DNA of 64,000 nucleotides, from assembly GCA_951406725.2 (NCBI GenBank), contig OX597818.1:23002001-23066000 (forward strand). Reading direction: 5' to 3'. Each line of letters starts with the position of its first letter. Within the stretch, counting starts at the first letter, position 1. The notes beneath the pieces are model-generated. The model was given only the letters and a program-made list of their open reading frames with translations, ran no database searches and was not told the origin of the DNA. Origin of the DNA: Octopus vulgaris (taxonomy: Eukaryota). Made by a program: the position numbers and the translations under genes. Shown piece by piece: positions 1-64,000 of this stretch.

Positions 1-190
1 GAACAGCGAAATCATTAACAGTAATACAAAGAAAAAGAACAGCAGCAGCAGCAGCAGATACATAAAGACTAATAACATCACAAACGATCCAACAATAATC
101 AATATTTGATTAGAACATCGTAATTACTTGCCTTCTTTATTGGCCAATTAAGTTTCCTCAGCCCATGCCATATATGGCCATGGATCCACT

Positions 191-720
<530 letters not shown>

Positions 721-939
721 CAGAATTTTATCGGTGTTTAGTAAATAATTCATTAATTTGAGTGACTCGTGGTTAAATGGTACTAAACAACATCGACAGC
801 AACATCTCACGTTGAAACCATGCTAGAACTGAACTCAGAATCCGACAAATCCTTACATGCACCTAAAGATAGCATGGCTGTCCTACTGGAAGTGAAATTA
901 AATAATATGGCATAAAATACATTCGATCATGCATCATAT

Positions 940-1385
940 GCACAGACGTGGCTATGTGATAAGACGTTTCCTTGTCAACCACATGATTCCGAGTTCAGTC
1001 ACACTACGTGACACCTTGGGCAAGTGTCTTCTCATATAGCCTCCAATAAACCAAAGTCTAGTGAGTCGATTTGGCAGGCAGAAACTCCAAGAAGCCCGTC
1101 ATATACATACATGCATACATGTGTGTGTGTGTGTGTGTGAGTGTGTGTCTTTGTCTTTGTTTCTGTTTTTGGCCTCCGTCACCGCTTGACAACCGGTATC
1201 GGTGTGCTTACGCCTCCGTAACCTGACGTTTCGGCAAAAAGACCGATAAAATAAGTGCCTGTTTCAAAAAGAAAGCTGAAAACAAGTACTGGTAGCGATA
1301 AGTTCGACTAAAAATTCCTCGGGGTGGTGCCCCAGCATGGCTGCAGTCTAAGGACGGAAACAAGTAAAAGATAAAAGATATAAAA
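940..1385 (+). mobile_element. tRNA-derived SINE family A (CORE-like CCTTGGGCAAGTG, internal GT repeat)
   Basis: Homologous to 24600-25005; other copies near 9640(-), 23820, 29760, 49395, 56222, 61075(-). Confidence 0.8.
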
Positions 1386-1853
1386 ATATCAGTAAAGTCA
1401 CGCGTCAAACATTGGAGCGGTACAGCTGGTGACTAGCAATGGAAGCAAGCCAACGAGGAAGCCACCGCTTTTGTAATTCTTAATGTTAGAACTGCTGCCC
1501 CCCTTAGAAGGGCTGGAAGGGGCATTGGAAGGCAAGGGCTGTTGAGTACGGGTTGAGGATGTAAAGGGTGTCGAGATGACGAGAAGGGGACGTTTGAAGG
1601 TGCAAGAGGTATTAAGGGGTGTAAAGGGCGCTGAGGAGGCAAGAGGTGTTGAGGGGGCAAAAGGTATTGGGGGGGGGGGAAGTATTGAAGGAATTGGGGG
1701 TTTCGAGAGGAAAGGCGTTAGGGGATAGAAGCAAAGAAAACAAATTAGTAGCTGCTCGTAAAACTGTCACCCACGTTAAGCGCTGTGGCAATGTGATCTT
1801 ATTTCTTGAATAATATAAAATAAATAAATGATGATATATCTGTGCGTGCGTGC

Positions 1854-1930
<77 letters not shown>

Positions 1931-2354
1931 TGAATATAACTGAGGCACAATAAAATCGTAAAATCTCACGACGAAATCTTACCAGTGCAGTATTGAGTAT
2001 ATCAGATATAACTCTATTCTGTTACCTAAATAAGCTATTAACCAATCTGTCTGATTTGCAAAAAATTTTTCCTAATTAATTTACGAAACATTCAAAATTA
2101 GAAGAGCAATTAAAAAAGAAAGAAAAAAAACATTGTGTCAATATAAATATTTATTTAATTTTAAAGCATTTCAAGACCAAATGTGCAAGCAGCCTATATT
2201 GTCAAAAATGTTCACGTCTACACTAAGATAAGAATATGATAGGTTACGTGTTTCTTACAAATTTTTTATTACTGATGGCTTAACCCTGAAACCCACGCTT
2301 TTTAGCAAATATACAATACAACATCAACAACAATAATCGTTTCCACTATTGGCC

Positions 2355-2891
2355 TACCAGGCTGTGGCTCTCATGGCTTCAGATCTTAACTGATTGGAAG
2401 TGTTAGCATGTACATTATTTTGTCTTGGTATAAAAGATGAGCTACAGCAAATATTCTGCTCAATACCACAGATTTGTTTGTCAGTTGTTTCACCATAACC
2501 AGTTGAGCATGTCCCTTCGTGGCTGACGATATTTGCATTTCTGATCACGAGCAGAATTAGCGGGGGAGCATCATAATCATGTGGGAAAGGAATTCTTTGG
2601 GGTTTGGATAATTCACCTTTGGAAACATAAGTATTTTGTTCAACATCCTTCAAACAGCCCATATTCAGGGACCTTTTGAGCGGGATGGGCTACTCGACCT
2701 GAAGAAAATTTTAACTGGGCCCCACCTGCAATGTCATGCGCTGTTTATCCTGATATGCGATCACCATGTCGCACACATATAGTTGTGATGGATGTGCCTG
2801 GTGTACCCTTATGAGTAGTCATGATGGGTATACTAGGTTTCGTATATTTTACCGTAGTGTCACTTTGATGGTATGCACTGCTCTCTCACTC
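2355..2891 (+). mobile_element. 555-bp element, older diverged copy
   Basis: Colinear homology with many substitutions; same 3' end. Confidence 0.8.
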
Positions 2892-3161
2892 AATAATGAT
2901 GATGATGATGATAATTTCAACTTTTAGCACAAGGCAAGAAATTTCGAGAGAAGGGGCAACTCAATTAGAGCGACACCCAATGTTCAACAAACACTTATTT
3001 TATCGACCCCGAAAGGATGAAAGACAAAGTCGACCTCGGCGGAATTTGAGCTCGGAATGTAAACACGGACGAAATGCCGCTCAGCATTTTGCCTCACATG
3101 CTTAATGATTCTGCTAACTCACTGCCTTAATAATAATAATGTTGATAATAATAATAATAAC

Positions 3162-3245
<84 letters not shown>

Positions 3246-3246
<1 letters not shown>

Positions 3247-4865
3247 TGCTAAATAGAACTGGATGCGGATATAAATGTTACGGCAAAACGATCAGCCACC
3301 TTTTATATATGGATGACCTAAAACTATACGCTGCAAATGACAAACAGCTGGAAACACTATTAAAGACAGTTCATGGATTTACCAAAGAAATAGATATGAA
3401 ATTTGGATTAGAAAAATGCGCCAAAGTAACCATGAAAAGAGGAAAACTAGTTAAGAGTAACAACATCACACTAGATAAAACCAATGAAATAAAAGAATTA
3501 GACCAAAGCCAAACTTACAAATACTTAGGAATCCATGAACTAGATAAGACACAACACACACAAATGAAAGAGAAAATAAAAAAAGAATATTATAGACGAG
3601 TTAGATCAATACTAAAAACAGAGCTCAATGCTAAAAACAAGATAATAGGTATCAACACTTTAGCTGTCCCAGTTATAAGTTACAGCTACAATTTCCTTAA
3701 CTGGACACGAAATGAACTGTCCAAAATAGATAGGAAAACAAGAAAAATACTGACAGGATCTAGGATGCATCACCCAAAATCTGACATAGAAAGACTATAT
3801 ATACAACGTATAGAAGGTGGTAGAGGCCTTATACAGCTGGAAAACTACTATAAAATAACCACCATAGGACTGCAAAAATACCTACTTCAGAAGGAAGGAA
3901 AACTGATCCAGATAGCAGCAAAACACGAGCAAAACAAAAAACTGTTCTCAGTATTTAAGGAAGCTGACAAATACAAACAAGAAATCATACCACCTAATAA
4001 ACACAAAGAAGAAGAAGATGATGAAGAAACAACAAAAGCTATAAAACAAATGAAATCCAAACTAAAAATAGAACAGCAACGAGCCATGATAAAACGATGG
4101 CAAGAAAAGCCCCTTCATGGTAAATACTGCACTAAACTAAACGCAAAAGAAATAGACAAAGAAAAATCCCAGCAATGGTTGAGAAGCTCAGGACTCAAAG
4201 CAGAAACAGAGGGATTTTTAATTGCAGCACAAGACCAAAGCCTCCCCACCAGAAATTACCAAAAACATGTAATGAAAAGAAATATTACAAGTAACTGCAG
4301 AATATGTGGAGATGGACAAGAAACAATAAATCATATTATCTCTAGCTGCCCAGTCCTGGCTAAGAAGGAATATATTCACAGACATGACAGAGTTGGAACC
4401 TACATACATTGGAAGCTATGCCAACATTATAGAATAACAACAGAAAAAAGATGGTATAGGCACACACCAGAAAAGGTCACAGAAAACGAGAAAGCAACCA
4501 TACTCTGGGATATGCCGATACACACAGATAGAGAAATTAAGGCCAACAGACCAGATATAGTTGTCAGAGATCATGAAGAAAAAAAATGCTTTCTAATTGA
4601 TGTATCAATACCGGCAGATGACAACGTGTCTCTAAAAGAAATGGAGAAACTCTCAAAATACAAAGACCTGGAAATAGAGGTAACTAGAATGTGGAACCTG
4701 AAAACAGAAACAATTCCTATCATAGTAGGTGCATTAGGCATGATAAAAAAATATTCAGACAAATACATAACAAAAACACCAGGACTTACAAACACATATA
4801 ACATACAGAAAATTGCACTACTAGGCACTGCATACATCCTACGCAGAACACTTTCCATACAATAA
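3246..4865 (+). CDS. C-terminal part of RT-RLE protein (the poly-N N-terminus in the ORF track is microsatellite artefact)
   Basis: About 540 codons without stops from MLNRTG to TLSIQ*. Confidence 0.88.
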
Positions 4866-4959
4866 CCATCAGAGCATCACAAAAAATCACAGCACATACC
4901 CAAGGCACACAGAGCTGCGCTCGGTAGTGAAGTGAAAGCACGCTATAAAAATAAAACTA

Positions 4960-4962
<3 letters not shown>
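3246..4962 (+). mobile_element. R4/Dong-clade non-LTR retrotransposon, 5'-truncated, inserted in (TAA)n
   Basis: Uninterrupted ORF with RT motifs YMDDLK and YKYLG, CCHC knuckle (CRIC...HIISSC), RHD, RPD..D..K.KY restriction-like endonuclease; ~100 bp 3' UTR; pure (TAA)n on both sides (3129-3245, 4963-5037). Confidence 0.92.
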
Positions 4963-5037
<75 letters not shown>

Positions 5038-5250
5038 CCTTTCTACTATAGACATACGGTCTGAAGTTTTAGAGGGAGGCGACTAGTCGATTACATCAAT
5101 CCCAGTATTTCACTGGTACTTATTTATCGACTTCGAAAGGTTGAAAGGCAAAGTCGATCTCGGCGGAATTTGAACTCAGAACGTAAGATGCACGAAATGT
5201 CGCTAAGCATTTTGCCCGGCGTGCTAACGATTCTGCCAACTAACCACCTT
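5038..5250 (-). mobile_element. tRNA-derived SINE family B with (ATT)n tail
   Basis: Head AAGG..GGCAGAATCGTTAGCACGCCGGGC, B box GAGTTCAAATTCC; other copies 2913-3128(-), 39590-39805(-), 58438-58930(+), 62860-63600(+). Confidence 0.85.
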
Positions 5251-5251
5251 A

Positions 5252-5320
<69 letters not shown>

Positions 5321-5321
<1 letters not shown>

Positions 5322-5875
5322 GCCCTGATGCAGTACCAGGCAGTGGCTCTCATGGCTTCTGATCATAACTGATTGGAAGTGTTATCATGTACATTGTTTT
5401 GTCTTGGTATAAAAGATGGGCTACAGCAAATATTCTGCTCAATACCACAGATTTGCTTGTCAGTTGTTTGACCTTAACCAGTTGAGCATGTCCCTTAGTG
5501 GCTGACGATATGTGCATCTCTGATCACGAGCAGAAGTAGTGGGGGAGCATCATAGCCATGTGTTGAGAGGGATTCTTTGGGGTTTAAATAATTCACCTCT
5601 GGAAACATGGGTGTTTCATTTAACATCCTTAAATAACTCTTATTCAAGGACCTTTTGAGTGGGATGGGCTACTCGACCAGAAGAAAATTCTAACTGGGCC
5701 CCACCTGCAAGGTCATGTGCTGTTTATCTTCATATGAGATCACCATATCGCGCACATATGGTTGTGATGCATGTGCCTGGTGTCCCCTTATCAGACGGGT
5801 AGTCATGATGGGTATACTGGGCTTCGTATATGTTACCCCAGTGTCACTTTGATGGCATGCACTGCTCTCTCACTC
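5321..5875 (+). mobile_element. 555-bp non-coding element embedded in (TAA)n, full-length copy
   Basis: Starts TGCCCTGATGCAGTACC, ends CTCTCACTC-(AAT)n; homologous copies at 2355, 6709 and 14765. Confidence 0.85.
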
Positions 5876-6009
<134 letters not shown>

Positions 6010-6119
6010 TAATAATCAGTGAACTAAGGAAACACCTCTTATTTTTTGAGCACCTTACGGAGTATTCGAGCGGTTCCAAGCAGTGCTATTGCAATACTTC
6101 ATAAAAACAATTAACAAAA

Positions 6120-6278
6120 TCAGAAAATAGCACTACTAGACACCGGACACATCTTACGTAAAACACTATCAATACAGTGAAAATAAGAGCCCCACAACAA
6201 GCCACAGCGCGTACTCAAGGTACATAGAGCTGCGCTCGGTAGTGCAGTAAAAGCACGCGATAAAAATAAAACTACAGA
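6120..6278 (+). mobile_element. Short 3' fragment of a diverged Dong/R4 copy
   Basis: QKIALLDTGHILRKTLSIQ* and 3' UTR homologous to 4805-4962, followed by (AAT)n. Confidence 0.85.
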
Positions 6279-6292
6279 ATAATAATAATAAC

Positions 6293-6352
<60 letters not shown>

Positions 6353-6356
6353 TAAT

Positions 6357-6689
6357 TCGTTTATTGGCCACAAGGGCTAACAAAAATCAATTAAGACATA
6401 AAGGGACAAAACACAGGACGAATGTTACAAAGGGTTTTGTCCGTTTGAAAAAAGTCCGTGTACAAAAGCAGGATAACAACGAAATGTAAGTAACAATTAA
6501 AACTCCCAATAGGGGGAGGCGCTTCGAAAGGTTACTCGTGGAAAAAACCCATAAAAGCCACGGGAGCCTGGTCAAAAGTGGGGTAGAGAGCCCCTTTCCC
6601 CTTTTATATTTCCTTTTAATTTTTTCACAGGTGTATCCTCAGAATTGGTTCGTTCATACTGGCCATTCTTGCGACATTCACCCACCTTT
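6357..6689 (-). mobile_element. 3' end of an L1/Tx1-like LINE
   Basis: Minus strand ORF end RWVNVARMASMNEPILRIHL*; 3' UTR ends GTTAGCCCTTGTGGCCAATAAA, like the end of 37725-38562. Confidence 0.55.
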
Positions 6690-6708
6690 AATAATAATAA
6701 TAATAATA

Positions 6709-7183
6709 GTCTTGGTATAAAAGATGGGCTACAGAAAATATTCTACTCAATACCACAGATTTGCTTGTCAGTTGTTTGACCTTAACCAGTTGAGCATGTC
6801 CCTTAGTGGCTGACGATATGTGCATCTCTGATCACGAGCAGAAGTAGTGGGGGAGCATCATAGCCATGTGTTGAGAGGGATTCTTTGGGGTTTGAATAAT
6901 TCACCTCTGGAAACATGGGTGGTTCTTTCAACATCCTTAAACAACCCTTATTCAGGGACCTTTTGAGCGGGATGGGCTACTCAACCTGAAGAAAATTCCA
7001 ACTGGGCCCCACCTGCAAGGTCATGTGCTGTTTATCTTGATATGAGATCACCATGTCGCGCACATATGGTTGTGATGCATGTGCCTGGTGTACCTTTATC
7101 AGACGGGTAGTCATGATGGGTATATTGGGCTTCGTATATTTTACCCCAGTGTCACTTTGATGGCATGCACTGCTCTCTCACTC
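6709..7183 (+). mobile_element. 555-bp element, 5'-truncated copy
   Basis: Same 3' end plus (AAT)n; lacks the first ~80 nt; (TAA)n upstream. Confidence 0.85.
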
Positions 7184-7209
7184 AATAATAATAATAATAA
7201 TAATAATAA

Positions 7210-7572
7210 TGCTCAACTTGTGCAATAATAATTGATGCTCCATTTGCGTTAGAGTGTGGAAGACACGTTAAGCGTTTTTTTTTCTTTTCTTTTTAGGAGT
7301 GCCTAGTTTTCATTACTACTGGATGACTCAACAGTACTAAGGAATGAAAAAATGTTACTGTTAACTTACTTTCAGGAAACATAAAGAAAGAGAAAGTAAC
7401 TTAAGAGTCATTATTTGCCAGTCATTTTGTAATAGACGCTTTTTAAATGAGAGTTGATATTTCTGCTGTGGAAGAGGTTTTTTTTTTTTTAACTAAAGGA
7501 GATTGTCTTAAAAATATGACAGCTGGGACTGATGGAGCTCCATCGACTCTGCGCTACCACTGTAGATTCCTT

Positions 7573-7606
<34 letters not shown>

Positions 7607-8170
7607 AAAGATAAAAATAAAAAAACAGTGCCGAATGTATTGGCAGAGTAAAGCGTGATTCATCGACAATATTTAGTTGCGAATCACCTTAATGAGCATT
7701 TTATCACCCGTTGCAATATGTCATAAAAGCAATTAACAAAATCAGAAACAAATGTCTCAATGACAAATTTTTCGGTCAATTGTGCGAACACAACAATGAA
7801 GAATTTAATAGCAAGCTATTCCACTTTGAAGTTCTCTGATTGTTGTAGAGCGCCTGTCTGAATCGCTTTTATAGAATTTTTGAACCAAAATTGAAATTCT
7901 TTGAAAGCACAAAATTTTTTTTTTTTCATGCGAGACAATTTGAGGTTTAAAAGTGATATGGCATATATGTCTGATTTTATATTTCAAGTTTTAAAAAAAT
8001 GAATTTGCTGACGCACCGAGATGAACTGTATTTGATTAAAATAAATGCTGTTTAATGTGCATCTAACTAAAGGCTGGTCCTATTCAAATACAACTTGGAG
8101 CATGGAGAATTTTACCAGTTTTCGACTCTTTCTTCGCACAAGAAAAAGACAAAAATACATGATGCTGTCA
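7210..8170 (+). pseudogene. Decayed hAT (Charlie/ZBED-like) transposase
   Basis: Remnants TDGAPS, AINKIR, DKFFGQLCEHNNEEFN, FHFEVL (HTEVRW-like); many disruptions. Confidence 0.6.
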
Positions 8171-8271
8171 TCATAGAAACTTTTATCTTTAACCGCTAAG
8201 TTACGGGGATTTAAACGCAACAACACCGCTTGTCAAGCGGTGATGGGGAGGACAAACATTGGTACAAAGAT

Positions 8272-8304
<33 letters not shown>

Positions 8305-9631
8305 CACCAAGAACCATGCTAATAGCTTAGGAGTGAAATTTAGGGTTTCTCGGTTTTCTGTGAATCAATTTAGATAAAACTTTTCCCAGCTGATTTACAC
8401 ACGATGGCAACACCATTGTTATGTTTTCATTTTTCTGTATAACGTCCGTTCTTTTTCATTTCAGATTCTTCAGTTTTGGGGTGAACCATGCTAATTACGT
8501 TTCTCCTCTTTAAGAACAATGAGACGTGGAAAAGGCCTTAACGATGAAGAAAAGCTTGTCACCATCAAGCAAAGTGCAGAGAAGTTAGGTCATCATGTGG
8601 ACACAGTTAGATGATTCCTGAAGGACCCTTCGCCATGGAAAAAAGCGATCCGATTGTGGGACCTCCAAAACTGTAACAGCTAGGGATTTAAGAAATATTG
8701 GCCGCAAGTTGGGAAATCTGGACAAACAAGCAAAGCCATTTTCACCGTCTCCGAACTTCCTCATGTACCGAAAACCACCAGAAATCGCATCCTCGCGACT
8801 ATGGCTTCCGTGCGAGAATCCTGAAACTGCCACCTTTACGCCCCGTCACAGGAATTTGAGGTCTCAATGGGCCCAAAAGTACATGACGTTAGACATGAGT
8901 TGTGTTCTGTTCACAGATGAAACCAAGGCAACCCTTGACGGACCTGACAGTTGGGCAAATGGTTGGGTCTATTTTGGAGATGAACGCCACCAACGTTTAC
9001 GACGTCAACAACAGGGTGGAGGAGTCATGTTGTGGGCTGGTATCATTGGGGACAGACTTGTTGACCCAGTCAGGGTGCCTGAAGGGGTTAAAGTGACAGC
9101 AGCTGCCAACTGCAATCTCCTGAAGGAGGTCTGGGATCCCTGGCTAGATGACATACCGCTGTCACTTCTAACGAATCTCGTATTCATGCATAACAACACT
9201 CCCTCCAACTGCTAGAATCGCCCAAACATTACTAGGGTCTTACGACATACAAGGTTGATGGTGTGACCGCTAGCATCTCTGGATCTCAACCCAATCGAAA
9301 ATCTTTGGTCCATCATTAAACAAGATGTTTATGCCGATGGACGCCCGTTTACGTTGAAAGATGTCTTGTGGCGACCATCAACGCTACAGCAGAGGTAGTC
9401 CAACCTGCTACTATTAAGAACTTTACAGATTCCATTACTAATAGGGTTTTTGAAGTTATCCGTCAAAATGGCGCTCATATGGCTCAATAATTCATTATGT
9501 CAATAAATGTTATGATATTATTATGGTTTTCTGTTAAATATATACTCAATGTATGCTTAATATGTATCATTACCCTTCGTTTTCTGAGAATCCTAAAATT
9601 CACTTCTAAACTATGAGCGTGGTTCTCTGTG
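8305..9631 (+). mobile_element. Tc1-like (DD34E) transposon with disrupted transposase
   Basis: ~50-bp imperfect TIRs (8305-8355 / 9582-9631); motifs VLFTDE, GGGVMLWAGI, FMHNN, SLDLNPIENLW; frameshifts and stops. Confidence 0.85.
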
Positions 9632-10397
9632 TGTGTGTAAACATACATACATGCGATGGTCTTCTTTCAGTTTCTGTCTACCAAATTCACTCACAAGGCT
9701 TTGGTCGCCCGAGGCTATTGTGTAAGACAGTTGCCAAAGTTTCCGCGCAGTGGGACTGAACCTAGAACGATGTCATTCGGAAGCAAACTTCTTACCACAC
9801 GACCACATCAGTGCCTCAGAATGATTCGAAGTTATTCTTCCTTTGAAGATTCCCGTTAGGCTCTGAGGCTCATTTTCAAGTGTTTAAACCCAAATACAGA
9901 GACTCAATTACAAGAAACATGTACCCGTCTTAGCAAGTTAATGGTGTTTCACGTTTTGGTTCTGCATAATTTTAGACTCTTAGTTCCATATTTAGTCTCA
10001 GCTCCTCATGCCCCAACGTTCTTGTTAACTATTTATTAAAACTCGTTTGTAATATTGAGTCCAGATTTGAAGGCGGCGAGCTGGCAGAAACGTTAGCACG
10101 CCGGGCAAAATGCTTAGCAAGTATTTCGTCTGTCTTTACGTGAATAACATATTTCTTTATTGACTTGTTTAATAGAGGTTTTTCTCTAAATTATATACAT
10201 ATATTATATACTGTGAAATTTAATTTAAAATTGTTATATTGAATTTTTCCCTGTAAGTTTTGGAATTATATTCCCTTCTATTATTATTATAATATCTATA
10301 TATATATATTGGTAGAGATAGAGGATAAAAGAGAGTTGCTGATCAGGGTAAAATGATTTTTTTAAAGTATATCCATCTTTTGCATTCTGTGGTGGTT

Positions 10398-10445
<48 letters not shown>

Positions 10446-10574
10446 TGTGTGTGTGTTTGGTTTGCAAGTTTATTGATGCTGCCGCCGTTGCCACCACCAC
10501 CACCACCATCACTACCACCTCAACCACAGCTACCACCAACAACAACAACAACAACAACACCACCACCACCACTT

Positions 10575-10662
<88 letters not shown>

Positions 10663-11467
10663 AATAATGACTACAACAACAATAATCTGAATACAATTTT
10701 GCCGACAAATTGTTCGCCAAATTGGTGAACTCTGTAATGTTCATGTTGCACCGACTGACCTCGGTTGAGTAGTGGCGTGATATTTGTTATAGCTATGTAT
10801 AATCCCAGGTCAATCCTGATCGAGAAGACCTATGATTAAAGGTATTACATCGGTGTTCACGCCGGTCTTTTATGGGTTGTGTTGGGCTATATGTATTTTC
10901 CAAGGTGTGTTTTTCCATTTTCAAGACGGTAGGAAGGAGATTTTGTTGCTATTTCTTGCATCCATCGAGATGTTCTTCTTAGTCTTGGTGTTGATAGTAG
11001 TGCTAATAAAAAAATATGGTGTCGGCAACATTTTATCTAATGTATGGGGTGGTAGCGGTGGTGGGTTGGTGGTGGTGGGTTGATGGTGATGGTAGTTGTA
11101 GTGGTGGTGGTGGTGGTGGTTGTGGTGGTGGTGGTGGTGGTGGTGGGTTGTTGGTGGTCGTAGTTGTAGTGGTGGTGGCGACGGCGGCGCTTTTGATGAC
11201 AGTGATGTTTATGGTAAGGTGAAGATAGTGTGAGAAATAGTGGTTTAGTAGCAATGGTGTGTTGGCGAAATTGGGGTTGACGTGAGAGTAGTTTGTGTGT
11301 GTGTATGTGTGAAAGAGAGAGAGAGGGGGAGGGAGAGAGAGAGAGAAAGGGAGAGAGTGGTAGAGAGAGAGAGAAAGAAAGAGAGAGTGATAAAGCGAGA
11401 GAAAAACAGAGAAAGAGAGAGAGAATCTGTGTTTGTCTTGTGAGAGAGTGAGAGAAAGAAAGAGAGA

Positions 11468-11523
<56 letters not shown>

Positions 11524-12113
11524 TGGTGATGGCGACAGTAATCACAGTGATAAGTATAAGTCAGTGATTCTCAATCTGATAACAACCAGTCTTCGCTCCA
11601 CAACCCAAAATGGTAAAATATTTTGCTCCCAACCTAACTCCCTCTTTTTTAATGCTATATATATATATATATTTTGTTATTTAAAATAAAGGCTTCGAAA
11701 GGCCAGAATAGAATTGGCACGCCTTTAATGATTAGCTCTAGATTGGTGCTTAGTCCCAGATCATCTGTGATCGAGAAGACGGACCTAAAATGAAAAGCAT
11801 TTCTGTCGTGACCATCCTGTCTTTTCTTTCCTGAACAACCCTGACAACCCACAACCATATTATCCAACGTGTCCTTTTGTAAAACGGTAACGTGATGATT
11901 TGAGAGAGATCCAGCTGCTATTGTTTGCACGCCTAGTGACCACATAGAGTCTCTCTTTCACTGGCTGAACGCTGTAGGCAGTATGCCAAGAATCATAATC
12001 TATATTTGCGATACAATAATTAATTTTGGTGAAGTTGGAGGTGTTGTGTGGTGGTCACGGTCATGGTATGGTATTGTGGTGGTAGTAATAGTAATAGCAG
12101 CAGCAGCAGTGGC

Positions 12114-12170
<57 letters not shown>

Positions 12171-13294
12171 TGTGTGATCGACATAATATGGTGTCGTTAT
12201 AGTTCAGCTTGGTCAAAAGCTGGTCAAAAGCGTTCCAACTATGAACGTCCAGTTTTTTTTGTATCTAGCACTGTATTCCTTTATGTGTTACAGCCCAAAA
12301 ACTATGGCCATGCCAGGCACCGTCATTTAACTACAAAGATGCTTACATCACCTAGGTTTCCCAAAACGATCCCCTATCTAATTACAAGCCAGGCTCGACT
12401 CGTGACTATTTAGTTGAGTGACCGCTTAGAACTCGTGTGACATAGTTATGTTCAATCAGGGCTGATCTAGTACAAATCAACATAAACAATGAATGTTTTT
12501 GACTGTGAAATGAAATTTGCTTGGCCATTCTATTTAGTATATTCCTATAACAGGATAAAATCGACAGTTCGTTTATTTATTTAATTTTTCGAAGATAAGA
12601 AATTTACCAAACCAGTTTTCATATTAACGCTAGTTCAATCGACTTATAGTGATATCCGTTTGGCTGCTGACGATGGGAATATACGTTTGTTATCCTTGAT
12701 TGTCAATTTCTTATATCTTAGTCTTGTTATTCTGATTTGTTCTTCATTCTTGTAAAGTGGAAAGTGTTTGTGGATTCATAGTTTGTGGGGATCACTTACA
12801 TTGGTATTGGTTGGTTTTCTTCACAGGCAATCTAATTAATCTGTGGCGGAAATATTCAACAATCACCCGTTGACATGATTTGTTAGAACATTGCTCGTGT
12901 GATCAACAAGATCCGACCAATCCCGACTTCGCGAGGAATAGGCTCCAGCGGTAGTTTCATCTTATGGCGCGCTTCTTACGACATCGTGGTTACTAGCTAT
13001 GGGATACAGTACGGAGAGGGTTGAGAGACAGCTTAGCATTTAGTATGTGAAACAGCGAAGAAGTGACATAATACCAGGCACAGGAGACAAAATCAGAGCA
13101 GCAGCTAACAACACTAAGCCAATGAACAATCGGTGACCGCAACACAACGACCAGTAGCCAACCTTCTGTCTACAGCTTCAACCACTTAAGCCCAAGAACA
13201 ATTATCTCCAAACTCTCGACAGAAACGACAGTATTTGTGTGTGTGTGTGTGTGTTTGTGTGTGTGTGAGTGCAGGCTCGCGCGCGAAAAGAATT

Positions 13295-13600
13295 TTTTCC
13301 GCCCTTTTCAAGCATAGTCAGGCTCATGGACCCAGTTTCCCGGTTTCTGTGGTATATGTGTTCTCCCCAGCTGGACGGGACGCCAGTCCATCACAGCGTT
13401 AGTCAAGAAACAGGGAGAGAGATTGAGAGAAAGTTGTGGCGAAAGATAACTACAGGGGTCGCCACCACCCACTACCGGAGCCTCGTGGAGCTTTTAGGTG
13501 TTTTCGTTCAATAAACACACACAACGCCCGGTCTGCGAATCGAAACCGCGATCCTCCGATCGCGAGTCCGCTCCCCTAACCACTGGGCCATCGCGCCTCC
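13295..13600 (-). mobile_element. tRNA-derived SINE family C
   Basis: Minus strand head GGAGGCGCGATGGCCCAGTGGTTAG (A box)...GGTTTCGATTC (B box) followed by non-tRNA body. Confidence 0.8.
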
Positions 13601-14091
13601 ACTTTTGTTACTCTGGCAAACAGAAAAGTGAAACACGCAGTTATATTAGTGAAATTTCACTAATATGCTGGCTGAATCGTTAACGTCCTGGACAAAACAC
13701 TTAGTCCATATTCTACGTTCTAAGTTCAACTACCGCCGTGGTCGACTTTGACTTTCATCCTTTTCGGGGTCGATAAATTAATACCAATTGAGTCTTGAAA
13801 TCGATGTAATCTACGAGCGCCTTGTCCTCAGAATTTCAGGCTTTGCGCTTATAATATTGGTGAAGTTTCAGGATCCATTAAATAATATTTCTCTACTCTT
13901 TCTATTGGCTACCGTTTTTGTTGTTGTTGCTGTTTATTTGTTTTTTTGCTCTAACGTGATTGTGTGTATGTGTGCATGTATGTGTGTGTGTGCTGTGTGT
14001 GTATGTGTGTGTGCGCTGCTGTTGTGCGTGTGTGTGTGCGTGTGTGTGTGTGCGTGTGTGTGTGTGCGCGCGTGTGTGTGTTGTGTGTGTG

Positions 14092-14123
<32 letters not shown>

Positions 14124-14271
14124 CTATTGCTGAATGTCCGTAACAGCATTTTTGCAAATGTCATTTGACTCATTGTTCAGATTCACAAACTTACGTACGG
14201 ACAATTTCCATTGCATTTTGTTTGTTCATGAGGGCAATGATGATGATGATGTTGATGATGATGATGGTGAT

Positions 14272-14330
<59 letters not shown>

Positions 14331-14690
14331 GGTGGTGGTGGTGGTGGTAGTGGTGGTGGTGGTGGTGGTGGTTTAACCCTTGAATAAGTCCTGATTGAGC
14401 AGGGGCACACACTCCAGCCGTAACCATTACTGACGGGATGGCCACAACAGGAATTATCTAACGCTTTATCTAATTCATTCTATCCTTTATTTAAAACAGC
14501 GTGAGATGACTGGATTTGGGAATAACTGCTATTTCTAACAGTTCTGATGACCACATTGAGAATTGGTCGTGCGCTGTTGCAACACAGTCGGTTGTTCTTG
14601 TTTAATTGTTTTGTTAATTGCTTTTGTTACCGATTGTATACACGGCATGGTTCAACAATTTCAGCTCTTGCGTCTTTAGTCGAAATTATT

Positions 14691-14743
<53 letters not shown>

Positions 14744-14764
14744 ATTATTATTATTATTATTATT

Positions 14765-15317
14765 GAGTGAGAGAGCAGTGCATGCCATCAAAATGACACT
14801 GGGGTAACATATACGAAGCCCAGTATACCCATCATGACTACCTGTCTGATAAGGGGACACCAGGCACATGCATCACAACCATATGTGCGCGATATGGTGA
14901 TCTCATATGAAGATAAACAGCACATGACCTTGCAGGTGGGGCCCAGTTAGAATTTTCTTCTGGTCGAGTAGCCCATCCCACTCAAAAGGTCCTTGAATAA
15001 GAGTTATTTAAGGATGTTAAATGAAACACCCATGTTTCCAGAGGTGAATTATTTAAACCCCAAAGAATCCCTCTCAACACATGGCTATGATGCTCCCCCA
15101 CTACTTCTGCTCGTGATCAGAGATGCACATATCGTCAGCCACTAAGGGACATGCTCGACTGGTTAAGGTCAAACAACTGACAAGCAAATCTATGGTATTG
15201 AGCAGAATATTTGCTGTAGCCCATCTTTTATACCAAGACAAAACAATGTACATGATAACACTTCCAATCAGTTAAGATCAGAAGCCATGAGAGCCATTGG
15301 CTGGTACTGCATCAGGG

Positions 15318-15319
<2 letters not shown>
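14765..15319 (-). mobile_element. 555-bp element, full-length inverted copy
   Basis: Reverse complement nearly identical to 5321-5875; flanked by (ATT)n. Confidence 0.85.
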
Positions 15320-15392
<73 letters not shown>

Positions 15393-15571
15393 CATTACCA
15401 TTATTATTATTTTGAAAAATGTAGTAGGCCCGATGTAGTTTTTCATGTTGATGACGAAAATCGTATGGATTTTTTTTTCTCTTGAAATTAATAACAAAGT
15501 TACAAGCATTTAAAGTTATGTAATTTTAGCTAATCGAAAACCGCCATAATGATCGTATTTAGTGTCAGTTT

Positions 15572-15627
<56 letters not shown>

Positions 15628-15954
15628 GGTACTTGATGTTTTTGCTACCGTTCATGCTTTTTAGTTGTGATTACTATTGTTATTGTTGCTCTCTTGATAT
15701 TCGTCGCTTTCGTTATTATAATTGCTTTTTGTGTTGTTGCTGTTATTATTGTTGCTGTTGTTTTCCTTGTTTTCGTTGTTGTTGTTGTTGTTGCTGCTGC
15801 TGCCGCTTCTGTCGTTGTTGGAACATCAAAGCGAATCAACACAATGACATAACATTGTCTGTCGGGCTGAATAGGCTCAAAGGTTGGATTCGTCTTTTTG
15901 CTCATTTGACGAGACGTCGAATGAACTAAAAATTCCCAGCACCAGACGACAGCC

Positions 15955-15957
15955 TTA

Positions 15958-15994
<37 letters not shown>

Positions 15995-16245
15995 TTCATC
16001 ATCATCAGCAGCAGCAGCAACAACATCAGCAACAACAACAACTAAAAAATGCACTCATAACCACCACCTCCATTACCGGCATCACATCAACTACACCACC
16101 ACTAACACCACCACTACCATTAACAAACCATCACTACCACCACCATCACCAAAACCACCACCACCACCAACCCCTACACAACCATCACCAACCCCCACAT
16201 ACCACCACCATCACCAACTCCCCACATACCACCACCATCACTACA

Positions 16246-16277
<32 letters not shown>

Positions 16278-16331
16278 AACCGCTGGCACCATAAATACCA
16301 CCATCACCAACTCCCCACATACCACCACCAT

Positions 16332-16394
<63 letters not shown>

Positions 16395-16740
16395 AACCGC
16401 TGGCACCATAAATACCACCACCACCACCATCATCATCATCGCTACCACCAACAACAAAATGACGACAAAGCACTGGCAATCACCACCAACACTGCCAACA
16501 TCACCATCAACAGCGATGCTGTTACGACTACAACTACTGCTACCGCCACCGTTACCACCACAACCGCACCACTTCACAAACCATCACACCACCACAGCCG
16601 CACCGCATCGCACCCTATCACACTGCTACCGCTACCGCCGTCACCACCACCATCACCACCATCACCACCACCATCGCCGCCGCCGCCACCACCACCACCA
16701 CCATGATCTCACCATTTCCACCATCGTATTACCACCACTG
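15955..16740. repeat. CAC/CAT/CTA low-complexity tract with internal ~120-bp duplication
   Basis: ACCAACTCCCCACATACCACCACCATCAC...ACAACCGCTGGCACCATAAATACC occurs twice. Confidence 0.9.
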
Positions 16741-17099
16741 CAGAAAATATGCACTTAGGATACATATTTTGTGTAAGGAAGGGCAAAGTGACTTGATGCA
16801 GAAGGTTGATAGGTTGGCAAGGAGACTGTGGGGGGTGGGCGGGTAGAGGGACATGGACGGGTGGGGATGAGGGTGAGGTACCAGAGCAGGGTGGCGGTGG
16901 ATTTCAGTTTTCTTTTTTGAGATTTTATGGTATACTTGTGGGTAAAAGACAATGAATGGGGGGTGGGGTGAGGATAGTTAAGTGCAGGAGGAGAAAGAAG
17001 CGCAGTCAAATAATTTGAACACATACACATACGTACGCACACATATACATGTACATACGTACACAGATACATACGTGCAGATATATATAGAAACATAAG

Positions 17100-17665
17100 C
17101 ACACGCCGGGCGAAATGCTTAGCGGTATTTTGTCAGCCGTTACGTTGTGAGTTCAAATTCCGCCGAGGTCGACTTTGCCTTTCATCCTTTCGGGGTCGAT
17201 AAATTAAGTACCAGTTACGCACTGGGGTCGATGTAATCGACTTAATACCTATGTCTGTCCTTGTTTGTCCGCTCTGTGTTTAGCCCCTTGTGGGTAATAA
17301 AGAAATAGGTATTTTGTCAGCCGTTACGTTGTGAGTTCAAATTCCGCCGAGGTCGACTTTACCTTTCATCCTTTCGGGGTCGATAAATTAAGTACCAGTT
17401 AAGCACTAGGGTCGATATAATCGACTTAATACCTATGTCTGTCCATGTTTGTCTCCTCTATGTTTAGCCCCTTGTGGATAATAAAGAAATAGGTATTTTG
17501 TCAGCCGTTACGTTCTGAGTTCAAATTCCGCCGAGGTCGACTTTGCCTTTCATCCTTTCGGGGTCGATTAAATAAGTACCAGTTACACACTGGAGTCGAT
17601 GTAGTCGACTTAAACAACTTGTTTGTCACCTCTATGTTTAGCCCCCTGTGGGCAATAAAGAAATA
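17100..17665 (+). mobile_element. Tandem trimer of SINE family B
   Basis: Three ~183-bp units joined as ...AAAGAAATA|GGTATTTTGTC... Confidence 0.88.
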
Positions 17666-17722
17666 AATTAATGGAACTGTAGAAAAATGTAAAACATTCC
17701 AGCATGTAATATGTACATCTGT

Positions 17723-17837
<115 letters not shown>

Positions 17838-17983
17838 TGTCTGTCTGCCTGTCTGTCTGCCTGCCTGTCTGTCTGCCTATCTGCCTGCCTGTCTGCCTGC
17901 CTGTCTGCCTGTCTGTCTGTCTGTCTGTTTACCTATCTATCTGATGATCAGTCTGTCTCTACCTGTTTGTCTATCTAATATAT

Positions 17984-18017
<34 letters not shown>

Positions 18018-18225
18018 ATATGTTTGTATACATATTTACATACACTCATAGAAAAACACACAGGTATATATAAGTATGCTACTGTGTGTGTATGTGCGCA
18101 CGCACGCGGTTGCTTATTTCTGTTTGCATGTGTGTGTAAATCCCTCTATTTAGCTCTCATATCCTCTCTGATGAAGGGATATCCCTGACCAAGAAATTTC
18201 TTGGTCATTTATAAAGAGAAAGGTA

Positions 18226-18265
18226 GTCTTACAGCTGTTTCAGGGATATCCCTTCATCAGAGAGG
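18226..18265 (-). ncRNA. Minimal type I hammerhead ribozyme motif (Penelope-like terminal repeat)
   Basis: Minus strand ucu-CUGAUGA-agggauaucccu-GAAA-cagcug-UA-aga: intact core, palindromic helix III. Confidence 0.8.
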
Positions 18266-18380
18266 ATATGAGAGTTAAATAGAGGGATATACATACACAT
18301 GCAAACAGAAATAAGCAACCGCGTGCGCACGCACATACACACACAGTGGCATACATATATACCTGTGTGTTTTTCTATGC

Positions 18381-18424
<44 letters not shown>

Positions 18425-18458
18425 AGAAGAAAATGGATTCAAAACCTCTTTCTTTGAA

Positions 18459-18534
<76 letters not shown>

Positions 18535-18630
18535 CGGGAAGCTTTATGAAAATAAACAAAAGACGAAGGCAGGTGGAAAACAAACGAACAATTGTATTAG
18601 TATGGCGCTCAGGAAATATAAATAAAACAA

Positions 18631-18670
18631 GTCTTTAACGTTTCGAGCCTACGCTCTTCAACAGAAAGAT
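18631..18670 (-). ncRNA. Minimal hammerhead-like motif, CUGUUGA variant
   Basis: ucuuu-CUGUUGA-a-gagc-guag-gcuc-GAAA-cg-UU-aaaga; 5-bp helix I. Confidence 0.6.
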
Positions 18671-18738
18671 ACACAGAGAGAGAAAAACACAGAAAGAAGG
18701 AGAAAAAAATGCGTGCAGTAGCTAACGAATCAACATGG

Positions 18739-18772
<34 letters not shown>

Positions 18773-18950
18773 TTATATATATATATATAGTAAATTTAGA
18801 TTCAGTAGGGTATATAATACCACTTACTAAAATAGAGCCAACGCTCCAAAAACCACCATAGACTCACCATAAAAATATACACGTGCAATGCAATGGACAT
18901 ATGAGAAATAGGCTTACCTTTGCCTTGAATACATCAGTAAGTAATGTCTA

Positions 18951-19012
18951 TTTCAATATCAATTGATTTCACACTTTGCATGACAAACATGCTCAGCGAT
19001 TTTCAGCTGAAA
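18951..19012 (-). ncRNA. Hammerhead motif with G8>A core change
   Basis: uuucag-CUGAAAA-helix II-GAAA-ucaauuga-UA-uugaaa; 6-bp helix I, palindromic helix III. Confidence 0.6.
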
Positions 19013-19184
19013 ATAACATTTTAACATCTATTTCTAAAATATTCACTACATTAGCCCGTGTACGTTTATATACAGTAAGGTACTATATAGCCTGCAGAAT
19101 CAAGATTTACCTTATATTGTGACTGTAACGGTGTGAACTTGCTAACCCCCTTATTATTACCTTATTAATACTATTAATAACGGA

Positions 19185-19270
<86 letters not shown>

Positions 19271-19641
19271 ATATTAATAATAATTAAAAAAGGGTAAAAT
19301 TTATTAATTAAATTAATTAATTAATTAATTAATCAATAATTTTACCAAGTAGATCGGTACGTTAAAATAACCTTTATAAGTACATTATCCACATAATTAT
19401 AATTAGGGTTCAGCTAATTGCTTCATCACATACCGAATTTAGAAATAGGAGTTGAAATTCCTTTTCTGCTACTGTAAGAATTTCCATACAAACACACACA
19501 CACTCACATACGTAATTACAAAATTTTATGTAGATGCATACACCTTTCAAATTCAGAATCACACATGCAGATATAAGCATGCGCACACACTCACACGCAC
19601 ATACTCACACGCACACACTCACACGCACACACTCACACGCA

Positions 19642-19688
<47 letters not shown>

Positions 19689-19910
19689 GCATACATATAT
19701 ACCTGTGTATTTTTCTATGCGTGCATATATAATGTGTGTATAAGTATATATATATATATGTGTGTGTATGCGTGTTTAAGTATATATATATGTGTATGTG
19801 TATATAAGTGTATATGTGCGTTTGTGTGTATAAGTATATATTCAGTGTGTTTGTGTGTGTGCATGCCTGTGTATGCGCGCGCGTGTATGTCTATTATGTG
19901 TGTGTGGCGC

Positions 19911-19980
<70 letters not shown>

Positions 19981-20823
19981 ACGCGTGCGCACGTGCGTGT
20001 CTTGTGCGGATATACGGCAAGTTTTTCAGCTCTTTTCTTGCAGTCATTTCTTCCTCTTCGGAAATTTTGCCAGATTCTTACTATTCTCTGGACAGACTAC
20101 CAAATTCTCCGTACCTTTTACCACTGCTGTCCAACTTTTACCATTGTGTTTTCACATTTCTTTCTTTTACAGAATCCAAACTTTTTCCCCATTTTCAAAT
20201 TTTAGTTTAAACTTTGTCTCTTTGTTAAAAAATGCAACGTTTTCCCACCCCAGATTACTTTCGTTTTACACTTAAACATATTAATAGCACCTTCAACCTT
20301 GCTCTTTCCATCTCGTGAACTTCACCAAAGCCTTTATTCAATCACGTTCGCGCTCACATCATGCCACACTTTCACACCAATCAATGAACGATTATACACT
20401 CCAGCCTCACTTCCTCTAACCAATGCATCTATACTTCCACACTTCCACACCTCTAAACACATACATGCACCTCACTAACACACGCATACATCACATCTTA
20501 TACTTCCTTTCAAGGACAAATAAACTCTTATACTTGCATCTAGTACTCGCCCCTTCTTCCTTCCTTGGCTCTGTCCTAGAACAGCATTTGCATCTGGTTT
20601 CCAACATTTGATTTTACCCCCCACCCCCACCATCACCACCACCATATTGTCACTCTTTCTCACTTTCTCTACGATTCTCTTTCTATTGATGAAGGACTAA
20701 CGGCCGAAATGCTGGGATATTTTTCTCTGTGATTAAAGCGGCAAACATACACACACAGACTCATGCATACACAACCACACACAGACATAATCTAACATTT
20801 ACTAATCTTTAATTATGCGCCGG

Positions 20824-20972
<149 letters not shown>

Positions 20973-21908
20973 TATATTTCTTTATCTCAGTTTTATCAGT
21001 TACAGTTTTCAAACTGTAATAACAACTCAAAAATAATAAATAATAATTCTCAAAATGCAGAAAGTAGAAGACACTAAAAAACAAAAATCTGAAGAAAAAC
21101 TAAACAAAAATTTTTTAAAAAGTACAAATGACAACACAAAAAAGACAAATCCTTTAAGAACCGAAAAGCCAATAAACAAAACATAAACCGAACTCAAAGG
21201 AAAACCTTCGATAACTATTTAAAAATATTAAAAGTAAGAAAAAGAAAAAAGTTAATCAAAATATCTGATACAATATAAAAATAAAAAAAGTAAACTCATG
21301 AACCGAATGACTCCTAAAAAAATAATAAAACATTGGTATCCTCGACTCTCTAAAACCATCACCATAGCCTTCAAGCAAATAAAAGAAATCAAAGCAAATA
21401 TTCTACAAATCTAATCAAAAATTGCATTCTTTGAATAATTTATACGTATAGATTATAGATTTAATCCAAATCTCGCTATCGTGAGAATTCGGTTGTTGGG
21501 CTCGAGATATATTCTATCTTCTAAAACTTAATAAAGATATTTATTGTGTCTCCAGGTCGTATGTTCAATCTGCTGCCTCAACATCTTTATATATTTTATT
21601 TCATTAATTTATTTTTGTTTTGTTTATTTTGTTTTCTTTCATGTTCTTATCATCAAAAAGGCATCATATTTTATTCATATCATTATTTTATCAAATTTGC
21701 TTTTTCACATGCATATTTGTATATACATATGTATGCATACATGTAAGCATGCACATATGCATATATGCGTGTATGTATGTATGTATGTACATACATGCAC
21801 ACACATACACACACACATTTATAGATAGATAGACATTTGTGTATACACAATATGTTAATGATAGGAAGTCGAATATCTGTGCATGCATGTATGATGATGT
21901 GTGAGTGC

Positions 21909-21945
<37 letters not shown>

Positions 21946-22024
21946 TATATATATATATATATGTATATCCGTGTATGTGTGCGTGAGTGCTAGTATAAGC
22001 ATGTATATATGTATACAATTATGT

Positions 22025-22069
<45 letters not shown>

Positions 22070-22080
22070 CGTGTGTGTAT

Positions 22081-22143
<63 letters not shown>

Positions 22144-22282
22144 ACGAATCCCCAAACTTAAACTTGGCAGTATATAATAATACTACCGAGAGTGCTAGGT
22201 AATTCTGAAGGTGTACGAGCTTTATACTGTACTCTACCACGTTCCTAACGGAATATAACATAACTATACATACATACATACA

Positions 22283-22346
<64 letters not shown>

Positions 22347-22569
22347 CACATACATACATACATACATACATACATACATACATACATTTATATATATTTA
22401 TTTGCACATACATATAGACATTTGCATATACAAATACATACATTTATGTATGCAGCACACACACACGTTTGTGTTCATGTTTGTGTGTATGTGTGTGTAT
22501 TTCGATAAATACATTTTCCATAACTAAAGAAAATGTGCTGTTGTTGGTGATAATAATAGCAATAATAAT

Positions 22570-23445
22570 AATCCTTTCTACGTTAGGTACAAGGACTGAA
22601 ATTTGGTGGGAAGAGGTAAGTCGATCACATCGATCCCAGTACTTGTCTGGTACTTAATTTATCGATTCCGAAAGGATGTTTGTCAAAGTCGACCTCGGCA
22701 GGATTGGACCTCAAAACGTAAAGACGGACGAAATGCCGCGAAGCATTTTGCCCGGCGTACTAACAGCAATAATAATAATCCTTCCTACTAAAGGCAAAAG
22801 GCCTGAAATTTTGGGGGAGGTGATGAATCGATTACATCGACACTAGTGTTTCACTGGTACTTAATTTTATCGACTTCGAAAGGATGAAAGGCAAAGTCAA
22901 CCTCGGCGGAATTTGAACTCAGAACATAGTCACATAAACATTTCGTCCAGCATGCTAATAATTGTTTTCCTGCTCTAGGCACAAGGCCCGAACCTAAAGA
23001 CAGACGAAATACATATTTCTTTACTACCCACAAGGGGCTAAACACAGAGAGGACAAACAAGGACAGACAAACGGATTAAGGTGATTATATCGACCCCAGT
23101 GCGTAACTGGTACTTATTTAATCGACCCCGAACGGATGAAAGGCAAAGTCGACCTCGACGGAATTTGAACTCAGAATGTAGCGGCAGACGAAATACCGCT
23201 AAGCATTTCGCCCGGCGTGCGCTAACGTTTCTTTTCTACTCTAGGCACAAGGCCCGAAATTTGGGGGGAGGGAGACAGTCGATTAGATCGACCTCTGTAC
23301 GCAACTGGTACTTAATTTGTCTACCCTGAAAGGATGAAAGGCAAAATCAACCTCGGCGGAATTTGAACTCACAACTTAAAGACAGACGAAGTGCCGCTAA
23401 GCATTTCGCCCGGCGTGCTAACATTTCTGACAGCTCGCCGCCTTA
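22570..23445 (-). mobile_element. Cluster of about four SINE family B units
   Basis: Repeated GATGAAAGGCAAAGTCGACCTCGGCGGAATTTGAACTC motif. Confidence 0.85.
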
Positions 23446-24190
23446 CCAACAATCATAATAATCAGTATACAATCACACCATAATTACTGCCATGACTACT
23501 ATCTCTAATAACAAGGTCAGTAACGACGACGACAACGACAAGAACAATTATAAACAAATCATCAGATCCCCCTCACACACACACACATACACACACACAC
23601 ACAAAATCAATAAAACAGCTACATCATAAGATGAAAAGCAATATGAATAACAACAACAACAGTAATAATATTGCGCACAACTAGGGCTAGAAATAGCAGC
23701 CAAATTTGCCAAGAATCAAAGACACATTTGGAAAATGTTGCTCTCGGTAAACAGTCTGTCGGAAGAAAAACAGAAAGAAAAAGATAAGATGGCCATGGTT
23801 GGGTCACGTATTTTCTTCATAAGCGCAGATGTGCCTGTGTGGATAAGAATCTTACTTCTCAACCATGTGGTTTCTGGTTCAGTTCCGTTGTGCGGCACTT
23901 TGAATAAGTGTCTTCTATATCTCTGGGCCAAAACCATGTGAGTGGAGTTGGTAGATGAAAACCGAAAGAAACCCGTCACACAAACCCGTATGTATGTATG
24001 TATGTATGTATGTATGTATGTATGTATGTATGTATGTATGTATGTATGTATGTATGTACGTGTATACATATATACACACCCATACGTACACATATACATA
24101 TATATATATGTGTGTGTTAACCACAGTAAATAAGGTACTCAATACATAGCAGAGTAAGATAGTTCTAGTCCTGTAGAAGCTCCTTCTATA

Positions 24191-24251
<61 letters not shown>

Positions 24252-24599
24252 CACATACACATGTTTATAGATATAGTTATTCATAAGCGTGTGCACATCT
24301 ATGTGTATTTGTGTCGTTTGTCCCTCATCACCGCTTAACAACCAGTGTTGGTTCATTTACGTCTCCATAACTTAGCGCGGTTTGGAATAATAGTCCGATT
24401 GAACAAGTAACAGACTTTAAAAACAAAACAAAAAAAAACAGAAGCAAAACCAAAAACAAAACAAAAACAAAACAAGAACAAGTACTGCAGTCGATCTGTT
24501 CGACTTAAACCCTTCATGGCAGTGCCCCAGCATGGTCGCAGTCCAATGACTGAAACCAGTAAAAGATTTTTAAAAAAAAAACATGGATTTTACTCAATA

Positions 24600-25005
24600 A
24601 GGCGCAGGAGTGGTTGTGTGGTAAGTAGCTTGCTAACCAACCAAATGGTTCCGGAATCAGTCCCGCTGCGTGGCATCTTGGGCAAGTGTCTTCTGCTATA
24701 GCCCCGGGCCGACCAATGCCTTGTGAGTGGATTTGGTAGACGAAAACTGAAAGAAGCCTGTCGTATATATGTATATATGTGTGTGTGTATGTGTTTGCGT
24801 GTCTCTGTTTGTTCCCCTAGCATTGCTTGACAACCGATGCTAGTGTGTTTACGTCCCCGTCACTTAGCGGTTCGGCATAAGAGACCGATAGAATAAGTAC
24901 TGGGGCTTACAAAGAATAAGTCCCGGGGTCGATTTGCTCGACTAAAGGCGGTGCTCCAGCATGGCCGCAGTCAAATGACTGAAACAAGTAAAAGAGTAAA
25001 AGAGT
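24600..25005 (+). mobile_element. SINE family A, well-preserved copy
   Basis: A/B-box-like head, CCTTGGGCAAGTG-type core, tail GGCGGTGCTCCAGCATGGCCGCAGTC...GTAAAAGA repeats. Confidence 0.85.
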
Positions 25006-25508
25006 AATTAGTGTTGACCCAGGGCTAAATAACATTCTTTCCCCGCCGCCACCACCACTGCCATCACCACCACCACCACCACCTCCACCACAACTTCCAC
25101 CACCACAACTTCCACCACCACAACTACAACCACCACCACAACCACAACCACCACCACAACCACTGCCGCCTGCCGCCGCCGCCATTTAAAACAACAACAA
25201 CAACAACAATAAGAAGTACAGCAAATGCAATTACAAGTTACAACAACAATATTAAATATATAATTAAAGCTGCAGATCAAAGACTGCCGCTGAGTCAACT
25301 GCCGCAACTTGACACCTAACAATTGACTCGCTCAACAATCCTGTTACTTCTAACATCAATTGAACAAGCGATGAAAAAAAAAAAAAAAATATCCTCCTTA
25401 CCCCCACCCACCCCACTTCTCCAACTTTCTCCTCCCTTCTTTCCTCTCTCTCTCTCTCCCTCTGTTTTTCTTTCTTCCTCTCTCTTTCTCACTGGGTGTT
25501 TGCGTATC

Positions 25509-25553
<45 letters not shown>

Positions 25554-25565
25554 ATATTTATATAC

Positions 25566-25605
<40 letters not shown>

Positions 25606-25778
25606 TCACACATAATAAGCACGTATACACATATATATATCTACGTGTGTATGCATATATGTACTCACACACACACACACACATTTGCAGATATACATTT
25701 ACAATGTATACACACACACACACATATATATATATGTAATATATATGTATATATATGTAATATATATGTATATGTATG

Positions 25779-25809
<31 letters not shown>

Positions 25810-26792
25810 ATACATATATATATGTGTATATATATATATATGTATATATATATAAAACACAGACACACACACACTCACACACTATGCGTTTATGTATATG
25901 CATGTCTGTATGTATGAATGTGCGTATGTATAGACGGATGCATGCATGCAAGTGTGTATATGTGCGTGTATGTTAGTGTATACATGTGTATATATAATTG
26001 TTTTAAATTTTGGCACAGGTCCAGAAATTCGAAGGAAGGGTTTAGGTCGATTACATCGACCGCATTATTCAGTCGGTATTTAATTTATCGCCCCTGAAAG
26101 GATGAAAAGCGTAGTCGACTTTGACAGAATTTGAACTCAGAACGTAATGACATAAAGACAGACGAAACGCTGCCAAGCATTTTGTTCATAAAGCCAGACA
26201 AAATGGTTCACGACATTTCTTCCGGTTTTACGTTCTGGGCTCACATTCCGCCGAGGCCGACTTTGCCTTGCATCCCTTTCGGGGTCCATAAAATAGTACC
26301 AACTGAACAATTCGATTGATGTAATCGACTTACCCGCCCTTCAAAATTGCTAGCCTTCTACCTAACATAGAAAGGAAAAATTATCAGAGTGATAAAGGCT
26401 CTGAGTTGGCAGGATGGTGCGAGCGACACAAAAAGTGTTTTGCTGTATCTCTTCCAGCTCTATACGTTCTGGTATCAAATCCCATGGAGGTCAGCTTTGC
26501 CTTTTATCCCACAAGGGTCGATAAACTATAACAAGTACTAGATCAAGTACATCGACTAAGCCCCTACTCTCACTTCAGAATTACTGAACAATTGTTTTTT
26601 GAGTGGTGGATTACTAGAATCGTTAGTGCGCCTAACGCAATGAGTAGCGGCAATTCTAACTTCAAATTCTTTGCATTCTAAGTTAAATAACGCCGAGATC
26701 AAATTTATCTTTCATCCTTCCGACTTCGATAAAATTAAGTACCGATCAAGTACTGGAGTCCATGTAATCGACTTGCCTTTCACCTAAAATTA

Positions 26793-27311
26793 CCGTAAAT
26801 CCTCGAGTATAATCTGCATTTTCCCCCCAAATTTAAAGGTCAAAATCCCTAGTGCGTATTATACACGAGGTTAAAAATGAATATTTTCTCTAAGCAATGT
26901 TCAATTCTCTATTTGCTGTCCGGCAATGTTTATTCAGACGCATTTTGTGATGTCGGGAGCGAAAATACCCAAAGCTAAGCTTGAAAGCAATGAAGTCATA
27001 AACGAATCATCCATAACTTGCAGTAAGCAACATTTATTAAACGTTATTACTGTTATTACTGTTATTTCTTTATTTTCTGCAAACAAAATGCACAAAAAAG
27101 CTACACGTTTGCATTATGTTATATATACAATAATAATAAAGGACGTTACCGTATACATTTTTACAAACCAAGGACGTTATATAGACCCCCTTGACTCAAG
27201 TTAGAGAAGGAGTGCGTATTATACACAAGGTTTAAGTTCTTCAGAGGTACAGCCCCCTAAAAATCCCCTGCGAATTATACTCAAGGGCGGACCATACTCG
27301 AGAATTTACGG
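26793..27311. mobile_element. Tc1/mariner-superfamily MITE with CCGTA termini (Tc2/pogo-like)
   Basis: TIRs CCGTAAATCCTCGAGTAT / ATACTCGAGAATTTACGG, TA on both sides, interrupts a SINE tail. Confidence 0.85.
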
Positions 27312-28047
27312 TACTGACCTTGTGCCAAAATTAGAAAGAATTTAGGCTGTGAACTTGTAAAATCGTTAACTCTTCGGACAAAATAAATAGCAGCATTTCA
27401 TCCGGTTCCTTACGTTCTGAGTTTAAAATTCTGCCGAGACCGACTTTGCCTTTCATACATTTTGGGGTCGATGAAATCAGTATCGGTTGGACATTAATTG
27501 ACAAGTCCCTTACACCTGCAAATTTTCAAGCCTTGTGCTTTTACAGTAAGAAAAGATTAGTGAATTTATTGAAAGGTGGGTAAAAATCGCGAAAATGGCA
27601 AGAGATGAATGGTACCGCTCTAAGTGTAGACACGTGAGTTGGAGAAAAGGAATTGGAGAGGGTACTTGTCCTTGGTGTTCACCAAATAGGCAGTTTAATT
27701 GCCGAAAGAAACGACATACTCATTGTCGAAACTGACTTATTCCAGACAATGTGTGCGCATGCGCGCGTGTGCGCGTGTATGTATCAATATGTATGTGTGT
27801 GTGCTTACCTGTATGTGTGTGTGTGTGTGCTGTACATTGGCCAATCTGTAGTATGTATGTATGTATGTATGTATGAAGGAGCGTCAGCGTGTACGTATGT
27901 ATGTATGTGTGCATGTGTATATGTTTGTATCGCCGGAGAGGGAAAAAAGACAGATAGATAGAGAGATGGATAGATAGATAGATATATAGATAGATAAATA
28001 GATGATAGAGAGATAGATGATAGAGAGATAGATAAATAGATAGATAA

Positions 28048-28119
<72 letters not shown>

Positions 28120-28306
28120 CAAATAAATACTTTGCATTGATGTTGAGAATTATTTTATCATGCAGAACGAATTAGCGAAAAGACTCGATAAAAAGCGAAA
28201 ATATCGAGACTAGAGCGATTAATTAGTTAAAACGCAGGAATACAAAAAATGTCTAATTACATTATGTATGTGTGTTTGTGTATGTATATACATATACATT
28301 CATGTG

Positions 28307-28337
<31 letters not shown>

Positions 28338-28569
28338 ATATTTATACCTGTTTATTTCTATGTATAAATATGTATGTGTATATATATACATGTGTATGTA
28401 TGTATGTATGTAGGTAGGTAGGTAGGTAGGTATGGGCGTGTGTTATCGTCACCGTTCCAAATAGCACTTTCCAAAAAAGAATTATATGTACATGTATATA
28501 TATCAAAACTTGTATGAATATACATGTATGTGTACATACACATAAATTTATGTTTGCAGACACATAAAG

Positions 28570-28614
28570 ACACACACACACACATAGACACACACACATA
28601 CATACATACATACA

Positions 28615-28645
<31 letters not shown>

Positions 28646-28847
28646 GTATGTATATATGTATATGTATATATATATATGTATGTATATATATATGTATATG
28701 TATATTTATATATGTATATGTATATATATGTATATGTATATATATATGTATATGTATATGTATATATATATATATATGTATATATGTATATATATGTATA
28801 TATATATGTATATGTATATTATATATATGTATATGTATATATATATA

Positions 28848-28882
<35 letters not shown>

Positions 28883-29058
28883 ATATGTATATGTATGTAT
28901 ATATATGTATATATATATATATATGTATATATATATGTATATGTATATATATATATGTATATGTATGTATATATATATATATATGTACTATGTATATATG
29001 TCCATATGTATATATATATATATATATATGTACATATGTATATGTACATATGTATATG

Positions 29059-29099
<41 letters not shown>

Positions 29100-29190
29100 G
29101 TACATATGTATATATATGTATATATGTATATATATATATATATACATATATATGTATGTGTATATATATATATATACATGTATATATATG

Positions 29191-29224
<34 letters not shown>

Positions 29225-29410
29225 AATATATTTACATATATATATGTATATGTATGTATACATGCATATGTGTATGTATACATTGTATACACGCACGCAC
29301 ATACACATATATATATACATATGTATATGTATTTATATATATATATATTTCTATGTATGTATGTATGAAAGTATCTGTGTGTGTGTGTATGTGTGTGTGT
29401 GTGTGTGTTG
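28570..29410. repeat. ~800-bp (TA)/(TATG) compound microsatellite
   Basis: Direct inspection. Confidence 0.95.
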
Positions 29411-29972
29411 AATATGTATTGATATCAATCAATCAGGCAGACCCACTGCCAATGACCTTTGGATGCCCTCCTTGACTGATCTGATCGATGTGGCTGACGT
29501 TCACTTTCAAGCCGTGTATTTCGATGTTTGCTGGAAAACTAGAGGCGGGAGGCGGAGCAGAAGAATCCTAGGAGGTGGTGACCGTTCTGGTAAGTGATCA
29601 ATGAAGAAAGAATACACTCTGGGATCTGGAACATGAGATTCGGTTCATCTGGTTGTTTAACCCCAGGACAGCTCTGATCAAGCAAATCTAGCAGACCTAT
29701 AATCAAAAGTAGTCCGGCTGTAATCGCATTATCTTTATTATTATTCTTTTTATATTTATAGGCTCCGTCGTGGCTGTATTGTATGAAGCCTACTTCCAAG
29801 CCATATGGTTCCGAGTTCAGTACCACTGCGTGGCACCTTGGGCAAGTATCTTCTACTTATTAACCTCGTGCCGAACAAGGGTTTATGAGTGGATTTGGTA
29901 GACTGAAACTGTAAGAATCCCATCGTATATATATATATATGTGTGTGTGTGTCTGTGTGTCTGTGTGTCTGT

Positions 29973-30009
<37 letters not shown>

Positions 30010-31373
30010 TGTGTTTGTTCCCCACCACCGCTTGACAACCGGTGTTGTATTTCGAGCCCATAACTTAACGATTCAGTAAAAACGACCGATAGAATAAGTA
30101 CCAGGCTGTAAAAAAATAAGTAATGGCCTCGACACATTCGAATAAAAATTCTTCTGGGCGGTGCCCCAGCATGGCCGCATCGGACTACATTATTTGATAT
30201 GTATTTTTCTTAAAACATTTAAGTTATTTCGTGGGAGATTTCGATGGTTTTTTTCTAGCAGGTCGGTGGCCGCGCACAGAGTCACCTCTAAGCTTTGATG
30301 TAACTCAGTAAGAGCGGTAAGACGAACAGAGAAATGCATCGGTGAGTTTGAAGACGTGGATAATGCAACTCGTAAGATAAAAGATAGAGAATCCGTTGTA
30401 ACAGTCACAGATGAAAAAGGAGGATAAATATACATTTGTCAGCCAGTTGTTGGAGGCATGTTGTTGGTCAATCATCTGAATGGTCTTTTTACAGAAGTAA
30501 GCCAGTATATGTTTGTGTATGTAGCAGCAACAAATTCCATCCCCATTCTATGTATTGAACAGCACTCTAAACCCAGTCATACTTTGGCTTTGGCGTATAT
30601 CAGTAACTTATCAGAACTGAAGTCATTGGCATTACTACGAAGTCGAGATATTTTCAAGATTATCTCACCCACCACTTTACTTCTCACTGTAAGTGATGCT
30701 TCCAATTTTATGAATGTACCTTCTGTTGCTTGAGATAAACTATTGTTTACAGACCCTACACTGAAGCTTTGGAGACGGTTTCTGCCCAAAAAGTCGTTGC
30801 TGGATCCTTTCTGTTTGGTCTGGTTTCTTATTCCTTTGCCCTGCTGATTTCGAACGAGGACAGCAGTAACCGTTCTTTTTCTGTAAGGCTGCCTAAAGTG
30901 TAACAAACGAACACAATGGTTAAACTAAAGAGTAACTTTGCTTCGCAATGTATATTAATAAACCTCAAGGTCAGACTTTGAAATCTACTGGATTACACTT
31001 AATTAGGCCTTACTTTTCTCATAGTCAACCTTATGTTGGTTGCTCCGGGGCTGGTAGTTTGCAAGACTTATTTGTCTATGCTCCAAATAAGAAAACAAAG
31101 AATGTTGTTTACTGAGAAGCTCTTACGTAATTTCTTTCAACATGTGATAGAATTTATCTCCTTTCATAAAAGTAGTAAATTTTGTATTTTAGTTTATTAT
31201 TATCATCATTATTATTATTTTACTTTTTTCGTATTATGAATTCAGAATTAATTTCCCAATTGAAGAATAAATTGAATTTAGAATAACCAATTTCTATACA
31301 ACATATTTTACTATATTTCTTCCAATATATATGGAACAATTTCATTCCCGGGCAACGCCGAGTGTCTCTGCTG

Positions 31374-31415
<42 letters not shown>

Positions 31416-32289
31416 CAAAAATAGGATAAGAATGCAAAATATCCAGACAGTTAGGTGATACAAAAAAAGAGACAACATTCAAACAGACGATACAAAGTAA
31501 ACATTCGGAATTTTCTTTCCTCAGTCGAGTTCCAGATTATCTTTGCAATTTCGGCTGGTTATACTCGAGATTGCTCCAATCTGGCCAGCCCCAAGGAAAA
31601 AATAAGCTAAGAGCACTAGATTCCTTGGAAGAAAGCAGCGAATGTATACGAAAACAAGGACGAAAAAAAACTGGAGAAATGGTACACAAATACAAAATGC
31701 AAATAACAGGTCATTAACAGCGGGTGTCTTTCGACCACGGACGAATTAAATTAAGCTGGCGTGTGTGGAAGGGACATAAGATTTGATAGGCAAGATGTTG
31801 CATGGATGGTAGTCGAACCAAGAAAAAAAGGTCAGGCTAGGCAGAACACTGGGCGCGTGGAGAGAGAAGAGAGAGAGAGGCAGAGGGACAGAAGAATTAA
31901 GGAGGGGCGAGAAAAAAATGAAAGGGACAGAGTGAAGTAAAAGAGGAGGGAAGTTGGGCATGAAGAGAAGGTCAGAAAATGAGAGAGAGGGAAACGAAAG
32001 AACGAAGAGTAGAATGAACGAAGTAGGTGTGAAGGGCCTGATGGAAAGAAGGAAAGAATGAAAGACTAGAAGGAATAACAGAGTCGTATAAAATTTAGTT
32101 ATATATATGCTTACAAATAAGATACCAAAGTGTACGTACGTCGCTATATTTTTATATATAAAAAATGCAAAAATGGGACAAGAACGCAAAACATCCAAAC
32201 AATTAGGTGATTCAAAAAAGGGACAACAAAACATCCAGACAGACGATACAGGGAAAACAAGGACAGAAAAAAAAAACAGAGAAATGGTA

Positions 32290-32597
32290 CATATGGGCTA
32301 AAGTGCCATATGAAATCATACATTGCACAACTGCACATTGATTATATATGGACAGATGGTTACGAATGCATATTCTGTCATAAAGTATGCAGATCAAAAA
32401 GTGGCTTGAAAAGGCATAGTAAAGGTTATGGACCTGTAAACTATACAGTCACCAAGTTTTCTTGCACTAATTGTCAAAAAGCATGCAAGTTTTTGGCAGG
32501 CCCCAAAAGCCATATTTGTGCAGCTCATCGATGATATTCTGGGGTGTAAAGAAAACAGGCGATGGCTCTACTCGAAATCGAGTTGGCAACCATCATA
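32290..32597 (+). mobile_element. 3' end of an RTE-like LINE with two C2H2 fingers
   Basis: CIFCHKVCRSKSGLKRH and CTNCQKACKFLAGPKSH...HR*, short UTR with stem-loop CTCGAAATCGAG and CAT tail. Confidence 0.6.
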
Positions 32598-32605
32598 TGT
32601 ATGTG

Positions 32606-32636
<31 letters not shown>

Positions 32637-32828
32637 GTGTGCATTGATGCAAAGTAGTGTTTAGGTATGAGCAGAATTTAGGTTGTTGAAATATGCTTGT
32701 CACATATTTCAACTGCTAAAGTAAATACACGGCAGTTAGCGTGGATTATTAACTGCAGTGTTAGTTAAAATATGTGACAAACATATTTCAACTAACCTAT
32801 ACATACATACATATACATATATATATGC

Positions 32829-32869
<41 letters not shown>

Positions 32870-32881
<12 letters not shown>

Positions 32882-33720
32882 TGAGAATGTCTGTCTGTCT
32901 GTGTGTTTCCCTGAAACTTGAGAACTACACAACCAATTTCATTCAAGTTTTACACATCCCTTACTTAGGGTCCATGTAGTTTCATGGGCAAAAAAAATGT
33001 TCAACTTCTTGCCTAGAGCGAGCCCATAGCAATATCATATCTTCTCCACTATTTCAGTATTACGTGTTAAAAGTGAAACAAAACATTTCTCTATTTTATG
33101 TCAGATACTTACACTTTAACAATAAAAAGGATAATAACAATTGAATTATATGTAGTAAGTAATAATTAAAATCAAACTAAAGTATAATACAATCGTAACA
33201 TAACAAAAGTAAAAATAACAATTGGTATAAAATTGCATCAATGACTTGAACTTGAATAAGTGGTTACACATGAATGGGAATAAATTAAAAATAAAATTAG
33301 CGTGCAGAAATGGAATAGTCCAGATGGATAATAAAAAATTAAATTAAAGAAAAGACTATTGTCTATAAAGTATACAATGTAGAGAAAAAGATTTGAACAC
33401 CTGGAGGAAAGCACCATCGAAATGTGTCTTGGTGCGACTATGAAAGATATCTAACCAGAGGCGGTAAATTCGCCACAATAGAAGCAAGGTTCGAGTCAAC
33501 GGAGCGTGCAACGGAGTACTCGACTCGAACTTGCAAAGTGGAAATATTTTATTTTCACCTTTATATCTGGGACGTAGGACGTCCCGGATAAAAATTAAAA
33601 ACGCCCCCCCTCCCAGCACTAGAGGTAGGCTGGATTGTAGCCACACTTCTATACAAGAGGGAGGACAAGATACAATTGATCGAAATTGCAAGAGGCGGGC
33701 TTACAATTCCAGTCTGTTAT
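32870..33720 (+). mobile_element. Non-autonomous Helitron-like element
   Basis: 5' TATATAAAACTGAGAATGTCTGTCTG; 3' GCGGGC...CCAGT-like end; boundaries uncertain. Confidence 0.5.
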
Positions 33721-33827
33721 ATATTTTGAGTATTGTTATCACTAGCGATATCAAGATATAACTTTGTATTTTGTATTTTATGTGTAGATGTATATATATA
33801 GATGTACATGTAATATGTACACATATA

Positions 33828-34039
33828 CAGTTGCGGCCAAAATGTTCAGAACGGCATTGTTTTCGTCAGAAAAGTAGGTATAAGTTTTTATCAAAGTTGT
33901 TTTATATTCTATAATTTTCACAAACAATAAATACAATATTAATTGTTATTGTCTGAGATTTTGGTGTAATTTGAGAGGATAATACAAAAGTTATGGATGA
34001 TTTAGTGATTTACTGAAAAATCCATGGCGGCCGCAACTG
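33828..34039. mobile_element. Small Tc1/mariner-type MITE
   Basis: TIR CAGTTGCGGCC / GGCCGCAACTG with flanking TA. Confidence 0.75.
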
Positions 34040-34060
34040 TATATACACATATATACATGC

Positions 34061-34099
34061 ACTAGCACTATGACCCGGCAACGACGGGTCATAATGCTA

Positions 34100-34101
<2 letters not shown>
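34061..34101. repeat. 41-bp palindrome resembling a Helitron 3' terminus (hairpin + CTAG)
   Basis: ACTAGCACTATGACCCGGCAACGACGGGTCATAATGCTAGT; related end at 31347-31376. Confidence 0.7.
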
Positions 34102-34133
<32 letters not shown>

Positions 34134-34149
34134 CTTAGAATAACTTAGA

Positions 34150-34735
34150 AAGGTTGTCGTTATGTGATGCGATTTAGATTTTTGTTGTGGACGGATGGCA
34201 CGTGGTCCAAGCCTTGGATGCATTTTGAAGGTGATGCCAACATCATTCGGACAGTGCTGATGGAATATTTTCCACATCATACAGATAATGTAGCGTTCAC
34301 GGCGTCGTTGGAGTGAATACAGTTTCAGCTTCTCTAGTCTACCCCAGTAGTCAAGGTCTGACATGCCATCTATCTTTTTTGTGATTGACCTTTGGGGAGC
34401 TTCGATTCTCATAATATTTTGTTTTGTGTAGGGAGACCACAGTGGACAGTAGTATTCAAGGTGGGGTCGGGCAAAAGTGGACAAAAGAAGGATAATAGTG
34501 TGGGAATCTCTCGACTGGAAGGTTCTGAGAATCCAGGAACACATTCTGCGGGCCATGTCAACTTTGCTGCTTATGTTGTTGTCCACTGTTACTCCCAAGT
34601 CTCTGATGTTGTTGGACGCCATGAGAATTTCTCCAGAAGGAAGGGAGTATGGGAGTTTCAGAGCGTCCTCCCTTCCAAAGTGGATCAGTTCGAATTTGTC
34701 TTCGTTTAGCATCATGTTATTCTTTCCCGCCCATT
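34150..34735 (-). mobile_element. CR1/L2-group LINE ORF2 fragment
   Basis: NEDKFELIHFG, IRDLGV, ILRTF, RPHLEY..PLWSP, LYSLQRRRER. Confidence 0.88.
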
Positions 34736-35192
34736 GGACAACAATATATAAGATATAACAAACTTATATATATATAAGTTTGTTATAATCGGTCAGAGAG
34801 TGACTGTTGGTTTCGCACCTGTTATACGCTTAACTGCGTCGGCGACTCGTCAGGCTCAAAGATCGTTTTTCTCCATTCATACATACATACATACATACAT
34901 ACATACATACATACATACATCAGTGACCTTCCATACATCAACTGAACGCATCGCATGAAAAACACCGAGTAGCTATAGAAAGAATCATCAATTTTATGCA
35001 TTAGCACACGCGCGCATTCACAGTCATACGCATACACATACACATACACACACACAAATTTGTATGTATATATATGTGTGTGTGTGTGTATGTGTACGTA
35101 TATATATATGTATATATATGAATATGTATATACATATATATATATATATATGTATGTATGAATGAATGTATGTATGCATATATATATGTATC

Positions 35193-35240
<48 letters not shown>

Positions 35241-35771
35241 TATGTATGTATGTATGTATGTATACAGAAAACAAAGTTATTTTATTCTACACGGGTAGAA
35301 ATGTAGAAAAAATAGAATTTGAAAATGCACTGAGAATAGTTAAAATATTTTTATTAAGATATTTGAAGGTTTCAGTTTACTCTGATTTTCAAAAAGTTAA
35401 AAAGAAAGACGTAGTTTATGTCGCAGCTGTCTTGCTTCTGAATATTGTTAGAAGTTTGCCCTGTTTTTATAGGGAGTTCATGGCTCAAATTAGTATATGT
35501 TTTCAATAGGATTTGAGTGGCAGAGGATAGCCATATGACTGGTCTTAGGAACAGGACAAACTTCAAACACTAGTCAGAAGCAAGACAACTGGGACGTAAG
35601 CCACGTTTTTCTATTTGAACTTTTTGATAATCAGTGTAAACTGTGAAACCGGTTAAAGCTTCAAATATTTTAACTATTCTCAGTGCATTTTCAACATCTA
35701 TTTTTCCTATAATGTGTGTGTATTTTGTTTATTTTATATTCATATTTACTATAACTTAACATTTGTTCTTT

Positions 35772-35900
35772 ATAATCTCTGACGAAGCCTAGAGATATAT
35801 ACAAGTACCTCATGTTCATCTACCTATTACCTTAATCCACTTGAGTAATATAGGTAGAATGAAGTATTTTTATCTATTGGCTGAAACAGCTGTAAGTTAT
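35772..35900 (+). ncRNA. Hammerhead ribozyme motif with ~95-nt helix II
   Basis: CUGACGA(35779)-agcc...long imperfect hairpin...ggcu-GAAA-cagcug-UA. Confidence 0.75.
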
Positions 35901-36104
35901 TTTACCTATTTATATTCATGTTTTTTTATAATAATTACTGGTATCCTTGTAACTATAATTTATATCTTATATCTTATATGTAAATAATAATATGCTATAT
36001 GTATGTATATTATTATAATTATCAGTTTAATAAATAAATAAGTTAATATTTTAATGTCCAAAAGTTGATGAGCCACCTATTGTTCTCCTCCATTTTCTTA
36101 TTTG

Positions 36105-36144
<40 letters not shown>

Positions 36145-36295
36145 ACATGTATTTATACGAAGGTGTATAAATTATTTTTCATATCCATACACACATATAT
36201 ATATGCTTGTGAGTAATATGTACACACACAAACACTCACGCACACTCACTCACGCACACATATACACACACACTCACACTCACACACGCACTCAA

Positions 36296-36326
<31 letters not shown>

Positions 36327-36648
36327 TTTCGATTGTATATGTGTTTATGCATGGTGTACATACGTGCATATGCAGACATGAGTAAACAGTGGTGAACATG
36401 TAAAACCTGACGCATTCATGGACAATATTGCAAGTAAATCTGAACTGACGTTGATGTATTGCCATAGATGTTGTCAAACGTGCATTAGCATGCACTTGAA
36501 ATGATGCAGTCGTGCAGTAGCATATATAATGTGACTGCTGCACCAAAGGAAATACATTTATCACACGCACACTCACACACACACATACACACACACACAC
36601 ATATGTAATCATATATACACACACATATGTACATACATATCTATCTAT

Positions 36649-36703
<55 letters not shown>

Positions 36704-36887
36704 TACACACATATATATGCGTGGGTGTACGTGTATATATACATATATATATATATAAATATATATATATACATACATACATACATACATACATACATAC
36801 ATACACACATACGTACATATATATGTGTGTGTATGTACATATATATATATACACACATAAATTTGTATGTATATATGTATATATATA

Positions 36888-36937
<50 letters not shown>

Positions 36938-37599
36938 TATATGCATGTATGTATTTATATATGTATATATATATATTGCTCATGTGTGCGTATGCGTATA
37001 TATACAGCATATTTAAACACACATACCATCAACATGCATATGTGTGCTAGTGTGCGTTCGTGTGCGTCCGTGTGTGTGTGTGTTGGGGGGTGCATTCATA
37101 AATATATAATTAGGTATCACGTATCGGATATTTTGCCACATACCAACATACATACATATATATACGTATACACATACACAGACACACACACGTACACATA
37201 TAGACGCAATTACAGCGCTATGCGATACCTTAGCTATCTTTCTCCATCAAGTTAATACTGATGATGTAGTATAAATATTGGTAATATCATACAAGTTCCC
37301 TTTGCTACGTTTGCGTTTTGTCTGTTTGTAATCGCTCATTATGTCCGACTTTTCTCCCCCGCCCATCTCACTCTCGCTCCTCTTTCAGTTCTCTCCCCTT
37401 CCTTCCCATTCGTTTTCGTGTTTATCTGTTTCCTTGCCTACTGGTCTGTCTGTCGCCCAGTGTCAATTTCCGCCTCGGGCTTTCTCTTTTTCATAATCCG
37501 CCGGTTCTATCCGTATTCAGAATATGTCTGTCTATCTGTCTGTCGGTTGGTCGGTCGTTTTCTTCGGTGTCTAGGTTTGTCTTTCTCATCCACTGCTTT

Positions 37600-37715
<116 letters not shown>

Positions 37716-37724
37716 CTTATTCAT

Positions 37725-38562
37725 CTGGAGAAGCAAGCCCATGTCGTCCACCAGCGCCTCCGTCGTGGGACGCTGGACCGACGGTCCGGTCGAGCTGCTC
37801 GGGGTCAGGTTTGGTCCGGATCTCCAAACGGAGAAGAACTGAAACGAGATAACGAGTAGGGTGGTCACTCTCGCCTGGCAATGGGCCGAGAGGAGGCTGT
37901 CCCTAAAAGGTCGGGTGGAGGTGGCGAACACGTACATCGCTTCCGTCATCTACTACCGCCTGACCGTCGTGCCTTGACCTGACCCTACCATCACCAAACT
38001 AGAACGCATTCTCTTCCGCTTCTTGTGGAAAGGATGCGTTCCGATGATCAAGGGATCCGGTCTGCTACCGTGGTTGATGATGTGCAGACACGCACTGAGA
38101 CTGCGACATCTCCAGCTCTACGTAGACGACGGTGAACAGGTGTGGTCGCCGTTTGTGAGGCACACTTTCCCGCAGCTCGTCTCCATGACCGAACTGCAGT
38201 CGTGGATCAAAAAGAGGCCGAGGAAGGGCGAATGGCACTGCGAGTGTTGCGTTGCAACTATGCCGTCCCGGGTCGACCTTGAGCGACTTCAACACAACCA
38301 AAGCATTCTATAGGGGATTAGTGGAGGGGAGGTACGACGACGATCTCGGGGCGAACCTGGGCGTCGACGAGGAATACCTGACTCGCCTGTTCAAGACGAC
38401 TTTCGGGCCGATTCTTATTGGACTATTTTTCCCAGGATCCCTTTTGATCGAAATTCGACCCACTTTTTTTTCGGGATAAACTCTCTTCTTCTCCAAAATG
38501 GGGCCGAAAAGCTCTACGATATTTTCTCCCCCTGTGTTCAGCCCTGTGTGGCCAATAATGAA
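37725..38562 (+). mobile_element. L1/Tx1-like LINE fragment (GC-rich)
   Basis: [43 protein letters not shown]; ends AGCCCTGTGTGGCCAATAA. Confidence 0.8.
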
Positions 38563-38962
38563 ACATATCTACCTTATTCATCCACCTACTTACATTCATA
38601 AATTTATACCAACACTTATCGACCAACCAACCAAACTTTCCGGAAGTTTATCATTTAAGTATATATGAGCATGTCTAGATATGTAACTATATGCATGAGA
38701 AGACATACATAACACAAAACATACAAATCTGCACGTATACATACATACATACATACATACATACATACATACATACATACATACATACAATACCCTGTTG
38801 ATGTTGTTGAAATTCCAATGAAGGAGCCTTTGATCTTGGTTAAAAACCGGCTCTTTCTCTATTGGCAAGAGATCTTGAAATAAAACTGAATAATGACATA
38901 CGTACATACATAATACATACATACTTATCTATCTGTCTTCTGTCTGTCTGTCTATCTATCGA

Positions 38963-39029
<67 letters not shown>

Positions 39030-39803
39030 AGACTTTCTATCTGCATATCTGCCTCATAATTTTTACAACTCATGTATGTGTGTAATGCATATATTTTTTT
39101 TTAATAAATACACGCGTAAAATGAAACCGTAAAATGAGATCCCTGCGGTGAGGTACGTTTTGATGACACCTTGGACTGCACTCGAACCCTTTTAGCAATA
39201 TTAGAGTGGAGGAAGGCCGTGGTCTCATGCTAAGATTGTGTCAACTTACCCAGAGCCAGCGTGGAGTACGACTCAAAACCTCCCATATGAATCTTGCAAT
39301 TAAAGATGCCACAGCCGTTCCTGCCGAATGTGTGAATTTAATTCAAGGTCCAACGAAACCAGATCGAAATAAGAGCGGTGTATTCCGAATTTGACAATCC
39401 AAACACGATACTCGTTTGGATCGCCATGAACTACGTCATAACTTGGTTTGATTCCAAAATGAAGCCAACGTTCAACTGTAGCAATAACTCACTTGGCGCT
39501 TAACTTAAATCATGAATACCACCGACCACATTTTTCCATATATGAATTTGTGTCCTTGTAACACATTGGGAAGCCTTGGCATAATAATGACTTCAAATTT
39601 GGACACAAGGCTAGCAGTTTTCGAGAATAGGGGGTATAGTTGATTACTTTGACCCCAGTACTTGACTGCTACATATTTTATCGGCCCCGAAAGGAAGAAA
39701 GGGAAAGTTGGACACGGCAGAATTTGAAGTCAGAACGTAAAAATGAACGAAATGTCGCTTTGCATTTTGCCCGGTGTACTAACGATTCTGCCAGCTCACT
39801 GCC

Positions 39804-40017
<214 letters not shown>

Positions 40018-40139
40018 CTTAATTTGCTAGAAGGGCATTAGCTGATGTTAACAGTTCAAGGACAGTTTATTATTTGTGTGGGGCTTAGAAGACGGGGATA
40101 GGGGAGGGGAATGAAATAAAAGAAAGTTTATGCAAAATA

Positions 40140-41510
40140 TGTGAAAAAAGTTTATGTAAAATATGGAACGAATAGTCCGCAAGAAACTAATCGCGTTTCT
40201 TAAAGAAAATGATTTACTGACTGACACCTAACATGGATTTCGATTATGTTGAAGCTGCCTAACACAGCTCTTGCAACACTACGAGTGGTGTTAAAACAGC
40301 TGTTAAATGGCTCGTGTGGATGTGATATATCTCGACTTTGCAAAAGCGTTTGATAAAGTCGACCATGGTATGATATGTCACAAACTGCGTGATCTAGTCA
40401 TAAACAGAAAACTTGGAGAATGGCCGCACGACTTTCTAAAAGATAGACGTCAAGCAGCGGTGGCCAATGGAGCCACCTCCAAGGAAACACAAATAACAAG
40501 TGGTGTTCCACAGGGCACTGTCTTAGGGCCACTGCTGTTCATAGTGGCCATCTCAGACATGTCCTCAGCTGCTCAGATAGCCACCCTTGCTAGCTATGTT
40601 GATGACACAAAAGTCTCTCGGGCAATACAGAATCCTGGAAATATTTCACTTCTGCAACGAAAGTTAGGCGTAATATATAGGTGGTCTGAGGACAACAATA
40701 TGCAGTTTAATGCAGGAAAATCCCAAGCCCTGCACTACCAGCACTCAAAGCTAAACGACATACAGACGGGATTCACTGGCCCAGAAGGAATTGCAATCTC
40801 TGAATCAAAATCAGTGCGCGACCTGGGCATTGACATGAGCAATGATGCATCTTTGCAAATGCATATTACCAATTTGGTAATAAAATGCAGACGGCTAACA
40901 GGATAGATCCTTCGAACTTTCAAAACAAGAGAAAATGAGATAATGATGGGTCGGTGGGGGGTGCATAGTCCTGACTACTGCTCCCAATTATAGTCACCAC
41001 ATAATATGAAATTAACAGCGGAACTCGAAGCTATGCAAAGATAATCGTCTCAATGCAACGTATCAGCTACTGGGAAAGACTGAAAGAATTAAAACTCTTC
41101 TCCCTAGAACGAAAGCGGGAAAGATATGCAGTGATATACATCTGAAAAGTCTTGGAAGGCCTTGTACCAAACTTTAGCATTGAAAGTTATACAAAGAGCT
41201 GAACGGGGCGCCACTGCATAGTGACAAAGAGCCAGCATCTCCATCAAAATACAGGACCAAATACTGCAACAGCTTGAGTTTCAAGGGCCCACAGCTCCAA
41301 TATCCTTCCAAAATGCCCGAGAGACCTGCATGGTGTGGATGTAGGTGTATTCAAAACAAAACTGGATCTCCTATTGTCAAGATTCAAGATGAGCCTACAT
41401 CACGCCATTCACCAAAATTCCACATATCAGAGGAGGTTTCAAATAATGGTGTAGCACAGTCAACAGAGGTGTCCCAGCATGACAGCAGCTTTGAAGCTGA
41501 AACAATTTGA
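40140..41510 (+). mobile_element. CR1/L2-group LINE, decayed RT and 3' end
   Basis: LDFAKAFDKVDH, SGVPQGTVLGPLLF, YVDDTK, VRDLG; stops downstream. Confidence 0.9.
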
Positions 41511-41529
41511 AGATTTAAAGACAGGTATG

Positions 41530-43090
41530 ACGCAGTCCTACTGGTACAGGAGAACCTTCAAGTAGACCCAGTCAACGAAACCCACAGATCTAGGACCACC
41601 CTGACTACCAAAGTGCACAAGCCATTGCTCCATTTTTGCACTTCAATCTTCAGGCACATGCTGAGAGTATTTCCATTTACCCTGATCCTTTTTGCTACAC
41701 GACACATCGAGCTCGCTTCCTAGAGGGCGCTGGCAATAGATGGAGCGTCTATCCAGCAGGACGAGTCCTTTCCAAAGGAAGCGGAAACGCAGACACTCCA
41801 TCTTAGCTAAACGGAGACTGAAACAAAACATAACGGTTGTGTTATAAGCTATGTCAGAGGCGATGTATGTATTCATCATATCTGCTCAATCTTCTCATTC
41901 TATTTCTGATTGAGGTCACCCTGTTAGTAATCTTGTCCTAGTTTCTGTTCATCTGGAGGACCAAACTAAACCAGACCTCAGACTATTTAATCAGACTGTC
42001 TATCCAGCGACCTCCTAGTGTTATCGTCGGCATAAACTTACCTCCCCAGGTGCCAAACCTCAAGCGCACCGACTTGTCCGGAATAATTTTTGCTCCTGCC
42101 ATCTCCTTGTTTTCCTTTAGAATGGAATCAACGACTTGCACTTCCTTGATGTTCGAACTATTACAGTGTCATCCATATACACCTACACAACTTTCCCAGC
42201 ATCTCAACTCGAAAGGGACGCTTCTCAAGAGTTCTAGTTTTTGCAGTAATGGCTCCAGAGTCAGAACATGTAGAAGAGATGAGAAAGGATATTCCTAAGG
42301 AACCGAGTATGCGATAGGAAGCGGTCCAATAAGTATCCGTCCACTTTGACCACTGTGCAAAAGCCTCTGTACATTGCTGCGATCCAGCTTTTGAAAACGG
42401 GTCCAAAACCGACTGCTTTCAGGACTGCTGCCAAGTAGAAATGGTCAACCCTATCGAAATCTTTTGACTGATCTAAATTGATCTGGGCTCCACCAGTGCC
42501 AGATTTGTTATCCGCCCACCCAATGATATATCACATGAGGTCGAAGCTGTCGTCGATGGATCTTTCAGGGATCGCACACTTTGTGGTTCCTGACCAAACC
42601 ACCAACGACAAGCGCCAACTCCTTTGCTAATACCTTGATCAAAATCTTAACTACTGCATTTAGCTTGGTTATAGGGTGAAAATTATATATAATATCCCTT
42701 TTGTTGGCAGCGTTAACATGTCCTTTTTTCAGCAGCTTTAACATACTCAGGTTTCCATAACTAGGAATTCTTCCGATCTGCTACCAGTAGGTGAAGACGT
42801 TTGCCAAGATGTTGCCAGACACATCTGGCATATAACCATAAAACTCACAAGGCAGACCATCCAAACCAGGCAATTTGTTCTCGCACAACAATTAACCTCG
42901 GGAGTTTATTGGGCATAGTTTCGGTTGTTACTGGACTTTTCTTCTGACAGCCGCAGCAATCTGTTGAGCTAAGAGTCATAGTCGTCTCTAACCTATCGTT
43001 TACTCCGAACTGTTGAACAAAGTGCTGCAGGGACGATGTATGTATCTGTATGGAATCAAGTATCACGGAGCCATCCTAGTCCGTGACCCT
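41530..43090 (-). mobile_element. Older L1/Tx1-like RT remnant
   Basis: Minus strand NFHPITKLNAVVKILIKVLAK, INLDQSKDFDRVDH, GFGPVFKSWIAAMY, LRFRFLWKG. Confidence 0.8.
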
Positions 43091-44339
43091 TTCTAAATAA
43101 AGAGAAGACACTTCACTGTACTCCGATGAAAACTGGCGCAAGGTAAGAGGTTCTGGCGGAAATAAATGACTGAGGCGAAATAAGCATTCTCCATTTCTGG
43201 CGGAGAGAAAATTGAAAATAAATTAACATGACTACGTGAAAGGTTCATTTTTTTTTTAATCAGGCATAGAATGATAAAATGCAGTATCAACCGAGCTGAG
43301 GGCTAAACTCAGAACCTAAAGGAACGGAAGGAAATACCGCAGGGTAGCTTTAGCTGTGATGGCGGTGCAAATAATTGTTGTGGTGTTGGTGTTGGTAGTG
43401 ATGCTGGTGATGGTGGTGATGGTGTTGGTTGTGGTGATGGGGTGATGGTGTGGGTGGTAAATAGTTTAGATATGTATGATACATCAATTCAGTTGGGGAA
43501 GGCGAGACTTTCCACACGTATACACACACGCACGCACACACTCTCATCTCTCTCTCTTTCTCTTTCTTTCTCTCTTTCTCTCTCCTCGCCCCACATGTAT
43601 TCATAACGCTTGCTCAAATCTTTGTGTGTGGTATGTGTATGTATACGTACATATGATATATTTATATATGATACAAATATACACGATGTATACATATAAT
43701 ACACACACACACACAAGTATTTATACTCGCACGCACACACACACATATATAAATATTGTATGTGTGCGTGTATATATATATATATACACATACTCTTTTG
43801 GTGGGGTAACAAGGCTACCATTGGTTTCATACGGAGAGGAAGCACTCATTCTCACTGTTCGACATTAGTGTGTTTGTGTGTGTATATATATTTATATACA
43901 TACATATATATTATATAAATGATTAAGATATAGGTATGTGTGTGTGCGTATATACACACACACGCACATGTGCGCACATACATCACACACACACACACTC
44001 TCTCTCTCTCACTCTCACACGAACACACACACACACACACACACACAGCGCGCGTTCGTGTGTGTGTGTATGTACACTAGTTTCCCATAATATCCATGAC
44101 ACATCACTACAGTCAACCATAAAACATTTCTCCTCCATTTAACATCAGCCCACACCACAGCGCCACCCCGCATCACTGTGCCACCCCGGCATTGCCCCAC
44201 AACTGTACATCACTCCAGTCATAACAAACTGTCAGCTTGTTTATTCACATGTTGTTGTGGTTGTTGTCATTGTTGTTGCTATCATAATTTATCTCAAGCC
44301 CTCCTCTTTCTTTTTCCACTTTTTTTTTACTGGACTTAG

Positions 44340-44975
44340 TTGTGATGGTGATGGTGGCGGTGGTGGTGGTGGTGGTGGTGGTGGTGGTGGTGGTGGTGGT
44401 GGTGGTGGTGGTGGTGGTGGTGGTGGTGGTTGTAGTGGTAGTGGTGTGGTGGTGGTGGTGGTGGTGGTGGTGGTGGTGGTGGTAGTGGTGGTGGTAGTGG
44501 TAGTGGTGGTGGTGGTAGTGGTGGTAGTGGTGGTGGTGGTGGTAGTGGTGGTGGTGGTAGTAAAAGCAATGTTGGGTGGTGGTATTAATGGCAGCAGTGG
44601 TTTTGGTGTGTAAGGTGATGGTGATACTGGTAGTGTTCGCGGTGGTAGTGGTGGTGAAGGTGGTGGAGATGGTTGCAGTGCTCGTGGTAATGGTGGTGGT
44701 GGCGACACTGGTGGTGGTGAGGGTGTTGGTGTTGGTGGTGGGGTGGTGGTGGTGGTGGTGGTGGTGGTGGTGGGGTGGTGGTGGTGGTGGTGGTGGTTAG
44801 GGTGATCGTCGTCGTGTGGTAGGAGAGTATTAATGGTGTTAGTGGTTCGTAATCGTCATAGCGTTGTGATAGTTGGTGATAACGTTGACGATGATGATGA
44901 TGATGATGATGATGATAATGATGTGGTGGTGGTGGTATGGCGGCGGTGGTTCTCTTTTGCAGAGATACTACGTTG

Positions 44976-45035
<60 letters not shown>

Positions 45036-45505
45036 TTGATGTGATTGACGATACTGCAGTGGTGGAAATGGTGGTGGTAGCGGTAGTATTGGTGGCGATG
45101 GCGTCGGTGAGGCTAGAATTGGTTGATGGAAATGTTGTAGAATTGTTGCGGTGTTAGTGTTATGGTGATGGTTTTAGGAGTGGTATTGATGACGGCGTGG
45201 TTTGACAATAGTTGCAGTTTCTCTGTTCCAATCGTAATGGTTATATAGCTATGTCCGTGATGATGATGGTAGTGATGAAAATAATCGTGGTAGTGGTGGT
45301 AGTGATAGAGTCAATGGCTGTGATATTACTGGTTCAAGCACACGCGGTAGTTTGGGCGGTAGTGCAAGTGGTGGTGATGGTATGACAGTAATATTGTAGT
45401 TGTGGTGGCGGTGGGGCTGGTATTAATTTTGATGGTGTTGATGTCGTTGGTGGTGGATGGTGGGGGATGTAATAATGATGCTGACTAAAGCGGTGGTGGT
45501 GTTGG
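44340..45505. repeat. (GGT)n/(AGT)n-rich tract
   Basis: Direct inspection. Confidence 0.9.
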
Positions 45506-45580
45506 ATGCAGTGCAGCTTTTGGTGTTATTTGCATAAACTCAGTATTTCTACACATCACGCATACACACACATATATCTC

Positions 45581-46223
45581 TTATGTGCTGCACATACACA
45601 CACAGAGACACACACACATGCATGTATACATATGCACATATATACATACTCACACACACCTTACAAGAACAAAATACAAAGAAAGAAACAAACAAAGAAA
45701 CAAAATGCTTTGAAAACTTTGTCATACACAGAAGAAAGAAAATATTTACATTTTATAGAAAAACATGTGAACTTCCTGAGCTGATATCAGAAAGGGTTAA
45801 TTGATTTTATTTCAAATATTTTCTTTCCCTTTACAGCATGACTAAATCTGCTATAAAATGATTGAAGCCGGTAGCATATTTTGATAAAGAAGTAAATATC
45901 TTCCTTTGTTTATGTGCTGCGCATACACACACACATGCATACACATGCACATATATACATACTCGCACACACCTTACAAGAACAAAATACAAAGAAAGAA
46001 ACAAACAAAGAAACAAAATGTTTTGAAAGATTTATCATACACAGAAGAAAGAAAATATTTACATTTTTAAGAAAAACATGTGAAATTCCTGAGCTGATAT
46101 GAGAGAGGATTAATTAATTTTATTTCAAATATTTTCTTTCTCTTTACAGCATGACTAAATCTGCTATAAAATGATTGAAACCGGTAGCATATTTTGATAA
46201 AGAAGTAAATATCTTCCTTTGTT
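45581..46223. repeat. Tandem duplication, two ~320-bp units
   Basis: 45581-45910 repeated at 45910-46223 with few substitutions. Confidence 0.9.
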
Positions 46224-46948
46224 TCATGATAAAATTCTCAAAGCATTTTTATTCTATTTTTTAAAATGAGTTTATTCATGCGAGCGAAATCTCAGTCTTT
46301 TTAATTCATATGTATATAATTCCGCCGTCTCTTCTTTTCATCCTTTCGTGGTCGACCAATATAATCGATTTACTCCTCTCACCAAAATTGCTGGCTTCGT
46401 GCCAAAATTTTAAACCACTGTGTGGGGTGTGCGTGTATGTGTGTAAACATATATGCACATGTATTTATATACTTGTGCGCGCGCACATCCACACACGCAT
46501 ACACACATATGAGTAGTATAAGGCACGGATTCAGAGAATCGTGTGGTAATCACAGTAAGTTCCTCGAACGGACTTGGCTATCAGTCCACTTACTAATCAA
46601 TTACAATGAAGCGTAATGTAAAGTGTCCATGTAACTAAAAATTCAGAAAATCAGAATGATAAAAAATATTCTGTGAAATATATATAAAAACATAAAGTTA
46701 GGTGATATGAGCGATAAATATATATTTAACTACGTGATTTCCATAGGGTTATGGCCGGTTCACAACCTTCGTCATATTGCATTAATTTCAAAATACAAGA
46801 AATTATGCAAACATGTATACATATTTTCTGACAAACTGAAATTAATATTACATGAAGAGGGTCTAAAACAGTTGTAACTCTATGGACGTTACGTGGTTAA
46901 ATAAATCAATATTCACCTCCTGTACCCTACTGATTTCATGTTCTCTCT

Positions 46949-47026
<78 letters not shown>

Positions 47027-47107
47027 CTCTCTCCTTATATATATTTGTGTGTGTGTATACACACACACACACATATATATATGCATGTAAGTGTGTGTAT
47101 CTATCTT

Positions 47108-47167
<60 letters not shown>

Positions 47168-47180
47168 CCTATCTATCCAC

Positions 47181-47275
<95 letters not shown>

Positions 47276-47559
47276 CGTTGTTGTATTTCGAGATGGTCAT
47301 TTTTTTTTTTTGCTAAATAAATCTAGCTACTACACCACATGGGAAGTTTCCGTACAGTTCTTGTGAATTTTCTTTGGTCTCTTCCACTGATTTAACTTGT
47401 GACATATCGCCATATGCACTCAAAAAGCAGGTAGAATTTGAGAAGCTCAATCGCAACACTCAACACTAATTCCCTACACTCAATCATTCACGAGTTTCTT
47501 TCACCTTTCGTATATAACAGTCAAAGAAACCGAAATGTTTGCAAAGTGGAGATACAAAG

Positions 47560-49130
47560 AAAGCTTACCTAATGTAACTGAATGAACTTTCTCGACAATA
47601 TTGATTGCACATCGAAGCAAGAAATGCCGGTTTGTTCATAACACAGGGTTAAGAAATTTGAAATCGGGGAGAGAGCTGATATCGAGATCAGGGAGTAGGC
47701 AATTAAGAGCCTTAACTGCATCTGCGTAGTGTTCTTGAACAATGGCAAGAAATGTATTGAGACTGAGGCAGAGCTGAATAAGAGATTAATTACCATTGAC
47801 AACTACGGCTTGGCAGTGAAGTTTAAGATGTAGACTTAATAACATGACCTTTTGATGACTTTTTCATGGATACTCCAAGTAATATGACAACATTACCAAA
47901 AGTGAAAAGAATGGAAAAGTGTACTAGTAAGTTCCTGCAAAAGAGGCATAGTCTCTTGTTATGCTTTACAAAAGTGGTAGCTTCTGCTGCTTTTAACACC
48001 TCTGTTGGAGAAGTTTGGATTAGAGAAAGCCTGCTTCTTTTTTATGCTGTGGTATCTAATGGATTCTATTGTTCGTGCAACCTGGCTAATATAGTGACAG
48101 GTTGGAAATGAAGAGTGGGAAAAATTGTGGTTGCTGAGACCAATCTGGAAATGAAAGAGATGATAGGCGCGATGAAGAAAACACAGGTTTGACTAGGACA
48201 GGTATAGAACAAAAGTGTAAGCCTGCAGAAAGACAAACATGGATATTGTGGCTAAATAAATTCATCATATTAAAATAGGATGAATAGTGTATGGCTGAGG
48301 TTACAGGATTAAGGGATCCAATGTGCATGACCAGCATGGAAGGCAGCTGAACAAAAGAAGCTATCAGGAAACGCGTAAAATTGAGCTTAGAGACAACTAG
48401 ATTGTACATTCTCTTGAGGACGGTGTTCGATGTTCTTCCAATCCCGACCAATATTAGATGGTGGCACTGGATTGACATTACTGGTTGAAAACGATGCGGA
48501 GGTAATGTATGGCTGAAGTATGTTCTGGTTGCATGCAAATCATCCATTACAGTGGTTGTCTGATAGCATAGCCGAGTCGTGAGTAAGGCACTAAGGCAAC
48601 TTAACAATCTTGAAGCAATGATAATCAACATCAAGTGACACCTTATTTTGTCCCATAAGGAAAATAAAAAAATTACGACACGTGAGCATAAACAAAGGTA
48701 AAGGTAAGTCGATAGTCAGACTTCTGTATAGTGCTAATGAATGTGAGGTGCAAGTGTAGTTGAAACTCGTGTTCTCAAGCTATATAGCAATAACAAAACA
48801 ACGTTTTGATATTATAATATGGTTTTACTGGGCAAAAATATTCCCAATTGTTGAGTTTTGATACTTTAGGAAAGCAATACGAAAAGGATACATGAAAGAA
48901 AGGGCCAAAATATGACGAATTTAAGGAATCGTGTGAAGTACAAGGATGACAATGTACAGTGTTTCTGGGAGAAATTGCCTATCCTAGTTTTGTAGCTACA
49001 TCTACTATGTTCTACCTGACTTGCATTAGACTTAGGATGGGCGACAGAGCAATGGTTCGTGAACTGGGAAAGACAGGAAATGCCTTATCATGGTTTATAG
49101 AAGATATACGTATGAGAAAGACCAAAGCTG
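47560..49130 (+). mobile_element. Highly decayed RLE-type (HERO-like) retrotransposon
   Basis: LRTVFDVLPIPTN.RWW followed by decayed CCHC region; C-terminal FVATST; many stops. Confidence 0.55.
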
Positions 49131-50109
49131 AGCGCACGGAACAAACAAATCTTCAGTGAATAGTAAATCAAAATAGTTACTGCCTGATTGGTGGTTACAG
49201 TTGCACTTGGTTTAGTGTGGCAACTGCATGGAAGACGAAAGGACAAAGTGCGCCAAATGAACCCGAATATACCTTGATAGCAGCAATACAGCTAAGCATC
49301 GCTGGAGAAAACGGTACTGTCTGTAGGTACCAAAATCGTTACGAGCTCTAACTGGGAAATGTAGTGTTCAGCAGTGCAAACTGTGTAAAGTACACAGGTG
49401 CAAGAATGGCTTTCTTGTTTGTGGTTTCAGGTTTAGTCCCACAACGCGGTATTTTGGGAAAATATCTCCTGCTATTGCTTCAAGTCGACCGACGCCTTTT
49501 GAGGGAATTTGTTTGGCAGAAATCGAGTGGAAGTCCATCGTATATATAGATTTATATATGTGTGTGTGTGTGTGTGTGTATGTCTTTGTGTTTATCCCCA
49601 CCACCGCTTAACAACTGGTGTTGGTTTGTTTACATCCCCGTAACTTACCAGTCCGAAAATAGAGGACGATAGAATAAGTACCAAATTTTAAAATATATCT
49701 ACTGAGGTCGATATGTTCGATTAAATCCTTCAAGGTGGTGCACCAGTATAACTGCAGTCCAATGAGTGAAACAAGCTGCCCACTTGTAACCGAGGAAGAT
49801 CATCACTGACCACCATTAAGAACAATTGGAATTGAGATAAAATTATATTTTACACTTGTGGCTCCGCTGGCGACTAATGAGCCCAGCTCTTGATAAACAC
49901 ACACAACTGCAAATGTTTACAGACCAAGCTTCTCTCATTCATTACACTGGCGGTGCGTTTCTGAACAGCTCTCTTAAATTCTGCATGCATGTATACGTAC
50001 GTATGTACCTGCCTGCCTGCCTGCATGCATGAATGCATGCATACATACATACATACATACATACATACATACATACATACATACATACATACATACATAC
50101 ATACATACA

Positions 50110-51080
50110 CCAATCCTGAGAAATTAGGCTTCTCAAAACCAGAAAGGAAAAGGCTGAGAGATTGAGACCAATTTTAAGCAGTTGGCTTAGTGGATTTAAC
50201 ATTTCATTTTTTGACAAAATCTTGCTTGCTTGCTTGAAAATCTAATCCTCCTTTATTTTTCAGGATAAATAGCGAACTGATTCGACAACAGAAAGTCATG
50301 GAAAAACAGAATCGTTCCGCTATTGTTGTTTTGGCGCGCGCCGGGCACACTGCCAATAAAATTGTTAAGTTGGCGAAACTTCCAAAAGCTACAGTTTATC
50401 GTATGTATAAACAATTTAATGAAAAGGGAAAGATTAATAGAAAACAACACATGGCTTGAAGTGATTCCTAAGCACAATCCAAAGTTTTTTGCTGACCTCA
50501 AATACTTGACTGAAGCCAACCCATCCACATCCATGACAACTTTGCAAAGAAATGCAATGTGTCCCTTTCCACGGTGTGCAGAGTTGTGAACAGGAACCTT
50601 GGCATTACTAGCTATGTTCAACGATGCCATTACCTCCTAACAGCCAAGGCCAAAGCAATCAGAGCTGATAGATACCCAAAGCTTCTGTCATTCATCAAGC
50701 ATCAAAGTGTAAGGAAAAACTCTCGTGTTTGTGGATGAGAAGTTCACTGTGAAAGCTGAGGTGAATCACAGAAATACTCGAGTGATTGCATGCAACCCTT
50801 CTGACGTCTCCCCTCCTTGTGTTTGAGACTAAGAATCCTGCATCTGTAATGGTATTTGAAGCCGTGGCGAGTGACGGAAGTGTCATGGATCCACACTTCA
50901 TTGAATCTGGCTTGGAGATCGGCACAAAGAACATCCTGAAGAACTCTGGACATTCTTAAGAACTCTGGATATCCTGAAGAACTCTCTGTTACTTTGGGTG
51001 GAGCAGAAGTTGGTGTTTGACAACGTAATGCTTATCCAGGATTCGGCACCATGCCATAGGTCAAAAACAACATTAGGCCT
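50110..51080 (+). pseudogene. Decayed mariner/Tc1 (DD37D/maT-like) transposase
   Basis: FVDEKFTV, KNPASVMVFEAVASDG, QDSAPCH; frameshifted and 3'-truncated. Confidence 0.75.
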
Positions 51081-51448
51081 TCAGAGAATTTTCAGATAAT
51101 TTTTGCGAAGTTGTGTTCTACGTACTGGAACTCATACGATTATGAAAGAATTTTTTTATACTCCTCTCCACACCACAAATCCTAAAAGTTCCACTCTTTT
51201 TCGATTAAAAAACAAGTTCAAAATACGAACAGTCCGAATCTTTTGCTTGAATTCCAGCAATGAACCATCCTTTGGTGTATCTTCAAACCATAAAATGTGT
51301 TTATGAAAAGAAAAATATTGAAGAACATTAAAACATGTCAGGGGGACAAAGAGACGAGGAAGGTATCAAGTGGTCGTAAGATGTACTAAAAATAACAGCT
51401 AAACCGCCCTTAAATAATACAAACATCTTCTTCTTCTTCTTCTTCTTC

Positions 51449-51513
<65 letters not shown>

Positions 51514-51844
51514 TATTATTCTTCTTCTTCTTCTTCTTATTATTATTCTTATTCTTCTTCTTCTTCTTCTTCTTCTTTTTTTTCAAAATCGTATGATTCC
51601 CGTATTGAACATAAATTCACAAAAATTTTCTGAAAATACCAAAAAATAAAATAAAAAAAAACTATGAGGGGGTTATATGGGATGTTTAAGTCAGAATTCC
51701 ACCGAAAGTTGCTTAGCAGCTCATATGGCCGCGGACGGTATACATGACTTTACAGGTTTTCCACCAGTAGAATCTTTACTTTGAATTTAGTGAGATATTG
51801 TGATAGCAAATAACAAATGATACAGAGTTGCGAAGAAGTTAAAG

Positions 51845-51900
51845 ACACTAGGGGCCGACAGGAAGTGAACTGTCGGACAAGAGGTGTAAACGGTAACAAA
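51845..51900 (+). promoter_or_regulatory. Candidate promoter (ETS-type CAGGAAGTG inside a CCGACAG/CTGTCGG inverted repeat)
   Basis: Unique CpG-containing sequence directly upstream of ATG 51902 and a GT donor. Confidence 0.35.
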
Positions 51901-52441
51901 TATGACTGGATTTAAAGGTTGGCACTTGTAGAGGAGGGTTGGTAAATCGTTGGTAATAAGGTTATTAATCGCGAACGTAAAATAAAAACTAGAAAAATAA
52001 TTCGTTTTATCGTAGCCTAAACGCCCTGTATATGACTACTGTATTTATAGTTATTTCCTAATGTATTTATTTTCAAATGTATACATGTTTTACTGTATAT
52101 GTTTAAAAATTGATATTTTCATGCGTAAAAATCTAGTTGTTTTTTCCTCGTAACGCACCCCAATTTATAACATGGATATCAATGGTAAAGATAGACTTCG
52201 CATTAAGTGATTCGATGCTAGGGTAAAATTTTCCGGAACGTGATATTTCGTAAAGTGGGAAACAGTTGTACATTTAAATATAATTCGATAAAATAAAAAT
52301 TAAGGAGACTATTGAAGTTTTGAATTTACAGGTGAAGAATATCGAAACGATATATTAAAATTTCAAGGAAAATGTGTAAGAGAAGCGACCTGAAATGCTT
52401 TATCATAAAACTTCTATTTTTGAAGGGTAGAAGATAGTACC

Positions 52442-52858
52442 TATTTCTTTACTTCCCACAAGGGGCTAAACACAGAGGGGACAAACAAGGACAGACAAAC
52501 GAATTAAGTCGATTATATCGACCCCAGTGCGTAACTGGTACTTACTTAATCGACACCGAAAAGATGAAAGGCAAAGTCGACCTCGGCGGAATTTGAACTC
52601 AGAACGTAGCGGCAGGCGAAATACCTATTTCTATTTCTTTATTACCCACAAGGGGCTAAACATAGAGGGAATAAACAAGGACAGACATAGGTATTAAGTC
52701 GATTACATCGACCCCAGTGCGTAACTGGTACTTACTTAATCGACCCCGAAAAGATGAAAGCAAAGTCGACCTCGGCAGAATTTGAACTCAGAACGTAGCG
52801 GCAGGCGAAATACCGCTAAGCATTTCGCCCGGCGTGCTAACGATCCTACCAGCTCGCA
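52442..52858 (-). mobile_element. SINE family B dimer with target-site duplication
   Basis: Two units flanked by GGGYAGAAGATAGTACC direct repeats (52425-52441, 52859-52875). Confidence 0.88.
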
Positions 52859-53349
52859 GGGCAGAAGATAGTACCATGCACTACGACCTTATCACACAAT
52901 CATATTTGTGGTATATATAGTACTATAATACTATTAATATTTTTAAATTAATGTATTTATTTTCAAATGAAATGTGAAAGAAAAGATTCTGAAGTTCAAT
53001 AGCTAATAACCCAATTAACATAATAGTTAATGAACCAATTAATGTAACTTAATTTTTCGCCAGGGACAATTTTATATTTTCCTTATACTTTTGGGGCTGA
53101 CAACATGCATACCTTTCATAGATTATTCAGGTTCAACTAAAATATTAAGAGTTATTCCCCTTGTTAAAAGTTATTTCCCTTCCCTACAGGGTTTACTCGT
53201 TATATTCTGAATATGCACTTTCGCGACAAGGTAGACCTAGCTTAAAACAAGCCTTGCTATTCCAGTTTGCTTTTTCTATTATCCATTTAATAGATTTATA
53301 CGATTTTTCTTTTTTTAATTGGAAAATGAACAGTTAGATACCCTTTTGA

Positions 53350-53700
53350 AGTTGTGACTATACAACACTATACACTTTGTATAACAGTTTCCACAGATCT
53401 ATATCAACTGAAGACTTGCCTATTATATCACCTTCTAGCGGTCCCTTCACCCTTTAGACGTGATAGCGGTAAAACCTTTGACCGTGTCTGACATACGAAT
53501 TTCCTAAATAAGTTGTCCACCTGTTGCATCATTCGGTTTTTCATCTACAAGATAGGGAGCTTTCTTTCAAATCGCACCGTTGCATCGGGTACTGACGAGA
53601 CTCTTTGTCCCCTATTCTATCAGTTGATGAGCCTCGTGGCTCATTTCTGTGCTACACTTTTCCGTCGGTATAATAACGATCTGTTTTACTGACACTTATA
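53350..53700 (+). mobile_element. Ancient CR1/Jockey-group RT remnant
   Basis: LDV..KTFDRV*HTNFLNKL...IGSFLSNR. Confidence 0.5.
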
Positions 53701-53764
53701 AACCGTTTGCATGCATTCTGATAATACCACTCGGTTATGTTTCGTTATACCTCGCGAAGTTGTC

Positions 53765-54270
53765 AACGAACTGTCATCTTAATCAGCTGCTTTGTTCGTT
53801 AATTTCCGTAAAAATTTTTTATTGGATTTACTCTAGTTTTAAAGTGAAAGAGAGGAGAAAGTCAAAGATGTATGAAAGTGTATATGAAATTGACGTGTGC
53901 ATGTGTGTGTGAGAGAGAGAGAAAGAAAGAGAGAAAAAAAACGAGGAAGAGAGAGAGAGAGAGTGAGTGCCACTTAAATATACATGACAACACACAATTC
54001 ACTCACTCTTTCTCTCTCTCTCTTACACACACACATGCACACGTACATACAAAAAAGACGTATGCATATGTATTGATGTATGTACGTATACATGACAACA
54101 CCCCCTCACTCACTCTCTTTCTCTCCCTCTTGCTCTCTCTCTCTCTCACACACGTCCATTTCATATGCATGTACACACATCTTTCACTTTCTCCTCTCTT
54201 TCACTTTAAAACAAAAGTAAATAAATAAAAATATTTATGGAAATTAACGAACTTAGATGACAGTTTTACA
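53765..54270. repeat. Foldback element with ~100-bp imperfect inverted arms
   Basis: TTTTAAAGTGAAAGAGAGGAGAAAGT vs ACTTTCTCCTCTCTTTCACTTTAAAA; GTTCGTTAATTTCC vs GGAAATTAACGAAC. Confidence 0.75.
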
Positions 54271-55497
54271 AGTCAAAACGAAAGATCGCCGACCACTTTA
54301 TTTCTCTTCTCTCTTTGCATAGTTGTTTTCTACATGGAACCTTGATAGCTCACATCAAATAATCACTGTTTCATGAGCTCCTAACACGAAAACGACCTCC
54401 AATAATCTTAGTCTCACTTCAAGGACACAAAGATAATCGTTATTCATTTCAAAGGAGACAATCTCGTATCTCAGCCATTCTAGAGTTGAACTAAATCCCC
54501 GTGGCTGCTTCAGTCTCCAGTCTTGAAGTTTTAATGATCTTTTTTGGATATTCAGCATATAATATATCACTGAAATTGCATCCCAATGACTTACCGTTCC
54601 TTTTAAGGACAGGAAATCCTTCGTTTCTGATCAATTGCACTCTTTCTATAAAGCTTAAGTAAGATCTACAATAAATTATTGTCACCACACATGAGATGAT
54701 GCTACTACTACACACATAAGCGTTATAGATTTCATTCAAAAGAACATCATCCAATTAGTTGGATGCTCGTCTTTTGGGTGAAGGCTCATTCACTGACAGG
54801 CTGGTTCACAAATTTCGCGCCTATTCTGTCCCTACTACAGCAACCTTTATTAACAGTAATCAAATTCAGTTTTAACAGGATAAAGAGAGATAAGAGATAG
54901 AGAGTAGTAAGAGAGAGATAAAAACAGAAAATGAAGAGGAAGGAATTAGAGCAAAATGTTTAGAGTTATCTCCCATCGATTGACATCCGGTGTTATAGTC
55001 GGAAGTGATTAAAATGAATTTACCACGTGTTTTAAATGAAAATAAATACGGCGGAATTTCTGGTCGACACAGCTGTGTACTGAAATTCAACGACAAATTA
55101 CAGGTACTATATTATTCACTGTGTTGAAGGCTGGATTTAATAATTGAATTAGCTTATGTGATGAATTTCATTTAAATAATTAACATTTGTTATTTGAAAC
55201 TTCTGTACCAACCAGATACGTCACCTGGACACGAATCTCCACCATTCTATTTTCAGATCTTTTATTCATGGAGCATGTTACCGCATGAAGCAATAACAGA
55301 GAGTTAAAAACGGTAGAGCTTCGGACTAAATGTCTTCTTTATAAATATTCAGCTTTGTTCCTCTACATTACTAATTTAGAATATGTCGCGATGAAACTAG
55401 CTGTTCGTTCATTTTATTCAGAGACTTCGCATACATTCTACCGGCTACCAGAAATATATTTGTGAAACCAATATATAAAGTGACTGTAAGAAATTAA

Positions 55498-55658
55498 ATG
55501 TCCAACATGGCACGAGAGAAACAGAAAAAAAAGGGGGCCAGAGAAAAAAAACAGGAGGCTGGTGAGAAGATATTTTGCATTATGGACCAGTTTAAAAGAT
55601 ATTCAACTCTAGCACAGAAATACCTTGCTTTGTCACCCGAACTATCAAGATATTTCAT
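55498..55658 (+). CDS. C18orf21: C18orf21/RMP24-like RNase MRP subunit, coding exon 1
   Basis: MSNMAREK...YSTLAQKYLALSPELSRYF(M); donor AT|GTAAGC, phase 2. Confidence 0.75.
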
Positions 55659-55993
55659 GTAAGCGTTCGTTACTTTAACCTCTCCCACTGTACAAGCAAA
55701 TACATTCTCATCTCGTTCCTTTAATTACGCAGCTCTATAGATTTCTCTCAAAAGAATAGAGCCCAGTACTTATTTGTATAAGCCTGGAACTTATTCTATC
55801 TTCTCTTTTTCTGAACTGCTAAGTTACTGAAATGTAAACTAATCAACACATTGTCAAGAGGTGGTGGGGGACAAACACAAAGACACATATGTTTGTGTGT
55901 AAGCCAGCTAAGAATCCATAAGTCAAGAAAAAAATGCACTCGTATAGCTGTCAGTAGAGTGAATATATTAATTGAAGTGTACAGTGTTATATA

Positions 55994-56099
55994 TCCATTA
56001 TAACTGATCTTAACAATTGGTTTCACACTAGGCATTCAACAGTATCAGGTAACAGTCTGATTATGTAACCCTGCACTCTTCAGAGATGGCAGTTATGGA
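55994..56099 (-). ncRNA. Hammerhead ribozyme motif antisense within intron 1 of the C18orf21-like gene
   Basis: auaacug-cc-aucu-CUGAAGA-~50 nt-GAAA-ccaauugu-UA-agau-caguuau; 4+7 bp helix I. Confidence 0.7.
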
Positions 56100-56221
56100 A
56101 TAAAATATGTTGCCCTATTTTATTTTCTATTGTTGGAGGAGAATGCCTAGTGCAAAACTGATTTGTAAGATCGGCCATAATGGATATATAATTATGGACG
56201 CTCCGATTAATATAGATATAT

Positions 56222-56570
56222 TGGAGTGGCTGTGTGGTAAGTAGCTTGCTTACCAACCACATGGTGCTGGGTTCAGTCCCACTGCGTGGAACCTTGGGCA
56301 AGTGTCTTCTACAATAGCCTTGGGCCGACCAAAGCCTTGTGAGTGGATTTGGTAGATGGAAACTGGAAGAAGCCCATCATATATGTATATTTGTGTGTCT
56401 GAGTTTGTTCCCCCAACATTGCTTGACAATCGATGCTGGTGTGTTTGCATCCCTGTAACTTAGCAGTTTGGCAAAAGAGACCAATAGAATAAGCTCTGGG
56501 GTCAATTTGTTTGACTAAAGACGGTGCTCAAGCATGGGTGCAGTCAAATGACTAAAACGAGTAAAAGAGA
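56222..56570 (+). mobile_element. SINE family A copy, intronic
   Basis: Colinear with 24600-25005. Confidence 0.8.
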
Positions 56571-57058
56571 GAGAGAGTATATATATATATGTGTGTGTGT
56601 GTCTATGTATATATACTATTGAAACTTGGGAAGGGCATTATGCCGATAATAATAAGTGCACGCACTGGTTCAGACCTTTATTGTTATTGTTCAGTATTGT
56701 TTGTGCTATAGTATTTCAATCATATTTCTTTCAACACACGAATTCACATCAAGAATCTTCCAAACCAAATACAAATACGAACTATGTACATATATATATA
56801 TATATATGCAAAAATAGTTTCAAGGGATATATAATCCTGGTGGTTACCATGTTAACTCTTAGATCAGTTCTCAATGCTGGCTAGCCACAGCAATTGTTGG
56901 TGATACACAAGTTAGTGAAAATTTACTAAGACTTGGTTATTACCCTTACTTGGTAAATCTGAATGTCCCTTTTAAGGACTGCGTAGTTTCCATAGAGAAA
57001 ATAATGAAACTAAAGTAGATCAGGAGAACGGAGATTTGCACATCCATATTTTATCATA

Positions 57059-57292
57059 CAGTTATTTACATCATTCTTTGCTTGTACCTATACACATTTT
57101 GGTTGCAACTACTGCACATTAAGTGTGCATCTTGGTGTTAAATTGTCAGTGCAGCTCCTCCAGAGTCTGTTGTTTACTGCTGTTTGAGATGATCTTTAAA
57201 CAGCAGTAAACAACAGACTGAAGAAACTACACCAAGATGCACACTAAATGCACAGCAATTGTAGCTGAAATGTGCAAAGGATGTTATAACTG
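57059..57292. mobile_element. Palindromic MITE (CAGT...ACTG, flanking TA)
   Basis: Nested perfect 22-bp and 17-bp inverted arms across 234 bp. Confidence 0.75.
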
Positions 57293-57351
57293 TATTATAT
57301 AATATGTATGTGCAAAGCTCCATTCTCCTGATTTTCATTAATTTCATTACT

Positions 57352-57398
<47 letters not shown>

Positions 57399-58070
57399 AT
57401 ATATTTCGTTTTTGGATTTGGTTTGCAAGATTCTTTATACGAGTTCGTGTGTTGAAGCATATTCTGTTGTGTCTGAGGAGAGTCATTTTCTTTTTGTGCC
57501 TTATAATGTAACACACTCACCGGTAAAATTTCCACTTATTTCTTATTTTTATTTTCCTAAAATTTTCATTGCATCTTGCAACCTTTTCAATAGTCTTGAC
57601 TCTGTCCGTTATTTACACTGCGTTCCTTTTTGTTTGTTTGTGCACATATGTGTGGGTTAGTGTATGTCTGTGTGGTTATGCATGTATGTATGCATGTGTG
57701 TGTATGCATATGTATATATATATGTATGTATTCTGCATATTCATGTGCTTGCATGTCCGTGTTTGTATATTTTCTATGTATGTGTGTATGTAAGCATGTG
57801 TTTGTATATGTATGCACCTGTCTCCTTGTGTGTTTTGCAACTATGTACCATGTTTGTATGAATGTGCATCTCTATATGTGTGGAATAAAGTGTGTGTGTG
57901 TGTATATGGTCATGTGTTTCAGTCTCCATTTGCGTATGTGTGCTTGTCTGTTCTTATAACTTATGTACCTATCTGACTGGCCTCTTTCAGTTTCTGTCTT
58001 CCAGATCCACTCACAGGGCTTTAGTCAGCCTGAGACTATGGCTTAATTGTTTCCTTTCTATCTTCTTCAG

Positions 58071-58102
58071 GTTCAATGCTTTAAAGAACAACTCAAATGA
58101 AG
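58071..58102 (+). CDS. C18orf21: C18orf21/RMP24-like, coding exon 2 (32 nt)
   Basis: Polypyrimidine-CAG acceptor, AG|GTAAGT donor; only the phase 2-to-1 frame is open (FNALKNNSNE). Confidence 0.75.
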
Positions 58103-58406
58103 GTAAGTTTATTTACTTTTAAATACAGAAATATTATTTCACTTGTTTGTTTATTGAAATAATCATTACTATTATTATTTACTTTATCAGAGTGTATCTG
58201 GGAATATATTAATTCTTAATAACTAATGTACATGAGAACTCAACATGTAATGGCGGTGCCCCAGCATGGCCACAGCTCGTGAGCTGAAACTAGATAAAAT
58301 AAAATAAAATAAAATAAAATCTATCCTCTGTGATCACATTCATGCTTAACTCAGCATTGGTTGCTTGTTATGAAATTTCAGAAATATCAATGGAAAGCGG
58401 CTGTTA

Positions 58407-58439
<33 letters not shown>

Positions 58440-59031
58440 GGCGGCAAGCTGGCAGAATCATTAGCACACCGGATGAAATGCTTAGTGGTATTTTGTCCAA
58501 CGCTATGTTCTGAGGTCAACTTTGCCTTTCATCCGTTCAGGGTGGTTAAATTAAATACCAGTGAAACACTGGGATCAATGTAATTAACTAGTCCCCTCCC
58601 CACAAATTTCAGGTCCTGTGCCTTTGGTAGAAATAATAATAATAATAATTATTATTATTAAGGTGGCGAGCTGGCAGAATTGTTAGCACGCTGGATGAAA
58701 TGCTTAGCAGTATTTTCCCCATCGTTACTTTCTGAGTTCAAATTCCATTGATTTTGCCTTTCATTCTTTCAGGCTCAGTAAAATAAGTACCAGTTGAATA
58801 ATGGGGTTGATGTACTCAACTCATTCCATCCCCCAAAATTGCTGCTCTTGTGGCAAAATTTGAAACCATTATTATCATTATTATTGTTAGTAAGGTGGCG
58901 AACTGGCAGAATTGTTAACATGCCAGGCAAAAATTCTTGCCAATCACAAAGGCAAACATCCCTGAAAGTTTCATCTAAATCCATCCAGCAGATAGTTGAA
59001 TGATATATATATTATATAATGTCTTTTGCAG

Positions 59032-59222
59032 AAAACAAATGTTGGTGCCAGACCTGTGGTACTTATTACTTTCCAAATAACTTAAGAGTAAGACTTTCAC
59101 CCAAATTAACCCTGAATAAGCATATAAAGTCGTTGGTGAAACGATACATGCAGGATCCCGATTCACTAAAGACATGTCAACAATCTCTAGCACTTCACTA
59201 TCTGAATGGAAGAAATAAAGTG
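59032..59222 (+). CDS. C18orf21: C18orf21/RMP24-like, coding exon 3
   Basis: NKCWCQTCGTYYFPNNLRVRLSPKLTLNKHIKSL resembles, from memory, the C18orf21 CxxC...RVRLKPK segment; TTGCAG acceptor, GTGAGT donor. Confidence 0.8.
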
Positions 59223-59289
59223 GTGAGTTTATTGTTTCTTTTGTCTTCTTTTACTTAACATGCATTTTTATATGGTAATAAGTGCTGAC

Positions 59290-59480
59290 CCCAAGTGAAA
59301 AGCACCCAACACACTATAAAGTTGTTGGCATTAGGAAAGGTATCCAGCTGTAAAAACAAAGCCAAATCAGACTGGGATCTGGTGTGGTTCTCCTGCTTGG
59401 TAGCTCCGGCCAAACTGTCTGACCCATGCCAGCATGGAAAATGGACACTACAGGAGGGTGATGATGAGGATGATGATAGC
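59290..59480 (+). mobile_element. RTE-related short non-autonomous repeat with (GAT)n tail
   Basis: TTAGGAAGGGCATCCAGCTG-like...ACCCATGCCAGCATGGAA; copies at 60020, 61490(-), 62420. Confidence 0.65.
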
Positions 59481-60260
59481 ATGGATAGAATGATTTTCCT
59501 GTTGGCACAGTTGTTTTTTACAGCTGGATAATGTCCTTTGCCTTATCATTAACCTTGCAGTTGAGGTAGTAAGGGAAACTTCTGTGTGGGCACTCAGTCT
59601 GCTAAAATTGGCTGCCAATGCTCTCCTAAATTACATGTCTACTTCTTAAAATAGGAAGAATGCATTAGATAATGTTGTCCTAGATGCATTGTCTTAAAAA
59701 TAAAGACTGAATTGTTACAGCTAGAATGTTGTGGCCAAATTCTATCTTGTACTAAACATTGCATAATATTTTAGAAACACTGTCTGAAATAAGAGTTGTT
59801 GTTATGGTTGGAACAACTTTGGTATTGGAGTGGGGGTGTTATGGTAAAGGGGGAGAGAGGGTAGAGGTAGATTGGTTAGTTTTCAAAGGAGCGGGGTTTT
59901 GTTAAATACTGTTGGAGGGTGGGGAGGCTAAGGGGAAAGTAGGAAGTGGTTGATTTGAAGATTTGGAAGAAATCTGAGATGTGTAGTTGGGAGGATATAT
60001 ATATATCTGTCCACCCTGCTTGGTAGTTGGTGTTAGGAAGGGCATCCAGCTTTAAAAGTGTGCCAAAACAGACACAGAAGTCTGGTGCAGGCTCCTGCCT
60101 AATCAGCTGTCAAACTGTCCAACCCATGCCAGCATGAAAGGCAGGCATCAAACGATGATGATATTGTGTATGTAACACCTGCACTGTTCCAAATATTTTA
60201 CCTTTCTTCTTATATAGCATGTATTTGTGTGTTATTTATTTTATGTTTCATTACCTGAAG

Positions 60261-60363
60261 GTTCTTACATGTCGAGTGTGCCATACCAGAAATAGTTACA
60301 AAGGAAAGAAACGGTTACCTATTAAGTGGACTACTCCTTCAAACAGCACTGACAATTCTGTGG
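60261..60363 (+). CDS. C18orf21: C18orf21/RMP24-like, coding exon 4
   Basis: VLTCRVCHTRNSYKGK gives the second CxxC; phase 0-to-1; GTGAGT donor. Confidence 0.8.
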
Positions 60364-60685
60364 GTGAGTTTTTTTTTGTTTTTTTTTACTGTTTTCATTC
60401 TTGCACAGTGAAATACTTTGAGCCAGAGCAAATTATTTCCCTTCCTATTAATTGTTTTATGATACACTTTTTCATGCTTGTATGGATCAGATGGAATTCA
60501 TTGAGATGGATTTTCTACAGCTGATGCCTTTCCTGTCACTAACTCTCACTTGTTTCCAAGCAAGATAATATTTCCTTGTAACCAGATGTTGTTTTCATGG
60601 AAGACTGGAAACAGACGACACTACTTAAATGATTGTGACATTTATTTACAACTATCACATAATATTAAGATGGAGGAGATAATTA

Positions 60686-61020
60686 TTAACCATCTTACAA
60701 ACAATAACTCTGAGCACCTTTTCAAACTCCACCTGTCTAACACCCGTGGACATGTTTACAAAGTCAGAAAACAGCACAGCTCCCATGACTTTCGGAAACA
60801 TTTTTTTCACGCTAAGAGTTGCTGAAGCATGGAACAAACTGCCAGCATCAGTTGTTAGTTGTCAGAGCACTGCATCCTTCAAAACTTCCATGCTTCCTGA
60901 GATTTGCCAACACTACACCTGATTTTCTCCCTCCATACACACGCAAGCATGTATCTGACTCATACACTGTTCACTTTCCAGGCATTTGTACATTACTGCA
61001 TATGCTTTATATGCACTTTT
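60686..61020 (+). mobile_element. CR1-like LINE 3' end, intronic
   Basis: NTRGHVYKV...RKHFF/TLRVAEAWNKLPASVV. Confidence 0.8.
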
Positions 61021-62721
61021 GACACTGTATACTATAATTTCATTATTATTATTTTATACTTACACATACATGATTGCTTCTTTCAGTTTCCATCTATGAA
61101 ATTCATTTATATGGTTATAGCAGAAGACACTTACCCAAAGTATTACTCACTGGGACTGAACCCAAAACCACATGATTGTGAAGCAAATTTTTTATGCACA
61201 CAGCTATGTCTGTACCTCTAATGTCTATAACAATATTTGATTTTTGTCAAGTAGTTATCTTCTCTGCTTTGGACCCCCATTACTATTTAGGGATTGCAGT
61301 GTAATGCAGCTTAGCATTCAATTTTATACAGTTGATAGAGCAACAGATGTATAGTCTCATGCTGTACACACTCTTCTGTGTAAATGCATGCACACATCTA
61401 CATACCTATGTGTATTTATGTGCACTCACATACAATTTGTGTGGACAGCAAATACTGAGTAGAAATATCTTTTGAGTTGACATCATCATCATATTTCATA
61501 CTGGCATGGGTTGGATGGTTTGACCAGAGCTGATAGATAAGGTCAGTGGCTACACAAGGCTCCACTGTCTGTTCTTGCATGGTTTCTATGACTGGACGCC
61601 CCTTGTAATGCCAGCCACTCTACAGAGTGTACTGGGTGCATTTTATGTGACACCAGCATCAGTTTCAATTTTGTTGTGGCAAACAGGTGTTCTTATGTAC
61701 AGCACTGCATCAGATATCTTGGTCCTTAATCATCTCCTTCATAAGGTTCAGTGTCTTGAGCTAGCCTTCAATACTTCATCTCATGTCTTCTTTGGTCTCC
61801 CTCTTCCACAAGTTCCATTGACAGTATTTGTTAACAGTGTACTAAACCATCATTACCTGTATATTCATATTTATATAGAATGGTCATTTATTCATCCATA
61901 CTGGAATGGGTTTGCCATTTAGTATATTGCTACTTGTCTTACTTTTTTACTTCATTTATGTAGTGACAAGGTGGGTATGTGGATAATGTATGAGATTACA
62001 GCATCTGGAGATCTAATAAAAAAAATCACCTTTCTTTGGTTTTTGTCTTCCATGGTTACATTTCACTCATCATTTTTGATTCAAATCACACATCCATATT
62101 AGCACAGTAATTTCTCCTGCACACATGAGCCTCATGTCCAGTCACCTTCTTCATTTATTTGTGCTCAGCTTTTCAGACAAGACAGCCTGGCATATCCAGC
62201 AAACCATTTTTGCTCCACTTCTCTACAATCTAGAGAACTTCCATTTTCAATGCTAGGCTGACAACCCATTATGAACTAAGATGCTAATTGAATTCATGAG
62301 CTATTCTCAATTTCCTGTTGTAGCTACGTTACTTTATTGTAAATATCCCTGCAAAGGCATCACTATCAAAATGTCCATCACACTCCACTGAAGTCATTAG
62401 AGCTTCTTGACTATTTATTGTGCTAGTGCCATGTAAAAAGCACTGAGTCCACTCTGCTGAGTGGTTGGTTTTAGGAAGGGATCCAGCTGTAAAAATCCTG
62501 CCAAAACAGTCACAGAAGTCTGGTGCAGGCTTCTGTTTGGCCAGCTTTTGTAAAACTGTCCCACCCATGCTAGTATGGAAGGCAGGTGTTAAACAATGAT
62601 GATTATGAAGATATTTATGGTGTGTGATAAATACTTAAAGTGTGAATGTGTTTATGCACGTATCTTGTGTATGTAAGTGAATATTTATGTGTATGTGTTT
62701 TTTTTTTGTTAATTTTTGCAG

Positions 62722-62821
62722 AAGATTCTAAGTTGAAAAAACAACAGCTAGTGATGGAAATTATGTCAGAAATGAAATCTGAGAAAAAGAAGGCCTCCAA
62801 AAAGAAAGCATCTTCAGTAAG
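62722..62821 (+). CDS. C18orf21: C18orf21/RMP24-like, coding exon 5 (gene probably continues past the window)
   Basis: TTTTTGCAG acceptor, phase 1 open frame EDSKLKKQQLVMEIMSEMKSEKKKASKKK, AG|GTGAGA donor. Confidence 0.65.
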
Positions 62822-64000
62822 GTGAGACTTAAAAGAAAGTTTTGTGTGTTTATGCGGTAGGGGGATTTGATAAAGTACCAGTAAGTATTAATATTGATGT
62901 AATCAATTATTCCCCACCCTTCAAATTTCAGGCTTTATGCTACATTTGAAACAGTTGTTGTTGTTATTATTATTAGTAAGGTGGCGAGCTGACAGAATTG
63001 TTAGCACACTATGCAAAATGTTTAATGGCATTTTGTCTGTTTTAGATTCTGAGTTCAAATTGTGCTGAGGTCAACTTTGACTTTCATCCCTTTGTGGTCA
63101 ATAAAATAAGAATTACTTGAGCAATAGGCTCAATCTAATCAACTTAGCCATCCCTTTACTCCTTCCCTTGGAATTTCTGGCTCTTTAAGTTCAAATTTTG
63201 CCAAAGTCAATTTTGTCTTTCATCTTTCCAGAAATGGTGAAATAAAGTACCTGTAAAATCTTGGGGTTAATGGCATTGACTAATTTCTCCCCTCAAAATT
63301 ACTCGCCTTGTACCTTAATTCAAAGGTTGGTGAATAACAAAATTGTTGGAGTGTTGGACAAAATATACCTTGCAGTATTTGTTCTGACTCTTTACATTCT
63401 TTTTTCAAATTCTTTACTTTTCATCATCTTCCAGGGGGTGTGGGACATCAAAATAAAGTACCAGTCAAATACTGGGGTCAATGTAACTGACTGTCCCCTT
63501 CCCTAAAATTTCAGGCCTTGTCCTTATCGTAGAAAGGATTGGGACAGGAAGCTGGCAGAATCATTAACATGTCAGACAATATGATGCTAAGTAGAAAGGA
63601 TTATTATAAGTAGTAGCAGTAGAATAGAGAAGTAGATTGGTAGAATTGATAAAGCACAAGTCCTATTTTGCCTTTAAATCTCTTCTTGAATTGATAAATG
63701 CCAGTCAAATATTTTTGTCTTCTTGTAATGGCATTCACCCAGGAGGGATTAAGCTAGCTCCTATTGTGAGTTCATAAGAGTCTCAAGGGATGATCAACCT
63801 GCAAAAACAGTTCTTGTCTGTATTTATAAGTCACCATTCACGACCAATGGCAGGTGGTAGTCCTGTTGCACATACTCACCACAGATGTGATCCAACGCCA
63901 CCAGGAAGGCACCGGATTCTGGAATTCACTATTACCCTCCTGTTAGCTGGGTTGTGGCCCTAGCACCACCAGGTATCAGACCTGTCTATCTTGGAAGGCC

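Follow-up and report, generated by a model that had tools for sequence, protein, structure and literature searches.

Truncated ends of four unrelated repeat families, likely inserted separately, in a stack of hammerhead motifs of Octopus vulgaris

The stack of hammerhead motifs described here, in a 64,000-nucleotide stretch of Octopus vulgaris DNA (the window), is best read as the truncated ends of four unrelated families, likely inserted separately by Penelope-type retrotransposition, and likely as an inert pile-up and not a functional cassette (probability of about 0.88). The locus is likely a commonplace site of nested insertions by elements of known types: for family 2 the stack is known solo pLTR debris of Penelope-like elements, and the other families work alike.

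All four motif strings are confirmed on the minus strand, where an earlier sequence-only reading had placed them. They correspond to four distinct dispersed repeat families, each of which has left a truncated copy within a patch of TA/CA microsatellite. The family 1 remnant with hammerhead 1 (18193-18291, minus strand) precedes a (CA)n(TA)n microsatellite (18460-18533). This adjoins, at its 3' end, the copy of family 2, which is a 5'-truncated pLTR of a Neptune-type Penelope-like element and holds hammerhead 2 (18533-18740, minus strand). The boundary between families 2 and 3 is a (TA)n run (18741-18789). The family 3 remnant with hammerhead 3 (18783-19066, minus strand) lies head-to-head with an inverted 3'-terminal piece of the same family (19079-19191, plus strand), missed by the sequence-only reading. 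A further (TA)n run (19189-19274) marks the boundary with family 4, a 5'-truncated 3' part (19275-19487, minus strand) that holds the look-alike motif 4. Element boundaries coincide with microsatellites, and the claim that solo truncated ends of several families lie in a microsatellite patch is borne out. The four main pieces are on one strand, for which chance is 1 in 8.

The setting is rich in microsatellites: 335 tandem-repeat rows were found in the window, and (TA)6+ runs occur once per 1.2 kb in unselected DNA. Inspection by eye of the window's open reading frames revealed no host exon. It must be noted that the window contains other features: (i) 2.7 tandem copies of a 184-nt unit (17124-17613), which also matches many fetched loci and which we take to be an octopus SINE; (ii) a 600-aa open frame (3063-4865, plus strand), presumably from a non-LTR retrotransposon, whose reverse transcriptase (RT) and restriction-like endonuclease end it resembles; (iii) a head-to-head hammerhead-like pair (35599-35679, plus strand; 35334-35412, minus strand) with a U3-A8 core variant and an ACCGGU palindrome; (iv) a U3-A8 minimal hammerhead of a further family (57560-57590, minus strand), also seen in locus L200 and near several anchors.

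The genome searched comprises 2.8 Gb in 227 contigs. First-look candidates numbered 1546, 158, 368 and 1557 for families 1, 2, 3 and 4, respectively; the best 40 of each were scored and 30 loci per family were fetched, the resulting 120 loci being biased to the copies closest to those of the window. Among the best 40 scored per family, the nearest copies of families 1, 3 and 4 are 89-95% identical to the window copies. For family 2, two other loci (best 40 of 158 scored) match the window copy at 100% over 141 nt, an identity from which this copy is judged young. With its neighbours differing by 5-11% from their nearest copies, this points to separate insertion times.

A hammerhead search, proposed in the sequence-only reading, recovers motif 1 and the Penelope class with descriptors, but no hammerhead with Rfam. 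Motif 1 is the sole perfect-core match of a strict descriptor in the 64 kb (0 in 10/10 shuffles). A Penelope-tuned descriptor gives 19 matches in 600 kb (60 unselected 10-kb stretches) vs. 0-4 per shuffle (5 shuffles); this motif class is therefore real in the genome. Up to E=10, the Rfam scan of 17000-21000 gives 86 matches, none of them a hammerhead; they are mainly miRNA models on microsatellites and on a fold-back described below. Single-sequence folding z-scores of all four motifs are unremarkable (+0.30 to −1.44) and give no support either way.

Motif 1 has an intact CUGAUGA core (18260-18254), a 4-bp helix II, a palindromic helix III and a GUA triplet, with a predicted cut after 18230. 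Core, NUH site, helices I and II and palindromic helix III are those of a Penelope minimal type I hammerhead. Among relatives the core is CUGAUGA in 23/28 and GAAA in 27/28; helix I has 3 bp in the window copy and its 4-bp form is found in 22/28. The common form of the family, with a helix II 9 nt longer, has 203 exact pattern matches. Upstream of the hammerhead, the family 1 sequence (L143, 1020-2060, and related loci) is non-coding for more than 1 kb and includes microsatellites; no Penelope ORF was found within the ~1.3 kb walked. A Penelope RT fragment 0.55 kb downstream (L024/L124) is not taken as the parent, since other sequence intervenes.

Motif 1 is enclosed by a 181-nt inverted repeat of 86% identity (18008-18188 / 18240-18420) that had escaped the sequence-only reading. 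The left arm (plus strand) comprises local flank and the 5' portion of the remnant of family 1. It ends in a truncated half-hammerhead (18168-18186, plus strand), i.e., CUGAUGA and helix II without GAAA or cleavage site. The inversion junction is a 22-nt perfect palindrome (18186-18207), where the usual 3' tail of family 1 is missing. The right arm (minus strand) contains a locus-specific flank (18295-18388) and (TA)n (18384-18420). This flank precedes element 1, and a third copy of 61 nt (92%) is found at 19668-19728 on the minus strand. With a length of 61-94 nt, the flank has 4 genome matches, 3 of them here (one ahead of element 1, another in the inverted arm and the third ahead of element 4); the inversion is therefore a local fold-back. 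The earlier statement that the motifs share no flanking homology holds among the four families, but not for this flank. The fold-back deleted the normal 3' tail of family 1 and left the plus-strand half-hammerhead. In folding calculations the pairing probability of the motif 1 helices is at most 0.01 before the inverted arm is transcribed, reaches a maximum of 0.09 at one intermediate transcript length, and is 0.00 after the arm is made, when a hairpin of −165 kcal/mol forms. The fold-back is thus predicted to bury hammerhead 1.

Family 2 is the one family with a linked parent element. In two of the three extended loci (L121, L122) its pLTRs are direct repeats ~4.45 kb apart around an ORF with RT and GIY-YIG, the arrangement of a Penelope-like element. 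The RT matches Pfam RVT_1 (E=1.5e-7); the GIY-YIG match is weak (E=0.039, under the Pfam cut-off), and CCHH and GIY-YIG-type motifs are visible. Family 2 is, from its sequence, a Neptune-type Penelope-like element, the clade (Craig et al. 2021, PMC8557442) being assigned from motifs read by eye; the element copies examined are frameshifted. L121 and L122 are near full-length, with U at core position 6 in both pLTRs; in the upstream pLTR of L122 the motif carries two additional changes. In L123 (4006-5863, plus strand) a second Neptune-type family, which is AT-rich, was observed, with a frameshifted RT-GIY-YIG ORF and an inverted endonuclease piece upstream.

Motif 2 has the core CUGUUGA (18664-18658), i.e., U at position 6 (18661). 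Its remaining structure consists of a bulged A after A9, a 4-bp helix II, an ACGU palindrome, a GUU triplet and a 5-bp helix I, with a predicted cut after 18637. The base bulged after A9, the G10.1-C11.1 pair, the palindromic helix III, the NUH site and helix I are all as in Penelope hammerheads; the A at core position 6 is not, and U6 is found in 26/29 relatives. Exact genome matches number 15,730 with U6 vs. 602 with A, C or G. Position 7 is free, all four bases occurring among the first 100 matches listed. The helix II string is unchanged in 25/29 relatives and GAAA is present in 29/29. Sister families (L207, L213, L234) share the helix II stem and swap a pair in helix I; their loop has 3 nt, and core position 6 is A or U. 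An alternative register (UUGAAGA core) was rejected: it leaves a helix II of 1 bp, against 4 bp in the chosen register, for which a double change in helix II occurs in 1/29 copies and position 7 varies freely.

The A6U core is the only departure of motif 2 from the published hammerheads compared; all alignment rows of PMC4209133 that were compared have A6. A full-text literature search on A6C and A6U hammerheads gave no paper naming A6U, and nothing on these motifs was found, by title or start of abstract, in the literature on octopus hammerhead ribozymes. The nearest known case is the natural A6C variant of phage Bcep176 (PMC3088659, PMC7151607), which like motif 2 has a pyrimidine at core position 6 and an otherwise intact core. 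This variant is slow in Mg2+ and prefers Mn2+ (PMC3088659, PMC7151607). In motif 2, by contrast with the phage, the base is U and is fixed in a high-copy animal retroelement. That motif 2 is a natural A6U hammerhead still cleaving, probably as a dimer or with the element protein, and fixed in over 15,000 copies and several subfamilies of a Neptune-type element that was mobile recently, is a tentative reading to which we give less than even odds.

Motif 3 has the core CUGAAAA (19006-19000), in which G8 is replaced by A (19001), a 6-bp helix I and a 10-nt palindromic helix III, with a predicted cut after 18957. Among relatives the core is CUGAAGA in 19/29 and GAAA in 26/29, and the CUGAAAA of the window is found in 2/29. 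Neither a C3-G8 nor a U3-A8 pair is formed in the window copy: C3 faces A8, i.e., G8A without C3U. In a lizard Penelope ribozyme, G8C and C3G mutations abolished cleavage (PMC11167929). The family alignment (31 rows) has 94% of cells paired and 14 double-change cells, with compensatory changes in all three core-proximal pairs of helix II, and G-C to C-G in 8/31 rows. The covariation score is reached by 0/500 shuffles, a control inflated by the relatedness of the copies; the pair-count measures are not exceptional (53/500 and 40/500 shuffles), with the same inflation. Core and covarying helices of the family as a whole are those of Penelope hammerheads. Judged from these sequences, family 3 is a real hammerhead family, of which the window copy is mutated and has lost C3-G8. 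Copies are found head-to-tail with a unit of 412-426 nt and loop back onto their own 3' end; no ORF was found in them. No RNA run was listed for this sequence, and contigs of four sequencing runs over 18790-19185 are short family-level pieces, none crossing 19066/19079; both results are silent on expression.

On the contrary, motif 4 (GUGAUGA, 19429-19423; GAAC, 19411-19408; minus strand) is not a hammerhead. C3, A6, the A15.1-U16.1 pair, the NUH site and the three-way junction, all expected of a hammerhead, do not occur together in it. Relatives have GUGGUGA in 21/29, GUGAUGA in 5/29, C3 in 0/29 and GAAC in 23/29. Folded as a consensus, the motif gives an unbranched hairpin, and 0/26 pairs show a double change; with no double changes and no three-way junction, a second, relic hammerhead is rejected. 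The actual hammerhead of family 4 lies 163-181 nt upstream of motif 4, beyond the 5' truncation, and is absent from the window copy. It has a CUGAAGA core, a GAGA/UCUC helix II, an ACGCGU palindrome and a covarying helix I, and was seen in 11 distinct copies, the core being intact in 10. The family forms a head-to-tail unit of 545-546 nt that loops back onto its own 3' end, and no ORF was found in it. A Penelope ORF adjoining family 4 (L098/L123) is a neighbour across a (TA)n junction and is not taken as the parent.

The sequence-only reading had called three hammerheads and a degenerate fourth. Motifs 1 to 3 stand as Penelope-type and motif 4 falls: the core is upheld in relatives of families 1 to 3 (with U6 in motif 2) and is lacking in those of motif 4. 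The three helix III palindromes had been read correctly and are fully self-complementary. The proposed Penelope-like origin agrees with the minimal type I form of motifs 1 to 3, with palindromic helix III, but is tied to a Penelope ORF for motif 2 only. It follows from this comparison that one decayed copy by itself does not suffice to call a hammerhead; recourse to the family rescued motif 3 (real but mutated) and removed motif 4.

A homology search of the unselected 600 kb yields 21 hammerhead sites, 17 of them from the motif 2 superfamily, which extrapolates to roughly 98,000 sites in the genome. Under uniform scatter at this density (21 sites per 600 kb), the probability of two more sites within 0.8 kb of a given site is ~4e-4, and ~9 same-strand triplets within 0.8 kb are expected, fewer if three different families are required; three different families together are rarer still, since 17/21 sites belong to one superfamily. 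The stack is denser than uniform scatter predicts, which speaks against a plain pile-up. For 135 anchored loci (after removal of the window's own and of four that overlap or are duplicates, with singleton library entries counted as families), a hammerhead of another family lies within ~1.5 kb at 33, and two or more other families at 3. Neighbouring hammerheads of other families are in the same orientation in 17 cases and opposite in 22 (p=0.52), i.e., without strand bias. Local enrichment is ~2-fold (19 in 339 kb vs. 17 in 600 kb, p=0.03). Copies with a TA/CA run after the 3' anchor number 16/25 in family 1 (8% of random positions), 23/26 in family 2 (8%), 22/28 in family 3 (31%) and 20/27 in family 4 (14%). 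Because of these neighbour, orientation, enrichment and TA/CA-end counts, the stack is considered uncommon but of a recurring kind, without strand signal. In locus L064, same-strand hammerheads of three different families were observed within 1.6 kb (oriented positions 1239, 1530 and 2824).

The minimal hammerheads of Penelope elements (PMC4209133) share with those described here: (i) the type I order, short helix I and palindromic helix III; (ii) an extra nucleotide after A9 and GUU or GUA triplets; (iii) the occurrence mostly as solo remnants, with opposite-strand pairs 100-700 bp apart. Unlike the hammerheads presented in PMC4209133, those of families 1 and 3 do not have a G10.1-C11.1 pair adjoining G12. 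As far as their sequences indicate, the unit structure of families 3 and 4 resembles that of non-LTR retrozymes (Cervera and de la Pena 2020, PMC7229834; Li et al. 2026, 10.64898/2026.07.22.740005): both families appear as short, non-coding, head-to-tail units with a type I hammerhead and, likewise, no ORF found. Two same-strand hammerheads of one family were found in 0/28 family 3 and 0/27 family 4 loci (sampled 3-kb loci). The stack itself differs from non-LTR retrozymes in being heterologous, with four unrelated families once each on the minus strand, and not a tandem array.

Microsatellite bias and inverted 5'-truncated copies are known for Penelope-like elements (PMC8557442). At this locus, the GIY-YIG endonuclease would nick (TA)n, and reverse transcription would begin close to the RNA's 3' end and stop early. 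Because it lies 100-250 nt from the RNA 3' end, the hammerhead would be the part most often left behind. The (TA)n on the flank after each insertion would serve as target for the next. Mobilisation of families 1, 3 and 4 by Penelope proteins is inferred, since no ORF is linked to them. Activity of the hammerheads would be confined to the tandem transcripts of their parents, where they would act as homodimers or together with the element protein, and those of the locus would be passengers: motif 3 decayed, motif 1 folded back, and the family 4 ribozyme never arrived. In PMC4209133, no cleavage was seen for single minimal hammerheads, and the majority are found as solo remnants.

The four pieces might instead have been carried together as a composite mobile unit, e.g., by template switching or transduction in a single insertion. 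The shared strand, the 61-nt locus-specific flank duplicated on both sides of elements 2-4, and the local rearrangement evident from the fold-back are compatible with such a unit. However, the same arrangement is absent from all the other fetched loci (120 loci, the window's own apart), and the perfect match of the family 2 copy to two loci is at odds with neighbours 5-11% away from their nearest copies. A single insertion is thus improbable.

Even less probable is the serial self-cleavage cassette proposed in the sequence-only reading, in which a minus-strand transcript would be cut successively, releasing RNAs of 320 nt and 407 nt that circularise like retrozymes. Three hammerhead folds do lie on one strand within 0.8 kb, and these fragments fit the 150-450 nt range of retrozymes (PMC7229834). 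One Penelope hammerhead is protein-assisted (PMC11167929). Nevertheless, with motif 4 removed there are three hammerheads rather than four, motif 3 is broken by G8A without C3U (2/29 relatives), and motif 1, by prediction, is sequestered in its hairpin and has no hammerhead fold even ahead of transcription of the arm. In a dimeric hammerhead, helix I and helix III must both pair across partners. No like partner is present on the same strand inside the stack, and helix I has 0-1 bp in 5/6 cross-family pairings; the motif 2 core could pair weakly on the motif 1 site (3 bp in helix I and 3 bp in helix III, with G-U pairs). In Schistosoma, a single minimal hammerhead gave no cleavage and dimers little (PMC4209133). 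The lack of strand bias among neighbouring hammerheads and an arrangement unique to this locus among the 120 fetched also speak against the cassette, which is not borne out. That AT-rich repeat DNA gave rise to the motifs by mere chance, as is true of motif 4 and as the flat z-scores and the Rfam result would allow, is similarly very improbable, given the match of families 1-3 to the published Penelope consensus, the compensatory helix II changes of family 3 (score reached by 0/500 shuffles, with relatedness inflating) and the helix I pair swap in the sister families of motif 2.

The stack itself matters little: it is the expected product of abundant hammerhead-bearing retroelement ends that share a microsatellite target. 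The best lead of the analysis is the A6U core, with its predicted cut site. If motif 2 cleaves, a core base treated as invariant would be dispensable in animal retroelements, and descriptors requiring CUGANGA would miss the commonest hammerhead of this genome. Cleavage was found unnecessary for Penelope insertion in vitro (PMC11167929), and the A6U core offers a direct test of whether a Penelope hammerhead must cleave for the element to spread. An active U6 core would widen the hammerhead consensus, while a dead one would mean a highly successful element spreading with a disabled ribozyme.
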